A stretch of 60,444 nucleotides of DNA, filler included, from Nitrospinae bacterium RIFCSPLOWO2_12_FULL_45_22 (GTDB lineage: Bacteria > 2-12-FULL-45-22), in the NCBI GenBank assembly GCA_001803565.1. It is 7 parts of 7 records of this genome, joined end to end, with 100 filler letters (N's around TTAATTAATTAA, not from the genome) between each part and the next. Parts side by side here need not be neighbours in the genome. Positions count along the whole stretch, not along the records: positions 48,609 to 60,444 come from MHDQ01000111.1; 6 more parts are not named here. One strand, written 5' to 3'. Position 1 is the first letter of the stretch. Each line of letters starts with the position of its first letter. Below, one piece after another: positions 1-60,444 of the stretch. Both the position numbers and the translations under genes were made by a program. Below the pieces are notes generated by a model. It was not told the origin of the DNA, made no database searches, and saw nothing but the letters and a program-made list of their open reading frames with translations.

Positions 1-591
1 AGAGGAGCCAAAGCCGGCCGATGGGTTAATGGCTACCAGGGGCCGATCAAGACTTATGCCCTGTGCCTTGAGGATAGTCAATGCCTTTTCTTGAGCTGAT
101 GCTGTTACATAGAGCTCCAGATTCTTTGTCTGGCAATCAATACCTAGATGGGCTAATAAGCCACCATAATAATCTAGCATGGGCTGGGGAATAAACTGGC
201 CATTCCTTTTGGGAGGCTCTATCCTGTCCGTTAAGAGCAGGCGCCGACCATCACGGGCATAACCTACCCGACGCCTCACTCCCGCTAGCCAGACCATCCA
301 GGCCGAGCTAAAGGAATTAGGGAAAAGGATAGCCAGGTCAAAGGCCTCCTTACGTAATTGTGCGATGAGGCTCAGATAACGGAAAAAATAAGCCCTCTCA
401 CGCTGGTCAGGATAGGTTATAATATCATCAAACCAGGGGGCTCCGTCGGCTAATTCCCTTAAGGCTGGCTTCAGCAACAAACAGATGCGGGCTTCGGGAT
501 AATGGCCCCGGATGGCCCTTAGGGCGGGGGTGGCCATGATAAAATCCCCCACAGGAGTAGGACAGTGCAGGATAATCTTTTTTGGCTCCAT
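1..591 (-). CDS. waaF: LPS heptosyltransferase II-like (GT9), 3' end beyond window edge
   Basis: Manual translation from ATG at 591: MEPKKIILHCPTPVGDFIMATPALRAIRGHYPEARICLL..., later FDLAILFPNSFSSAWMVWLAGVRRRVGYARDGRRLLL; typical GT9 motifs. Confidence 0.8.
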   Translation of the reverse strand, partial: MEPKKIILHCPTPVGDFIMATPALRAIRGHYPEARICLLLKPALRELADGAPWFDDIITYPDQRERAYFFRYLSLIAQLRKEAFDLAILFPNSFSSAWMVWLAGVRRRVGYARDGRRLLLTDRIEPPKRNGQFIPQPMLDYYGGLLAHLGIDCQTKNLELYVTASAQEKALTILKAQGISLDRPLVAINPSAGFGSS

Positions 592-612
592 TGTTTTAGG
601 AATTTTCATTTT

Positions 613-734
613 GGACACAGATGAACGCAGATTGTCAGGATATTAAACCAGTGAGGCGTAAGCAGTTAACTACTTACTTCTTACTCTTCACTGCTCACTC
701 CCTCTTTTGGGTGTATCTGTGAAAATCTGTGTCC
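613..734. repeat. Nested palindromic element, copy 1
   Basis: Outer arms GGACACAGATGAACGCAGAT...ATCTGTGAAAATCTGTGTCC around a heptamer-repeat hairpin; similar to the reverse complement of 17188-17310. Confidence 0.75.
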
Positions 735-2232
735 CAATTAATTTGACGGCCATAAAAGGATTATATTTGATGGCATAATGCCTAATGTCGCTCCTGACTA
801 GTAGGGCAGACAAATTATACTCCAATGATAATACCTCTTTTTCTGCTTCTGTCCAGGCATTCTCATCCATCGTTTCCACCATATCCTTAAGGTCAGGGTA
901 AAGCGGGGGTGGATGAGGAGATAACAGGGTATTCACATACCAGGGGAAGACCCTGGCTAGTTTCTGGATGAATAAGTTATGCTGAGGGCCAAAGTCTAGA
1001 CAGGAGTCCTCAGTAAAATTGGTCAGGCCAGCCATCTTCTCCTGGTTAATCAAGCCCGCCTTTTGGCAGATCTCATAAGCCTGGGTGTTTGGGTAAGGGA
1101 AAAAGACCGACCAGCGGAACCGGTTGGGTTCTATCCGGGCCAGCAGCTTTAAGGTAAGGAAAATATCTTCTCTGGTCTCATAAGGTAGGCCAATCATGAC
1201 AAAGGCAGAGGTCTGTAAGCCCGCTTCATGGGCTATCTGGAATGCCTGTATAATATCGTCATTGCTCATATGCCGGTTCAAGATGTCCTGCCTTATCTTT
1301 TCACTGCCGCTCTCTAAACCAAACTTTACCATCATGCAGCCCGCTTCTTTCAGCCAGGAGGCTATCTCAGCATCAAACAGCCGAACATGGGCATTCACTA
1401 CGAAAGGTTTATCGGTCAATTTTTTATATTCCTGACAAAAATTTCTGAGATAACCCTTATCCAGGGTAAATATATCGTCATCAAAGATAAAGACCTTGAT
1501 ATTCTTATAATTGCTAAGAAGAAGAGAGAGTTCTTTTATAACCGTATCAATCTTATGCCACCTCAAATAGTTTAGCTTATTGAAAGGTAGGCCGAGTTCT
1601 TGCTGATATTGCTCCACCAGCCTGTGATTAAAACAGTAGCTGCAGCGAAAGGGACAGCCCCGGGAGGTCATAATACCTACCCAGCCATCCTTGGCATCAA
1701 TAAGATGCTGAAAATCAAAAAGCTCGTAATCTTTTGGCGGAAGAGATTCTAAATCAACTAATGGTCTTAATGGGTTTCTGATAATCTGCCCATCCTGCCT
1801 GAGCCAGATATTGGGAATATTGCGGACATCCTCTCCGTTCTCGATCCTATTAGCTAGCTCCAGCATGGCATATTCTCCTTCTGCAAGGCAGACAAAATCA
1901 AAACAGCCACTGGCTAATACCTCTTCTGGTGCTATAGTAGGATGGATTCCACCACAAACCAGCGGAACCGAAGAGTATTCTTTGATAGACCGGGCAATTT
2001 CTTTGGCATAGCCATACTGATTAGTTACTACCGAAAACCCTACCAGCCGGGGTTGAAATTCTTCCATGCACACCCTTATCTTCTGTAGGTCCAGGGATTG
2101 GCCCAGATTTTCATTCAGGTTGATCAGCCTGGTAATATGGCCATGCTGTTTCAGTAAGGAAGAGATAAAGGCCAGACCATAATTAAACCCTATCTGGGCA
2201 TTCAGATTAGGATAAATAAACAGTACTCGCAT
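688..2232 (-). CDS. B12-binding domain radical SAM protein
   Basis: N-terminal cobalamin-binding fold (GGIHPT, AEGE), TSRGCPFRCSYC CxxxCxxC, DDDIF, FGLESGS. Confidence 0.9.
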   Translation of the reverse strand: MRVLFIYPNLNAQIGFNYGLAFISSLLKQHGHITRLINLNENLGQSLDLQKIRVCMEEFQPRLVGFSVVTNQYGYAKEIARSIKEYSSVPLVCGGIHPTIAPEEVLASGCFDFVCLAEGEYAMLELANRIENGEDVRNIPNIWLRQDGQIIRNPLRPLVDLESLPPKDYELFDFQHLIDAKDGWVGIMTSRGCPFRCSYCFNHRLVEQYQQELGLPFNKLNYLRWHKIDTVIKELSLLLSNYKNIKVFIFDDDIFTLDKGYLRNFCQEYKKLTDKPFVVNAHVRLFDAEIASWLKEAGCMMVKFGLESGSEKIRQDILNRHMSNDDIIQAFQIAHEAGLQTSAFVMIGLPYETREDIFLTLKLLARIEPNRFRWSVFFPYPNTQAYEICQKAGLINQEKMAGLTNFTEDSCLDFGPQHNLFIQKLARVFPWYVNTLLSPHPPPLYPDLKDMVETMDENAWTEAEKEVLSLEYNLSALLVRSDIRHYAIKYNPFMAVKLIGTQIFTDTPKRGSEQ

Positions 2233-2305
2233 ACCACCACCAATAAATCCTTATCTGGAATGTTTTCATCCAGAATGTTCACGAACCAACCGTCTCCGTC
2301 ACCTG

Positions 2306-2566
2306 TTATGGGTTTTTCAAAACCTCATCATGATTTCCGACAACACGCAATAGTATTGACCCATCATCGTACTGCCAGGTCATCCGAATGGATATTGTCA
2401 CGCTACATTCAAAAATGTCGTTTGTCCCTTGAACCTTCTTCGTTCTTAATGATGGGTGATGAGGATTCTTGCCCATCAAAGTGAGTTTTTTGTGTAGTGT
2501 CTTTTGTTCACCTTTGGAGAGCTTTCTATAGGATTTCTTGAACCTTTCGGTAAAAATGAACTCCAT
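2306..2566 (-). CDS. RelE/YafQ-like type II toxin
   Basis: FTERFKKSYRKL...NPHHPSLRTKK...RMTW...LRVVGNHD; directly downstream of an AbrB-type gene. Confidence 0.8.
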   Translation of the reverse strand: MEFIFTERFKKSYRKLSKGEQKTLHKKLTLMGKNPHHPSLRTKKVQGTNDIFECSVTISIRMTWQYDDGSILLRVVGNHDEVLKNP

Positions 2567-2569
2567 TTC

Positions 2570-2839
2570 CTACGAATCCAGCTTAGCTATTAATTCCTTT
2601 ACATTTTTAGCCTTCTGCACCCTACCGTGTTTAATATCCTCATCAGCTTCTTTTTCCATCGCCTGCCATTCCTTTGACCAGAACCAAGCCTGGGATCTAT
2701 CAATTACAAGGACAGGTTTAATAATAATCTTGTCGTCTTCTGCAATAACGTCAAGATTATCGCCTTCCTGTAATTTCATCTTTTTTACGATCTCACGTGG
2801 TAAGGTTATCTGCGACCTGCCTCTTAACTGAGTAATCAT
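2570..2839 (-). CDS. AbrB/MazE/SpoVT-family antitoxin
   Basis: QITLPREIVKKMKLQEGD AbrB motif, QAWFWSKEWQAMEKEADEDI tail; ATG 2839 follows an AGGAG RBS. Confidence 0.85.
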   Translation of the reverse strand: MITQLRGRSQITLPREIVKKMKLQEGDNLDVIAEDDKIIIKPVLVIDRSQAWFWSKEWQAMEKEADEDIKHGRVQKAKNVKELIAKLDS

Positions 2840-3042
2840 ACAATATCTCCTCATCTGATTTTCTTATATTCGTATTATACCACTTTCATGGTGTTTAGCA
2901 ATTGTTTTGTGCCCCGAAGGGTCACGTAAGCATTGAAGCCCCTTTTCTCATGGAATTGATCCAGGCTATGGCTTAAAATAGCAGAAGTTGTTTTTGGTTG
3001 TCAATGATTTGACACGGAGTGTTCAGGTTGTTGCTGCCGCCG

Positions 3043-4299
3043 CTATTTTTTCAACCCTGCCCCCATTTGACTCGCTGTAGCTGGTACCTGGCGCAGGAGC
3101 ATTAATCCTGCTAGCAAAAATAATAAGAGGACAAATATTGCCAGGCGATATTTCTGGGTATCCAGCCAATAAAAGGATTCTACTGTGATGCCCCAGATAA
3201 GGGGTCCGACAATGGAACTCAATTTCCCACAAAGGCCATAGAGGCCGAAGAATTCGCCTACCTTTTCCGCTGGCGCCAGCTCTACTACCATAGTACGCCC
3301 TGCTACCCATACGCCACCCATACCTATACCAGCTAATGGCCCTACTAACCAGAAGCTCCTACCACCCTGGCTTAATAATGCCAGGGACATAGCCCCAGCC
3401 CAAATCCAGAGGGTTAAGGATAGAGCCTTTTTGGGACCTAATTTAGTAGTAACGATCCCTAGAAGATAAGAGCCAACTGCAGCAAAGATGGTAGAGACTA
3501 TCAGGAAATTAACCAACTGGCTATCGCTAAAACTCATGACTTTCTTGGCATAGATCCCCATGAAGGCTATTACCGTATGGACTACATCAAGATAGATAAA
3601 AGTGGCTAATAAGAATATCCACATCCCCCGGTAAGCCCTGGCTTCTTTTATGGTCTGGATAATAGCAGAAAAGGCCGGCTTAACGATCTTCTCCATATCT
3701 GTCCGGCTTTTGCTAGAAGGGCTGCGAGGTTCTTTAATGACCAGAAAGCAGGGCATAGAAAAGACAAGGAACAATAGGGCAGTAGGGACAAAGCAAGCGC
3801 TCCTCCCACTGGCCTGGACAAAGGGCTCTACCAGCTTTAGTCCCAAAATAGCACCTACATAACCCATCGCTACTCCATAACCAGAGACTCGCCCTACAGA
3901 AGTACCTGCGCTGACCATGGGCAAGAGGCCGTTATAGAATACCAGACCCGTCTGATAGAAATAATTGGCTACCACAAACATCACTAAACCCCAATAGAGG
4001 TGGTTAGCCAGGCTGATACTGGCGGTAGCAGCTACACAGATGAGGGTCCAGATGAGCAGGAAGGGCATCCGCCGTTCCCATTGGTCACTAATAGCTCCCA
4101 GGATAGGGCTGGAGAGGGAGGCCAGAAACATTGATCCTGAAAGGACCAGGCTATAGAGGATATCAGTCCCACCCTGGTCTATCGTTACCCAGAGAGGAAA
4201 ATAGGTAGAGATGATATTCATAGAGAAGATAGTGTTGGCAAAATCGTATAAGGCCCAGGAGAATATAGCTAGCTTCTTACCTGGCATCCCTATTACCAA
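3043..4299 (-). CDS. MFS transporter (UMF1/Atg22/YxiO-like)
   Basis: SWALYDFANT N-terminal motif, about 12 hydrophobic segments, GEFFGLY. Confidence 0.88.
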   Translation of the reverse strand: MVIGMPGKKLAIFSWALYDFANTIFSMNIISTYFPLWVTIDQGGTDILYSLVLSGSMFLASLSSPILGAISDQWERRMPFLLIWTLICVAATASISLANHLYWGLVMFVVANYFYQTGLVFYNGLLPMVSAGTSVGRVSGYGVAMGYVGAILGLKLVEPFVQASGRSACFVPTALLFLVFSMPCFLVIKEPRSPSSKSRTDMEKIVKPAFSAIIQTIKEARAYRGMWIFLLATFIYLDVVHTVIAFMGIYAKKVMSFSDSQLVNFLIVSTIFAAVGSYLLGIVTTKLGPKKALSLTLWIWAGAMSLALLSQGGRSFWLVGPLAGIGMGGVWVAGRTMVVELAPAEKVGEFFGLYGLCGKLSSIVGPLIWGITVESFYWLDTQKYRLAIFVLLLFLLAGLMLLRQVPATASQMGAGLKK

Positions 4300-4694
4300 T
4301 CAAACCATTCACTATCTGTCTTCTGGTGCCAGTCGAAGAGGTATTCTGGTTGGATGAGGCTCTTCTCATAGGGTGGAATAGGGAAGGTAATAATATCATA
4401 AGTGCCTGCCAGGAAGCGGGCCATAGTCCAGCCTGTGCCAATAAAAATCCCTTCTACATAGCCCGCTATAATTCGGCCAGGATCATCCTTACCCCTTTGG
4501 GCCTGCCAATACATCTGATTAGGGACTTCCAGAGGAGCAGTAACCACATTGACGACACCCCGGCTTAATTTCTTAAAGGGCTGATAGATAGGGGGTTCAG
4601 GTGGTGGGGTAGGTTCTTTAGCCCAGGATGGTCCTAAGAAAAATATGTAACAACAAAGGATTAAAACCGTTCGCTTCCCGAATGACATAGTCAT
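4293..4694 (-). CDS. Exosortase system-associated protein (TIGR04073-like)
   Basis: Signal peptide, KKLSRGVVNVVTAPLEVP...RFLAGTYDIITFPIP...IQPEY. Confidence 0.75.
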   Translation of the reverse strand: MTMSFGKRTVLILCCYIFFLGPSWAKEPTPPPEPPIYQPFKKLSRGVVNVVTAPLEVPNQMYWQAQRGKDDPGRIIAGYVEGIFIGTGWTMARFLAGTYDIITFPIPPYEKSLIQPEYLFDWHQKTDSEWFDW

Positions 4695-4704
4695 AAAGCC
4701 TATC

Positions 4705-4767
4705 TAGCGGAGACCTTTAGGTCTCCAAAAGTGGAAGGCACCCAAAGGGTACCCGGCCTTCCACTAC
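4705..4767. repeat. REP-like double hairpin containing a 17-bp micro-insert
   Basis: GGAGACC-TTTA-GGTCTCC and GTGGAAGGC...GCCTTCCAC, ending in CTAC; inner CACCCAAAGGGTACCCG recurs at 21269. Confidence 0.55.
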
Positions 4768-4893
4768 CATTATTAATGGATTTCTGACAGAAAATAGCCA
4801 CACCCATATCTTTTTCATAAATATTATCGCATAAATAACATAACTAATAAACCCAAATTAAGTAGCCCGCGGCAATATTCTATCTGCCTGGAC

Positions 4894-6018
4894 TTACAGG
4901 CTACCCTGATCCAGCAATGTTAGTATCAGGGATGCACTCTTCACCATATCCTCTATCTTCAATATTTCATTAACAGAATGGGGGGTGCTCATACCAGTAC
5001 CTAATATGACCGAAACTATGCCTTTAGTATTGAAGATATTAGCATCGCTCCCACCACCGCCTTTCTTAAGGGTCATTTTTATCCCCATTTTCCTGGCTGC
5101 CTCAAATACTTTTTTGATAAGGGGGTGGTCTTTTTCCACCTTCATCAATGGATAATCCTGCCTCACTGCTATCTCCACCTTCGGTTTTAATCCGTTACCG
5201 CCTTCTTGTTCGAGTTTCTTAAAGGAATGGCAGATGTCCTCGGTCACTGACGCCAACTTTTTTTGATCATGGCTCCGGGCCTCACCTTCGATCTCTACCA
5301 GGTTAGGCACAATATTAGTAGCCACTCCACCCTTGATCAGACCGATATTAGCAGTAGTTTCCTCATCTATCCTGCCCAACTGGAGTCGAGCAATAGCCTG
5401 GGAGGCTAAAGTTATGGCATTAAGGCCGGTCTCGGGGGCTATGCCCGCATGGGCTTCCCTACCATGAACTTTGATGGACAGCCTATTGGCAGTAGGGGCC
5501 CTATTAGTCACGTCGGTAATAGAACCGCCGTCCAAGACTATCCCCCAGGGGGCCGTTATCAGGTCATAGTCTAATTCTTTTGCCCCAACCAGCCCGATCT
5601 CTTCACAGACAGTAAATACTATTTCCAGAGGGGGGTGGTTAACCTCTTTTTCTCGCATTACCCGTAGTATTTCCAGGATAATAGCTACACCCGCTTTATC
5701 ATCTGCCCCCAGGATTGTAGTGCCATCGCTCTTAACGATATTGTCTTGCACGACGGGTTTTATACCCTTGCCCGGGTTTACGGTATCCAGGTGGGCACAG
5801 AGCATTAAAGGCTGGCTGGTTTCAGGGCCGGGTACTTTTGCTATTAGATTACCACAGTTGCCCCCTAATCTTTCTGCACTAGTATCAAAAAGGGCCTCAA
5901 TACCTATATCCTGCAAAACCTTCTGACAATAAAGAGCTACCTCTTTCTCTTCCTTAGATAAACTATCTATCTTGATTAATTCTAAAAAGGTATCTAATAA
6001 TCTCGCGGAATTTATCAT
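4894..6018 (-). CDS. M20/M25/M40 metallopeptidase (peptidase T-like)
   Basis: AHLDTV, LGADDKAG, EEIGLVGA, GGGSDAN, terminal H. Confidence 0.92.
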   Translation of the reverse strand: MINSARLLDTFLELIKIDSLSKEEKEVALYCQKVLQDIGIEALFDTSAERLGGNCGNLIAKVPGPETSQPLMLCAHLDTVNPGKGIKPVVQDNIVKSDGTTILGADDKAGVAIILEILRVMREKEVNHPPLEIVFTVCEEIGLVGAKELDYDLITAPWGIVLDGGSITDVTNRAPTANRLSIKVHGREAHAGIAPETGLNAITLASQAIARLQLGRIDEETTANIGLIKGGVATNIVPNLVEIEGEARSHDQKKLASVTEDICHSFKKLEQEGGNGLKPKVEIAVRQDYPLMKVEKDHPLIKKVFEAARKMGIKMTLKKGGGGSDANIFNTKGIVSVILGTGMSTPHSVNEILKIEDMVKSASLILTLLDQGSL

Positions 6019-6218
6019 GGGATCATCTCCATTAGTAACAGTTCACGGGGGTCAGGGATCAGTTGCCAGGCAGGCCCATTATACCAGAAAAGGATTAAAT
6101 ATAAATATACCAAATTACCGCGGAAATGTATATAATGAATCCATCCAAGCTACAAGGGCGGGGCATGCTACTTCCCTACTCAATAATGACCACTCACTGG
6201 AGGAATAGAGTAAGGTAT

Positions 6219-7604
6219 ATGGGAGCGCTAGAAGAGCAAGAAAAGACCCGGATTGATAGGCTTTGGCTAGAGGGTTATCTCCGGGATAAAGATAAGTTAG
6301 CATATTTAGAAGCTTATTTGTCCCACCCATGCCCTGAGCTGTGCCAGGCGGCTGCCAGGGCTATTATCGAAGAGGTCTTGGGAGAGGAGAACAAAGGGTT
6401 ACGGCTCAGGGCATTAGAGCGCCTTAAACCATTTTCTATGCCTGACCCTAATAATCCGTGCCAGGGCCAGATTGATCTGCATACCCACGACTTTTTTTCC
6501 GAAGATGGCTACCAAACTCCATCAGCCCTGGCCTTAGAGGCTTATGAGAAGGGGCTCACCGGGGTAGCGGTAATTAGCCATAATCAAAGATATGACGATG
6601 ATGAAGCTGAAAGGGCCGCCCAAATCTTAGGGATTGATCTTTTTAAAGGCGGGGAGATAGTATCTTATGTAGTATTGAAAGACCGAGGGGTAGAAAATAT
6701 CCATATCCTGCAAATATATGGGGATAACCCCCCGCCAGAGAAATTAAATGAGATACTGAGATTCTACATAAACCGCTACGAAAATGAGCTAGATGCTCTG
6801 GGGTATGATCTTGAGCAAGCCCGTAATAATCCCCTGGAGGCATTGAAATATTTGAGGTTAGGGAGTGCTCAGCAATTAGTAGGAGAAAAGCTCCAGGGGC
6901 TACAGAATAGGTTTGGTAACCGCCTCTGGCTTAGCGAAGAGGAGCTGCACTCCGCGAAGCGTGGTGATGCTGTTTACCCTTTTACTATAGCAGTAGCCTT
7001 ATGGAGAAAGTATAGAGAGGTCTTTCAGGCAGGGTTTTTATTAGAAGAAGGGAAGCCCGAAAGCCGGCTAGTATTGGGAAATGTTAATGCAGTATATCAG
7101 CAATTCATTCGGGTAGAAAAAACTAATTACAGGGACGAAGGAGACGAACGAACCCCCGATTTGAAAAGTATTGCTACCCGGGCAATACTGCTTGGCCGAA
7201 AGCTTATAATACCCCATCCTAGCGAATATTCTACCCAGGCCTTTGAGCAAATTTTGGAAGACCTGGCCCTTATTGAATTGGGTGGTAAAAAATATGCTGG
7301 CACCCTTATTGGAGTAGAATATTATAGCAACAAACTGAGAGGCAAATATAAGGAATATGTAAGAGAGTATATAGATAAACTAAACCATGAACATCCAGTC
7401 TACCAACACTTCCCATTATATTTGCTGCCCGGCAGCGATAGCCACGGCCAATACTCACCTGATTGCCCCTTAGGCCTAGGGGATAATTACCCCTCTGATA
7501 AGGCAAGGTACAAAGAAGAAGTATATAGGGTCTTAAAAAGACCCGTGATAGAATTTTCTACTACGGAATTATTAAGGGAGTCCAGGAGGAGAGTTTTTGA
7601 ATAA
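6219..7604 (+). CDS. PHP-domain phosphoesterase
   Basis: IDLHTHD, ISHN, GGEI, IHIL, PHP, GSDSHG; start placed at ATG 6219 (ORF track 6126). Confidence 0.8.
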   Translation: MGALEEQEKTRIDRLWLEGYLRDKDKLAYLEAYLSHPCPELCQAAARAIIEEVLGEENKGLRLRALERLKPFSMPDPNNPCQGQIDLHTHDFFSEDGYQTPSALALEAYEKGLTGVAVISHNQRYDDDEAERAAQILGIDLFKGGEIVSYVVLKDRGVENIHILQIYGDNPPPEKLNEILRFYINRYENELDALGYDLEQARNNPLEALKYLRLGSAQQLVGEKLQGLQNRFGNRLWLSEEELHSAKRGDAVYPFTIAVALWRKYREVFQAGFLLEEGKPESRLVLGNVNAVYQQFIRVEKTNYRDEGDERTPDLKSIATRAILLGRKLIIPHPSEYSTQAFEQILEDLALIELGGKKYAGTLIGVEYYSNKLRGKYKEYVREYIDKLNHEHPVYQHFPLYLLPGSDSHGQYSPDCPLGLGDNYPSDKARYKEEVYRVLKRPVIEFSTTELLRESRRRVFE

Positions 7605-7844
7605 AAGGTATAATGCTATACCAACAAATAAGAGACCCAGAAATATAGAGAGATGGTTCGTTATAAGCTCTTGCCTATCTTTCAAGAAATTCTTTATTAG
7701 CTGGGTTAGTCCCGGCTTAGCCTCTACTAATGGGGTTTCGCAATATTTGCAATAAGTATCTTTGGGCTTATTCGGAAAGTGGCAGTAAGGACAAAGTTTT
7801 ACTTCTATTATCTGACTGGCAGCTTTTCTGGAAGGTTCCTTCAT
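7572..7844 (-). CDS. Small zinc-ribbon membrane protein
   Basis: CPYC...CKYC followed by one hydrophobic helix; overlaps the PHP gene 3' end. Confidence 0.6.
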   Translation of the reverse strand: MKEPSRKAASQIIEVKLCPYCHFPNKPKDTYCKYCETPLVEAKPGLTQLIKNFLKDRQELITNHLSIFLGLLFVGIALYLLFKNSPPGLP

Positions 7845-7891
7845 GGTGTATAATCCCTTTCTTTCTGACTTTTGTACTTTTATATCTTTCA

Positions 7892-7972
7892 TGTCATTTC
7901 GACCGAAGGGAGAAATCTTTGTTTCGAAGATAGGAGAAATCTTTAAGATTCCTCGCTCCGCTCGGAATGATA
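7892..7972. repeat. TGTCATT...GGAATGA(C/T)A palindromic element
   Basis: TGTCATTTCGACCGAAGGGAGAAATCT...AGATTCCTCGCTCCGCTCGGAATGATA; related copy at 13851-13926. Confidence 0.7.
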
Positions 7973-8018
7973 ATGGTGGAATGAAAAAGTGCGAAATTAA
8001 AGCGCTTTCTGCAAAAGT

Positions 8019-9065
8019 GTGGTATCTAAAAAAATGATAGCATATGAGAGGTCAATTCGTCAAAAGAAAAAGGTTGTTACTTTAGGAAATGGCACCGGGC
8101 ATGGTGTTCTATTGGAGGGGCTGAAAAGGCTTCCTTATTCCCTCACCGCCATAGTTAATATAACGGATAATGGGGGCCATAGCGGGCTGTTGCGCCAGAG
8201 TATGGATACCCCTTCTCCGGGCGATTTACGTAAATGTATAACCAGCCTGGCCGATCCGGGACTAACCCTCACTAATCTTTTAAAGTATCGCTTTGAAGGG
8301 GAATTAGAAGGCGTATGCCTGGGTAACCTTATTATAGGAGCTTTGATAAGGCAGGAAGGTGCTCTTTCGTTAGCCAGCGCTAAGTTAGGTCAGATGTTAG
8401 GGTTGGAGCATGAAGTAATACCTGCATCCGATGAAAGCACCCACATATGTGCCCAGTTACCTGATGGAACTGTAGTAGTAGGCGAATGGGAAATAATAGA
8501 GCGGGGGCCTGAGCATAAAGATATCCAGAGACTATTCCTGCAAAAGACCATTCGGCCAGTCCCCAGGGCCTTAGAAGCAATAGGAGAGGCTGATTTTCTT
8601 ATTATAGGACCGGGTTCACTGCGTACTGGCATCATATCCCTCCTTCTGGTCGCGGGGATAAAGGAGGCTATCGGAAACTCTAAGGCCAACAAGGTATATA
8701 TCTGCAACCTTATGACCCAGCCGGGCCAGACTGACCATTTCGCTCTGCGCCGGCATATGGAAGAATTATATCGGTATTTACCGATAGAGATGGATTATAC
8801 CATTGTTAATGATCCAGGCCGAATCCCTCCTGATATTTTAAGGCTTGTGGAGGACTCTTACCCAGTTGTCATTGATCATCCTATATATCCTACAAAACTC
8901 GTAATTAAGGACTTAATGAAGGATATTGATTGGCAGGATATCATTCATAATGGCTGGAAGAGAAAAAGAAGCTCTTTTAGGTCGGGACCCCATTTGGTTG
9001 TTCACGACCCCGACAAATTAGCCGCTGCCTTAGCTCAGATTATTGATTCTCCAGAAATTGTTTAG
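8019..9065 (+). CDS. yvcK: YvcK/CofD-like gluconeogenesis factor (UDP-GlcNAc-binding)
   Basis: VVTLGNGTG, DNGGHSG, PGDLRKC, IGPGSL, CNLMTQPGQT, HDPDKLA. Confidence 0.85.
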   Translation: MVSKKMIAYERSIRQKKKVVTLGNGTGHGVLLEGLKRLPYSLTAIVNITDNGGHSGLLRQSMDTPSPGDLRKCITSLADPGLTLTNLLKYRFEGELEGVCLGNLIIGALIRQEGALSLASAKLGQMLGLEHEVIPASDESTHICAQLPDGTVVVGEWEIIERGPEHKDIQRLFLQKTIRPVPRALEAIGEADFLIIGPGSLRTGIISLLLVAGIKEAIGNSKANKVYICNLMTQPGQTDHFALRRHMEELYRYLPIEMDYTIVNDPGRIPPDILRLVEDSYPVVIDHPIYPTKLVIKDLMKDIDWQDIIHNGWKRKRSSFRSGPHLVVHDPDKLAAALAQIIDSPEIV

Positions 9066-9594
9066 CCATAAAGATAGGCTCATAATCATAATCCTTGAGG
9101 GCATCTCTTGAGCCTTCATCCCGGTCAACCAGGGAAAATACCTTTATTACCCGGCAGCCTAACTCCTCAACGGCTTTTATTGCCCGCATAGTGGATGCCC
9201 CGGTAGTGGTTACATCCTCAATGATAATGACCTTGGAACCCGCGGCCAAATCGCCTTCTATCAGCCCCATCTTGCCATGTTTTTTTGGTTCCTTTCGCAC
9301 AATGAAACCACTTAATGGGACCCCATTTATATAGCTATAAATTATTAAGGACCCTACAATCGGGTCCGCCCCAATCGTAGGCCCACCCACTGCATCTACC
9401 GAGACCCCACCCTTTACCATGGCCTGGATACGCTCCCAAAGGACAGAAGCAATAAGAAAAGCACCATAAGGATCGAGGCTGGTCTTTTTGCAATCCAAAT
9501 AATAAGAACTCTCTTTACCAGAAGAGAGGGTTATTTTCCCTTGAAAAAAAGATTTTTCTTTTAAAAGCTTAAATAGCTCGTCTTTCCAGGTCAT
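9040..9594 (-). CDS. pyrE: Orotate phosphoribosyltransferase
   Basis: TLSSGKESSYYLDC, VRKEPKKHG, IIEDVTTTGAS PRPP-binding loop, VDRDEG. Confidence 0.95.
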   Translation of the reverse strand: MTWKDELFKLLKEKSFFQGKITLSSGKESSYYLDCKKTSLDPYGAFLIASVLWERIQAMVKGGVSVDAVGGPTIGADPIVGSLIIYSYINGVPLSGFIVRKEPKKHGKMGLIEGDLAAGSKVIIIEDVTTTGASTMRAIKAVEELGCRVIKVFSLVDRDEGSRDALKDYDYEPIFMAKQFLENQ

Positions 9595-9598
9595 TCTA

Positions 9599-9731
9599 GG
9601 TCATTGGTTACTGGTCATTAGTCATTGGGTTATNNNNNNNNNNNNNNNNNNNNNNNNNNNNNNNNNNNNNNCTGGTCATTAGCCCGGCGATGTTTCATTA
9701 AACGAAATTCTATTTTCCAATGACCAATGAC
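9599..9731. repeat. Inverted heptamer-repeat tract (GGTCATT/AATGACC) spanning a 38-N scaffold gap
   Basis: GGTCATT GGTTACT GGTCATT AGTCATT...N(9634-9671)...CCAATGACCAATGAC. Confidence 0.65.
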
Positions 9732-9738
9732 AATACCT

Positions 9739-10015
9739 TTAAGGCTTTAGCATAGCTAAACAAGGCTCTAGGTTTGTAAACATACTTGGAATGCACTCAT
9801 GGAGATTGATTACTTCAATCTTTCCCCGGTACTCATTTATCCTTTTAGAGACCTCCTGGATCAAGGTATTTACTGCGCCAGGAGAAAAGAATTTTAACTC
9901 TTTGCAATCTATTGTTATCCTATCTATACCCCTTCTAATACTGAACTGAATGGTCTTTATTAATCTTTTAGCAGAATTAACATCCAACGACCCTTCTAAC
10001 CTCAAGACCAGCGCC
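9739..10015 (-). CDS. STAS domain protein, 5' truncated by contig end
   Basis: VLRLEGSLDVNSA...ITIDCKELKFFSPGAV. Confidence 0.7.
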
Positions 10016-10115
10016 NNNNNNNNNNNNNNNNNNNNNNNNNNNNNNNNNNNNNNNNNNNNTTAATTAATTAANNNNNNNNNNNNNNNNNNNNNNNNNNNNN
10101 NNNNNNNNNNNNNNN
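10016..10115. other. Artificial contig linker
   Basis: N run + TTAATTAATTAA (stops in all frames) + N run, 100 nt. Confidence 0.98.
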
Positions 10116-10133
10116 AATATAGGAGACTCTAGC

Positions 10134-11336
10134 ATGGCAAGGAAGGTAGCCATTGTTGGTGCGGGGCAGACTCCTTGCAAAGGGAGATGGGTGGAAAAGA
10201 CATACTGGGGCCTGGCACAGATGGCTGTAGCTGCGGCCATTAAAGATGCCGGTATCTCTGTCAAAGAGGTTGAGGGAGTAATTTATGGTATTTACAACGA
10301 TATATTTGAACTTTCTGCTATTCCGGAGCACGCCCTCCATGGGATTATAGGCATGGCTAACAAGCCGGGGATGAGGGTAACATGCGGTGGAGCAACCGGT
10401 GCTTATGCCATGCTCACAGCATATACCTGGGTAGCCAGTGGTCTCTATGATATAGTTATGTGTCTCGGAGTGGAGAAGGCTACCGATGCCTTTGATTTTG
10501 ACTCCCAGACCTCTACACCAGAAGTCATTAAAACCATTGCCTGGTCTGGAGATACTTTCTTCGAGCGAGAGATAGGTTGGACAGCTTCTGACAGTTATGC
10601 CGAGGTAGTCCTTGCCTATATGGATATGTATCCCGGTGATCTCTCCGATGAGGTTTCGGCTAAAATCAGCGAGCTCCTTTGTCAACAAGCCCAGAATAAC
10701 CCCTATGCCCAGAGAAGAGGAGAGATCGTAACCGCTGATATGGCCATGAAATCTAGATATATTGTCTATCCGTTTAAGCTCCTGGAGACTTGCGTGTATA
10801 CTGAAGGGGCCGGAGCTATTATCTTCGCTGAGGAAGAAAAGGCTAAGGCTATTTGCCGAAATATGGCTACCCCGCCAGTATGGATCACTGGCATCGGTGC
10901 GGCCAATGAACACCACGTGGCGGGTATCCAGGGTAATCATAAAACCATGCATCGTATCCTATCGGACCATATCGCTGCCAGGGCCGCTTACCAGATGGCA
11001 GGCATTACCAATCCCCTTAAAGAGATCACGGTAATCGAATTACATGATGCCTATATCAAACAGCTCCAGATTACTATGGCCGAGATGGGATTTGTTCCTC
11101 TGGGCCGGGCAGATGACCTGGTCAAAGAAGGGCTGATGCTCCCCGGTGGTCCTATCCTGGTGAATCCTTCAGGTGGATTGACCTATGCGGGTCACTATGT
11201 TGGGGGGTCCAACATGATGTCGTGCTGGAGCGCCCGACGAGAGCTTATCACCCGGGGTCTTGACCGGGCCCTGGTTCATAGTACCGGTTCAACTATTGCC
11301 CAATATGCTTGTATTCTGATTCTGGAGAGGGGGTAG
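10134..11336 (+). CDS. Thiolase-family protein (SCP-x/archaeal type)
   Basis: VAIVGAGQT, RVTCGGATG (active Cys), IELHDAY, VNPSGGL..GHYVGG. Confidence 0.88.
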   Translation: MARKVAIVGAGQTPCKGRWVEKTYWGLAQMAVAAAIKDAGISVKEVEGVIYGIYNDIFELSAIPEHALHGIIGMANKPGMRVTCGGATGAYAMLTAYTWVASGLYDIVMCLGVEKATDAFDFDSQTSTPEVIKTIAWSGDTFFEREIGWTASDSYAEVVLAYMDMYPGDLSDEVSAKISELLCQQAQNNPYAQRRGEIVTADMAMKSRYIVYPFKLLETCVYTEGAGAIIFAEEEKAKAICRNMATPPVWITGIGAANEHHVAGIQGNHKTMHRILSDHIAARAAYQMAGITNPLKEITVIELHDAYIKQLQITMAEMGFVPLGRADDLVKEGLMLPGGPILVNPSGGLTYAGHYVGGSNMMSCWSARRELITRGLDRALVHSTGSTIAQYACILILERG

Positions 11337-11339
11337 CTC

Positions 11340-12311
11340 ATGCCAGAAAAAGTAATCCCTTTACATATGATCCCGGATAAGGGATCCGAGATACTGATTA
11401 TCAATGGGAAACAATATCTCCAGACCAATACCGCTATGTTTACCTTTTACAAACGGAGTAAAGGTGAGTTATCACCTTATTTTCTCGGCCTTAAGGAAAA
11501 GAAGATCTATGGGGCAAAGTGTACCAACTGTGGGATAATTCGAGTGCCTCCGTTTATGGAGAGATGCCCAGACTGTGAGTTTGCAGCCATGGAACTTATG
11601 GAGATGCCTGATAGGGGAAAGCTGCTCCATACCCCACCCATTACCTATTTTGCCCATAGTCTGTTTCAGGACATGGCGCCATTTGGTCGGGGAAGGGTCT
11701 TGCTAGGTGAATCAATTACTGCACTTCCTATTCTGCTCTATACTACTAAAGGAGTTTTAAGGCCCGGGATATTCAAAAGGGACACCCCGGTTAAAGTAAT
11801 CTTTAGGGATGAGCGCGTTGGTGCCCCAACTGATATCTTTGCGGTACCCATGAGTGAACTTTCAGAAGAGCAGATAGGTAAAAATGGGCTCCAGGAAAGC
11901 GAACTGGATTGGACCAACCCCCAGGAACCCCAGGTAAAGGAGACAGCCGAGGGACATAAGGCCCTGGATAAGGCCCTTATTGGACTATCAAAACTGTCTG
12001 ATGGTGTGAAGACCAGTGCGAGGGCTCAACATGATTTGGCAGGATGGCGCCGCGTAATTCGGGTAAATACCTCCGGTGGGTCCTTTGGGATAATGATTGA
12101 GGACGGCAGATTAGAGATAAGCGCAGGAGAGAACTATTCACCAGACTTTATAATAGTCTGCGAAGACCCAGGCTTATTCACCGAATGGGTAGAATATCGA
12201 GAGTCCTTAACCAATGCCATCATCTCGGCTAAGCTCTGGATAAGCAAAAATTCAGAATTCAAGACCATTTTTAAGCTAGATCGGGTCCCTCGATCCCTTA
12301 AACGCACTTAG
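11340..12311 (+). CDS. DUF35 (Zn-ribbon + OB fold) protein with C-terminal SCP2-like domain
   Basis: GAKCTNCG...ERCPDC Zn ribbon; C-terminal FGIMIEDGRLEI...PDFIIVC...LTNAIISAKLWI sterol-carrier-like; adjacent to thiolase. Confidence 0.75.
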   Translation: MPEKVIPLHMIPDKGSEILIINGKQYLQTNTAMFTFYKRSKGELSPYFLGLKEKKIYGAKCTNCGIIRVPPFMERCPDCEFAAMELMEMPDRGKLLHTPPITYFAHSLFQDMAPFGRGRVLLGESITALPILLYTTKGVLRPGIFKRDTPVKVIFRDERVGAPTDIFAVPMSELSEEQIGKNGLQESELDWTNPQEPQVKETAEGHKALDKALIGLSKLSDGVKTSARAQHDLAGWRRVIRVNTSGGSFGIMIEDGRLEISAGENYSPDFIIVCEDPGLFTEWVEYRESLTNAIISAKLWISKNSEFKTIFKLDRVPRSLKRT

Positions 12312-12393
12312 TTAGTAATATGTCTATTATCTGGCAACCATATGGTGAATATTTGGAAAAAAGCAATATTAAGCGCTTCATGTATGATGACTT

Positions 12394-12520
12394 TATACTA
12401 AATTGATTGGAAAATCTGAAAAAAATTCAGTAGGGACAACCCTCGTGGTTGTCCGGCATATGCGGACAGGGATAAACCCTGTCCCTACATTTTATCAGAA
12501 ATTAGAATCAGTTTGGTATA
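12394..12520. repeat. GTAG-type REP doublet inside an outer inverted repeat
   Basis: GTAGGGACAACC..GGTTGTCC / GGACAGGG..CCCTGTCCCTAC (12430-12488) flanked by TATACTAAATTGATT and AATCAGTTTGGTATA. Confidence 0.7.
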
Positions 12521-12563
12521 TCCAGCGTAGAAAACCCGGAGGCATTAGAAGGGATCGGAATAA

Positions 12564-13637
12564 ATGTTCTCCAGTGATCTGAGTAAAAAGAAGATTATCC
12601 TGGTGCTAAGTGGCGGTGGTATGCGAGGGATGGCCCATATCGGAGTAATTAGGGCAATAGAGTCCTTAGGAATTAATATTTCAGAATATGTCGGTGCCAG
12701 TATAGGTTCATTAGTAGGCGCTATGGCGGCTGGGGGGGTAAAGGCCCAGGAAATAGAAGAAACAGCTTGCCGGATTAGGAAGCAAGATATCCTTGATCTT
12801 GACTATTGGGGATTTTTATGGAAGAGGGGGAGAATACAAAGTGCTTATAAAGGAAAGAAGCTGCACGACTTTATAAAAGGGACCTTGCCCATAGATAGTT
12901 TCGATGCATTACCCAAACCCTTCTTTGCCAATGCCGTAGATATAAACACCGGGGTCAATATCTTTTGGGGTTTAGAAAAACTCCGAGACTTACCACTGCA
13001 CGATGCGGTATATGCCTCCTGCGCTATTCCAGGAATATTTCCTCCCAAAAAGATTGGTGGGAACTATTATGTAGATGGTGGGGTAGTAGACCCGTTCCCC
13101 ATAAAGTTCGTCAAGCTGAGAAAGCCCGATATCATTATAGCCGTCAATTTATGCCATAGTCTCCCGAAAGCGGATAATAATATACCTGAGCAAGGATTAG
13201 CAGCCCTTATAGCCAAAGCCAATGCTATCCAATGCAATGCCATTACCGACCTTAACCTCCACGACTGTGTAGAATATCCCTTAATACTAATCAATATAGA
13301 TGCCTCGCGGGTAGGGGTACTAGACTTCGATCATTCCCATGAGCTGGTTGAAATAGGTCAGCAAGAGGCCATGAAAATCCTTAACGAACATCCTTTATTA
13401 AGTCCCAAAAAATACTGGCTTTTTAGTCGCCCCAGCCGTAAACCTCAGGTCAAGATCAGCATAGATACTGCCAGGTGCATAGGCTGTGGCTCCTGTCATG
13501 TGAATTGCCCTACCCAAAACTTCTCCCTGAAAGAAGACAAAGCAAAGGTAGTCTCGGCTAACAACCCTGAATGTATGCTGGACATGGCCTGTCTCAAGCA
13601 TTGCCCTGGACGCTGCATAAGCTTTGAGCTGCAATGA
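12564..13637 (+). CDS. Patatin-like phospholipase fused to a C-terminal dicluster ferredoxin domain
   Basis: SGGGMRG, GASIG (GxSxG), DGG; C-terminal CIGCGSCHVNCP and CMLDMACLKHCP. Confidence 0.88.
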   Translation: MFSSDLSKKKIILVLSGGGMRGMAHIGVIRAIESLGINISEYVGASIGSLVGAMAAGGVKAQEIEETACRIRKQDILDLDYWGFLWKRGRIQSAYKGKKLHDFIKGTLPIDSFDALPKPFFANAVDINTGVNIFWGLEKLRDLPLHDAVYASCAIPGIFPPKKIGGNYYVDGGVVDPFPIKFVKLRKPDIIIAVNLCHSLPKADNNIPEQGLAALIAKANAIQCNAITDLNLHDCVEYPLILINIDASRVGVLDFDHSHELVEIGQQEAMKILNEHPLLSPKKYWLFSRPSRKPQVKISIDTARCIGCGSCHVNCPTQNFSLKEDKAKVVSANNPECMLDMACLKHCPGRCISFELQ

Positions 13638-13831
13638 TAGCTTGCCAAGGTCTTTACTTTCCATTATGATAAACCTTCATCTAATCTAATATATATATAG
13701 CCTAAGGGCTTGGTTTTACCCGGACGGATGAAGGCAGAGAAAAGCCCTGCGATAACATTTGGTGATAAGCAAATCTTTATTTAGGGGGCTTTCATTTTTC
13801 TTCGTTCCGGCTTCAAACTAATAATGAGGAG

Positions 13832-13956
13832 AGTAACAGTTCAGGTTCTTTGTCATTTCGAGCGCAGCGAGAAATCTTTCCTAAACCGGAGGTAAATAAA
13901 GATTCCTCCCTCCGGTCGGAATGACATTCATTTTCGATAGGGGCTGAACTGTTACT
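13832..13956. repeat. TGTCATT...AATGACA element wrapped by a 13-bp inverted repeat
   Basis: AGTAACAGTTCAG...CTGAACTGTTACT around TGTCATTTCGAGCGCAGCGAGAAATCT...CGGAATGACA. Confidence 0.75.
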
Positions 13957-13969
13957 GAGGAGAGATATT

Positions 13970-14920
13970 ATGAAGACCCGAATAACAGAATTGCTGGGGA
14001 TAAAACATCCCATTATTCAAGGGGCCATGTCCTGGGTATCATTCCCCCCATTAGTAGCCGCGGTGTCTAATGCTGGTGGTCTAGGGATTTTAGGGGCAGC
14101 TTTTATGAGTCCAGAGGAGCTCAGAGAGAATATCAGACAGATAAAAGACCAGACCGATAAGCCCTTTGGGGTAAATTTTATGCCCGAAAATCCCCAACTA
14201 GACCTGCTACTGGATATAATCATTAAAGAGAAGGTGCCGGTAGCGAGCTATGGCAAAGGTAATCCCCATAAGATAATTGAGAGAACCAGGCCTTACGGAA
14301 TCATTAATATGCCTACGATGGGGGCGGTGCGGCATGCCGTGCGGGCCGAGCAGGATGGTGCGGATGCAGTCATTGTCCAGGGAACAGAAGGTGGTGGCCA
14401 TACCGGCTTTGTAGCTACCCTGGTCCTTCTACCATTAGTTGCCAGCAAGCTAAAAATACCAGTGGTAGCGGCTGGTGGTATTGGTGACGGCCGGGGTATG
14501 GTAGCGGCCTTATCTTTGGGTGCCGAAGGGGTCTCTATGGGTAGCCGGTTCATTGTTACTCGGGAAGCCCCCATACCCTTATCTATAAAGCATTATCTTA
14601 TTCAGAGGACTGAGGAAGATACAGTAATAACGGATAATCTTACCGGGGTGCGTTGCCGGGTAATAAGGAATAAGTTTGCTGAAAGTCTCCTGGAAATGAC
14701 GAAGAGTAAAGCCGACCCCTGGGAGATAATGCAGCATGGAGTGGGCAAGATCAGGAAAGCCTTTGTAGAAGGAGACCTGGAATCAGGCTCTTTTGCCTGT
14801 GGGCAGGTATGCGGCCTAATAGAGGACATACCTACCTGTCAGGAACTGATAGAACGGATTGTTATAGAGGCAGAAGAGGTAATAGGATCAATGGGGGAGA
14901 AGTTTCTAAGCCCAAAGTGA
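13970..14920 (+). CDS. Nitronate monooxygenase / FabK-like flavoprotein
   Basis: TRITELLGIKHPIIQGAM, AVSNAGGLG, EGGGHTG, AAGGIGDGRG, MGSRF. Confidence 0.9.
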   Translation: MKTRITELLGIKHPIIQGAMSWVSFPPLVAAVSNAGGLGILGAAFMSPEELRENIRQIKDQTDKPFGVNFMPENPQLDLLLDIIIKEKVPVASYGKGNPHKIIERTRPYGIINMPTMGAVRHAVRAEQDGADAVIVQGTEGGGHTGFVATLVLLPLVASKLKIPVVAAGGIGDGRGMVAALSLGAEGVSMGSRFIVTREAPIPLSIKHYLIQRTEEDTVITDNLTGVRCRVIRNKFAESLLEMTKSKADPWEIMQHGVGKIRKAFVEGDLESGSFACGQVCGLIEDIPTCQELIERIVIEAEEVIGSMGEKFLSPK

Positions 14921-15061
14921 TTCCTGTTAGAAGGTGGAACGGATCTAAGATATATTCAAGAGTTATTAGGCCATAAAGACAGCAAAACAACCGAGATTTA
15001 TACGCATATCAGTACCAAAAGCATCGGGAAAATTAAGAGTCCTTTAGACACTTTAAACTGA
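14921..15061 (+). pseudogene. C-terminal remnant of an IntI-like tyrosine recombinase
   Basis: Manual translation [48 protein letters not shown]..TTxIYTH catalytic box; no start codon or N-terminal part. Confidence 0.85.
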
Positions 15062-15268
15062 AAGAAGGGGGTGATATATGACAAAGATTGTCAATAGGAA
15101 GGGGTTTTCTGGCCTTCCGCCAGAGTCGGGATATCCGAGATACTTCGGATACCACCCCAAAATTAGGGGTATATCCGAGCAGGTAGCGAGAGAAGTACAT
15201 CCTTTAATGTCGGTCGTGTAATCCTTATAGTACGGGTGAAGAACGTAAATCAATATTCTGGGAAAACA

Positions 15269-16063
15269 ATGGTTATACAGGAAGGGCAGAAGCTGCCTAT
15301 ATCGGTTTGTCTTATAACCTATAACGAAGAGAAGAACCTACCTGAGTGCCTGGATAGTGTCAACTGGGCGGATGAGGTAGTAATTGTTGATTCTTTCAGC
15401 ACCGATAATACCCTGGAGATTGCCGGACAATATGGCTCTAGGGTTATTCAGCAACCCCTGGGTAGTTTTGCGGAACAAAAAAATACTGCGGTAAGAAATG
15501 CCTCTAACGAGTGGGTATTGTGCCTGGATGCCGATGAGCGGGTCTCACCCCAGCTTGCCCAGGAGATAAAGGAAGAGTTTAGTACCGGCCCCATCGAATG
15601 GGACGGATACTATATCAATCGCCATACCTTTTATCTGGGCCGCTGGATAAATCATGGTGGTTGGTACCCGAGCTACAAACTGATCCTGTTCAAAAAGGAT
15701 AAAGGGGCCTGGGGGAGTATAGATTTACATACCAGGGTCTTTCTGGAAGGTCGCACCACGCAGCTTAAGGGTGACCTGTGGCACTTTACCTACCGAAACA
15801 TTTCCCATCAGTTAAGGACCGTAGATAACTTCTCCCGCATAGTAGCTCAGCAATGGCAAAGGGAAGGGAAGAGATTAAAAGGATGGTCCCTTGCTATCCG
15901 TCCCCTGACCAAATTTATCGAAACTTATGTGTATAAAAGAGGCTATAAAGACGGCATACCGGGCTTAATTATTGCTATAACATCTTCTTTCTATGTATTC
16001 CTGAAATATGCCAAATATTGGGAAATGTTAAATATAGATGAAGATAGCCCTGGTAATAGATAA
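15269..16063 (+). CDS. GT2 glycosyltransferase (KdtX/WaaE-like)
   Basis: ISVCLITYNEE, VDSFSTDNT, WVLCLDADE, GWYP, HFTY. Confidence 0.88.
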   Translation: MVIQEGQKLPISVCLITYNEEKNLPECLDSVNWADEVVIVDSFSTDNTLEIAGQYGSRVIQQPLGSFAEQKNTAVRNASNEWVLCLDADERVSPQLAQEIKEEFSTGPIEWDGYYINRHTFYLGRWINHGGWYPSYKLILFKKDKGAWGSIDLHTRVFLEGRTTQLKGDLWHFTYRNISHQLRTVDNFSRIVAQQWQREGKRLKGWSLAIRPLTKFIETYVYKRGYKDGIPGLIIAITSSFYVFLKYAKYWEMLNIDEDSPGNR

Positions 16064-17188
16064 CTTCTCCCCGGCTAAAGGTGGTGGGGAGGGTTATGCA
16101 GCCCATTTTGCTAGAGAGTTGGCCCAACATGGTCATGAGGTTCATATCTTCACCTACGCCTGGGATACCTCACTTACTCCCTTGCCCTTAACCTTCCATC
16201 GAGTGCCGACTTTTAAAGGATTGGAGTTATTTCGGGTGCTCTCTTTCGGCTACTATTGCCAGAAGATGCTGAGGGAGCACAGCTTCGATATTATTCAAGG
16301 GTTTGGTAAGAGTTGTTGGCGCATGGATGTATATCGCCCTGGGGGTGGTGTACATCGGGCATATCTCCAACAAAACCTGCTTTCGCTAGAAAACCCTTAT
16401 TACCGCTACTACCGGCGAATATTAAGGGCTGCCTCCCTGAAAGATTTAGTCTTTTTGGCTATCGAGAGGTACCAATATCGTCAAGAGAGTATTAAACGGA
16501 TTATAGTGAACTCTGGGTTAGTTAAAAGCCATGTTGAAGGGTTCTACCGGTGCCCCGCCGAACGCATCCGGGTGGTCTTTAATGGGGTAGATTTAGAAAG
16601 ATTTCACCCTATACCTAAACAACGACCTGAAGTAGCTCAACGTAAGGAAGTGGTACTCCTCTTTGTGGCGAACAATTTCCGGCTCAAAGGGCTTCCTTGC
16701 CTGATTAAGGCCCTGGGAACATTGGCAAAAGCAAGACCCACATTAAACTTCAAGCTCCTTATTGCTGGCCGGGGCAAAAAGGATCTTTATCTGAAACAGG
16801 CCAGGAGAGCGGGTTGTGTTGATAAGATGCTATTCTTAGGGCAGGTAGAGGATATGCCTCAGTTATACCATTCTGCCGATATCCTGATCCATCCCACCTT
16901 TTATGACCCAGCGCTAATGTCTGCTGGGAGGCAGCCGCCAGTGGCTTACCTATTATTACTACCATATATAACGGCTTTAGTGAGCTTATGGCTGATGGCC
17001 TGGAAGATTATATATTGCCTGATCCGCGTGATATAAACCGCTTTAAAGATACCATCTGTAGCCTGCTGGAGCCGGCAGTAAGGAAAGTAGTAAGCGAAAA
17101 AGTCCGGGCATTAGCAGAAAAATATCCCTTTGAGTACAACTATCAGAAAGTAATTCAGATTTATCAAGAAGTCCTTCAAATTAGTTAG
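16038..17188 (+). pseudogene. GT4 glycosyltransferase (WaaG/RfaG-like) with a 1-nt frameshift
   Basis: GGGEGY, VFNGVD, FRLKGL; adding one T after 16910 restores HPTFYDPCANVCWEAAASGLPIIT and reads into ORF 16988-17188. Confidence 0.8.
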
Positions 17189-17310
17189 GACGCAGATTTT
17201 CGCAGATTCACGCAGATATTTTAGTGAGCAGTAAGCAGTAAGCCGTTAACTCCTCACGGCTTACTGCTCACTTTATTTAAAATCTTGAAAATCTGCGTTC
17301 ATCTGCGTCC
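17188..17310. repeat. Nested palindromic element, copy 2
   Basis: GGACGCAGATTTTCGCAGATTCACGCAGAT...GTGAGCAGTAAGCAGTAAGCCG..CGGCTTACTGCTCAC...ATCTGCGTTCATCTGCGTCC. Confidence 0.75.
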
Positions 17311-17334
17311 AAAAAGGAAAATCCTTACTCTTCA

Positions 17335-17411
17335 CTAGGGGCGCAATATATTGCGCGCGACAATCACCCGTTGGATCTGATTTGTTCCATCAATGATCTG
17401 GGTAGATTTGG
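17335..17411 (-). CDS. Acyl-CoA dehydrogenase C-terminus (rest beyond contig end)
   Basis: Manual translation KSTQIIDGTNQIQRVIVARNILRP*. Confidence 0.8.
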
Positions 17412-17511
17412 NNNNNNNNNNNNNNNNNNNNNNNNNNNNNNNNNNNNNNNNNNNNTTAATTAATTAANNNNNNNNNNNNNNNNNNNNNNNNNNNNNNNNN
17501 NNNNNNNNNNN
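17412..17511. other. Artificial contig linker
   Basis: N run + TTAATTAATTAA + N run. Confidence 0.98.
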
Positions 17512-17639
17512 AAAACTTCATAATTCGAAATTCCTTGTTCGATATTCAATATTCAATACTTGTTTTAATCAGACTGTTAAATTAAGTTAGCGCTTATGGA
17601 GGGCTAGGGTGAGGGGGATTTTCAGGACAAAGATTATCC

Positions 17640-18347
17640 TTATTTTAATTTGCTCGATACATCAATAATCAGGCTTGCCGTCAATCGCGATCTATCTACT
17701 ACTCCGGCAAACTTTCCTTTTTCATCAGTAACAGGGAGGGTTTCCACATTGAGAGCCTCCATCCGTTCAAGAGCCGTCTGTTTGCCGGTATCCTCCCGGA
17801 TGGCATCGTTGGCTGAAACAAAACGGGGTAATCGTGATAAAAAGGCGATGTCAGCTCTATTCAACCACTGAGCAAAATCATCTGACCTGAAATCCGCTTC
17901 AGGAGCCAGGAAGATCGAATTGAGCTCCCTGGCATCCGCCATACCAAAAAACTTCCCGCCACTGTCAACTATAATTACATATTTAAAAAAGGGATATTCA
18001 GAAAGCCCTTTGAGATATTCCTGTATAGCCGGTCCATAATATCCACCATGACCCAAACGGAAAAATAGTGCCTCTGTCTTGTTCTTTATTAACCGGGGGA
18101 TTTCTTCTATCCCTGCTTTTGGCTCCATTATGATAGATTCTACAGGAAGCTTTACCGGGGTAATCTGTTTCGCAACCGCGGCCTTAGATGCCTCGACAAA
18201 GGCCGTCTGTATCTCGAATTCACCAAGTTTAAGTTTAGGAATTCTTCCTGTTACCAGTAGCCAGAGGACTATCGGTATGAGGGCAAGCACCATATCCGAA
18301 TATTTGACCTCGAATTTCTCGCCGATCTTGATGCGTAGGATTATCAA
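17640..18347 (-). CDS. Membrane-anchored CBS-domain protein, probably 5' truncated
   Basis: TM helix VLALIPIVLWLLVTG; C-terminal ALERMEALNVETLPVTDEKGKFAGVVDRSRL; TTG start without an RBS, inside the lysozyme remnant. Confidence 0.7.
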   Translation of the reverse strand: MIILRIKIGEKFEVKYSDMVLALIPIVLWLLVTGRIPKLKLGEFEIQTAFVEASKAAVAKQITPVKLPVESIIMEPKAGIEEIPRLIKNKTEALFFRLGHGGYYGPAIQEYLKGLSEYPFFKYVIIVDSGGKFFGMADARELNSIFLAPEADFRSDDFAQWLNRADIAFLSRLPRFVSANDAIREDTGKQTALERMEALNVETLPVTDEKGKFAGVVDRSRLTASLIIDVSSKLK

Positions 18348-18552
18348 TATCGTTATTAAGCAACTTCATTGCCTCTTCATTAGTAATTTCCATGCCCACG
18401 CGGTCAATGGTTCTCCCCAGTTCCCCCGTGACAGGATGTGCCTCTATGTGCCGGCCAACCCCTATAGTTAAATGACCGGTAGGGCATAAATAGGATTCTA
18501 GTTTTTTGCCTTCATGTATTTCGAGTTGTTTCCGTAATTTATCTTTATTCAT
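18346..18552 (-). pseudogene. N-terminal half of a phage-type (GH24-like) lysozyme
   Basis: LRKQLEIHEG..LESYLCPTGHLTIGVGRHI...ITNEEAMKLLNNDI; similarity then stops at the CBS gene. Confidence 0.75.
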
Positions 18553-18746
18553 TGAATCCTCTCCTCAAATCCCTTATGGGTATAGGCAATTAGACCGTAA
18601 AACAACTGCTAATAAATGACTTAAGTTTGCCATTATTATTCCCCTTCCTTATCTTGATTTGGTTGTTAGTCATTGGTCATCAGCACGTCTGTACCTATTG
18701 GGGTTATACCTGTATCAGTGAAGTGGCATGAAATAAATATCATTCC

Positions 18747-20045
18747 TCAAACCGTCTTTAGTGCCCCCGTCCAGGTCTCAAACGCAGGGAAATCTATCCC
18801 CCTTTCCTCTTTTCGGTAAAAGATAAGGTAGGTAAGGTTTTTCCAGCCAATGAAACCCAGGCCTTCTTTACTCTTAAGGTATCTGGTACGCCAGGTCCCG
18901 CTATTAAGATAGACATATTCCTTTGGGCCATCAGGTCCTTCTATAACCCGCAAGGGTATTTGCAGGGGTTCATGGGTATGACCATAGACCAGGTATCTTA
19001 TGCGACTGTCTAAGTGGGAATATTCCTTTGGGGCAGCCTCCAGAAGATCGTCCCTGGCAAAACGATCTTTTACTCCCTCAAAAAGTGGCATGAGTTTCTC
19101 AGAGGGAAAGATCTTGAATTTTTCCAGCAGAAACAATACCGACTGGATCTTATCTGCCTCATCCCAAAAGTCATACCATTTATCATGATGGCCATACCAC
19201 CTTTTTACAAACTCCAACTGATTGAACTCCTTTATCGTTTCATCCACTGCATCCTCAATAATCTCTTTCAAAGTGAGGTTCTTTTTTACTTGATAAAGTA
19301 GCCATTCAATGATGGCTGAAAATGGTCTCACATTTTCGATTTCTTGAAAATTTCTCTTTAGGGCAGCCTGTTCCTTCTGGGGCAATTGTTTAATTTCATC
19401 CCTATTCATGATTTTCCAGGGAAGCTTTGCCACTAATTCGGTTGTGATAGGGTCGCCAATGGGCACCCTCATATAATCCTCGTACCTATAAGAAATGCTA
19501 CCCTCATAGTTGAATTTGTCATATTCATGGCCATGTCGGGCAAATACCGAATAATCTATATTTTCGAAAAAATGGCTAAATAGGGTATCACCTTGAAGTG
19601 GCATCTTCAGCCAATGACAGACCTTTTCCCTCAGGCTCCTGTATTTACTACACAACCTATCATGATTTCCCGGTATATATACCCTCTCCGGCTCAACCGG
19701 AAGGCCAAACTCCTCTTTTAAGTCCCCTTTTAGTAGATCAAAGGTATCCTGATTCTTTCTTATTATGGTATCAAAGATGCCATTGGCATTCTCCTCAATC
19801 CTTTTCTCATTCTTCCCCCAGGGCCGCTCATCTTCAGGATATCCAAACCATATCTCGGTTCTCAAGAAATCAAATATGTCGCCTAAGAAAACTAGTTTAA
19901 TCTCATCTATCCTTCTTCCGTCTTTAATCAGCCAATCACATGTACCGGCTAAGTCTCCAAAGAATATTTTAAAGGCATCTACCGGGACGTTGTGTTCACC
20001 GGCGCTTCCATCTACAAAATGCAAATCACTAATAAAGATAAGCAT
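18747..20045 (-). CDS. Calcineurin-like metallophosphoesterase
   Basis: SDLH, GDIFD, GNHD, HGH, GHTH, YLNSGTW; ATG 20045 with RBS. Confidence 0.88.
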   Translation of the reverse strand: MLIFISDLHFVDGSAGEHNVPVDAFKIFFGDLAGTCDWLIKDGRRIDEIKLVFLGDIFDFLRTEIWFGYPEDERPWGKNEKRIEENANGIFDTIIRKNQDTFDLLKGDLKEEFGLPVEPERVYIPGNHDRLCSKYRSLREKVCHWLKMPLQGDTLFSHFFENIDYSVFARHGHEYDKFNYEGSISYRYEDYMRVPIGDPITTELVAKLPWKIMNRDEIKQLPQKEQAALKRNFQEIENVRPFSAIIEWLLYQVKKNLTLKEIIEDAVDETIKEFNQLEFVKRWYGHHDKWYDFWDEADKIQSVLFLLEKFKIFPSEKLMPLFEGVKDRFARDDLLEAAPKEYSHLDSRIRYLVYGHTHEPLQIPLRVIEGPDGPKEYVYLNSGTWRTRYLKSKEGLGFIGWKNLTYLIFYRKEERGIDFPAFETWTGALKTV

Positions 20046-20613
20046 CTCTCTTACCTCCCACAATCCCCTTTATCTGCTAACGCGCTGGGCTCCCGAGGGA
20101 ACGGGAGGCCCCATCTCCGTCTCATCAGAGCAATCCTGCCTAATGCCGCCCCCTCGCCTGAAAGACATCCTGTTTCATCTTACTTTACCCTTTATCGCCC
20201 TTGCGGATTCATCCGACCTCATTCCCCGATATGGTAACAAACAGGGCATTCTGAACATACTCGGTGTAATTACCAATGATATGGGACTCGAACCTAAGAC
20301 AGCCCCAACATTCAAAAAATTAATACGCCACGGCGATCTCTATTGGGGTTTATCTAAACCGAGCACCTACCGCAATTCCAGACTTCTCCAAATAGCCAAT
20401 GAAAGGAGGCTATTTTTTGGACATTTTGTTAGGTCTTTCCCCAACTTCATATAGAAGGAGCTTGCCATTGGAAAGACGAGCTCCCATCTGGTTTAAAACC
20501 TGGCAAAGCTGTATCTGTGCGGCTTGGAATCTAGGGACTTCAAGCGGTTCCAGTCTTATCAGTACTGCCTCCGGATTCGTCTTGATCCACCCACGACAAC
20601 GGGTAATGGCCTC

Positions 20614-20637
20614 CCTGTCTGCCAAGGCACAGGCAGG
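20614..20637. repeat. 24-bp CCTGYCTG...CAGRCAGG palindromic insertion (in frame, PACALADR)
   Basis: CCTGTCTGCCAAGGCACAGGCAGG; removal gives LIPVLEAITRCRG. Confidence 0.75.
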
Positions 20638-21118
20638 CAGGACAGGAATCAAGTCCCGAGGATTGGGGAGAAAGTTAGCAAAGAGCTCTATAAGTTTTTT
20701 CCGGCTATTCCAGACTAACGATTGGGCCAGATCCCATAAATTCTTACCTTCTGTACCGATTTCTTTGAACTTTTCTTCCTTCACCTCCGAGAGATCGATT
20801 CGCTCAGGACACCCTTCCAACTCCTCCTGGGCGCGGGTAAGCTGGAGCTTCAATTGCTTTTGCTGCTCCTGGAGCCTCTTGCTCATACGAAGCGTACCAT
20901 CCTTTTTATACCTCAAAGGGAGCCTCCCCAGGTCGCGCTCACATTTGTTCAATCTCTTCTTTAGTTCCTTGAGCTCTTTTTGTAATTCCTTGTGCCTAGG
21001 GTTGGCTATATCCTGTCGCTGGCTCTCCTTGTCCATCTCCAGGAGGGGATGGTAATGCATATTGAGGCGATCTCCCATATGTTTGAAGCCGTTTTCGCTA
21101 ATACCCCAGCGGCCCAAC

Positions 21119-21180
21119 GAGGTAAAGGTATAGGTAAAGGAAGAGGTAAAGGTAAAGGCCTCTACCTCTACCTCTACCTA
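21119..21180. repeat. Hexamer-repeat hairpin at the transposase frameshift
   Basis: (GGTAAA/GGTATA/GGAAGA)n followed by (CCTCTA)n. Confidence 0.75.
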
Positions 21181-21268
21181 TTATGGTTATGGTGTCTTCC
21201 TGGTCATCTTGGGTCGCACAGGCCACCCGACGGTCACTATCTTTGTCCCAGATGATGATCCGCCTCAG

Positions 21269-21285
21269 CACCCAGAGGGTACCCG
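21269..21285. repeat. 17-bp micro-element
   Basis: CACCCAGAGGGTACCCG, 16/17 identical to 4739-4755. Confidence 0.5.
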
Positions 21286-21530
21286 TGCTGTGCTTACTTG
21301 CCTGGTTATGATAGAGCTTCTTTTCCTCCAGGGCCTGGTACGCTTTATCATTTACCCTAAAAACTTCTCCAAAACGTCCTTCTGGTATAGCAGCCAACTC
21401 TTGGGGATCGGTATGCTTCTCCCAGGTCACAAAACGATACCCCTTCAGGGAGAGAAAATGCTCCACCCCCCACGCCTCCCGGTCAACCACAATCAAAGGC
21501 GCTTTGCCACCAATGTAGGAAGCCCACTTG

Positions 21531-21557
21531 CCTGCCTGTGCGGGGCACGCAGACAGG
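21531..21557. repeat. 27-bp CCTGYCTG...CAGRCAGG palindromic insertion
   Basis: CCTGCCTGTGCGGGGCACGCAGACAGG, read as LSACPAQAG. Confidence 0.75.
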
Positions 21558-22676
21558 TGACCCCGCTGGGTATAATAGCCACTGCGAACCCTCTCCTTAC
21601 CATAGTAGGGAATAAAATGCCCATCAATATAAATACACCAGAGAGAGACCAGGCCCAATTGGGCCTGTCGTTTGAAGAATTCCTCTACCAAGTCCAAAGA
21701 GACCTTCTGGGCACAGGCATGGTGTATCTTTTCCCAGAGGACTTCTCTGCTGAAGAGTTGCTTCAAACCAAGAATTTGCCCGAATTCCCGGCGATATACG
21801 GTCTTGAGCTGCTCTACCGACCTCAGATTATGAATCATCATCATGGCAAACAGGTAAACCACCAGGGCATAGCGTCCCAGATAGGATTCACAGCAACTCA
21901 TAAAATCAAAAAAGCCCTGAAATATGCCCCAGTAGAGAAAACTACCGGCATATCTGCTCTCCTGAAACTCATGCGTTTCGTTGAATATCTCCGGAGGCTC
22001 TCCCAGAGCTACAGGCTCGGGCTCTTCCAGGGGCAAGCTCATCTGCCTGCTCAGGGCCTCCTCGCGAAGTCTTCGACGTTCGGCCTCCAGTTGACGGGCC
22101 TTGTTGCCTACCGGCAACTCCTGGCCATGCTCTTGGCGCCCCTTTCGCCGGCTACCCTTATAGCTGTTTATCAGACCTTCACGTCCCGATCTCTTGAAGG
22201 TATCTACCCAGTTATCAATGCTTTGTCGAGAGATACCAAAGGCCTCGGCCAGACGACTCTTAGTGACTCCGCACTCCAACACCAACTCTACCACCAGACT
22301 CCTGCGGTCAATGGCCTCTTTGATATGACAGATCTTATAAGGGATGCCATAGCGATAAACGGTGAGATGGCTTTTGCCAAGCCACTCAATCGCAAAACCA
22401 TTGCCGATAGAAATACGTCGATCATCTTGAGAATCGGTAGGAAAAAGGGCTTGCTGAACCATAATTGCCTCCCGTGGCTAATGAATGTTAGCTACAGCAA
22501 AGGCAACTTATCATATCTTGCCATAATTATCAATATTTTTTACATTTATTTTACTATTTTGATAATTTTTATAATTTTTTGTAAATCCAATTCTCCAATT
22601 ATTCGACTTTTTGGGTCTCTGCCCTCACAAAAAGGACATTACCAGACACCACGGTAACGGAGATCGAAGAAGTCTG

Positions 22677-23008
22677 AACTTGTTTCACTTGATATGGCTT
22701 TGCCTTATCCTTGTCCTTCTGTAAATTAATCTTTAGGGGTATTACCTTGACTGCGGTTGTATCGATATATGGTGCTTTATGAAACATTCAAATACTAAAT
22801 ATTGGGGATAATAGCCATTTACCGCAGTCAAGGTAATACCCCTATTAATCTTTTCAACTATACCCTCTTTTCGAAAAATATGATGGCTGCCTCTTATCCG
22901 TTCTTCAAAGCCTAAGTTTTTCAGCAAGTTGCATAAGTCCTCGAAATGAATATTTGCATCGGATGTTCCACTAAGAATCTTGAGCAGGAGCTTCTCATGT
23001 TTACCCAT
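22677..23008 (-). pseudogene. hicA: HicA toxin interrupted by a MITE and truncated by an IS
   Basis: SDANIHFEDLCNLL..GF..RIRGSHHIF; removing 119 nt restores EKINLQKDKDKAKPYQVKQV. Confidence 0.88.
22735..22843. mobile_element. 109-bp MITE
   Basis: Perfect 23-bp TIR AGGGGTATTACCTTGACTGCGGT; flanking direct repeat ATTAATCTTT at 22725-22734 and 22844-22853. Confidence 0.92.
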
Positions 23009-23054
23009 CGCTTCATTTTACCAGAAATTAATGACCATTTGATTATTTTTATTA

Positions 23055-23145
23055 GCATAACGCTCCGCATGACCAGAGCGGGCAATCACGTTGGAATGAA
23101 AACGTGCCGGGCTTAACCTGCGTCTGGTCGATGTTCTTGTTAGAG
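23055..23145 (-). other. Integron attC site
   Basis: Minus strand: CTCTAAC-AAGAA-CATCGACC...GGTCATG-CGGAGC-GTTATGC; 5- and 6-nt spacers; L boxes pair except one extra base. Confidence 0.8.
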
Positions 23146-23964
23146 ATGCTCTTTATTAAGATAAAATTCCCGTAAAACAACCGTTTCCATCAGACTATCT
23201 TCTGTATCAAAGAGAGCGAGGCTGTTGATATTCATGTTATCAAGAATCTTTAACACGTTTATTCTCTCGGAAATCGGCAACGTGAACTTCCAGAGTAAAT
23301 TCTCGCCTTCCTCTGCCCCTGCAAATGCATTTTCGTGAAGCATGTACATTACGCCCTGTTTGGTTTTTTCTGCGCAGATCGTATATTCACTTTGCTGCAC
23401 GTAGTGACGCCGATGGCTGGGCACATTCCCTGGCAAGCTTGTAATTATCGGAGCGTTTCCGACTTGGGTTTTCCCTTGAGATCCCCACTCTATGTAAGCG
23501 TATATTCCAACCTCCACTGTCTCTTCAGGCGGTTTATTAAATGCGAAATAAGAGGCGATATAGGGAGACTTTGTCCAGTCCAAAAGCGGCGAGGGAAATC
23601 CGTGGTGACGCAAATAGATCATGTACTCTTGCGCAGGAAACGAGTGCAGACCAAGAAGAAAATCAGTGTCTTTTGCCCATTGCTCAAAGTCGACCGATTC
23701 GACATGCCATCTCCGCCCCGCAAATGTTTCTATTTGCGGTCGAACCCGTTGTGCAATGTCAAAATACTTGCGAGCATCGAATTGATCCTGATGAGTATAC
23801 CTTTCTAGAGTCGTACGAAGTTTCCAAGATGCATATGGTTGCCCACGGAACAATACATTAGATACATCCATAACAGTTTTTTTCTGTAGATCCTTGCGCT
23901 GCTCGTTTAATTTAACCAATTTTTGTTCAAACTCGCGCCAGCTGTTTAATTTCTTTATCTCCAT
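23140..23964 (-). CDS. FRG domain protein (integron cassette ORF)
   Basis: LFRGQ, LRHHGFPSPLLDWTKSPYIASYFA, R..QQSEY; stop codon lies within the attC R'' box. Confidence 0.9.
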   Translation of the reverse strand: MEIKKLNSWREFEQKLVKLNEQRKDLQKKTVMDVSNVLFRGQPYASWKLRTTLERYTHQDQFDARKYFDIAQRVRPQIETFAGRRWHVESVDFEQWAKDTDFLLGLHSFPAQEYMIYLRHHGFPSPLLDWTKSPYIASYFAFNKPPEETVEVGIYAYIEWGSQGKTQVGNAPIITSLPGNVPSHRRHYVQQSEYTICAEKTKQGVMYMLHENAFAGAEEGENLLWKFTLPISERINVLKILDNMNINSLALFDTEDSLMETVVLREFYLNKEHL

Positions 23965-23972
23965 AGTAAGAT

Positions 23973-23979
23973 CTCCAAC
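23973..23979 (-). other. Cassette 5' recombination core (attI-like or secondary site)
   Basis: GTTGGAG 8 nt before the ATG, 6/7 complementary to the cassette R'' CTCTAAC; AT-rich upstream with no attC hairpin. Confidence 0.55.
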
Positions 23980-24283
23980 ATTTACTTTTATTATTCTATT
24001 TTTAGCTGAAGTATATATTGGAATAACCCTGATATCAATAATTTTTAGAGATATTTTATTGAAAATGCGGCAAATAAATCGGCATTCGGCATAATGATAA
24101 ATATTTATGATTATACCAAATCGGTTAAATTGAGGACTTTGTTACTGGAAGAATTTAAGAAGTTTCTGCTGCAAAAGAGACCATTAAGCCTCAATATATC
24201 CCCTGGAGTTATTATCTTACCCTTTTCAACCTAAGGTATAGATTTCTCCCTGTAGTCTTGCCTTCATCCAAATAACCTCAGGG

Positions 24284-24383
24284 NNNNNNNNNNNNNNNNN
24301 NNNNNNNNNNNNNNNNNNNNNNNNNNNTTAATTAATTAANNNNNNNNNNNNNNNNNNNNNNNNNNNNNNNNNNNNNNNNNNNN
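24284..24383. other. Artificial contig linker
   Basis: N run + TTAATTAATTAA + N run. Confidence 0.98.
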
Positions 24384-24467
24384 CCCTCCTTTCATGAAAG
24401 GGCATTCTATATCAAAATAGGACATTCCTATCTTGGCTAGATAGGACATTATCATTTTGGGATGACA
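24384..24467 (-). mobile_element. End of an IS (IS1202/IS481-like TGT end) at a contig break
   Basis: Minus strand TGTCATCCC end, two ATAGGACATT subterminal repeats, then an AAAGGAGG RBS running into the gap. Confidence 0.6.
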
Positions 24468-24601
24468 GAATAATTCCCGATTTTATAGAGAGTCCCAAAA
24501 ATTTAAAACTTGAAGGTAATCCTATAATCATGCCATAATAAATTTTTATTATGAAGGATGCCAGTTTATACGCAATTTATAGGCATAAAAAGGAGAGGAT
24601 A

Positions 24602-25750
24602 ATGGAGTGGGAATTTACTGAAGAGCAGCAGATGATACGGCAGATGATCGCCCGGTTGGCGGCGGAAAAGATAGCCCCCAGGGCGGCTGAGATAGATGAG
24701 ACAAATGACTTCCCCCAGGATATTAAGGAAATTATGGCCCAAAATGGCCTCTTAAAAATGGGTCTCCCAGAAAAATATGGGGGCATTGGGGCAGGTGTTA
24801 CCACCCTTTGTATAGTTATGGAAGAGGTAGCCAAGGTTTCTTTATCCGCTACTATTATCTTTTTTAGTATCCACTTGATTATAGAGATGCTTTTAGCCGC
24901 CGGAACTGAAGAGCAGCAAGAGAGGTTTTTTCCCAGGATAGCTGAGGGTGACAAGATAGGTTGTATGGCAGTAACCGAGCCCAATGCCGGATCAGACCTA
25001 AGCTCCATGCAAACCAGGGCTGTCCTGGATGGAAACACCTATGTAGTAAACGGTACCAAGTGCTTCCTTACGGCGGGTGGCGTAGCCGATTTCTATGGTC
25101 TTTTTGCCTCCACGCAGCCAGAAAAGAAGGGGCATGGCATCTCGGGTTTCATGGTAGAGAGGGATACGCCGGGCCTTAGTATTGGAAAATTAGAAAATCC
25201 TATGGGCATGAGGGGGGCAGCCAATGTAGAAGTTATATTTGATGGTACCCGAATACCTAAAGATAATCTGTTAGGCAAAGAAGGCGAAGGGCTTAAAATA
25301 TTGTTAGAGACCCTTGAGACGGAGCGCCTATGGGTAAGTGCCCAGGCCGTTGGCCTGGCCCAGGGTGCGATGGAATATGCCGCACGCTATGCTCAGGAAA
25401 GGGTTCAATTTGGTAGAGCCATAGCCGAGTTCCAGGCCATTCAATTTATGCTGGCGGAGATGGCTACGCAGATAGAGGCTGCCCGCTCCCTCCTTTATCG
25501 GGCCGCTTCATTGAAGGATCAGGGCAGAAAAGACACTAGAGGACTGGCAGCCATGGCTAAATGCTTCGCTACTGACATGGCTATGAGGGCCACTACCGAT
25601 GCGGTACAGATTTTAGGTGGTTATGGCTATATGAAGGATCACCCAGTGGAACGGATGATGAGGGATGCCAAGGCTACCCAAATCTTTGCCGGTACCAATC
25701 AGATCCAAAAGATAGTTATTGCTCGCTCCTTAATGGGTAAGCACGATTAA
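24602..25750 (+). CDS. Acyl-CoA dehydrogenase
   Basis: TEPNAGSD, NGTKCF, MGMRG, RVQFG, QILGGYGYMKDHPVERMMRDAK; start at ATG 24602 after AGGAGAGG. Confidence 0.95.
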   Translation: MEWEFTEEQQMIRQMIARLAAEKIAPRAAEIDETNDFPQDIKEIMAQNGLLKMGLPEKYGGIGAGVTTLCIVMEEVAKVSLSATIIFFSIHLIIEMLLAAGTEEQQERFFPRIAEGDKIGCMAVTEPNAGSDLSSMQTRAVLDGNTYVVNGTKCFLTAGGVADFYGLFASTQPEKKGHGISGFMVERDTPGLSIGKLENPMGMRGAANVEVIFDGTRIPKDNLLGKEGEGLKILLETLETERLWVSAQAVGLAQGAMEYAARYAQERVQFGRAIAEFQAIQFMLAEMATQIEAARSLLYRAASLKDQGRKDTRGLAAMAKCFATDMAMRATTDAVQILGGYGYMKDHPVERMMRDAKATQIFAGTNQIQKIVIARSLMGKHD

Positions 25751-25853
25751 AATTTGGGGAACGAGAATGCCCCGTCTATCGTGGAGGGATTCCCCAATTT
25801 ACCGATAGGCGGTGTTTTCTACGTCCCCTAAAGAGGGTTTCGGGGGGAGAATT

Positions 25854-27764
25854 ATGGAGAATAAAAAATTTTATCCTATAAAAAGGTACCTGGAATTTTA
25901 CAACCATGCAATTTCAGACTTAGAGAGCTTTTGGGAGAAAGAAGCCGAAAAAATTCCCTGGTTTAAACGATGGGAGAAAGGTCTTGTTTGGGAAGAGCCA
26001 TTTGCCAGGTGGTTTGTCGGTGGCGCCCTTAATGCCTCTTATGCGTGTGTAGATGTACATATGCATTCCTGGCGCAAGAATAAAGTTGCCATATACTGGG
26101 AAGATGAGAATGGAAATACAAAAACTATTAGTTATACCCAATTGTATAGGGAAGTGAATAGATTTGCCTCGGCCCTGAAGGATATTGGTGTGAAGAAGGG
26201 TGATATAGTGGTTTTATACCTACCGATGATTCCGGAACTGGTAATTTCAATGCTTGCAACTGCAAGGATAGGCGCTATTCATGCTATTGTATTTTCAGGA
26301 TTTAGTAGCGAAGCATTAGCGGATAGAATAAACGATACCGGTGCAAAAGTTTTGATAACCGCTGACTTTGGCATAAGAAGAGGAAAATTTGTCCCCCTTA
26401 AAGAAATTATTGATAGTGCGCTAAAATCCACACCAACTATAGAAAAGGTGGTTTTAGTAAAAAGGACCCAGGAAGAAATAAATATGGAAGAGGGCCGTGA
26501 TCTACTTTATCACGAATTGCTTACGCAGGCTGAAAATTATACAGAACCTGAATCGGTAGAATCTAGCCACCCATTGTATATACTTTATACCTCAGGGACT
26601 ACCGGGAAGCCTAAAGGAATTGTCCATTCTACGGGAGGATATTTAGTCTATAACTATGCTACCTATAAGTGGGTTTTTGATGTATCCGATGAATCCATTT
26701 ACTGGTGTACGGCAGATATAGGCTGGGTTACAGGACACTCATATATAGTCTATGCACCACTACTTCATGGGGCAACGATTGTTATGTATGAAGGGGCGCC
26801 TGATTACCCGCACCTGGATAGGTGGTGGGAAATTATAGAAAAATATGGTGTTACTATCTTTTATACCTCGCCCACCGCCCTAAGGATGTTTATGCGGCAT
26901 GGTGAAGAATGGATAAAGAGGCATGATCTGAGCAGTTTAAAGATATTAGGCACGGTTGGTGAGCCTATCAACCCCGAGGTATGGGAATGGTATTACAGGC
27001 ATATTGGGGGTGAAAGGTGTCCCATAGTTGATACCTGGTGGCAGACAGAAACCGGTGGGATGATGATATCTCCGGCCCCTGGGCTGGGACCTGTCCCCCT
27101 TAAAGCAGGGTCTACAACTTTGCCTTTACCTGGGATTGATGCCGAAGTGGTAGACGATTCAGGCAATCCTGTGGCTACTGGCATAAAAGGGTATTTAGTA
27201 ATAAAAAGACCCTGGCCGGGCATGCTTATGGGACTTTACCATGATCCTGTTAGATATAAGGAGGTCTATTGGACAAAGTTTAAAGGAGTTTATTATACCG
27301 GGGATTATGCCATAAAGGATGAGGAGGGATATTTTTGGTTATTGGGAAGGGCTGATGAGACCTTAAAGGTGGCCGGGCACAGGATAGGCACAGCCGAGGT
27401 AGAAAGCGCTGTGGTGGCAAATGCCTTTGTTGCAGAAGCTGCGGTGGTGGGTGTACCCGACCCAATAAAGGGAGAAGCTATTGTAATCTTTACCATACTA
27501 AAGGATGGGTATAAACCTGAAGCTGACGTAAAAGAGAATATAATTGATAGTATTCGTAAGCAGATAGGTGCTTTAGCTACACCCCGAGAAATTTACTTTG
27601 TAGAGAAGCTGCCAAAGACTAGATCGGGTAAGATTATGAGGCGGATATTAAAAGCCATCACTCAGGGTGTGCCCATCGGAGATGTTACAACCCTGGAGGA
27701 TGAAGCCTCAGTAGATGAAATAAAGCAGCTCTACGACGAAGTTCACTCGATGTTAAAAGGTTAA
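25854..27764 (+). CDS. acs: Acetyl-CoA synthetase (AMP-forming)
   Basis: [46 protein letters not shown]. Confidence 0.93.
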
Positions 27765-27780
27765 TATCTTAGTAGCCAAG

Positions 27781-28500
27781 ATGAAGGCCCATCTCTTTGT
27801 TACCTGTTTGGTAGATCAATTCTTCCCTGAGGTAGGGATAGACCTGGTGAAATGCCTGCGCCTGGCTGGGGTAGAGGTTCATTTCCTGACCGGGCAGACC
27901 TGTTGCGGCCAACCAGCTTTTAATAATGGCTTCTGGCGAGAGGCCAGGAGCCTGGCTAAAAGATTCATCTACCTATTTGAAAAGGCCGACCTTATTGTTA
28001 TCCCATCGGGTTCCTGCGCCAGTATGGTAAAGGTCTTTTATCCAGTATTGTTCAAAGACGACCCCATCCTATTAGCCAGGGCCCAGGCATTATCCCAGAA
28101 GGTTTATGAATTTTCAGAGTTTCTGGTAAAGCTCCTGGGGATCGAAACCGTGGCCTCCAAATATACGGGAAAGATAACCTATCATGACTCCTGCCACCTC
28201 CTGCGGGAACTAAAGATTTATGAGGAGCCCAGGAAGTTATTAAAGGCCGTCAAAGGGGTTGAACTCGTCGAGATGGAAAACTCTGAGGCCTGCTGTGGGT
28301 TTGGGGGGATATTTTCTATAAAAAACTCTGATATCTCAGCCGCTATCCTCCAGGAAAAGATTGATAGGATAAGGGCAACTGATGCCAAGGTCGTTGTAGC
28401 TAATGATGTAGGCTGTCTGATGCATATTGCCGGTGGCCTAAGCCGGCAAAACCTCACCATAAAAACCCGGCATATAGCCCAAATTCTCGCAGCGGATTAG
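27781..28500 (+). CDS. lutA: Lactate utilization protein A (CCG domains)
   Basis: LFVTCLVD, QTCCGQPA, SGSC, YHDSCH, CCGFGG. Confidence 0.9.
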   Translation: MKAHLFVTCLVDQFFPEVGIDLVKCLRLAGVEVHFLTGQTCCGQPAFNNGFWREARSLAKRFIYLFEKADLIVIPSGSCASMVKVFYPVLFKDDPILLARAQALSQKVYEFSEFLVKLLGIETVASKYTGKITYHDSCHLLRELKIYEEPRKLLKAVKGVELVEMENSEACCGFGGIFSIKNSDISAAILQEKIDRIRATDAKVVVANDVGCLMHIAGGLSRQNLTIKTRHIAQILAAD

Positions 28501-28548
28501 CAATGTAGCCGCAGGGGCTTGTCCTGCCTGACAACCAAGGATTATTAG

Positions 28549-30000
28549 ATGAAGAACAAGCCCGATAATTTTCACTTCCAGGCTAAAACAGCCCTCAATA
28601 ATCCATCCCTCCAACAAGCCCTCTCTAAGGCTACTACCCATATCTTAAACAAAAGAGCCAGGGCCATCCAGGAGCTTACCGATCTTGAAACCTTACGGGA
28701 TCGGGCCAGAAGGATTAAGGAGCAGACCATTGCCCAGCTCAACCACTACCTCCTCCAGTTAGAAAGCGAGGTCAGGAAGGCTGGTGGGAAGGTCTATTGG
28801 GCCAGAGAGGCCAGGGATGCCCAGAGATATATAGCTAAACTGGTAAAGCAAAAAAAGGCCCAACTGGTGGTTAAAGGCAAGTCTATGGTTAGCGAAGAGA
28901 TAGGCCTTAATGAATATTTAGAAAAGTTGGGGCTGGAAGTAGTAGAGACTGACCTGGGGGAATATATTGTCCAATTAGCCGGTGAAAGGCCTTCTCATAT
29001 TATTGCCCCAGCTATCCATAAATCCAGAGAAGAGGTGGCCTTGTTGTTCCAAAAAAAGCTGGGTACAAACCCTGAAGCCGAGATTAGTAAACTGACCCAG
29101 GTTGCCCGGGAGAGGTTGCGAGAAAAGTTCTTTCAGGCCGACATAGGTATTACTGGAGCTAATTTTGCTATAGCGGAAACGGGAACTATTGTCTTAGTAG
29201 AAAATGAGGGGAATATCCGTTTTACTACCTCTTTACCCCCAGTACATATTGTCCTGATGGGCATAGAAAAGGTAATACCTACCCTTGCCGATCTGGTAGT
29301 ATTTTTAAAGCTCTTGCCCAGAAGTGCTACCGGGCAAAAGCTACCTAGCTATGTCTCATTGATCACCGGCCCTCGCAGAGACGGAGAGAAGGATGGGCCC
29401 GAAGAACTTCACTTAATCATCCTGGATAATGGCCGCTCCCGCATCCTCTCAGAGCCGGCTTTAAGGGAATCCCTCTATTGCCTCCGGTGTGGCGCCTGCC
29501 TGAATATTTGCCCGGTCTACCAGAAAGTAGGCGGTCATGCCTATGGCTCAGTATATGCTGGCCCGATCGGTTCGGTTATTACTCCACCCCTGGTAGGCCT
29601 TTATCGGGCCCGGGCACTACCATATGCCTCTACCCTCTGTGGTGCCTGCCGGGATATCTGCCCGGTAAAGATCAATATACCGCATATGCTCCTCCAATTG
29701 CGGCAGGGCCTGAGCTACAGATGGAATAGGAACTTAATTAACCCCGGTTACTGGTTGGAGAAATTACTAACAATAACCTGGTCTATGGGCATGAAGGATG
29801 AAGGCAGATATAGGTTTGGCTCGAAGGTTGCCCGGTTGCTCCAAAGACCGTTTCTGAAAAAGCAAAAAATCTCTCACCTCCCCTACCCTTTCTCCCGCTG
29901 GACAAAGAGCCGGGACTTCACCCCTTTAGCAGCCAAACCCTTCAGGATCTGGTGGGAGGATAACCAGAGAAGCTCTAAGGATCATGAAAGAGCAGACTGA
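28549..30000 (+). CDS. lutB: Lactate utilization protein B (Fe-S)
   Basis: KGKSMVSEE, ETDLGEYIVQ, PSHIIAPAIH, CLRCGACLNICP, STLCGACRDICP. Confidence 0.93.
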   Translation: MKNKPDNFHFQAKTALNNPSLQQALSKATTHILNKRARAIQELTDLETLRDRARRIKEQTIAQLNHYLLQLESEVRKAGGKVYWAREARDAQRYIAKLVKQKKAQLVVKGKSMVSEEIGLNEYLEKLGLEVVETDLGEYIVQLAGERPSHIIAPAIHKSREEVALLFQKKLGTNPEAEISKLTQVARERLREKFFQADIGITGANFAIAETGTIVLVENEGNIRFTTSLPPVHIVLMGIEKVIPTLADLVVFLKLLPRSATGQKLPSYVSLITGPRRDGEKDGPEELHLIILDNGRSRILSEPALRESLYCLRCGACLNICPVYQKVGGHAYGSVYAGPIGSVITPPLVGLYRARALPYASTLCGACRDICPVKINIPHMLLQLRQGLSYRWNRNLINPGYWLEKLLTITWSMGMKDEGRYRFGSKVARLLQRPFLKKQKISHLPYPFSRWTKSRDFTPLAAKPFRIWWEDNQRSSKDHERAD

Positions 30001-30700
30001 TAAAACCAGGCTAAAGCTATTGAAAAGACTACAGAAGGCCCTGAATGCCTCACCCTCGGCAAATGTAGCTGCAGGGCCTTGCCCTGCCAGTAGCAGCAGG
30101 GCTTGCTCTGTTGCTACCCCTAATTTAATACCCCTATTGGAAGAAGAGATAACAAAAACGGGGGGAGTTTTTTATCTAGCCAGGGATAAAGAAGAAATTG
30201 CCCAATATTTGATAACCCTGGCAAAGAGGGTCAATGCCAAAACGATCATACGAGATAATTCCATTTTGCTACAGGGGCTAAAGCTGGATGGGGTGTTAAA
30301 TAACGAGGGCCTGCAGGTAATAATAGATTATTCCGGAACCAGGCCAGCAAAAGAGACCAACGAAGACAAAGCCGCCTGGCGCCAGCCGGCAAAGGATGCC
30401 GCGTTGGGTGTTACCAGCATCGAGTATATCCTGGCTGATACCGGCACAGTAGTAATAAAGAGCCGTCCCGGACTCAGTCGAACCTTATCCCTTGTCCCTC
30501 CTATCCATGTAGCTATTGGTGAGGAGCGACAAATCCTGCCCGGGTTGGAAGCCCTGTTTAGCCAGGGAGCTAATCTGCAACCTGGTAGCGCCGTCATATT
30601 TATTACTGGCCCCAGCCGCACCGCGGACATAGAACAGACCCTTACCATTGGTGTTCATGGCCCTATAGAATTCCACCTCATTCTCCTGCCAGACGAATAG
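29984..30700 (+). CDS. lutC: Lactate utilization protein C (LUD domain)
   Basis: ADTGT, SLVPPIH, ITGPSRTADIE, GVHGP. Confidence 0.9.
   Translation: MKEQTDKTRLKLLKRLQKALNASPSANVAAGPCPASSSRACSVATPNLIPLLEEEITKTGGVFYLARDKEEIAQYLITLAKRVNAKTIIRDNSILLQGLKLDGVLNNEGLQVIIDYSGTRPAKETNEDKAAWRQPAKDAALGVTSIEYILADTGTVVIKSRPGLSRTLSLVPPIHVAIGEERQILPGLEALFSQGANLQPGSAVIFITGPSRTADIEQTLTIGVHGPIEFHLILLPDE
30065..30117. repeat. GTAG-type REP-like element translated inside lutC
   Basis: GTAGCTGCAGGGCCTTGCCCTGC...GCAGGGCTTGCTCTGTTGCTAC; related half-copy at 28505-28527. Confidence 0.6.
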
Positions 30701-30795
30701 TATTTTTAGTATTTTGACATCGTCTCTTTAGCTGCTATAATTATACCCTTCTAGCAAGACTGCTAGCACAATTTCAACACCATCTCTTATGAAAA

Positions 30796-31160
30796 ATGCT
30801 GATAGGCAAGGAGGGAGATAGATTGCGCCTCATAAAAACAGTCCTATTTTGTGCCCTTATTTTTCATATCTTATGGAGTGAGAGCCCGCCGGTAGCCAGG
30901 TCTCAGGAACCGATTAACAATACCAGGCTCTGGGTTTTCAAAAGCCAACGGGAGTTATGGTTAATAAAAGGCGGAAAAGTAAAGAAGGTGTATCACATCT
31001 CCCTGGGAAGAAACTCTAAAGGGCCAAAGCTGCATAAAGGAGATAACCGCACCCCGGAAGGGGAATATTTTATCTCAGAGAAAAAGATAAACACACCCTT
31101 TCACCGCTTTCTAGCCCTGAGTTATCCCAATATAACGGATGCTGACCAGGCATTAGAAAG
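30796..31160 (+). CDS. L,D-transpeptidase family protein, 3' truncated
   Basis: VFKSQREL, YHISLG, GPK..GDNRTPEGEY, LSYPN. Confidence 0.85.
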
Positions 31161-31260
31161 NNNNNNNNNNNNNNNNNNNNNNNNNNNNNNNNNNNNNNNN
31201 NNNNTTAATTAATTAANNNNNNNNNNNNNNNNNNNNNNNNNNNNNNNNNNNNNNNNNNNN
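31161..31260. other. Artificial contig linker
   Basis: N run + TTAATTAATTAA + N run. Confidence 0.98.
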
Positions 31261-34200
31261 AAGTCCAGCAATCCCCGGGAAACTCGCTAGTAGCTAATGG
31301 GTCATTGGGCCAGCCCGGGGCAATAAACTGAAATATTACTGATTCAGGCCGTGGCTGATGTCCTTTCTGCCCTTCTCTTAAATAGTCAGAGCCCAGTAAG
31401 ATATAGATAGGCGGTTGAAGCCGTTGGGCCCGTATGGCGGCCTCTGTCAAGTCTCGGTCCTCTTTTTTTGGTGAGGTACCGGCCTTAAATTTATAATCTA
31501 TTATGCGAAACAGGATAGTAGAATTCTGTTTCTTGATATCAATCCGGTCTAAGCGACCATGCATCGCTAAACCGCTCAATATCTCCTGGCCTGAGCCAGG
31601 AAAACCAGCCTGGGCTTCTATCTCAAAATATGTTGGTACGAAACCCGACTCGGCCAAACTTCCTAAATCCTTTTCTATCAATCGCTGTAAGGTATCTCTG
31701 GCTCCCTCTTGCCAGACCTCCCATAATACTGGATAACGTATGGGATGACCCTGCGCAAACTCCTGGAAGGTCTCATTAGTGACCTGTTCCAGTATCTGAT
31801 AAATATCTATCTTTCCTTTATCTGTCTGAAAGTACTGGAATTGAGCGAGGCGGTTATAAAATAGGCATAAGACCTGGTGATACAATTGGCCTTCTTCGGC
31901 TGGCTCCAGACCCAAAATAGTCTCAGGTCTCTCCAGGGGCTTGAGCTGTAAGGCTTGCTGGGCAAAATATCTAAACGGGCACTGGGCATAAAGTTCCAGG
32001 GCAGTAGGGGACGGGCCTTTCTGAGTAATAGTATCCCAATAACCGGCTAAGGGGCCGGTCCAACCATCCCTAGAGGTTAGTTCCTGTCGGGCCTTTTCCA
32101 GGATCATCAAGGTTTCCCGACCATGCAGGAGGAGGCCAGGAGCCATGTCTAGCTCCTGCAATAAAGGCAACACTTCTTTATCTTGCAGGAGGAGGAGCAT
32201 AGCCAGCTCTTTGGGGGTTAACAGGGATGTCTGGTAATAGGGAGAGGTTTTGTGTTTATCCAGCCATTGTCGTGGGATAGCCTCTTCTACTGCCTTCATC
32301 GTCCCTACAGCAATCCTTCTGCCCCATAGGGTCCGCCCCAGCTCATCTAAGTACCAGGAAGGGACGAGGGGGCGGCCAGACTGATCAGACCTCTGATATA
32401 AGCAATACACACGATCAGATGCGGCATTTAATAATAGATAGAATAGGAGTTTCTCTTCTTCATAGCCCAGCATTTTCTCTGGTATCTTATACCCGAGGCC
32501 AGCCTCTAGAGTACGCCTTGCACTATCTCGCAAGAGGGCATCTTCCTGAATATAGCGGGGGAAGACCTTTTCATTCAAACCAATAATAAAAAGGATTTTA
32601 AAAGGGATGCCCCGGGCAGCCATAGCATCCAATACCTGTACACCAGCAATATTCTCAGCGCCTAATTTGATGCTGGCCCTTTCCAGGGTCTGTTGAAGGG
32701 CGGTGATAAATACTTCAAGGGATACCGAGGGGGTGAAGAGGTCTCGTTGCCTGAGGGAGTCCAATGCCGCCGTCAATCTCTTGCCTACTTCTATCTCCGG
32801 CTCTAGCTCTTGGCCTATCTCTCGCTGGAAGCCCGGTAAGTCCAGGTATCTGTCAATAATGACCCGGAAACTATCTACGTAGCTATGCCAGGGGGCGGTA
32901 GCGGGTAGGGCAGAAAAGTCCTTTTCCAACGAATAAACTATGTTCCAGAGCCCTTGTACTTCCAGTGCAGTCAAATTCCAGTGTTCTTCTTCACCATTTT
33001 CTCCTTCACGAAATTCAATACCTGATTGAAGGAATCGCTCCAGGCTGCGCCACTCTTCCATTCCCTTAGTGATTGATAGGCGGCGGCTCAGGATATCCCA
33101 GTAATCTGGCCGGGGCTTTATTCCGGGCGGGCAAAAATCTTCTCCCTTGAAATAGGGGGACGAGACCAGCTCTATCAGATAGGGCCGATAATAGTCGTCG
33201 GTTATCAATAGGCAGAGGAAGTTAATTGCTTTAGTCATAGGGTAGAGGGAAACGGGCTCTTCGGCAGAGGAGCAGAAAGGTATATTATGAGCCCGGAATA
33301 TGCGGGCAATAAGAGGTACATAACCCTCCAAGCCCCGTGCGGTTACGCCAATCTGACTGAACATATATCCTTCTTCCACCAGACGGCAGACCTCTTTAGC
33401 TACGGTCAGGACTTCATCTTCCGCACCAGATGCGGTAATAATTTTACAGGCCGCCAGAGCAGGGGGGGCCTCTTCGGGATGGTCTACAAAAAAGCGATCC
33501 AGAACGCTATCCAGGCAGTTGGGCTGCGGACTCTTTGGTAGTTTAACCAGGGCTTTAGAGTCGCTTATTATCCCATGGATATAGCGTTTGAAGAATAGTT
33601 CCGCAAAGAGGAAGGCCGGATGACCCTCCCGCAGCGGGAAAAACAGCGTAGTAGGATAATGACTGGCTATAGCCCTAAAGAAATCCAGTTGCAACTGGGT
33701 CAGGTCATAAAAGCCATAGTATAGAATATGGTGCAACTTTTCCAGAAATTTTGCCCCGGGTACCATATGGGTAGCTAACCGCGTCAGGTCTGAAACTTCC
33801 ATAAATTCTAAATTATTTTGGCTGATGGCCATTCTTTCATAAAGCTCAAAGATAGCCCCCAGGGTGCGGCTGCTGTCCTCACCCTCTAAAAACCCTTCTT
33901 TTAATGCCTCAAGTATAGTCGCAATATCTATATCAGCATCGTTAAGGTCCCGTAAAGTAGCCCTCAGGGCAGCACTACCGCCAGCCGTATCTGTGAGGGC
34001 CCGCAAAGGGTTATCCGGTGGGAAATAAGATTTGAGGCAATGTCGGATAAAGTCTTCAAAGAATAACTCATCCTGGATTAATTGATCTGGTATGCCTTGC
34101 TCATCCTGATATATCCTGATGGCCAATTGGTAGAAATCGAGAAAATAAGTATTTATGAGCGACAGCCCTTTTTCTGCCACCAGCAGCGTCTTTAGCCGCC

Positions 34201-34330
34201 AGCAGAGCCGATGAGAAGGGGCTATCAAGGCGATAGGACATAAAGGATCAACTTGCTTCAAGTCCGATACTTTTTTTACTAAGGCCTCTTCTAGCTCGGG
34301 ATGGAAAGGACCAATAAATACCTCTAGCAC
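31261..34330 (-). CDS. AddB/RexB-like PD-(D/E)XK nuclease, 3' truncated
   Basis: YGFYDLT, ARGIPF..IGLNE..FP, SPTALELYAQCPFRYF, GRLDRID, IIDYK. Confidence 0.85.
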
Positions 34331-34338
34331 TTATATTA

Positions 34339-35124
34339 TCACTCCACAATAATCTTTAGGTATAAATCACCCGGTAACTGGGCCCCTTTGCCGGTCAGGC
34401 CTTTACCCTTGAGCCTCATTCTGGTGCTAGAGCTTATACCAGCGGGTATCTTTACCTTAAGCCTTTCGGTCGTACCATCTCGTTGGAAGGCGATCAGTTT
34501 CTGGCAGCCAGCTTGAGCCTCCTGGGGGGTGATATAGAGGATAAAATTCAAATCAGGGCCCGGGGTCACTTTTGGAAGGCTGGCATACTCCTTCCCGGTT
34601 AGCTTGGCTAGGAGATAATTAGCGGTCTTTTTAGCTAATTTGGTAAAAGTGCCTCCTGGAAAAAGTGGCCTGGCGATTGGGCGCTCAGAGTTAGGCCTGG
34701 GCTCTCTCAGGCCCAATGGACCAAAAAATACGAAACCAAAGAAAAAGCCTTTCCCACCAAAGAAGAGATTATCAATAAACCTGGTATCAAACCTTAATCC
34801 CCTGCGGCTAAATTCCCGGAACAGATCCTGAAACACATCGCCCGCATAAGGGTTCTGGAACAGGTCTCTAAAGATGTCCTCTGCACGATGATCAAAGTCC
34901 CGCATATACCCCTGGCTGCGCCACTGGTCATACCTCTTCCTCTTTTCTCTGTCAATAAGGGCACCATAGGCTTCACTGATTTCTTTAAACTTCTCTTCCG
35001 CACTTTTGTCACCCGGGTTCCTATCCGGGTGATGCTTCAAGGCCAACTGCCTATATGCCTTCTTTATCTCTTCATCTGTAGCATCCCTATCTACCCCAAG
35101 GATCTGATAATAATCTTTAGACAT
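34339..35124 (-). CDS. J-domain co-chaperone (CbpA-like, no Zn finger)
   Basis: [13 protein letters not shown]-terminal KVKIPAG..RLKGKG..GDLYL. Confidence 0.9.
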
Positions 35125-35170
35125 ATAACCCCGCATCAGTTTACTCCCGCCTTATTCCTTTGAAAATACC

Positions 35171-35217
35171 CCCTCCCCCTAACCCTCTCCCCACGGGGGA
35201 GAGGATTGAGGTGAGGG
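35171..35217. repeat. CCCTCTCCC..GGGAGAGG palindromic element
   Basis: CCCTCCCCCTAACCCTCTCCCCACGGGGGAGAGGATTGAGGTGAGGG. Confidence 0.55.
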
Positions 35218-35237
35218 AGCTCAATTTTTTATCTGTT

Positions 35238-35369
35238 TCAACCTATCTGAACACTTTGCCTGTATCTATTCTTCCATTCATCAAAATCCCAGTGGATTAG
35301 AAATGTTCTGGCAGCCTCCTCACCATTCTTAAATAGTGCCTGACTTTGCTCCCGGGTAATATCGAAATC
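35238..35369 (-). pseudogene. C-terminal remnant resembling a patatin-like protein
   Basis: DFDITREQSQALFKNGEEAARTFL..WDFDEWK; no upstream part. Confidence 0.5.
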
Positions 35370-35416
35370 TGGTAACCATTTAGCCACAAAAAGGCACAGA
35401 AAGGGGCAAGAAAATG

Positions 35417-36592
35417 TCACAAGGTACCTTTCCGCTCGTTGGACTTCTTGCCCATAAGTATTTCCAGGAAGGCCTGAATGCGGGTCTTTATTTGGCCACT
35501 GCCACCCATGCCATATTCGACATCTAATTCCAGCACCGGTATCCCCATAGCTTCTAATTTCTCCCGGAGTAATGGCTGATCATGGCTATAAGGTGCACAA
35601 TGACGGATAAGCTGAGCTATCATCCCATCTACCCGATATTCTCTTACCAGCTCGAAAATCTTATTAAAACGGTTATCATAGGGTACCATGCGGGCACAGG
35701 GGAATTTATTGAGATATCGATATGAAATGGCTTCCAGAGGATCAGGATGGGAGGTATCTATCGGATCTAACCAATAACTGGTGCCCATACAGAGTTCATC
35801 TATCACTACTAAGGCCCCTTGCTCCTCAATAGCCCTGATGAATTCCGGGTTATTGAGGGGGCTGCCACTTATCATGAGCCTTACTGAACCATTTACCCTG
35901 CGATTAGTTGACTGGAGTTCATCTAAAAGTCTCTCCAAAAGCCCATTATATTTATCCCTTGGCATCCTAAAGCCAGCATTGAGTAGCTCCATTGTTTCAG
36001 CTCCGGAGATAGACGGCCTATCAGCTTTCCTGGTCTCATAAAGTTTCAGTAATAGTTCCCTGGTTTTATTGAAGAGCTTTATAGCATCCCATAAGCTCTC
36101 CTGGGTAATCCTAACCTTAAAATGCTCTTCCAACTTATCCTTCAACCCTTTAATCTCCAGGCAATAGAGTTGGTGTGCCTCGGCAGTCATTTTTCTCGGC
36201 ACGGTAAGGGTATGGATAAGAGGGATATGTCCTATATATTGCCCCCAAATATCAGCCAGCCTCCTTGAGCCATCACAAGTAGCACTAGAAATATAGCCAT
36301 CTAGAAAATCATATTTTCCTATCAAGGCTAACTGTAAGCAGGAGCGGCAAAAAGAGCAAGTAGTGATGTAAAGATAAGAATCGGCATCGCCTAGCTCCAT
36401 CTCCCGGTAAAAATCTCCTGTTATCCTTATAGGCAATGCCCCCGCCGCCCAGATAATCTCTCCTGGCACATAATTACATTGGAAGGCTACCACTTTTCTC
36501 CCTTGCTCCTTCCAATCCTTTATGGGCCTGGTAAAAGGTGAGTCAGCGTTTATATTCTTTACCTCGGCTATGGTGCTCAATTCCTGCATCAT
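35417..36592 (-). CDS. 2-hydroxyacyl-CoA dehydratase / benzoyl-CoA reductase-family subunit
   Basis: CNYVPGEII, TCSFCRSC, TCDGSRR, ELCMG, KTRIQAFLE. Confidence 0.88.
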   Translation of the reverse strand: MMQELSTIAEVKNINADSPFTRPIKDWKEQGRKVVAFQCNYVPGEIIWAAGALPIRITGDFYREMELGDADSYLYITTCSFCRSCLQLALIGKYDFLDGYISSATCDGSRRLADIWGQYIGHIPLIHTLTVPRKMTAEAHQLYCLEIKGLKDKLEEHFKVRITQESLWDAIKLFNKTRELLLKLYETRKADRPSISGAETMELLNAGFRMPRDKYNGLLERLLDELQSTNRRVNGSVRLMISGSPLNNPEFIRAIEEQGALVVIDELCMGTSYWLDPIDTSHPDPLEAISYRYLNKFPCARMVPYDNRFNKIFELVREYRVDGMIAQLIRHCAPYSHDQPLLREKLEAMGIPVLELDVEYGMGGSGQIKTRIQAFLEILMGKKSNERKGTL

Positions 36593-36660
36593 TTTAATTT
36601 CTCCTTCCTTTTTTGAACATAAGCCATCAGTTATCAGCCATTAGCCTTGAGGCAGGTACT

Positions 36661-37935
36661 CTATAGCTCTAATCTCTCCAGGAAACTTTCTATCTTCTCC
36701 TGCATCTCTTCTATGGAGGCAAAAGATGGATCGGATACATCCATATCTAATACCAGGGTAGGGATAGTTGCCTCCCGCACCAGAGCATCTTTTAAGACCC
36801 TTGCCATGGCATTACCCTGCCGGCATCCGGCGGTAGCCCAAAATATAACCCCATTAACTCGAAACTCTACCGCTTCTTTTACTACCATATTTACTGCCGG
36901 CTCGATCGGACCATTTACATAACGAAAATAAGGACTAGCATAACAACATTTATGGGCTAAGGTGATAAGCGGCTGCGAAAGGTCTATTGCTTCGGGCTGC
37001 CAGCAGAAATCAAATGGGGCAGAGACTAACGCAGCACCCTTCTCCCTCTGGAGCCAATTTACTAATTTCCAATCATAGTTTACCGGGGTACATAAAGAGA
37101 GGAGGCGATAGATCTCCGGGCAAGGGAGCTCTTGCCGCTCTTGTCTATTTTCTATATCTTCCAAAACCGTCTTAGAGAAGCTAAGCCCTTCAGGCAGCCC
37201 CTCATAAAGCCAGTTTATGAGGAAGAATTGATTAATATATCTATTAAGGAGAGGGGATGGGATTGATTTTCCCCGCTCATATATGGTCCTTTGAATTTCT
37301 ATAGTCTTTGCGGATATTTCTATTGCATAACGGAGCCGATCCAAATCAGGTCCTTTTCCGGTAACCTGAGATAAAAATTCTATTACTCCCTCCAACTGCT
37401 GCACAAAGTAATCTATATGAGTCTGCTGAAGAAAGCCACCGCGGGGAAACTCAGCAAAGAAGATGGGGCTTTCATATACCTTGCAGATAGCTTGCTCGCT
37501 TTTTCCTACATTGTCGCACAGGGTCACAGCTACTACACCTGCTTTGGGTTTAGGTAAGAAGCCCTGCATAAGGGCCGCCAGTGTGAGCCGATGGGCAGAA
37601 CAAAGCTCCCAGGGCAAGCCATAACTCCTGCTAGTATCAAAGGCTTCATCATAACCTTTTAGCATAGCTACTGATGCCGTGGAAATCATCTCTGGGTGGT
37701 AGGGTACTAAATCGAAGGCATAAAGAATTTCATTAGGGATAAAGGCACCATAGGCAACAAGGGGTTTATCTTCCTCTACCGCATCCAATATCCCCTTAAA
37801 GTAATTAAGCATTAGCTCATAATATAATTCATCGCTCCTTGCCTCGGTAGGATGAGACTTCCTATGCTGTAGAATAGCTCCTAGGCGATTTACTGCCATC
37901 CTAAGTTTAGACGGATCAAAAGTCACCCTGGGCAT
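36661..37935 (-). CDS. 2-hydroxyacyl-CoA dehydratase / benzoyl-CoA reductase-family subunit
   Basis: PNEILYAFD, ELCSAH, LCDNVGK, GCRQ, IPTLVLDMD..D, IESFLE. Confidence 0.85.
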   Translation of the reverse strand: MPRVTFDPSKLRMAVNRLGAILQHRKSHPTEARSDELYYELMLNYFKGILDAVEEDKPLVAYGAFIPNEILYAFDLVPYHPEMISTASVAMLKGYDEAFDTSRSYGLPWELCSAHRLTLAALMQGFLPKPKAGVVAVTLCDNVGKSEQAICKVYESPIFFAEFPRGGFLQQTHIDYFVQQLEGVIEFLSQVTGKGPDLDRLRYAIEISAKTIEIQRTIYERGKSIPSPLLNRYINQFFLINWLYEGLPEGLSFSKTVLEDIENRQERQELPCPEIYRLLSLCTPVNYDWKLVNWLQREKGAALVSAPFDFCWQPEAIDLSQPLITLAHKCCYASPYFRYVNGPIEPAVNMVVKEAVEFRVNGVIFWATAGCRQGNAMARVLKDALVREATIPTLVLDMDVSDPSFASIEEMQEKIESFLERLEL

Positions 37936-37974
37936 CTTTAAGGCCTCCTCTTATAATTTTTGATCTTACCAACC

Positions 37975-38847
37975 TTACAAAATGGTTAGTCCTGCCTGGC
38001 GCCTACCTGCTGCAGGCAGGGCAGACAGGTCTTCATAAACTCTTTCTGCCATCATACGCTTTATCATATGGATATATGCTTCAATACCAGGCGGCAATGG
38101 CCTTTGATACAAGCTCTCCATTCCACATATTTTCTCTATCACCTCTTCTTTCTCCATCCCAGCATCTATAGCCTTTTGCATCTCTCCCATATACATTTCA
38201 ATATATTCTCCCATAGGCCCTAGTACTTCCTTCCCACACACTTCACCATGGCCCGGAACAATATGATCTATCTCCATATTCTTGATAACTTCCAGGGAAT
38301 TGAGCCATTCTTTGGGCTTGGCTTGATGGAGGAATACCTGGATATTATTGAAGACATTATCTCCCGTAAATACGACTTTCTCATTAGGAATGTATACAGC
38401 TATTTCATTGGGAGTATGGCCTGGCAGGTGGATCAACTCTATGATATGTTCAGCTAGATATAGGGTTAACCGATGAGTGAATGTTATTGTGGGTGGATTG
38501 GGTTGATAGTTTTCCATAAGATGTAACCCATCAGGGTCTATTTCTTGAATTCTTTGTTTTAATTCCTCCATACTCCCTAATGACATAGAGAACAGATCTT
38601 TTGTCCCCTGGTGGGCTATGACCGGAATAGGGAAAAAGGCATTCCCGGTGATATGATCCTGATGGTTCTCAGTATTGATGATATAGAGGGGTTGGCCATA
38701 TTTTGTTATCTCGTCTTTCCATTTGATGGCATCACTCGGTCGCTGTGGGGTATCGATCATAACCACCCCCTGGCCTGTGATAATAAAACCTGGGTTGCAA
38801 CCCCTGAAAGCCGTTTCAGCAAATACATTCCGAGTTATTCTCTCCAT
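37975..38847 (-). CDS. MBL-fold metallo-hydrolase (cyclase-like)
   Basis: INTENHQDHITGN, PGHT, FTGD, VPGHG. Confidence 0.88.
   Translation of the reverse strand: MERITRNVFAETAFRGCNPGFIITGQGVVMIDTPQRPSDAIKWKDEITKYGQPLYIINTENHQDHITGNAFFPIPVIAHQGTKDLFSMSLGSMEELKQRIQEIDPDGLHLMENYQPNPPTITFTHRLTLYLAEHIIELIHLPGHTPNEIAVYIPNEKVVFTGDNVFNNIQVFLHQAKPKEWLNSLEVIKNMEIDHIVPGHGEVCGKEVLGPMGEYIEMYMGEMQKAIDAGMEKEEVIEKICGMESLYQRPLPPGIEAYIHMIKRMMAERVYEDLSALPAAGRRQAGLTIL
37991..38029. repeat. 39-bp nested CCTGYCTG...CAGRCAGG insertion, in frame
   Basis: CCTGCCTGGCG[CCTACCTGCTGCAGGCAGG]GCAGACAGG, adds LSALPAAGRRQAG. Confidence 0.75.
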
Positions 38848-38865
38848 GACTTGCCCTCCCAACCC

Positions 38866-39288
38866 TCATTTACGGAATACCGCCCTAGCTGCTCCATGCT
38901 CTTCTTGATATTCACACAATTCAATCATCATCCCAAAAGAATCTTTCGGATGGAATTGGGCTTCTTTGATACCGCCGAGATCAATCCTTCCGACTAACCG
39001 CAAGCCTTTTGCTTGTAACTCGGCGATGGCCTCATCCAGATTCGGTACTTTGAAAGATATGGCATGGAGTCCCTCTCCGCGCTGATCGATAAACTTTGCT
39101 ATGATTCCTTCAGGCGAGGTAGATTGGATTATTTCCAATCCCAAGGGATCCAAGACGGATTTTAGATCAAATTTCTCTGCATGAATAACCGAACTAAATT
39201 TTGTTCCCAGGATATCAGAAAAAAATCTTATGGCTTTTTCTAAATCTTTAACGGCTATATGGATATGGTCGATTTTTTCTACTTTCAT
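38866..39288 (-). CDS. VOC-family protein (methylmalonyl-CoA epimerase-like)
   Basis: IDHIHIAVKDL, GEGLHAISF, FHPKD..GMMIELCE. Confidence 0.85.
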   Translation of the reverse strand: MKVEKIDHIHIAVKDLEKAIRFFSDILGTKFSSVIHAEKFDLKSVLDPLGLEIIQSTSPEGIIAKFIDQRGEGLHAISFKVPNLDEAIAELQAKGLRLVGRIDLGGIKEAQFHPKDSFGMMIELCEYQEEHGAARAVFRK

Positions 39289-39599
39289 CCTTAATTCCCT
39301 CCCGTCATTACAGTTAAAAGAAATCCTGCAACAAAATAATACCTCTATAATAACTCTTTATAGGGTTCGAAACCAATATTTTTTATAGCTGAACATTTCT
39401 CAAAAATTACAAAACCAAATAGCATCAGCTTATTTACCGCTATTTATAGTTTGTAATTCTTTTCTCATTTACATATATATATATGCCAAAATGGCTGATG
39501 GTATAGTAAAATAGGTGTGAGATAGAAAGGCCGTATTTATTTTTAGATGCCACAAAAGAGAAAATAGCTTTTAGGGCTCTACTAACCCGAATTGGAATC

Positions 39600-39953
39600 A
39601 TGATCAGGAATTATGAGGCATTTATACAAGGTTGGAAAAGGCGATTAGAATGGGAGCAGAAGGGGCAGAAAAAATTGATCTCTTTCGCCCTAGAAAATGC
39701 CAAAAAAGCAGCTCAGATTCTCATTTCGGAATATGGGGCGAAAGAAGTATACCTCTTCGGCTCTTTAACTCACGAGGAAAATTTTTCATCTAGGTCTGAT
39801 ATAGACCTGGCTGTTACAGGATTAGAACCGTCTTTTTACTATGATGCTATAGGCCGTATTCTACAAGAAATAGAGTTTGATCTAAACTTGATACCCCTAG
39901 AAACCTGTAAGCCATCTTTTCGAGATAGAATCTTGCAGGAAGGCAGATTATTA
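39600..39953 (+). CDS. Minimal nucleotidyltransferase (MNT) antitoxin, ends at contig break
   Basis: VYLFGS...SDIDLAV. Confidence 0.85.
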
Positions 39954-40053
39954 NNNNNNNNNNNNNNNNNNNNNNNNNNNNNNNNNNNNNNNNNNNNTTA
40001 ATTAATTAANNNNNNNNNNNNNNNNNNNNNNNNNNNNNNNNNNNNNNNNNNNN
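39954..40053. other. Artificial contig linker
   Basis: N run + TTAATTAATTAA + N run. Confidence 0.98.
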
Positions 40054-40401
40054 CATTGTAGTATTGCTCACCAATAGAATCCATCCTCAACGCTCGAAGG
40101 AGCAAATAAAAATCTATCGCCCCCTGCTCCACAACCTTGTAATGGAGGAGCTATAGTAAGCATTCACTGGATGATAGGAATTTGCTTTTTTAACAGAAAT
40201 CCTTTCTTGATGGTATGCTATTCCAAGGGCATTAAAGAGCTTTGGAAAACTTCAAAGATGCCTAATGTCAATCGACTATAGAAGGTATAATTATATGATG
40301 TTATACAAACGATATCAAGAAAAAAATTTCCGTCTTGATATCAGCCGGGGCGGTAGGTATACTTTATAGATACGCAAAAACGCCGCTATTCATAGAGGAA
40401 C

Positions 40402-41400
40402 ATGATGGACCTTTCGATCATCTGCACTTACCGGTGTATCTCTAAATGCCGGATGTGTAATATCTGGCAAAACCCCTCCAATCCCAAGGATGAACTGAGC
40501 TTGGAAACTCTCGCAAAGCTGCCGAAAGGCTTAGGCCACGTGAATATTCAGGGCGGCGAACCAACCCTGCGGGCGGATCTGATGGAAATCATCGATACGG
40601 TTTATCCTAAAGCCCGCGTGACCGAGATCAGCTCGAATGGGCTGCTACCCGACCGGTTGGTCCCGATTATAAAAAAATATCCCCGTGTTAAAGTGCGGGT
40701 CAGTCTCGAAGGAGATGAAAAGACCAACAACAGGATCCGCGGTGAGTCGGACGGATTCAAGACCAAGGTCGAAGGTTTAAAAAAACTTAAAGCGGCCGGC
40801 GGAAAAGATCTCGGTTTCGCGATCGTGGTCCAGGACGAGAACGCTTCCCAATTGGCCTCTGTTTATGAAGCGGCCAAATCGATAGGCGCGGATTTTTCGG
40901 CCTCAGCGCTCCATAATGGCTGGCAATTCCACAAAGCCGATAACTGTCTTCGCGATCAAGCGACCGCCGCGCGGGAGATCGAAAAAACAATCACCGCTTT
41001 TATCCGGTCAAACTCGATCAAGTCCTGGTTTCGGGCGTACATGATCCTCGGGCTCAGGAAACAGATCATGGGGCATGATCCGTCAGAGAAATGTACGGCC
41101 GGCACCGGTTTCGCTTTTATCGACCCGTGGGCCAATGTGTTCGCGTGCAATGTTAGAGCGGATCTCCTGATGGGCAATCTTCGAAAGCAGTCCTGGGAAG
41201 ATATTTTATCGAGTTCGGCGGTCCGGCGATGCCGAACGCAAGTGGTTCAATGCGAGAAAAAATGCTGGAAAGTGGTGAACGCACGCGTCGCCATGAGGTC
41301 GGCCCTCATACCCCGCTTTCCGAAGTTCGGTACTATCCGGTGGGTGGTCACAAACAAGATCCGGGCCGCGATCGGCCTGGACGTGCTGTTCGATCACTAA
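40402..41400 (+). CDS. Radical SAM/SPASM-domain protein
   Basis: TYRCISKCRMC, GGEPTLR, CTAG..IDPWANVFAC, GNL, C-terminal CEKKC. Confidence 0.88.
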   Translation: MMDLSIICTYRCISKCRMCNIWQNPSNPKDELSLETLAKLPKGLGHVNIQGGEPTLRADLMEIIDTVYPKARVTEISSNGLLPDRLVPIIKKYPRVKVRVSLEGDEKTNNRIRGESDGFKTKVEGLKKLKAAGGKDLGFAIVVQDENASQLASVYEAAKSIGADFSASALHNGWQFHKADNCLRDQATAAREIEKTITAFIRSNSIKSWFRAYMILGLRKQIMGHDPSEKCTAGTGFAFIDPWANVFACNVRADLLMGNLRKQSWEDILSSSAVRRCRTQVVQCEKKCWKVVNARVAMRSALIPRFPKFGTIRWVVTNKIRAAIGLDVLFDH

Positions 41401-41431
41401 GCAGGACAATTCCGGATGTTCATCATGAGCT

Positions 41432-41935
41432 TTGATGTTTGTAATGACGCGCATGACCGCTGAAATGAAAAAGATACGTTTATGGCCGGCGATCGCCGTA
41501 GCGGCTCTGGCTGCGTTCATATTCATTCTTTATTATCCCTGGATAGATCAGCGCATCCTCGCGCCTTCTCTTAAAGCTATCTTAAGAATTTTTAGTAAAC
41601 CTTTTTTTTATCCGGCCTTGGCGCTCATCCTAATCCTTAGAGCGGCGGTACCCGGTCTACCCTTCCCAAAAAACTCTGAGCGTCGGCTTTATACACGACT
41701 TCGCCTGGTTGATCCTTCAGGCGTCGATAGCGGTGACTATCACGCTCAGCTATGTCGCGTTTTTAAAATCATACTATCACCGGCACCTGGATTTTCTGAC
41801 GATCCGCGCGATACTCGAATGGCCGCTTACGGCCCAATTCCTGGTTTGGTTTCTTGTAACCGATTTTCTCAACTGGTTCCATCATTGGCTAAGGCACAAG
41901 GTGCCGTGGTTATGGCATTTCCATGCGGTGCACCC
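41432..41935 (+). pseudogene. Sterol desaturase/fatty-acid hydroxylase fragment
   Basis: Frameshifted between ORFs 41432 and 41709; DFLNWFHHWLRHKVPWLWHFHAVH, then cut at a C-rich tract. Confidence 0.75.
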
Positions 41936-42017
41936 CCGGCCCCCCCCGGTTTACCTGGTTTGTGGTTAAATATCTAGAGACATTTTAAACAACAAAAAGA
42001 TCGGAGAGCGGCAAAGA

Positions 42018-42365
42018 ATGGATATTACAGAAAACAAAAAGACTTCGCTTAAAGATAACGAAATAAAGGCATTAATGAGGTTCAAGGAATTATTATTGGA
42101 AAGGTATAGCCTGGTGGACATAAAACTATTTGGCTCTAAAGCAAGAGGGTTGGATACCCCAGATTCTGATATTGACATATTGATTGAAATTGAAGAATTA
42201 AGCCCAGAAATTGAGACAGAAATTGGCCATATTGCGTTTGAAATTAATCTGGAATATAACTGCTTTATATCAACTATTATTTTTAGTAGAAAAGAACTCG
42301 AAGAGGGTCCTCTGTCTGAGTCCCCATTATATAAGAACGTTCAATATGAGGGTGTGAAGATATGA
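42018..42365 (+). CDS. MNT nucleotidyltransferase antitoxin
   Basis: LFGSKARG..DSDIDILI. Confidence 0.88.
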   Translation: MDITENKKTSLKDNEIKALMRFKELLLERYSLVDIKLFGSKARGLDTPDSDIDILIEIEELSPEIETEIGHIAFEINLEYNCFISTIIFSRKELEEGPLSESPLYKNVQYEGVKI

Positions 42366-42760
42366 CCTCAGAAGAGAAAAGGCGAGAGTTGGCTATTTAT
42401 AGGCTAAAACAGGCCGAAGAAAGCTTGGATGAGGCAAGGTTTTTACTTTCACCACGGGCTGTTATTAATAGGGCTTACTACACTATGTTTTATGCAACTC
42501 TAAGTTTGCTTATCTTCGAAAAGTATTCTTCTTCGAAACATATTGGGGTGATTTCATATTTTAATCAACACTTTATAAAAACAGGCATTTTCTCCAAGGA
42601 ATTGGGATGGGCATTTAGCCGGGCCTTTGATCTGAGACAAAGGAGCGATTACAAGGAATATGTGACTATTACCTATGAACAGGCCAAGACTATTATAGAG
42701 GAGGCGGAAAGATTCGTTGATACCGTGAAAAGACATTTACGGCAGAAAAACTTGATTTAA
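42362..42760 (+). CDS. HEPN-domain toxin
   Basis: INRAYYTMFY, KHIGVISYF, RQRSDY; ATGA overlap with the MNT gene. Confidence 0.88.
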   Translation: MTSEEKRRELAIYRLKQAEESLDEARFLLSPRAVINRAYYTMFYATLSLLIFEKYSSSKHIGVISYFNQHFIKTGIFSKELGWAFSRAFDLRQRSDYKEYVTITYEQAKTIIEEAERFVDTVKRHLRQKNLI

Positions 42761-42825
42761 ACAGGGTTTACCGGAGAAATAAAGGATACCCAAGATTTAT
42801 GAGATTAAAGTGTCTTAACGGATAA

Positions 42826-43059
42826 ATGAAGATAAGGAGGGTAATAACTATTTGGGCTCCTTATATATATGCTGGAGATACTGGTAATATTCTCAATAAA
42901 AGACAAGAGAATATCGGCCATTATAGAAAAGATGGTGATAGGATTATAATCTATGACCGGCAATGGAATAAGTTAAGTAAGGGTACCTGGAAAATTCTGG
43001 CAAGGATTGGGAAAGAGGCAGTATCTTTGATAGCTATTATAGAAGACTTGGCTATATAG
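42826..43059 (+). CDS. Hypothetical protein or fragment
   Basis: 77-aa ORF only; no recognised motif. Confidence 0.3.
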   Translation: MKIRRVITIWAPYIYAGDTGNILNKRQENIGHYRKDGDRIIIYDRQWNKLSKGTWKILARIGKEAVSLIAIIEDLAI

Positions 43060-43219
43060 AAAAGAAGGGTGAACAAATAAGCATATTTGATAAGGAATGG
43101 AATAGAAAGGGTTACGCAATAGTTGATGATAAAGAGCAAGGATATTTTAACAAGGAATCTGAAAGGGTAGATTCAGATGAGCTTCTCAGGGAATTAGAAA
43201 TTCTAATCATCAGGGATAA

Positions 43220-43807
43220 ATGAAGAAAAGAATAATAAATTATATTGGTAAAGTCGTTAAGAAAGCGTTTGAAGATTTTCTGTATAAGGTCCTTGCCGAC
43301 TGGTTATCTAGATTTGACGAGGAAGAAGAGGAAAGCGAAGATAATAGCGACATTGAGGAAAGATCTAGAGAACCAAAAAGTAATATGGAAGAGGTTAGAA
43401 TTCAATGGGAAGGCCCTTATTTAATCGAAAGGGTTCCGAAATTAGATATTTCAGAGGAATTTGGTGTTTACATGATAACTAGACGATGGGGCACAAACAG
43501 AGAAAAGATTTTGTATATAGGTAAAACATATTGGCGAGATTTTAGGAGTCGAGTAAGGGAGCATCGAAGGGAGTGGTTAAATGAAGAAGTAGGAAATCTT
43601 AAAGTTAGATTAGGCATTATAAAACTTTCAAGGGGGAAAAAAATCTCTGTGCAAAGGGTTCAGGATATTGAAGCGTTATTAATTTATTGGTGTCAGCCAA
43701 GATATAACACCATATATAAAGATTCCTACAATGGAAGGGATTTAAAAATCATAAACGAGGGCAGACGAGGACCTATCGATAACATTATAACAACTGATGA
43801 TATCTAA
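43220..43807 (+). CDS. GIY-YIG nuclease family protein
   Basis: GVYMI...LYIGKT...RVREH...EALLIY..QPRYN. Confidence 0.8.
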   Translation: MKKRIINYIGKVVKKAFEDFLYKVLADWLSRFDEEEEESEDNSDIEERSREPKSNMEEVRIQWEGPYLIERVPKLDISEEFGVYMITRRWGTNREKILYIGKTYWRDFRSRVREHRREWLNEEVGNLKVRLGIIKLSRGKKISVQRVQDIEALLIYWCQPRYNTIYKDSYNGRDLKIINEGRRGPIDNIITTDDI

Positions 43808-44021
43808 GAATGATTATGTATTGTAATCATATCTTATAGTGTTGCTTACCAGTATATTTGATGAATATCAAACTATTAAATCTGATTTTTCTTATGCCTT
43901 TTTCTGACCTATGCTAGTCCATAGTTAGGAGGGAGACAGTTTCTTTAACAAAAAACTAGAATGAAAATGTAGGGACAGCGCCCATTTATTCCCAACAGGG
44001 CGTTATGTTAAGGATTGAACA

Positions 44022-44240
44022 ATGCGGCTAGCCGAAGGGATACAAAAACAGATTGAGATATACCGCTTGATGACCGGCGCCCAGCGGCTTTGTATAGGGT
44101 TTGAACTTTACGAAACAGCTATTGCCATTTGCCATGCTGGTATTAAGCGACCGTATCCAGATTGGGCCGAAAGGGAAATAAAAGCAGAACTTGTTACGAG
44201 ATTAAGAGATGCGGCAACTCGACAGGCTGTTACAGAATAG
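44022..44240 (+). CDS. Small helical hypothetical protein (antitoxin-like orphan)
   Basis: QIEIYRLMTGAQRL...AGIKRPYPDW..REIKAEL; this pattern is often seen upstream of nucleotidyltransferases, but no partner is present. Confidence 0.5.
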   Translation: MRLAEGIQKQIEIYRLMTGAQRLCIGFELYETAIAICHAGIKRPYPDWAEREIKAELVTRLRDAATRQAVTE

Positions 44241-44394
44241 AGTCTAGCAAAATTTGTTATCATATAATTAGATGTATTTGTGATGCCTTTTTGATTCAAT
44301 AGCATCAAACAAAACGCATGATTTTATATTTCGTAACAACCTGTCGACTTTATTAGAAATATAATCTTTCTTTCCTTCGGGGGAGCGTGGGCAG

Positions 44395-46686
44395 ATGAGG
44401 AAATTTGTGGATCATTGGGCCAGGCAGAAGATGCTCCGGCAACTCTATGCCCAGGCCAATAAGGCATTCAAACAAAAGTCTTATAAGACCGAGGCCCCTT
44501 TGTTGGAAAAGATATTGGAGCTTGAACCGGACCGTTCGGATATAATCCAGCGGCTCGGCTCCCTGTACTATAACGAATTGGGGGATTTTGGGAAGGCTGC
44601 CGTTTACTTTGAGAAGATGAGAAAGATGTCTCACCCCCTGGAGCTATTCTTCCACCTGGGATATTGCTATTACCAATGCAAAAATTTTTTGAAGGCCAGG
44701 GAAAATTTAGAAAAGTACCTTAAGAAGATCCAGGGGCAAAAAGACCGCCAGGCCAGAGAGCTCAGCAAGAGGGCGGAAGGGTTGCTGGAATCATGCAAGG
44801 AGCAACTCATCCGAGAGAAGGAGAGGAAGCTCCAGCTTAAAGAGGAGCGGGGGAAAGAAGCTGCAACCAAAAAGATGCCCCCTGTCCAAGAGGTAAGTTC
44901 AGAGCAAGAAAAAGCGACTCCCTTAACCCAACCAGCAAAAGAAGAGAGGGAGTGGCGGATTAAGATAACCTATCTCCCCCCAGAAGATAAAGCGACTATA
45001 GAGCTTCTCAAAAACTCCTCTTATGACAACCTTGCGAATTATCAACTGAGGCTCCAATATCATCACCTCACCCTCTTCAAGGGATATGATGAGCTAGTAT
45101 GCCTGAACCAATTGCATAATGTAGAAAAGTTCTGGTACCAGATTGAGACGGTGAAAAAGGTCTTAAAGCAGTTTCGGGGCAGGGTACTGCTCTGTGATGA
45201 GGTGGGATTAGGAAAGACCATTGAGGCCGGGATGCTGATCAAGGAATACCTCTTAAGGGGGATGATAAAGAAGATACTTATTCTTACCCCCACCTCCCTG
45301 GTTTCTCAATGGAGGGAAGAACTCCTCACCAAGTTTGATCTATATTTTGCTACTACCGATGATCCTGCTTTCAAACAATCTCCGGCAGAATTCTGGAAAA
45401 AGGATCAAATCATTGCCTCCCTGAATATCGCCAAATCCAGGCACCATTTCCAATCTGTAATAGATAAAGAATACGACCTGGTTGTAGTAGATGAGGTGCA
45501 CCACTTGAAGAACCGTCAGACCCTGAATTGGAAATTAGTGGATTCCTTAAAGAAGAGGTTCATCTTTCTCTTGAGCGCCACTCCGGTACAGAACAATCTG
45601 GTTGAGCTCTATAATCTATTGACCCTCTTAAAGCCCGGGATATTTAAGACCGAGAGCCATTTCAAGAAGGAGCATGTCAGGCGGGGTAACTCACGCCTCC
45701 CTTCTAATAGAGAGAAGCTCCAGGGGCTCTTGCGCGAGGTAATGATCAGGAATAAGCGGAGCCTGGTGGATGTCAGGCTCCCTAAGAGATTCGCCCAAAC
45801 TATCTTGATAGAGCCCTCAGAGTTAGAAAAGGGGGTCTATGAGAGGGTGAGTAACTTTGTTCGGGAAAATTACCATAAAGATGGTAACATGAATAAATTT
45901 ACCCTGAACCTGCTCCTAATGGAGGCGGGCAGTAGTCCTTTCGCCCTTAAAGAGTCCCTGAATAAATTGCTGGATCGGGGAAACATGGATATGTCCTCTG
46001 TCCTTAAACTGAAAGAGATCATCTCTCTTACCCAGGAGGTTTCTACATTGGAAAAAGGGAAACGGCTACTGGAGCTGGTTAAAAAGACGGGAGATAAAAA
46101 GATTGTATTCGCCCGCTACTATAAGACCCTGGCTTATATCGCCTCCCTCCTTGAAAGAGAGGGGATACCTTTTACCCAATTCCGGGGTGACCTGACCAAC
46201 CTGGAAAAGGATAAGGCCCTTACCCAATTCCGTGATGGGGTTGATCTGCTCCTCTCTTCTGAATCGGGCGGAGAAGGTAGAAATATCCAGTTCTGTAATA
46301 CCATGATAAATTATGATCTCCCCTGGAACCCTATGCTTATAGAACAGCGGATCGGCCGCATCCACCGCATCGGCCAGACCCGCGATATCTTCATCTTTAA
46401 CCTCTCGGTAAAGGATACCATAGAGGATTACATCCTGAGGGTACTGGACCAGAAGATCAATATGTTCCAACTGGTAATCGGTGAGATAGAGAGCATCCTG
46501 GGGAATATGGAGACAGAAGAGGACTTTGAGGGGATTATTATGGATATATGGGTGAAGTCCAGCAACAGACAGGAACTGGAGGAACATTTTGATGACTTAG
46601 GAGAGAGACTGCTTGAGGCCAAAAGGAGCTATGAGAAGACCAAAGAGCTGGATGAGACCCTCTTTGGCGATGATTATGAGGTATAG
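44395..46686 (+). CDS. TPR-containing SNF2-family helicase (YqhH/RapA-like)
   Basis: N-terminal TPRs; LCDEVGLGKT, DEVH, SATP, GGEGRN, EQRIGRIHRIGQ. Confidence 0.9.
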   Translation: MRKFVDHWARQKMLRQLYAQANKAFKQKSYKTEAPLLEKILELEPDRSDIIQRLGSLYYNELGDFGKAAVYFEKMRKMSHPLELFFHLGYCYYQCKNFLKARENLEKYLKKIQGQKDRQARELSKRAEGLLESCKEQLIREKERKLQLKEERGKEAATKKMPPVQEVSSEQEKATPLTQPAKEEREWRIKITYLPPEDKATIELLKNSSYDNLANYQLRLQYHHLTLFKGYDELVCLNQLHNVEKFWYQIETVKKVLKQFRGRVLLCDEVGLGKTIEAGMLIKEYLLRGMIKKILILTPTSLVSQWREELLTKFDLYFATTDDPAFKQSPAEFWKKDQIIASLNIAKSRHHFQSVIDKEYDLVVVDEVHHLKNRQTLNWKLVDSLKKRFIFLLSATPVQNNLVELYNLLTLLKPGIFKTESHFKKEHVRRGNSRLPSNREKLQGLLREVMIRNKRSLVDVRLPKRFAQTILIEPSELEKGVYERVSNFVRENYHKDGNMNKFTLNLLLMEAGSSPFALKESLNKLLDRGNMDMSSVLKLKEIISLTQEVSTLEKGKRLLELVKKTGDKKIVFARYYKTLAYIASLLEREGIPFTQFRGDLTNLEKDKALTQFRDGVDLLLSSESGGEGRNIQFCNTMINYDLPWNPMLIEQRIGRIHRIGQTRDIFIFNLSVKDTIEDYILRVLDQKINMFQLVIGEIESILGNMETEEDFEGIIMDIWVKSSNRQELEEHFDDLGERLLEAKRSYEKTKELDETLFGDDYEV

Positions 46687-47805
46687 ATGGAAGGGCTGAT
46701 GAGCTTTTTGACCCTGGTACTGGAAAGCAATGATGTCCTGGTAGAACGAAAGGATGGAGGCAGGATCGAGGCCCTTTTACCCAGGGATATAGCCACCTCC
46801 CTTGGTATCAGGGAATATCAAACCTTCTGCTTTGACTCCCAGGAGGCCCGTTCGGACGATCTGGTAGTTACCTATGATTCTGATCTCATAGATAGGCTTT
46901 CTGTATTGCTGGATAGAAAGGGCCAGCTTTCTCAGATTATCCTCCCCGGCGCTTTTATCAGGCGGGACCGGGCTGAGGAGTCCTTACGGAAGAGGCTGGT
47001 ACTCAATAATGCCGTATATCGCATAAAAGACTTTGAAGAAAAAAGGGTCGCTTATAGGGTCTTCAACCTCAAATATACCGCTATCTCTGATGAAAAGAGG
47101 GAAGATATAATAACGATAATTATCAATGAGGCTACCCTCTCTTTCCCAGAAGAGATGCTGGAGGTTATTGGCCCTTATTTGAGAGAAGGGCAGGAACCGA
47201 ATGAGAGTGTTCAAATTCCGTCCTCTCGGCCTATAGAAGAGGTCTATAGGATGGCTTTGAGGGTTCTTAGGAGGAAGATTGGAGAGGAGTTATCTGATTT
47301 TGAACGGAGTATGAACCGCCGATTGAAGAAGGATATTTTAAGATTAGAAGATTACTATGAAACTATAAAGGAGGAGATCCGTCAGAAGATTGCCAAAAAA
47401 AACCTGGAAGGAGAGCACAGAAAAGCAGAAGAGTCAAGGTTAAAGGCTACCGAGGTCGAACTGGAACGGCGTATAAAGGATCAGATAGAGAAGTATTCCG
47501 TTAAGGTAGAATCAAAGCTGATTAATGCCCTGAGGGTAATAGTTCCCTCTGCCCTGTTTAATGTTGAGCTACAACGCAAGAAGGAAAAAAGAGAGGTAAA
47601 GATAGGTTATAATCCTCTGCTTAAGAAGATAGAGTATCTGAGTTGTGAAGGGTGTTTGGCCAGGGGCTGCTATCTCTGTGATGACTTGCACGTCCTGTGC
47701 CAGAGATGCTTTTTTAAATGCCCGGGGTGCGAAAAAACCTTATGCCGTGTTTGTTATCCTGATAGTTGCCCCCGTTGCAAAGGTATAATTGACAGCGGAT
47801 TGTAA
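46687..47805 (+). CDS. YqhG-like helicase partner with C-terminal Cys-rich zinc-binding region
   Basis: Abuts the helicase stop (TAG-ATG); SDEKREDI, RLEDYY coiled coil, repeated CxxC motifs. Confidence 0.65.
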   Translation: MEGLMSFLTLVLESNDVLVERKDGGRIEALLPRDIATSLGIREYQTFCFDSQEARSDDLVVTYDSDLIDRLSVLLDRKGQLSQIILPGAFIRRDRAEESLRKRLVLNNAVYRIKDFEEKRVAYRVFNLKYTAISDEKREDIITIIINEATLSFPEEMLEVIGPYLREGQEPNESVQIPSSRPIEEVYRMALRVLRRKIGEELSDFERSMNRRLKKDILRLEDYYETIKEEIRQKIAKKNLEGEHRKAEESRLKATEVELERRIKDQIEKYSVKVESKLINALRVIVPSALFNVELQRKKEKREVKIGYNPLLKKIEYLSCEGCLARGCYLCDDLHVLCQRCFFKCPGCEKTLCRVCYPDSCPRCKGIIDSGL

Positions 47806-47857
47806 ACTGTGAAAGGGGGGGAGACTATATTATCAATAGAACAAAATTTTTGGGTCC

Positions 47858-47938
47858 ACCATTTTTTTCTAAAGCCGCTAATGTTCTTTTAATTCGCTCA
47901 CCGACAAACCAATCTTTTAACTCTTTTGCTGTTTCCAT
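47858..47938 (-). pseudogene. 5' remnant resembling a LUD-domain protein
   Basis: GGAGG RBS + METAKELKDWFVGERIKRTLAALEKNG, then unrelated sequence. Confidence 0.4.
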
Positions 47939-48253
47939 ATGACCCCTCCCAAAATCAATTCTTTCAGTCTTAGCTGTTTAGTCTTTATTGCTATATTTAT
48001 TGAAATATTCTAGTTGGATAAAATGTTATGCAAACCAAATAATGAGAAGCCAGGGAGAATTTCTTTAACAGATAAGGCTTTTTTGTCTTATATTCAAGTT
48101 TTAAGACTTCTATAAACGGCCAAAGGTACATTTTTCTGGTTAGTTCACTTCTCTCGCATATCAGGTATTTTTTGTCAACCTGTTCTTTTGCAAAAAAATT
48201 ATTGACAAAGGTCCTGCTCAAAAAATACAATTTATTACGACGAAACAATCACA

Positions 48254-48468
48254 GCCCTGCCAGCCGGCATGGGGGAACGTACCCAGCAGCCCGGTGCATG
48301 TTCTGTACGGATGCTTACCGAGTTTCATAAAAAACACCGGCCTGCATATTCGAGGATGAACTCCAAGAATATTTCCTCTACCGCAAAAACGTCAATAAGT
48401 GGTCCCCCCAACACCATGTGCATTTGTTACTGTGTAATCTGCCTCTTCTATGTCAAGGTGTTCAAACG
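48254..48468 (+). pseudogene. Frameshifted N-terminal SAM-like domain of a tyrosine integrase
   Basis: GMGERTQ..SVRMLTEF / KTPACIFEDELQEYFLYRKNVNKWSP / NTMCICYC, read across two frameshifts. Confidence 0.65.
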
Positions 48469-48508
48469 GCTAAGGAAGGCCAATAATGGTTACATTACAG
48501 GCAAATTT

Positions 48509-48608
48509 NNNNNNNNNNNNNNNNNNNNNNNNNNNNNNNNNNNNNNNNNNNNTTAATTAATTAANNNNNNNNNNNNNNNNNNNNNNNNNNNNNNNNNNNN
48601 NNNNNNNN
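48509..48608. other. Artificial contig linker
   Basis: N run + TTAATTAATTAA + N run. Confidence 0.98.
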
Positions 48609-50497
48609 CCATCTCTTAGGGCTTCCTGTCTTAAGCCTATCTATTGAAGGGCCTATACGGGTAGAGGACCTGGGAGCGGATTTTGCCGCTGATAAATCGG
48701 CCCCTCATCTCCTTTATACCCTGGGTAGGGAAGGTAATTTCAAAGGGCCAGCCGGCTTAGAGCTAAAGATTTCCCGGGTGTTGCAAGATAAGCAGCCACT
48801 ATTACTAACTGGGAGATTAGGATTAAGGAACAATAACATCTCATATGCCCCCCTGAAACTCCCCCTCATACAGTTGCAAGGGAGTGTGGAGTTTACCAGA
48901 GAGATGGTACAAACCCAGACCTTGCAGGGTAAATGGGGCCAAAGCCCATTCATATTAAAAGGGATCATGAAAGGATACCGAGGGAAGAATCCCTCCCTGA
49001 AATTGCAGGTCTCTACTGAACTTGATCTCTCTGAGCTAAAAAACCAGCTCTCTTACCCTTTCCTGGATGAGCTTACTTACTACGAGGGCATCCCTTCTCT
49101 TCAAGTAAATATCCAGAACCCGGCTAATCAATGGCAAATAGCTGGCACTTTGGATCTGACTAATACGGGATATCAGTATAAGGGGATAAAGAAGGATAGT
49201 GGCGTACTCAACCTGCTCTCTTGTGATCTGCAACCAGACCCAGGAGAGGGCTGGCGGATAGATAAATTCGGGCTAGAGCTAGGGGATATAGTAGCTTCTG
49301 GCCAGGGGAGGATTGTTAATCAGGATTGGCAGTTGGAGTTAGAGACTAATAAATTTGATATCAACCAGATGTTATCCTTTCTACAAGAAGATGCCCAGCA
49401 CCAGGGTAAAAATTGGGTTCAGGGAACATTAGGGCTCAAAGGCACCTGGCAGAGTGCTTCTCCGCCCAATATCAAATTCAACCTGACAGTTGACCAGATA
49501 GACCTGGACAAACTCTTTTCTAATTCGGGAGATAAAAACAATGAGTTTTTGCGGAACAATTTGCTACAGGGGAGTATAACAGTTAAAGGAGGCAAATTTC
49601 TAGGGCTTAGTTTTTCGCAGCTCAAAGCAGACATGCTAGCCCCCAAGCCTGGGGTAATGGCTGGGGATCTGGAATTAAAGCTCCACCAGGGATATTTTAA
49701 AGGTAAGACTTCTATCCAGATAGACTCTTCTCAGGGTCCTGGTTACTATTTGGCTGGCTCGGGCAGGAAGATAAAGATCGAAGGGCTTATCCNNNNNNNN
49801 NNNNNNNNNNNNNNNNNGTTACTATTTGGCTGGCTCGGGCAGGAAGATAAAGATCGAAGGGCTTATCCAGGAATTGAACCACGGCCATAGTGTATTGAGT
49901 GGTTCTCTCGGCTTGACCTTAAAGCTAGAAACCCAGGGCCGTACCGCTGAGGCCAGAAAGGCCTCTCTCAATGGCAAGGTATCAATTAGGGTAAAGAATG
50001 GTGTCCTTAAAAGATACTCCCTGATCTCCAAGATATTCTCCTTCTTGAATGTTTCCCAACTATTGGAACTAAAGCTACCTGATTTAGTCGCTAAGGGCAT
50101 ACCTTATAAAGAGATCGGGGGAGATTTTCAGATAAAAAATGGGATAGCCCAGACCGATAATCTCTTTCTCGCCAGCCGCTCATTAAATATGGCCGCTATT
50201 GGCCAAATAGACCTAACGAGAAAGTCCCTTAATCTTACTATAGCCGTTCAACCCCTCCAGACAGTAGACAAGGTGGTAGCCCTGGTCCCTATTCTGGGGC
50301 ATATATTGACCGATGAGAAGAAGAGCTTGATCCTGGCTTTCTTTAACGCAAAAGGCCCCTGGAATGATCCGTCGGTTACGCCTATACCTTTTGCCTCGCT
50401 GAGGAAAGGCATACTAGGAATCTTTAAGAGGATATTTTTACTCCCCAAAGATGTTGTCAAAGAGCCCTGGGAGGTCCTGTTACCCAAGCTACCGTAA
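48609..50497 (+). CDS. AsmA-like/YhdP-like protein, C-terminal part (5' truncated)
   Basis: Beta-rich repeats; YKEIGGDFQIKNGIAQTDNL..GQIDL..PLQTVDKVV..VPILG..GPWNDPSV; split only by an overlap gap (49742-49792 repeated after N 49793-49817). Confidence 0.85.
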
Positions 50498-51230
50498 ATA
50501 AACCATTGCCATAATTCTATCTACTCTACCACCTTCCTCAAACCGCCCTGCCCATTATTTATTTTTAAATAAGGGGGTACCAAATTATATTAGGCAAGGC
50601 GCTTCGCTCGTAGCCTAGCTATAAGGGAAATAGCAACGGCTAAGAAGGATAAATAATCAGCATTCTTAATTCGAGTCAAAATTTTGCTTGACTGTTTTTC
50701 CTACCCTATGGTAGAATTTTAGAATAGATAAATTAACCCTACTTCGTACAGGTACAAATTAGGTTGTAGTTGCCGGGTTTAGCCTGCTTTACTTTAAATT
50801 TATTTTTAACATATTTATACCTTCACTCAAGCCTTTAAGAGCATACTTAGGCTTCTGTAATTCAGCGGGGATAAAGGCTTTTATATGTGGGAGGATAGTT
50901 AGTCTTTTCCCTGATAAATTTTTCCTGGCCATATCAATCATTTCAGACAGATGCCTAGTTACACTCCTTCCATGAGAATACTTATCCTGAAAAGGTCGCT
51001 AAAAAACTATATGCAGACTACATGATTTTTCTAAAATCATACCGGTGTGAGCCATCTCTATTTCTGATTGTTAGTATTCTTCATTAATAGTTCTTCATTT
51101 TAAGGAGGAAAAGAGGCTCATTTAGGGGCGGGCACCCAATTTCTTTTTTAAGGTATTGGTTTTAGGCTAGTAGTTCAATTGTGGTTCCCAATAAAATAGT
51201 TCCAACGTCTTTAGAAGAGGAGGATTTGTC

Positions 51231-51620
51231 ATGATTAAAAAATTATTTTGCAGTCTAATTAGTATTTCGTTTTTCTCTACTTTTTGTACAGGCTGTGCCA
51301 CTGTTGTTCATGGAAGCCGACAGAGTATTAGCATTAATTCAAGCCCGTCCAGTGCCACTGTTACAGTTAATGGGCATAAGGCATCCACCCCAACAACATT
51401 GTCCTTAAAAAGAAAGAAGGAATATATAGTTACCGTAGAAAAAGATGGGTATGAAAAAGGTCAGGCAATAATTGAGCAAAACTTTAATGGATGGTCGGCT
51501 ATACTTGGCAATATAATATGGTTGGTACCCGGATTGATTATAGACTATGCGGTGGGCGGCATGTGGACCCTATCTCCAGAAAATGTTACCGTAACTCTTC
51601 AAAAGAAAGGGGAGGACTAA
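51231..51620 (+). CDS. PEGA-domain lipoprotein
   Basis: Lipobox-like TGCAT, ISINSSPSSATVTVNG..TP, EKDGY. Confidence 0.8.
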   Translation: MIKKLFCSLISISFFSTFCTGCATVVHGSRQSISINSSPSSATVTVNGHKASTPTTLSLKRKKEYIVTVEKDGYEKGQAIIEQNFNGWSAILGNIIWLVPGLIIDYAVGGMWTLSPENVTVTLQKKGED

Positions 51621-51778
51621 TCCAAATCTTGACTAGAGAATAAAATTTATTATCCACAGATTGCACAGATTTACCCATCTGAGGAGGGGGGACTTTATCC
51701 CCCCTCTAAGGGTGACAAAAGTCGCTCTTACCTGAGTGTCGTTATTTCTCTTAAAAATAGCTCCTTTCTTATGCTATC

Positions 51779-51847
51779 ACAGATGCCTCGGGCGCATACC
51801 AACTTGCTTTAGCTCCGGGTACCTATGACCTCTGGGTCGAACCACCC
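51779..51847 (+). pseudogene. Fragment of a carboxypeptidase-regulatory-like beta-sandwich domain
   Basis: TDASGAYQLALAPGTYDLWVEPP without a start codon. Confidence 0.45.
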
Positions 51848-51986
51848 ACCTCTGTTTCGGAATCAACTATTAGGGCCCAAAAGGGCTTCCCTTGGGAGAA
51901 AAGAAATTATGCTAAAGACTTTTGTCAGAGATCGTATAAAGCAAAATATTGGTGCCCTAAATATCAAGAGGTAAGGAGATTGTCTT

Positions 51987-52163
51987 ATGAGGGCATTTAC
52001 TTGGCCTCTTTTAATAATAATCATCCTATTTGGAATACTGGCTACTGGCTGGTCAGGGGACCAGCCTACCCTGGTGACTATTCATGGGCGGCAGCTCATG
52101 GTAAAGGGAGCTTCATCTGCTATCAAAATGTCCTTACAACCTATTGAGGCTAATATCCCATGA
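51987..52163 (+). pseudogene. Short secreted-protein ORF, probably a truncated 5' remnant
   Basis: TAAGGAG RBS, signal peptide MRAFTWPLLIIIILFGILATGWS, VTIHGRQLMVKG, stop after 58 aa. Confidence 0.4.
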
Positions 52164-52480
52164 TGAATTCGGTCTGGCGGAAATTTTTCTGGCAAGATAC
52201 ATAAGTTTCTTAAAATTTCCTTAATCTCTTTAGGAACGACATCGTATGTCTGAACTCTCGACAAAATCTTGCACATCAATTTATGTATCGTGCTGGAAGC
52301 CAGACCTAGAGGTGATTTGGAGTATTTTTTAACCCATGTATCCCATTAGGGAAATTTGGAATTGAACAAGATTTATGATTGAAAAGTTCTATCGGGTAGA
52401 TATTTCAGTCGCAAATCTGGTAAAATGGATTTATTGATCTCCTAGATTTTAAAAATATACATAACAGGGGGTAATAAATA

Positions 52481-55400
52481 ATGAAAAGGGAGAAAATATC
52501 TTTCTGGATATTTCCTTTTATTGCCTTGGCATTGGCTTTCTTTGGTGTGAAAGCTGACAGTTATATTTCTGCGAATTTTTCGGAAGACGACCCATCTCTT
52601 TTTAAAGCCGCTGAATCGGACTGGAATGCTCAGCAGTGGGATAAAGCTTTAAGCAATTACAAAAAGCTGATTGAAAGATCCCCAGATAGTCCTTATGCTG
52701 CCAAATCTTATATCAGGCAAGGCATGTATTTCAAATACCAAAAAGAATGGAGCAAAGCCATCGCCGAGTATGAAAAAGCCGTAAGGGGATTCCCGGGGAC
52801 TCGTGATGCCCAGGATGCTAAGACTGCTATTGCTGCCGTTTACTACTTTCGAGAAGAATTTCCCCAGGCCCTTTCTCTATTCCATGAAGTGCTTCAGGAG
52901 ACTTCTGATTGGGACCAGATCAAATACTGTTCATATTGGATAAGAGAGATTAAACGAAGAATGACCTTTGAAGATAAAAAATGTTCCAAATGTGGCCCGG
53001 CCGCGCTTAATGAAGTATTCAGGTTATCTGATATGCAAGTTTCTTTGGATGAGATATCCAATATGATACCGGCTAAAAAGGACAGGATATCTATGCAGGA
53101 TTTAAAAAAGGTAGCTGAGAAAAAAGGCTTAAAGGCCATAGGAGTTAATCTAACCTTGACTCAACTGCTGGAGGTAGATAAGCCCGTAATTGCCTTTCTC
53201 AAATATAACCATTACGTCGTTGTTACCAGATATCAGTCCGGCAGAATTACCTTTATCGATCCAGGAGAAAGAAATGCGGTTAAATTCCTAGCTGAAAAGG
53301 ATTTTAATAACCTTTGGAGTGGTGACACCTTAGTTTTTTCGCCTCTCAAGCCAAAAGCTGCGCTTAGGTTTCTCAGTGAGAAAGAGATGGAGAGGATCCG
53401 AGGGGCAGTCTGTTGGTGTTGTCCACCCTCAGGTTTAGGGGATCGTCGGGATAATCGAAACGTGGAGTATGATACTACCAGTTGTCAACTTAGCGGGAGT
53501 TCGGCACAACAAGGGATGCCAATCCTGATGGTAAATACTGTCAATCTTAATATGTTGGTGCAGGATACTGATTTGGTTTACTCGGGCCGAGGGCCAACCA
53601 TTGAGATAAGGAGAACTTATAACGCTGATGATCCGAGGGATGGCCCCTTTGGTCGAAGCTGGACCTTTAACTACAATCTTACTTTAACGGAAAATCCGGA
53701 TAAGAGTATCGATATAAGAATAGAATCTGGGAAGATCGACCACTTTATTTATACTGATCAAGGAAGCTATATCGCTCCTGAAGGGGTATATGATACCTTA
53801 GCGAAAAACACTGATGGTACTTATTCCCTCAAGATTAAAGAAGATAAGACTATCCAAAATTTTAGCGCCGATGGGAGGCTTATTAGTATTGCTGACCGTA
53901 ATGGAAATACTATTACCTTTCAATACGATGATGGTGGCCGACTGATTTCTGTGATTGATCCTGTTAGCAGAAAAACTACTTTTACTTATGGCTCTAATGG
54001 CAAAATAACTACCTTAACAGATCCTCTTGGTAGAACTGTAATCTATAATTATGACCAGAATGACAACTTAATCAGAGTTATAGATATGGCTGGAACTCAG
54101 GTAGGTTTCACTTACGATGAGAATAGCTATATGACAGCAATAACCACTCCCAAGGGGACCACGACTATCGCATACGAGAGGTCTTCCGACGGTTATGCCA
54201 TCAAATCTATAACCGATCCTTTAAGTTATACAAAAAATTACGATACCCGTGAGAGCCACACTCAGGTGAGAATAATTGATCCTGGAGGTAATCCGACTGT
54301 TTATAACAACAATTATGAAGGTCTAACAGAAAGTATTATTGATGCCCTGGGCAATAAAACTAGTTTTCAATACGATTCCTTGAGCAACCGGACCAAAATT
54401 GTTGATGCTGGCCAACGCACAACTACCCTCAGTTACGATACCCGCGGCAACGTAACGAAGATAACAGACCCTTTGGGAAACAAGGTAGAGTTTAGCTATG
54501 ATACCCATGATAATCTCACTCAGATGATAGAGCCCTCAGGAAATGCCTATCTTTATAAATACGATGCAAAAGATAATCCAGTAGAGATAACCGATCCCGA
54601 GGGCGAGAAGACTATCTTTGGCTATGATACATTTGGTCAGTTGGCCAGCTTAACCGATGCTAAAGGGAATACTACTGCCTTTGCCTATGATGATCAGGGT
54701 AATCTTATTAGTATGAGAGATGCCTTGGGTAATACCTGGTCTTATGCCTATGACGCGGTAGGTAGGTTGACTTCTCGTACGGATGCAAAAGGAAATACCA
54801 CCTATTACAATTATGATGGTATTAATAGACTAACTAAAATTATTTACCCTGATGGAAGCACCACCCAATACACTTACGAATGCTGTAATTTAACCAGTAT
54901 TACAGACCAGAATGGAACCTCTACCTTTGAATACGATCAGGTGAACAGACCGATCCGTTTCACCAATACTGATAATAATACTATAGAATATGGCTATGAT
55001 GCAGTAGGTAACCTTATTTCCCTCACCTATCCTGATGGTAAAGTGGTGCACTATGAGTATGACGAGGTTAATCGCTTGAGAAAGGTGACCGATTGGCTTA
55101 ATAATATCGCGATCTATGGTTATAATGCTGTGGGTAACCTCATGTATAGCTATACTCCCAACGGGCCGATTGTTGCCTACCAATACGATAAGGCCAATAG
55201 ATTAATATCTTTAATTAATGCAAAATCAGATGGCTCAATAGTCTCCAGCTATAATTACACCTTAGATAGCCTGGGAAACAGGTTAGATATTTCTCTTTAC
55301 GAACCCCTTGCCCCAACGCTTACACCAACTAGTATGAGTTATACGTATGACCTGGACAATCGGATTGTCTCAGCTAATGGAAAAAGCTTCATTCACGATG

Positions 55401-56269
55401 CTAATGGGAATTTAATAGGGGTGGATAATAAGACCACATATACCTATGACTTCAGAGATATGCTTATCCAAGCTTCATCCGATGGCTATAACATACAATA
55501 TAAATATGATAGCCTGGGGAACAGGATAGCCAGAACCGAAAATGGGGCTACCACCAGGTACATAGTAGATCCGAATCGGCTATTATCTCATGTGCTGGCT
55601 GAAACCGATGACCAAGGCAATATAACTAGCTATTATGTGTATGGCTTAGGCCTTATATCAAAGATAACCCCTGGCGGGAAAGCTTACTTTTACTATTATG
55701 ACGGGTTAGGGAGTACCGTTGCCATAAGCGACTTCACTGGGAACTTAGTGAATAAATATTCCTACAACCCATTTGGAAAGGTTACAAACAGTGAAGAGGC
55801 CATCTCTAACCCATTCAAATATGTTGGGAGATATGGGGTGATGGATGAGGGTAATGGACTGCTGTATATGCGAGCAAGGTATTATGACCCTGAGGTGGGA
55901 AGGTTTATAAATAAAGACCCGATTGGGTTGTTGGGTGGGTTAAATATGTATGCGTATGTGGGGAATAATCCCGTTAATAATGTTGACGCAAATGGTCAGC
56001 AAGTATTAGAAACAGCTGTCGCTGTGATAATTACCACAGCCATAGTAACATATGCTGCTTACAGTGTTGCCAAAGCTTATTACAAAGCTGTTAGAACCAT
56101 GTTTAGTAATCTAGGTAATCTCAATAAAGTTAATGAGGCCGCGTTGGATTTAGAGAAAGATCTTTTTATATCCCAGTTCTCGCCAGGAATAGACAAATTG
56201 CTTGATGAATTGATTAAAAGGAGTCCAGAGTATAGAGAATACAAGAAGAAAATACAGGAATGTCCTTAA
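52481..56269 (+). CDS. Secreted TPR + C39 peptidase + DUF6531 + RHS/YD-repeat protein
   Basis: Signal peptide; BamD-like TPRs; CGPAAL/NHYVVV/FIDP; RTYN..GPFGRSW; many YD repeats; RARYYDPEVGRF..DPIG..NPVNNVDANG core. Confidence 0.92.
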   Translation: MKREKISFWIFPFIALALAFFGVKADSYISANFSEDDPSLFKAAESDWNAQQWDKALSNYKKLIERSPDSPYAAKSYIRQGMYFKYQKEWSKAIAEYEKAVRGFPGTRDAQDAKTAIAAVYYFREEFPQALSLFHEVLQETSDWDQIKYCSYWIREIKRRMTFEDKKCSKCGPAALNEVFRLSDMQVSLDEISNMIPAKKDRISMQDLKKVAEKKGLKAIGVNLTLTQLLEVDKPVIAFLKYNHYVVVTRYQSGRITFIDPGERNAVKFLAEKDFNNLWSGDTLVFSPLKPKAALRFLSEKEMERIRGAVCWCCPPSGLGDRRDNRNVEYDTTSCQLSGSSAQQGMPILMVNTVNLNMLVQDTDLVYSGRGPTIEIRRTYNADDPRDGPFGRSWTFNYNLTLTENPDKSIDIRIESGKIDHFIYTDQGSYIAPEGVYDTLAKNTDGTYSLKIKEDKTIQNFSADGRLISIADRNGNTITFQYDDGGRLISVIDPVSRKTTFTYGSNGKITTLTDPLGRTVIYNYDQNDNLIRVIDMAGTQVGFTYDENSYMTAITTPKGTTTIAYERSSDGYAIKSITDPLSYTKNYDTRESHTQVRIIDPGGNPTVYNNNYEGLTESIIDALGNKTSFQYDSLSNRTKIVDAGQRTTTLSYDTRGNVTKITDPLGNKVEFSYDTHDNLTQMIEPSGNAYLYKYDAKDNPVEITDPEGEKTIFGYDTFGQLASLTDAKGNTTAFAYDDQGNLISMRDALGNTWSYAYDAVGRLTSRTDAKGNTTYYNYDGINRLTKIIYPDGSTTQYTYECCNLTSITDQNGTSTFEYDQVNRPIRFTNTDNNTIEYGYDAVGNLISLTYPDGKVVHYEYDEVNRLRKVTDWLNNIAIYGYNAVGNLMYSYTPNGPIVAYQYDKANRLISLINAKSDGSIVSSYNYTLDSLGNRLDISLYEPLAPTLTPTSMSYTYDLDNRIVSANGKSFIHDANGNLIGVDNKTTYTYDFRDMLIQASSDGYNIQYKYDSLGNRIARTENGATTRYIVDPNRLLSHVLAETDDQGNITSYYVYGLGLISKITPGGKAYFYYYDGLGSTVAISDFTGNLVNKYSYNPFGKVTNSEEAISNPFKYVGRYGVMDEGNGLLYMRARYYDPEVGRFINKDPIGLLGGLNMYAYVGNNPVNNVDANGQQVLETAVAVIITTAIVTYAAYSVAKAYYKAVRTMFSNLGNLNKVNEAALDLEKDLFISQFSPGIDKLLDELIKRSPEYREYKKKIQECP

Positions 56270-56423
56270 GGAATGAAAGAAGGGGTCGTCTATACAAGAT
56301 ACATTAGAAAAGGCTAAACCTTTGATATTAATAAAAAGGCAGATATGCAAAGTGACAAATTATTTAAAGATGAAGAGGTGTCAAAAACGAAGGGATGAGA
56401 AGTGATAATAAAATCTAAATTAT

Positions 56424-56577
56424 GCATATGCACTTGACTCCGGTTGGATTTGTATCTTATTGATATAATTGATAATTTTCCATACATGGTTATTTGCAGT
56501 TTACCTCTCGTAAATGCAGTATTTTTACTAAGTTACGTTGTTTTTGTAAGATATTTGCCGGAGACAAGTGCATATGC
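56424..56577. mobile_element. 154-bp MITE
   Basis: TIR GCATATGCACTTG(A/T)CTCCGG (19/20); flanking direct repeat AAAATCTAAATTAT at 56410-56423 and 56578-56591. Confidence 0.9.
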
Positions 56578-56589
56578 AAAATCTAAATT

Positions 56590-56874
56590 ATGGTTCATAT
56601 TCTGCCTTATTTCATGGGCAATGAAAGATGGTACCATATAATTGAAAACCACGATGATTTAGCCAGCTATTTTTACGAGGTTCTGGAGGCAATTGAAAAA
56701 CCAGATTTTGTTATTAGAGGAAATAAAGGGACCTTAAAGGCAACAAGGAATATTGGGAAAAATAAATGGCTGGTAGTTATTTATAGAGAAGTCTCTGAGA
56801 AGGACGGATTTGTAATAACAGCCTATTTTTTAGATAAAAGACCAAAAGGAGAAGTAATATGGCAACGAGACTGA
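56590..56874 (+). CDS. Putative RelE/BrnT-like toxin, probably lacking its native N-terminus
   Basis: ERWYHIIENH..EAIEKPD..WLVVIYRE..DGFVITAYF; the first residues derive from a duplicated gene start. Confidence 0.6.
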   Translation: MVHILPYFMGNERWYHIIENHDDLASYFYEVLEAIEKPDFVIRGNKGTLKATRNIGKNKWLVVIYREVSEKDGFVITAYFLDKRPKGEVIWQRD

Positions 56875-57110
56875 GGAAAGACGATTTAATTAAAAACTGT
56901 CTTACTTTAGCATCAGACCTTTTTAAACTTCCACTTGAGCATATGTGGATTGATTATGATAGGGAAGCTGATGTTCTATATTTGAGTTTTCGGAAACCCC
57001 AAAGGGCCACAAAAACAATCGAAACTAATGATGATATCCTGATCAGAAAAGATGGCAATAAAATTGTTGGAATAACAATATTAAATGCTAGTAGGGATAG
57101 AGGAGCTTAA
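56859..57110 (+). CDS. DUF2283 antitoxin-like protein
   Basis: IDYDREADVLYLSF..DDILIR..IVGITILNAS. Confidence 0.85.
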   Translation: MATRLRKDDLIKNCLTLASDLFKLPLEHMWIDYDREADVLYLSFRKPQRATKTIETNDDILIRKDGNKIVGITILNASRDRGA

Positions 57111-57235
57111 GGTATCACCCATTAAATGCACTTTGTCCTGTTGCCAAAATAGTAATGCCTAAATCCTGTAAACTAGTAATAAGTATAGTAAAAATCAGTG
57201 TGGAAAGCGGTTTTAACGAGAATGGGTTATGAGAA

Positions 57236-59392
57236 ATGGTATTAAAATCTAAATTATGGTTCATAGTTTTTGCCTTAATTTCAGGAGTGATATTCCTATC
57301 CCCCTCTACAGTCCTTGCTCAAACGCCTATCCCCTGTGGTCAAACCCTGACAGGTTCTATCAGCACAGTAGGAGAAAAGGATGAGTACACCTTTACAGCC
57401 ACAGCAGGGGATGCGGTCACTATTAGGCTTGTTGTCACTTCAGGTGACATGAATCCACTTCTGGAGCTATATGACTCAACAGGTACAAGGATTGCTTATG
57501 ATTATGATTCTTCTGGAAACTATGTGGCTATTGATAAAGCTCTCACAACAGGTGGCCCCTATACCATTGTAGCACGTGATTATGGCAATGATGAGACAGG
57601 AAACTATAATCTCACCTGGCAGAGGCCGAATAACCCCTGCAATGCTACAAGCGTAACCTGTGGACAGACCACCTCTAGTTCCATAAGTGCCATAGGAGAG
57701 CAAGACTTCTACACCTTTACAGCCACAGCAGGGGATGCGGTCACTATTAGGCTTGTTGTCACTTCAGGTGACATGAATCCACTTCTGGAGCTATATGACT
57801 CAACAGGTACAAGGATTGCTTATGATTATGATTCTTCTGGAAACTATGTGGCTATTGATAAAGCTCTCACAACAGGTGGCCCCTATATCATTGTAGCTCG
57901 TGATTCTTACAATGATGAGACAGGAAACTATAACCTTACATGGTACAGGCTCAACAATCCTTGCAATGCCACGGCTATTTCCTGTGGGCAAGCTGTGCCA
58001 GGACCCATCAGTACTCCCGGTGAGTTAGATTTTTATACCTTCACAGCCAACGCTGGAGATGTGGTAATGATTCGTCTGGTAAGGACTTCAGGGCCTCTCT
58101 CTCCATACATGGAGTTATATGATGCGAAAGGAGAGAAGTTAGGTACCGGCAATAATAGGATTGAAAAACGTATAGAGACTAGTGGTACTTTCAGTATCAT
58201 GGTTAGTGACTCTAGTGGCAGCCGTACTGGCGGCTATGGTTTAATCTGGCAACGGCTCAATAGTCCCTGTAATGGGACATCTATTTCCTGTGGACAAATT
58301 ACATCAGGGTCAATTGATACCGCGGCAGAAATAGATCTTTATATATTTAACGCGAGTGCGGGGGATGAACTAAAAATTATCCTGGATAGCAAATCCAGCT
58401 CTTTTAGCCCATATATGGAATTATACGATGGAAATGGAACAAAGCTGGCCAGTAGTTCCAGTCAAATAGGGAAACGTTTAGATAATGGAGGTACCTTTGC
58501 CTTATTGATAAGCGAGTCCAGCGGAGTAAGGACTGGCAGCTACAGACTGAACTTGAATAGGGTTAATACTCCGTGTGCTGTCATTGATCTGGAAAAACCA
58601 ACGGTTACGGTTATAGCCCCAAATGGTGGTGAAGTAATTTTACAAGGATCTGTTTTTAAAATTAGCTGGTTGTCCGATGACAATGTCAACATTACCTCCC
58701 AGGAAATCAGATTATCAAAGGATGGTGGCGCTTCTTTCCCGACGGTTATTGCCAGTGGCTTAGCAAAAGACATTCAATCTTTTGAATGGTCAGCTCCGAA
58801 AGACTTGGATACAACAACCCAGGCACGCATTCGAGTAGTGGCCAAAGATGCAGCCGGTAATATAGGGCAGGATGACAGTAACGATAATTTTGTATTGCTC
58901 GGCTTCACCCAACCCGAATCAAGAGTTGTTCATTATGAATATGATAAACTAAATCGACTCACAAAAGTCATCTATGAAGATGGAAGTAGTATTATCTATA
59001 AGTATGATGAAATGGGTAATCGCACATCAATGGAAATAGGGCTAGAGGAAGGGATAGCCATCTACACCAATAAATCCAGCTATAAGACAGGTGATACTCT
59101 AACCCTTTCTATTAGTATATATAATACTGGTGCTAGCTATATAGCCGATGAGTTCTTAGGGTTCTTGCTTCCTGATGGGAGTTTACTCTTTTTTGATCAG
59201 TCGCTTAATAAAGAGATATCTTCTGGATATAAACTGCCACCAACTCCATTCTTTTCCGTGACCCTCCCAGCATCAATGCCCCCTGGCACCTATGCTGCCT
59301 TTGCGGTGCTAGCAGTGCCAGGTTCTGTCCAAGCCGGCAAACCCCAATTGATCGGAGATATCAGCCTCGCTTATTTCACTTTTAATCCTTAA
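57236..59392 (+). CDS. Secreted protein: 4 PPC-like repeats, Ig-like domain, isolated YD segment, C-terminal beta domain
   Basis: Signal peptide VLA-Q; repeats CGQ..GEKDEYTFTATAGD..P.LELYD..G.Y.L; PTVTVIAPNGGE; YEYDKLNRL..YKYDEMGNRT. Confidence 0.85.
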   Translation: MVLKSKLWFIVFALISGVIFLSPSTVLAQTPIPCGQTLTGSISTVGEKDEYTFTATAGDAVTIRLVVTSGDMNPLLELYDSTGTRIAYDYDSSGNYVAIDKALTTGGPYTIVARDYGNDETGNYNLTWQRPNNPCNATSVTCGQTTSSSISAIGEQDFYTFTATAGDAVTIRLVVTSGDMNPLLELYDSTGTRIAYDYDSSGNYVAIDKALTTGGPYIIVARDSYNDETGNYNLTWYRLNNPCNATAISCGQAVPGPISTPGELDFYTFTANAGDVVMIRLVRTSGPLSPYMELYDAKGEKLGTGNNRIEKRIETSGTFSIMVSDSSGSRTGGYGLIWQRLNSPCNGTSISCGQITSGSIDTAAEIDLYIFNASAGDELKIILDSKSSSFSPYMELYDGNGTKLASSSSQIGKRLDNGGTFALLISESSGVRTGSYRLNLNRVNTPCAVIDLEKPTVTVIAPNGGEVILQGSVFKISWLSDDNVNITSQEIRLSKDGGASFPTVIASGLAKDIQSFEWSAPKDLDTTTQARIRVVAKDAAGNIGQDDSNDNFVLLGFTQPESRVVHYEYDKLNRLTKVIYEDGSSIIYKYDEMGNRTSMEIGLEEGIAIYTNKSSYKTGDTLTLSISIYNTGASYIADEFLGFLLPDGSLLFFDQSLNKEISSGYKLPPTPFFSVTLPASMPPGTYAAFAVLAVPGSVQAGKPQLIGDISLAYFTFNP
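57386..57887 (+). repeat. Intragenic direct repeat, 324-bp period
   Basis: 57386-57563 appears identical to 57710-57887 by eye. Confidence 0.9.
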
Positions 59393-59734
59393 TTAACCCT
59401 GGAAACATATAGAAGGGTTAAAACAGGGATGATAATGGAATGGGGTAATTTCGAAAGTTTTACAAATTTTATAAAAGATAAGGGTTAGTCATTGTCATCC
59501 TAGCCGAACCTGGCTCACCCAGAATAATCGGCGAAGTAAGCCTGGCCTATATCACATTCAGGAAGTAAATATAAAGTGCCTATGATAAAGATTGAAATAC
59601 ATTTTGCGTCAAATAAGAGTAGAGAAAATAGCGCTTGTTCCTCTTGCCTATAACCCATCTAAGGTGTTAATTTTAAACCGGGAGGATAGAACAGAAAAGG
59701 AAATATATATAGCCCCTTGGAAGACTAGCTGGAG

Positions 59735-59983
59735 GTGATAATAATGGAGACAACAAAGATCAATAAGGATGGGTCCTTAACCTTACCTAAAGGGTTGCTC
59801 AAACTATTTCCTGTCCCATACAAGTTAGCCGTCTGGTTGGATAAAGATACTATTATTTTAAAGCGGATAATCCCTTTAAAGGCTTCTGAATTTGCCCAGC
59901 GGCTTCCTGAGCCAGAGATGTCTTTAGAAAAGATTGCTGAAGAAGTTCATAAGATGGGGAAGGGAAGGAAGGAAGATGCCTGA
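59735..59983 (+). CDS. AbrB/MazE-family antitoxin
   Basis: TKINKDGSLTLPK..DTIILKRI..MSLEKIAEEVH. Confidence 0.75.
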   Translation: MIIMETTKINKDGSLTLPKGLLKLFPVPYKLAVWLDKDTIILKRIIPLKASEFAQRLPEPEMSLEKIAEEVHKMGKGRKEDA

Positions 59984-60017
59984 AGTCAGGATAGTGGTTG
60001 ATATAGAGGCTAAATAG
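59976..60017 (+). pseudogene. Possible PIN-toxin 5' stub
   Basis: Overlapping ATG, MPEVRIVVD, then stop after 13 aa. Confidence 0.4.
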
Positions 60018-60063
60018 AAAATAATCACGTTCCCATTTCGTTACTGGGGCATGAATTACTATT

Positions 60064-60444
60064 ATGAGGGTACTTAAACGGGTATCTATTGAGGATATAA
60101 ACCTGAATGATCATAGGTTTGTTTTTAGCTATCCCCTTTCTTACCAGCGATTATACAACTCCATAAAGGAGATAGGTCTCATATCCCCGGTGCTTTTAAG
60201 GGGAGAAGGGTCGCCCTACCAGGTCATAGATGGCCTCCAGAGGATATTAGCCTGCCAGAAAGCCCGGGTGCCATCTATTGAGGCCCTTATCTATCCCGAA
60301 GATAGCCTGGATGAGCTGGGGGGCTTTCACCTGGCTATCCATCTGAATATCCATAACCGCTTTTTAAACCCCATAGAAAAGGCCATAATCCTTTATAAGC
60401 TCCTGAATCAGTTCCAGATAGACCCAGAAAAGATCATCCAGCAT
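60064..60444 (+). CDS. ParB N-terminal domain protein, runs off the window
   Basis: Manual translation ..LYNSIKEIGLISPVLL..YQVIDGLQRILAC..LNPIEKA. Confidence 0.8.
   Translation, partial: MRVLKRVSIEDINLNDHRFVFSYPLSYQRLYNSIKEIGLISPVLLRGEGSPYQVIDGLQRILACQKARVPSIEALIYPEDSLDELGGFHLAIHLNIHNRFLNPIEKAIILYKLLNQFQIDPEKIIQH

Follow-up and report, generated by a model that had tools for sequence, protein, structure and literature searches.

A C39 peptidase and a double-glycine-leader-like segment at the front of a Nitrospinae RHS protein suggest a candidate self-processing cassette

The C39 peptidase domains of PCAT/AMS exporters (i.e. LahT150, PCAT1 and ComA) classically act in trans on leader peptides, and the element that they recognise is a short helix with hydrophobic residues at -12, -7 and -4, followed by Gly (-2) and a small -1 residue. 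As described in the accessible parts of two reports, the leader bound to LahT150 is linear from -1 to -3 and forms a two-turn helix from -4 to -11, with -4, -7 and -12 held in a hydrophobic groove (PMC6363468; PMC10885120); canonical cleavage sites are GG, GA and GS (PMC10885120). Activity in cis is reported in the available text of a preprint on StbD-CT, the C39 domain of a polymorphic toxin, which cuts its own chain after Gly-Gly in a catalytic-Cys-dependent and redox-sensitive manner, with reducing conditions needed in vitro (bioRxiv 10.64898/2026.05.07.723447). In such CdiA/T6SS C39 toxins (i.e. StbD-CT and Cpe1), C39 itself forms the C-terminal payload and is preceded by the cleavage site, and cutting takes place in the target cytosol.

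RHS cocoons with a C-terminal aspartyl autoprotease motif and a variable toxin are found in T6SS Rhs effectors (e.g. RhsA and TseI) and in Tc-toxin BC cocoons. An N-terminal cut also parts the delivery module from the cage in the T6SS effectors; in RhsA this cleavage is described as taking place within the cocoon, by a mechanism not yet known, and in TseI it depends on two Glu residues (PMC8765631). Giant Omnitrophota proteins carry C39 near the N-terminus beside predicted signal peptides and their authors suggest possible self-cleavage, although the accessible sections name neither a cleavage motif nor a link to RHS (bioRxiv 10.1101/2023.11.21.568195). A C39 architecture cluster is noted in the available part of a further report (10.64898/2026.06.07.730766). 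Literature searches returned no description of a C39-leader-RHS architecture; supplementary architecture tables (PMC3482391 and the Omnitrophota preprints) could still list the arrangement.

The protein examined here, P0001, is encoded in a 60,444-nt window (i.e. the whole stretch of DNA analysed) from Nitrospinae bacterium RIFCSPLOWO2_12_FULL_45_22 (GCA_001803565.1), in which positions 48,609-60,444 derive from MHDQ01000111.1. Positions refer to the whole window and features of the gene are collected in Table 1.

Table 1. Layout of the P0001 gene and position of a downstream gene in the window
Feature	Residues	Positions	Strand	Basis or content
Whole gene P0001	1262 aa	52481..56269	+	signal - TPR - C39 - leader-like segment - Cys motif - DUF6531 - RHS shell - Rhs core - C-terminal tip
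Signal-peptide-like N-terminus	1-25	52481..52555	+	MKREK, hydrophobic core, VKA/D; sequence inspection, hydropathy rule
TPR repeats	about 39-145	52595..52915	+	Pfam TPR families; AF2 helical repeats, pLDDT >90
Peptidase_C39 domain	169-288	52985..53344	+	PF03412, PDB alignments, Foldseek
C39 catalytic codons	Cys171; His244; Asp260	52991-52993; 53210-53212; 53258-53260	+	translation
Double-glycine-leader-like segment	L298-SEKEMERIRG-A309	53372..53407	+	position check, homologue alignment, AF2; proposed scissile bond A309/V310
VCWCCPP Cys-rich motif		53408..53428	+	would form new N-terminus if cut; homologue alignment
Conserved G-L-G-x(4)-N-x-N-x-E-Y-D stretch	318-331	53432..53473	+	alignment
DUF6531, RHS shell N-terminal cap region	351-421	53531..53743	+	PF20148, E 1.6e-12
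RHS/YD repeat shell	about 430-1090	53768..55750	+	PF05593 (11 stretches); TIGR01643; AF2 beta-spiral
Rhs-associated core domain	1095-1173	55763..55999	+	TIGR03696
DPIGL motif	1146-1150	55916-55930	+	within Rhs-associated core
Variable C-terminal tip	about 1151-1262	55931..56266	+	one strongly hydrophobic helix, 1175-1197
Downstream secreted protein P0002		57236..59392	+	4 PPC domains, Ig-like domain, 2 YD repeats

An initial annotation had proposed a C39-type triad in this protein, and translation of 52481-56269 (+), Pfam and alignments to PDB sequences all bore it out. The PF03412 match scored 71.8 bits against a cut-off of 22 (E 6.5e-20) and spanned profile positions 11-130 of 133. Residues C171 (KKCSKCGPAAL), H244 (FLKYNHYVVVT) and D260 (RITFIDPGERN) aligned with the catalytic triads of LahT150 (6mpz), PCAT1 and ComA, and the best Foldseek match was again 6mpz (TM 0.75 on the target). 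Conservation was assessed from alignment columns for 60 stretches from 59 homologues with 21-44% identity to P0001. The catalytic Cys was present in 58/58 stretches (two gaps), the His in 60/60 and the Asp in 56/60 (plus two Glu and two Asn), indicating that the peptidase has been kept catalytically intact. The annotation had also flagged the absence of the oxyanion Gln six residues before the Cys. This residue is indeed replaced, by Asp165 (Q occurs in 9/60 at this poorly aligned column), but its loss appears to matter less than feared as, in the accessible part of the LahT150 report, the Gln lies 4.3 A from the oxyanion and its role is questioned (PMC6363468).

P0001 differs from the exporters in lacking ABC transporter domains in Pfam searches, and hence the fusion of C39 to ABC transmembrane and ATPase domains that marks a PCAT; a TIGR03796 match of 46.4 bits (cut-off 853.3) covered the peptidase portion only. 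Neither ABC-transporter nor T6SS families were found among the 37 window ORFs scanned with Pfam, in agreement with the initial annotation. Weak matches were obtained to the FapD, FilB and PA2778-type C39 families of NCBIfam (E about 1e-6; 27-28 bits against cut-offs of 150-475), scores that leave P0001 outside these families. These C39 peptidases are stand-alone and extracytoplasmic, and the PA2778 type combines C39 with TPR. Like P0001 they place C39 outside ABC transporters, although none is fused to RHS. Together with the cis-acting StbD-CT, they qualify the contrast drawn in the initial annotation, in that not every C39 domain is cytoplasmic and trans-acting.

A Sec-type signal was assigned to P0001 by eye and with a hydropathy rule rather than a dedicated predictor. 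The most hydrophobic 19-mer of the protein falls within residues 5-24, and 39 of the 41 homologues with a complete N-terminus passed a crude signal rule. As the C39 domain follows this signal peptide and the TPR repeats, it should act outside the cytoplasm.

The remainder of the protein resembles the Rhs cocoons described above. Eleven RHS_repeat stretches were detected with PF05593 (E 9.6e-94), TIGR03696 scored 87.6 bits against a cut-off of 32.5 and the DPxGL motif occurs as DPIGL before the tip; NF041261 (enterobacterial RHS element core protein) reached 198 bits against a cut-off of 2000, placing P0001 outside that family. The shell was modelled by AF2 as a beta-spiral with a pLDDT of about 90. 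PAAR, prePAAR and VgrG-interacting N-termini were absent from P0001 in Pfam and NCBIfam searches. The C-terminal tip was modelled at pLDDT <50 with a long helix, no Pfam family was found and the best ESM Atlas score (0.86) fell below the meaningful level, with Ntox-type clusters serving as leads only. Residues 1181-1262 gave zero matches in the other 45 family proteins whilst the shell did match. The tip is presumed to be a membrane-active payload. A reading of the C39 domain itself as the toxic payload, as in StbD and Cpe1, was rejected, since the domain is N-terminal and outside the cage and a separate variable tip follows DPIGL.

The interval highlighted in the initial annotation (52991-53425) corresponds to residues 171-315, and the order recorded there, i.e. 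L298-SEKEMERIRG-A309, then VCWCCPP, DUF6531 and the RHS shell, was confirmed. The segment starts 10 residues past the C39 domain and in a position check L298, M303, I306, G308 and A309 filled the hydrophobic -12, -7 and -4, the Gly -2 and the small -1 positions of a double-glycine leader. A strict regular expression missed true family members and was replaced by alignment-column counts. Directly after C39 in the homologues, -12 was L in 48/60 (plus eight V/I), -8 was E in 40/60, -7 was M/L in 52/60, -4 was I/L/V in 45/60, -2 was G in 59/60 and -1 was G/A/S in 48/60; the exceptions at -1 were K (7), R (3), T (1) and F (1), with P0004 and P0020 among the homologues that have K or R. All three hydrophobic positions were filled in 37/60 stretches and G-[GAS] was present in 47/60. 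Spacing from L(-12) to G(-2) was 10 residues with zero indels in 60/60, and the distance from the end of C39 was 29-32 residues in 52/60. Entropy was 2.19 bits for the segment as against 2.87 for the more variable linker that precedes it, with minima at residues 298, 302, 303, 306 and 308.

These counts bear on whether the likeness to a leader arose by chance or is a functionless relic. A loose leader pattern matched three places in the six-frame translation of the window and only 27/60 homologue stretches were fully canonical (i.e. both the three hydrophobic positions and G-[GAS]); the leader motif by itself is not beyond chance. Set against this, the sole match in a long ORF was the P0001 segment, and the placement of the motif directly after C39 and its position-specific, indel-free conservation in 59 divergent proteins, alongside Cys and His residues that are invariant where present, are beyond chance as judged from the alignment. 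An origin by coincidence or decay is thus scarcely credible.

The segment is tied to the C39 domain, since 17/17 proteins found with residues 293-440 as query carry PF03412. Non-RHS proteins with multiple C39 domains share the motif after C39 (both copies in P0069, one copy in P0049), and a trailing leader-like segment was absent from the PCAT-length and other C39 proteins inspected. No leader family in NCBIfam matched the 42-residue leader region at E values up to 10. Whereas a leader is the N-terminal part of a short precursor and is taken off by a separate transporter during export, the P0001 element is internal to a long protein with its own signal-like N-terminus and lies C-terminal to the peptidase in the same chain. 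Its cargo is not a peptide but an RHS cage of some 950 residues.

Docking of the segment on the C39 domain was examined by structural modelling. An AF2 model of residues 26-350 had a mean pLDDT of 85.8, with a helix at 300-305 and an extended stretch at 307-308. When residues 140-291 and 292-325 were modelled as two chains, the score was 0.63 as compared to 0.00 for the best of three controls; the mark applied to this score is reached by 58/80 solved complexes and 2/110 mismatched pairs. Contact agreement between runs was at least 61% and partner pLDDT at least 58. The interface comprised residues 171-172 (Cys171/Gly172), 243-245 (Asn243-Tyr245), 295-298, 300 and 302-310, with L298, M303 and I306 in the lowest-error pairs and 302-310 lying against Cys171 and His244. 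Both computational checks suggested with the initial annotation, conservation right after C39 and docking in a model (residues 295-310), were therefore positive. The modelled docking matches the published LahT150-leader pose, although the two-chain pass may reflect memory by the model of solved C39-leader complexes, in which case it would indicate likeness rather than binding.

Binding as a separate chain is also what would be expected if the peptidase spared its own chain and instead cut the site in neighbouring copies or matured other double-glycine proteins elsewhere in the genome. The classical C39 domains act in this way, and further substrates are possible beyond the window. The tightly conserved distance from C39 to the motif and the constant presence of both in one chain (17/17) argue for action in cis, as does the docking of the segment in cis by AF2 through confidently modelled connecting residues (pLDDT 86 for 286-295 and 97 for 296-305). 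Within the window, the loose pattern identified no other leader-like ORF. Action exclusively in trans is on this evidence distinctly improbable.

The docked pose is equally compatible with inhibition. The helix could fill the C39 groove uncleaved, as an autoinhibitory or structural latch, with the peptidase acting on other proteins (e.g. prey or envelope proteins) only once the latch is displaced. Lys or Arg at -1 in 10/60 stretches could disfavour cutting, and extra N-terminal domains in homologues (a glycosyl hydrolase in P0014; DUF7948 and a beta-propeller in P0010) suggest an independent function for the N-terminal region; conceivably, the active site could be locked through a disulfide or metal involving the Cys- or His-rich residues just past the proposed cleavage position. 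The nearly invariant Gly at -2 and the usual small residue at -1 nevertheless suit a scissile site rather than a blocker, neither Pro nor any other obvious blocking residue is conserved at +1 in the 60 stretches, and conserved catalytic residues need a substrate, for which the loose pattern offered no other candidate in the window. A pseudo-substrate latch is accordingly considered unlikely, and self-cleavage remains the preferred reading.

Residues following the proposed site differ by subfamily (i.e. xCxCCP, HHLHG or CCG): x-C-x-C-C-P is found in most homologues and HHLHG in 14/60. This variability fits recognition on the P side. The pLDDT of VCWCCPP was low in both AF2 models, whilst residues 320-329 became ordered (pLDDT 83) once modelled together with the RHS shell. 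A lipobox reading of GAVC was rejected as the Cys is not directly after the small residues and K/R or H is present there in homologues. As a separate observation, C150 occurs in 22/35 sequences of the Cys class, 4/13 of the His class and 0/6 others; these are raw counts that ignore phylogeny and a possible Cys150-xCxCCP pairing is a lead only.

From the sequence conservation and the models, we infer that the C39 domain probably cuts after G308-A309, freeing the TPR-C39 part from the RHS cage. With similar, fairly good confidence, P0001 can be regarded as a Sec-exported polymorphic-toxin-type RHS cage bearing an N-terminal self-processing cassette (i.e. TPR, C39 and built-in leader). Following export and folding, the leader-like helix would settle through L298, M303 and I306 into the hydrophobic groove of the protein's own C39 domain, placing G308-A309 at Cys171/His244. 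A single peptidase cut after A309, in cis or between copies, would then part the signal-TPR-C39 portion (about 31 kDa) from a cage that now starts with VCWCCPP. The cage would keep its C-terminal payload until the aspartyl autoprotease typical of Rhs proteins sets it free at DPIGL. Separation of the N-terminal portion could detach the cage from a module that targets it or is bound to the envelope, or could give a nicked two-chain toxin.

The proposed arrangement shares with StbD-CT and Cpe1 a C39 domain within a polymorphic toxin and a cis cut of its own chain, but in P0001 the site is downstream of an N-terminal C39 domain and the payload is the C-terminal tip. In contrast to RhsA and TseI, P0001 would rely on a cysteine peptidase dedicated to this cut and paired with a recognition helix, and export would be by a signal peptide and not by T6SS. 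Unlike the giant Omnitrophota proteins, members of the C39-RHS family have about 1,200-2,000 residues and a defined predicted site.

An extracytoplasmic C39 domain beside three Cys residues could be oxidised and inactive, because StbD-CT auto-processing needed reducing conditions; by this analogy, proteolysis by the P0001 domain outside the cytoplasm may be redox-limited. A bolder and rather doubtful extension is that C39 plus a trailing double-glycine helix forms a portable, single-turnover self-excision cassette operating outside the cytoplasm, both in RHS toxins (Omnitrophota, Planctomycetia and Nitrospirae MAGs) and in multi-C39 proteins. On this view, xCxCCP or HHLHG immediately after the scissile bond would control when the cassette fires, through disulfide formation or metal ligation of the catalytic Cys/His. 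Nicking of the cage would then be confined to reducing or metal-poor compartments, and the two chains of the toxin might remain tethered.

Should the cut prove genuine, a specific enzymatic route would be at hand by which an RHS cage matures at its N-terminus, a step still called unknown for T6SS RhsA (PMC8765631). It would also mean that the pairing of leader and C39 known from bacteriocins and RiPPs has been redeployed in cis and outside the cytoplasm, for a protein of >1,000 residues. The module (about 170 residues with a 12-residue site) is a candidate compact self-cleaving unit of possible use in protein engineering.

The homologues define a sizeable uncharacterised toxin family of at least 59 clusters; Omnitrophota, Planctomycetia and Nitrospirae MAGs are among the uncultured lineages represented. 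The C39-leader-RHS arrangement is conserved in dozens of uncultured bacteria and, as judged from sequences and models, most likely allows the protein to remove its own N-terminal part. Related loci were found with the single protein P0001 as query, and one derives from an Omnitrophota MAG. PilMNO and a secretin are encoded upstream in one related locus. As regards a possible cognate immunity gene, only a 65-aa hydrophobic ORF (56444-56641) and a DUF2283 pair follow P0001 in the window. Small ORFs also follow the C39-RHS gene in related loci L007, L010, L011 and L012, and two of these loci (L007 and L011) contain orphan RHS C-terminal fragments. In L007 and L009 a P0002 homologue is encoded downstream of the C39-RHS gene, indicating that this neighbour is conserved in some related loci.

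The interval flagged in the initial annotation (52991-53425) corresponded to residues 171-315 of P0001, the C39-RHS protein. The residues named there were all found by a position check, i.e. C171 (KKCSKCGPAAL), H244 (NHYVVV), D260 (FIDP), D165 six residues upstream of the catalytic Cys, and L298-SEKEMERIRG-A309 followed by VCWCCPP. Translation and this check confirmed the observation itself, i.e. a C39 domain followed by a double-glycine-like segment in an RHS protein. Hydrophobicity over 19 residues was highest at residues 5-24 and 1175-1197 of P0001, the latter in the C-terminal tip; by eye and hydropathy, residues 5-24, ending VKA/D, form a signal-peptide-like N-terminus.

Features of P0001 and of related loci, and residue counts in the leader-like segment (positions counted back from the A309/V310 bond)
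Feature	Position	Strand	Detail
P0001 gene	52481-56269	+	ORF translation, 1262 residues
TPR repeats	residues ~39-145		Pfam
Peptidase_C39	residues 169-288		Pfam, E 6.5e-20, 71.8 bits (cut-off 22)
DUF6531	residues 351-421		Pfam
RHS repeats	P0001		Pfam, 11 stretches
Rhs-associated core	residues 1095-1173		NCBIfam, 87.6 bits (cut-off 32.5)
DPIGL motif	residues 1146-1150		sequence
Segment position	-12		L 48, V/I 8, P 3, A 1 (n=60)
Segment position	-8		E 40 (n=60)
Segment position	-7		M 38, L 14 (n=60)
Segment position	-4		I 21, L 17, V 7 (n=60)
Segment position	-2		G 59/60
Segment position	-1		G 39, A 6, S 3, K 7, R 3, T 1, F 1 (n=60)
Orphan RHS C-terminal fragments/small ORFs directly after RHS genes	L007 12276-13217, 13214-13603; L011 12847-14013
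Orphan RHS C-terminal fragments/small ORFs directly after RHS genes	L010 3910-4278; L012 12166-12594
P0002 gene	window 57236-59392		downstream of P0001 gene

The C39 domain of P0001 was shown by computation to be an intact peptidase domain. In a PDB sequence search, residues ~167-289 aligned with the C39 peptidases of bacteriocin exporters (i.e. LahT150 (6mpz), PCAT1 and ComA), and C171, H244 and D260 coincided with their catalytic residues. When 60 stretches from 59 proteins were aligned with MAFFT, the Cys was present in 58/58 (two N-terminal gaps), the His in 60/60 and the Asp in 56/60 (with two Glu and two Asn). Residues 26-350, modelled with AF2 on 39 aligned sequences, gave a mean pLDDT of 85.8 and had the LahT150-leader complex (6mpz) as their top Foldseek match (TM 0.75 on target). 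[quoted passage not shown] P0001 also carries C168-x-x-C171, an arrangement that includes the catalytic Cys and recurs in 7/58 sequences.

Relatives were collected by a profile-free search with residues 140-345 against 1.84 billion representatives, which returned 1443 proteins at E <= 1e-3. Among the best 150 of these matches, 46 proteins (47 stretches) reached through the linker, and 13 further proteins were obtained by a word-based search with residues 293-440. Conservation of the segment directly after C39 was supported: G(-2) was nearly invariant and no indels occurred between -12 and -2 (0/60). The three hydrophobic positions were all present in 37/60 and G-[GAS] in 47/60; that only 27/60 combine both weighs against a simple reading. 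A subclade with K/R(-1) (10/60) also weighs against it, being outside the GG/GA/GS rule for C39 cut sites as given in the consulted part of PMC10885120. The distance from the domain end to G(-2) was 29-32 residues in 52/60. Column-entropy minima fell at 298, 302, 303, 306 and 308, i.e. one helix face plus the Gly, and variability in the region was greatest over the ten residues preceding the motif. The P' residues varied with subfamily (most have x-C-x-C-C-P, 14 have H-H-L-H-G and a few C-C-G). A protease recognition site would show just such a contrast between a conserved P side and a variable P' side. PCAT-length matches and a group of ~470-residue C39 proteins, as far as these were classified, continued differently after C39.

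Outside RHS proteins, the leader motif followed both C39 copies in P0069 and one copy in P0049, the one caught by the pattern used. These proteins (1258 and 3237 aa, respectively) carry two or three C39 domains each, with an FKBP domain besides in P0069, and an LxxxE..x[IL]xGA motif follows their C39 copies, which suggests self-cutting polyproteins. Many homologues carry P-C-P-C directly after the signal peptide, and Cys150 (KYC; 52928-52930) is present in 22/35 sequences with xCxCCP versus 4/13 with HHLHG; these cysteines may be disulfide partners.

Docking of residues 298-309 in the C39 groove was supported by modelling. In the AF2 model of residues 26-350, residues 296-305 had a mean pLDDT of 97, with 300-305 helical, 307-308 extended and 313-350 disordered. 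When the C39 domain (140-291) and the segment (292-325) were modelled as separate chains, the score was 0.63 versus 0.00 for the best of three controls, a mark reached by 58/80 solved complexes and 2/110 mismatched pairs; runs shared at least 61% of contacts, with partner pLDDT of at least 58. The confident interface comprised the catalytic region (Cys171-Gly172, Asn243-His244-Tyr245) and groove residues 202-206, 209, 220-225, 227-228, 239, 280 and 282 on the C39 side, and 293, 295-298, 300 and 302-310 on the segment side, with L298, M303 and I306 among the lowest-error pairs. In the LahT150-leader pose, positions -1 to -3 lie linear in subsites, -4 to -11 form a two-turn helix, and -4, -7 and -12 sit in a hydrophobic groove (PMC6363468, in part); the modelled pose matches this. 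The two-chain model supports binding, short of proof. The pass may reflect the model's memory of such complexes and would then indicate likeness, itself the question here, rather than binding of this copy. The computations show the conserved segment, at its fixed distance downstream of the intact C39 domain, docked at the active site in the model; it is very probably a conserved, groove-binding, substrate-like element.

In the proposed maturation, the segment would fill the groove of its own C39 domain after Sec export and folding, and a single cut of the chain after A309, in cis or in trans, would part signal-TPR-C39 from the RHS cage; if the leader stayed bound, the two halves would be held together. 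This self-processing reading, put forward in the initial annotation, survived both in-silico tests able to refute it, i.e. conservation and docking, and cleavage at G308-A309 is predicted with moderate confidence. Caution is due because the C39 toxin domain StbD-CT, from a CdiA-like protein, needs reducing conditions for its cis self-cleavage after Gly157-Gly158, and the authors of that work argue that the oxidising periplasm restrains self-cutting (bioRxiv 10.64898/2026.05.07.723447, consulted in part). Redox gating has a precedent there, and by analogy a C39 domain outside the cytoplasm may work slowly or not at all if this anaerobe's envelope is not reducing. The Cys- or His-rich residues that follow the site may gate the reaction.

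The arrangement was rated as a variation on two known processes, i.e. the processing of leaders by C39 and the autoproteolytic maturation of RHS proteins. PCAT/AMS C39 domains have the same fold, triad and recognition rule but are fused to ABC transporters and are cytoplasmic, acting in trans on short precursors; Pfam and NCBIfam did not place P0001 among the PCATs. T6SS Rhs effectors are cut N-terminally; P0001 lacks their PAAR or VgrG parts. In the consulted part of PMC8765631, the RhsA cut takes place within the cocoon, its mechanism being called unknown by the authors, and the TseI cut needs two Glu residues. Tox-PL-C39 appears only as a toxin domain in the consulted part of Zhang et al. 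2012 (PMC3482391). The consulted part of West-Roberts et al. (bioRxiv 10.1101/2023.11.21.568195) places C39 domains near the signal peptides of giant Omnitrophota proteins and states that they "might cleave the giant proteins", naming no site. A full-text literature search, with supplementary tables outside its scope, found no RHS protein described with a C39 domain and its own double-glycine site.

AF2 modelling of residues 290-1262 (25 sequences; mean pLDDT 80.3) gave a shell forming a continuous beta-spiral. Confidence fell exactly past residue ~1147, the DPIGL site, and a long helix (1180-1209) lay within the otherwise low-confidence tip, as would fit an encapsulated payload that is membrane-active and largely unfolded. 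The tip was matched in 0/45 other family proteins. The computations show an RHS cage that bears a C-terminal autoprotease motif and ends in a variable tip. Residues 320-329, a conserved stretch (G-x4-N-x-N-x-E-Y-D region), were ordered (pLDDT 83) only in this model, and the Cys motif 310-316 remained of low confidence; the proposed new N-terminus would therefore be a flexible Cys-rich arm joined to a short element packed on the cage.

Among the first 46 proteins, 36 ran on into DUF6531 or RHS, the rest being mostly contig fragments, and PF03412 was present in all 17 proteins retrieved by the leader-plus-DUF6531 segment. By a crude rule, 39 of 41 members judged N-terminally complete had a signal-like start. 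At least 59 sequence clusters from uncultured bacteria make up the family, whose named relatives come from one MAG each of Omnitrophota, Planctomycetia and Nitrospirae. P0010 (2031 aa) has DUF7948 and beta-propeller repeats, and P0014 (1634 aa) a glycosyl-hydrolase TIM barrel, N-terminal to TPR-C39; the proposed cut could therefore release an enzyme or binding module. In related loci, small ORFs come after orphan RHS C-terminal fragments, the usual arrangement of polymorphic toxin loci, and the small ORFs directly after RHS genes at L007, L010, L011 and L012 are candidate immunity genes. At L012 (6927-12239) the C39-RHS gene is split into three consecutive ORFs, a pseudogene or assembly error. 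A 10.6-kb public metagenome contig (L003 1-10627) is identical to the window across the C39-RHS gene and its neighbours.

Pfam scans of 37 of the window's ORFs found neither ABC transporter nor T6SS families, in agreement with the initial annotation. Anaerobe-type metabolism genes (2-hydroxyglutaryl-CoA dehydratase, LUD/Fe-S proteins, acyl-CoA dehydrogenase) and an SNF2 helicase gene were present, with a PEGA-domain protein upstream of the P0001 gene and a DUF2283 pair downstream. A loose leader pattern matched three times in the six-frame translation of the window; no other candidate substrate is indicated there because only the P0001 match lies in a long ORF. P0002 is secreted and combines four PPC domains with an Ig-like domain and two YD repeats. 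Its homologues (35-39% identity over ~350-580 residues) lie downstream of the C39-RHS gene at L007 14817-16930 and L009 13608-16888, and such a neighbour occurred in 3 of the 5 loci whose downstream sequence extends for 3 kb or more; P0002-type proteins may be partners of the C39-RHS system. YhdP-like gene fragments suggest a diderm envelope; the overlapping ORFs 48778-49890 and 49826-50497 match YhdP profile positions 654-892 and 1036-1224 of 1224, pointing to a YhdP-like gene that is split or frameshifted, or to a sequencing error.

Additionally, a 65-aa strongly hydrophobic ORF (TTG start; 56444-56641), 175 bases past the RHS stop codon, could encode an immunity protein against the membrane-active tip or be spurious. 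Two toxin-antitoxin-like pairs were seen, i.e. a 94-aa ORF overlapping a DUF2283 gene (56590-57110) and a nucleotidyltransferase/HEPN pair (42018-42760). A radical SAM/SPASM enzyme of peptide-maturing type (40402-41400) lies ~11 kb upstream, with no link to the RHS gene found. GC falls to 0.355 in 42001-44000, with a skew of +0.29, versus ~0.42-0.49 elsewhere. On a Planctomycetia MAG contig (L002 2-5675), PilM/N, PilO, an AAA ATPase and a secretin directly precede the C39-RHS gene; at this one locus, PilMNO and the secretin hint at an outer-membrane route for the cage.
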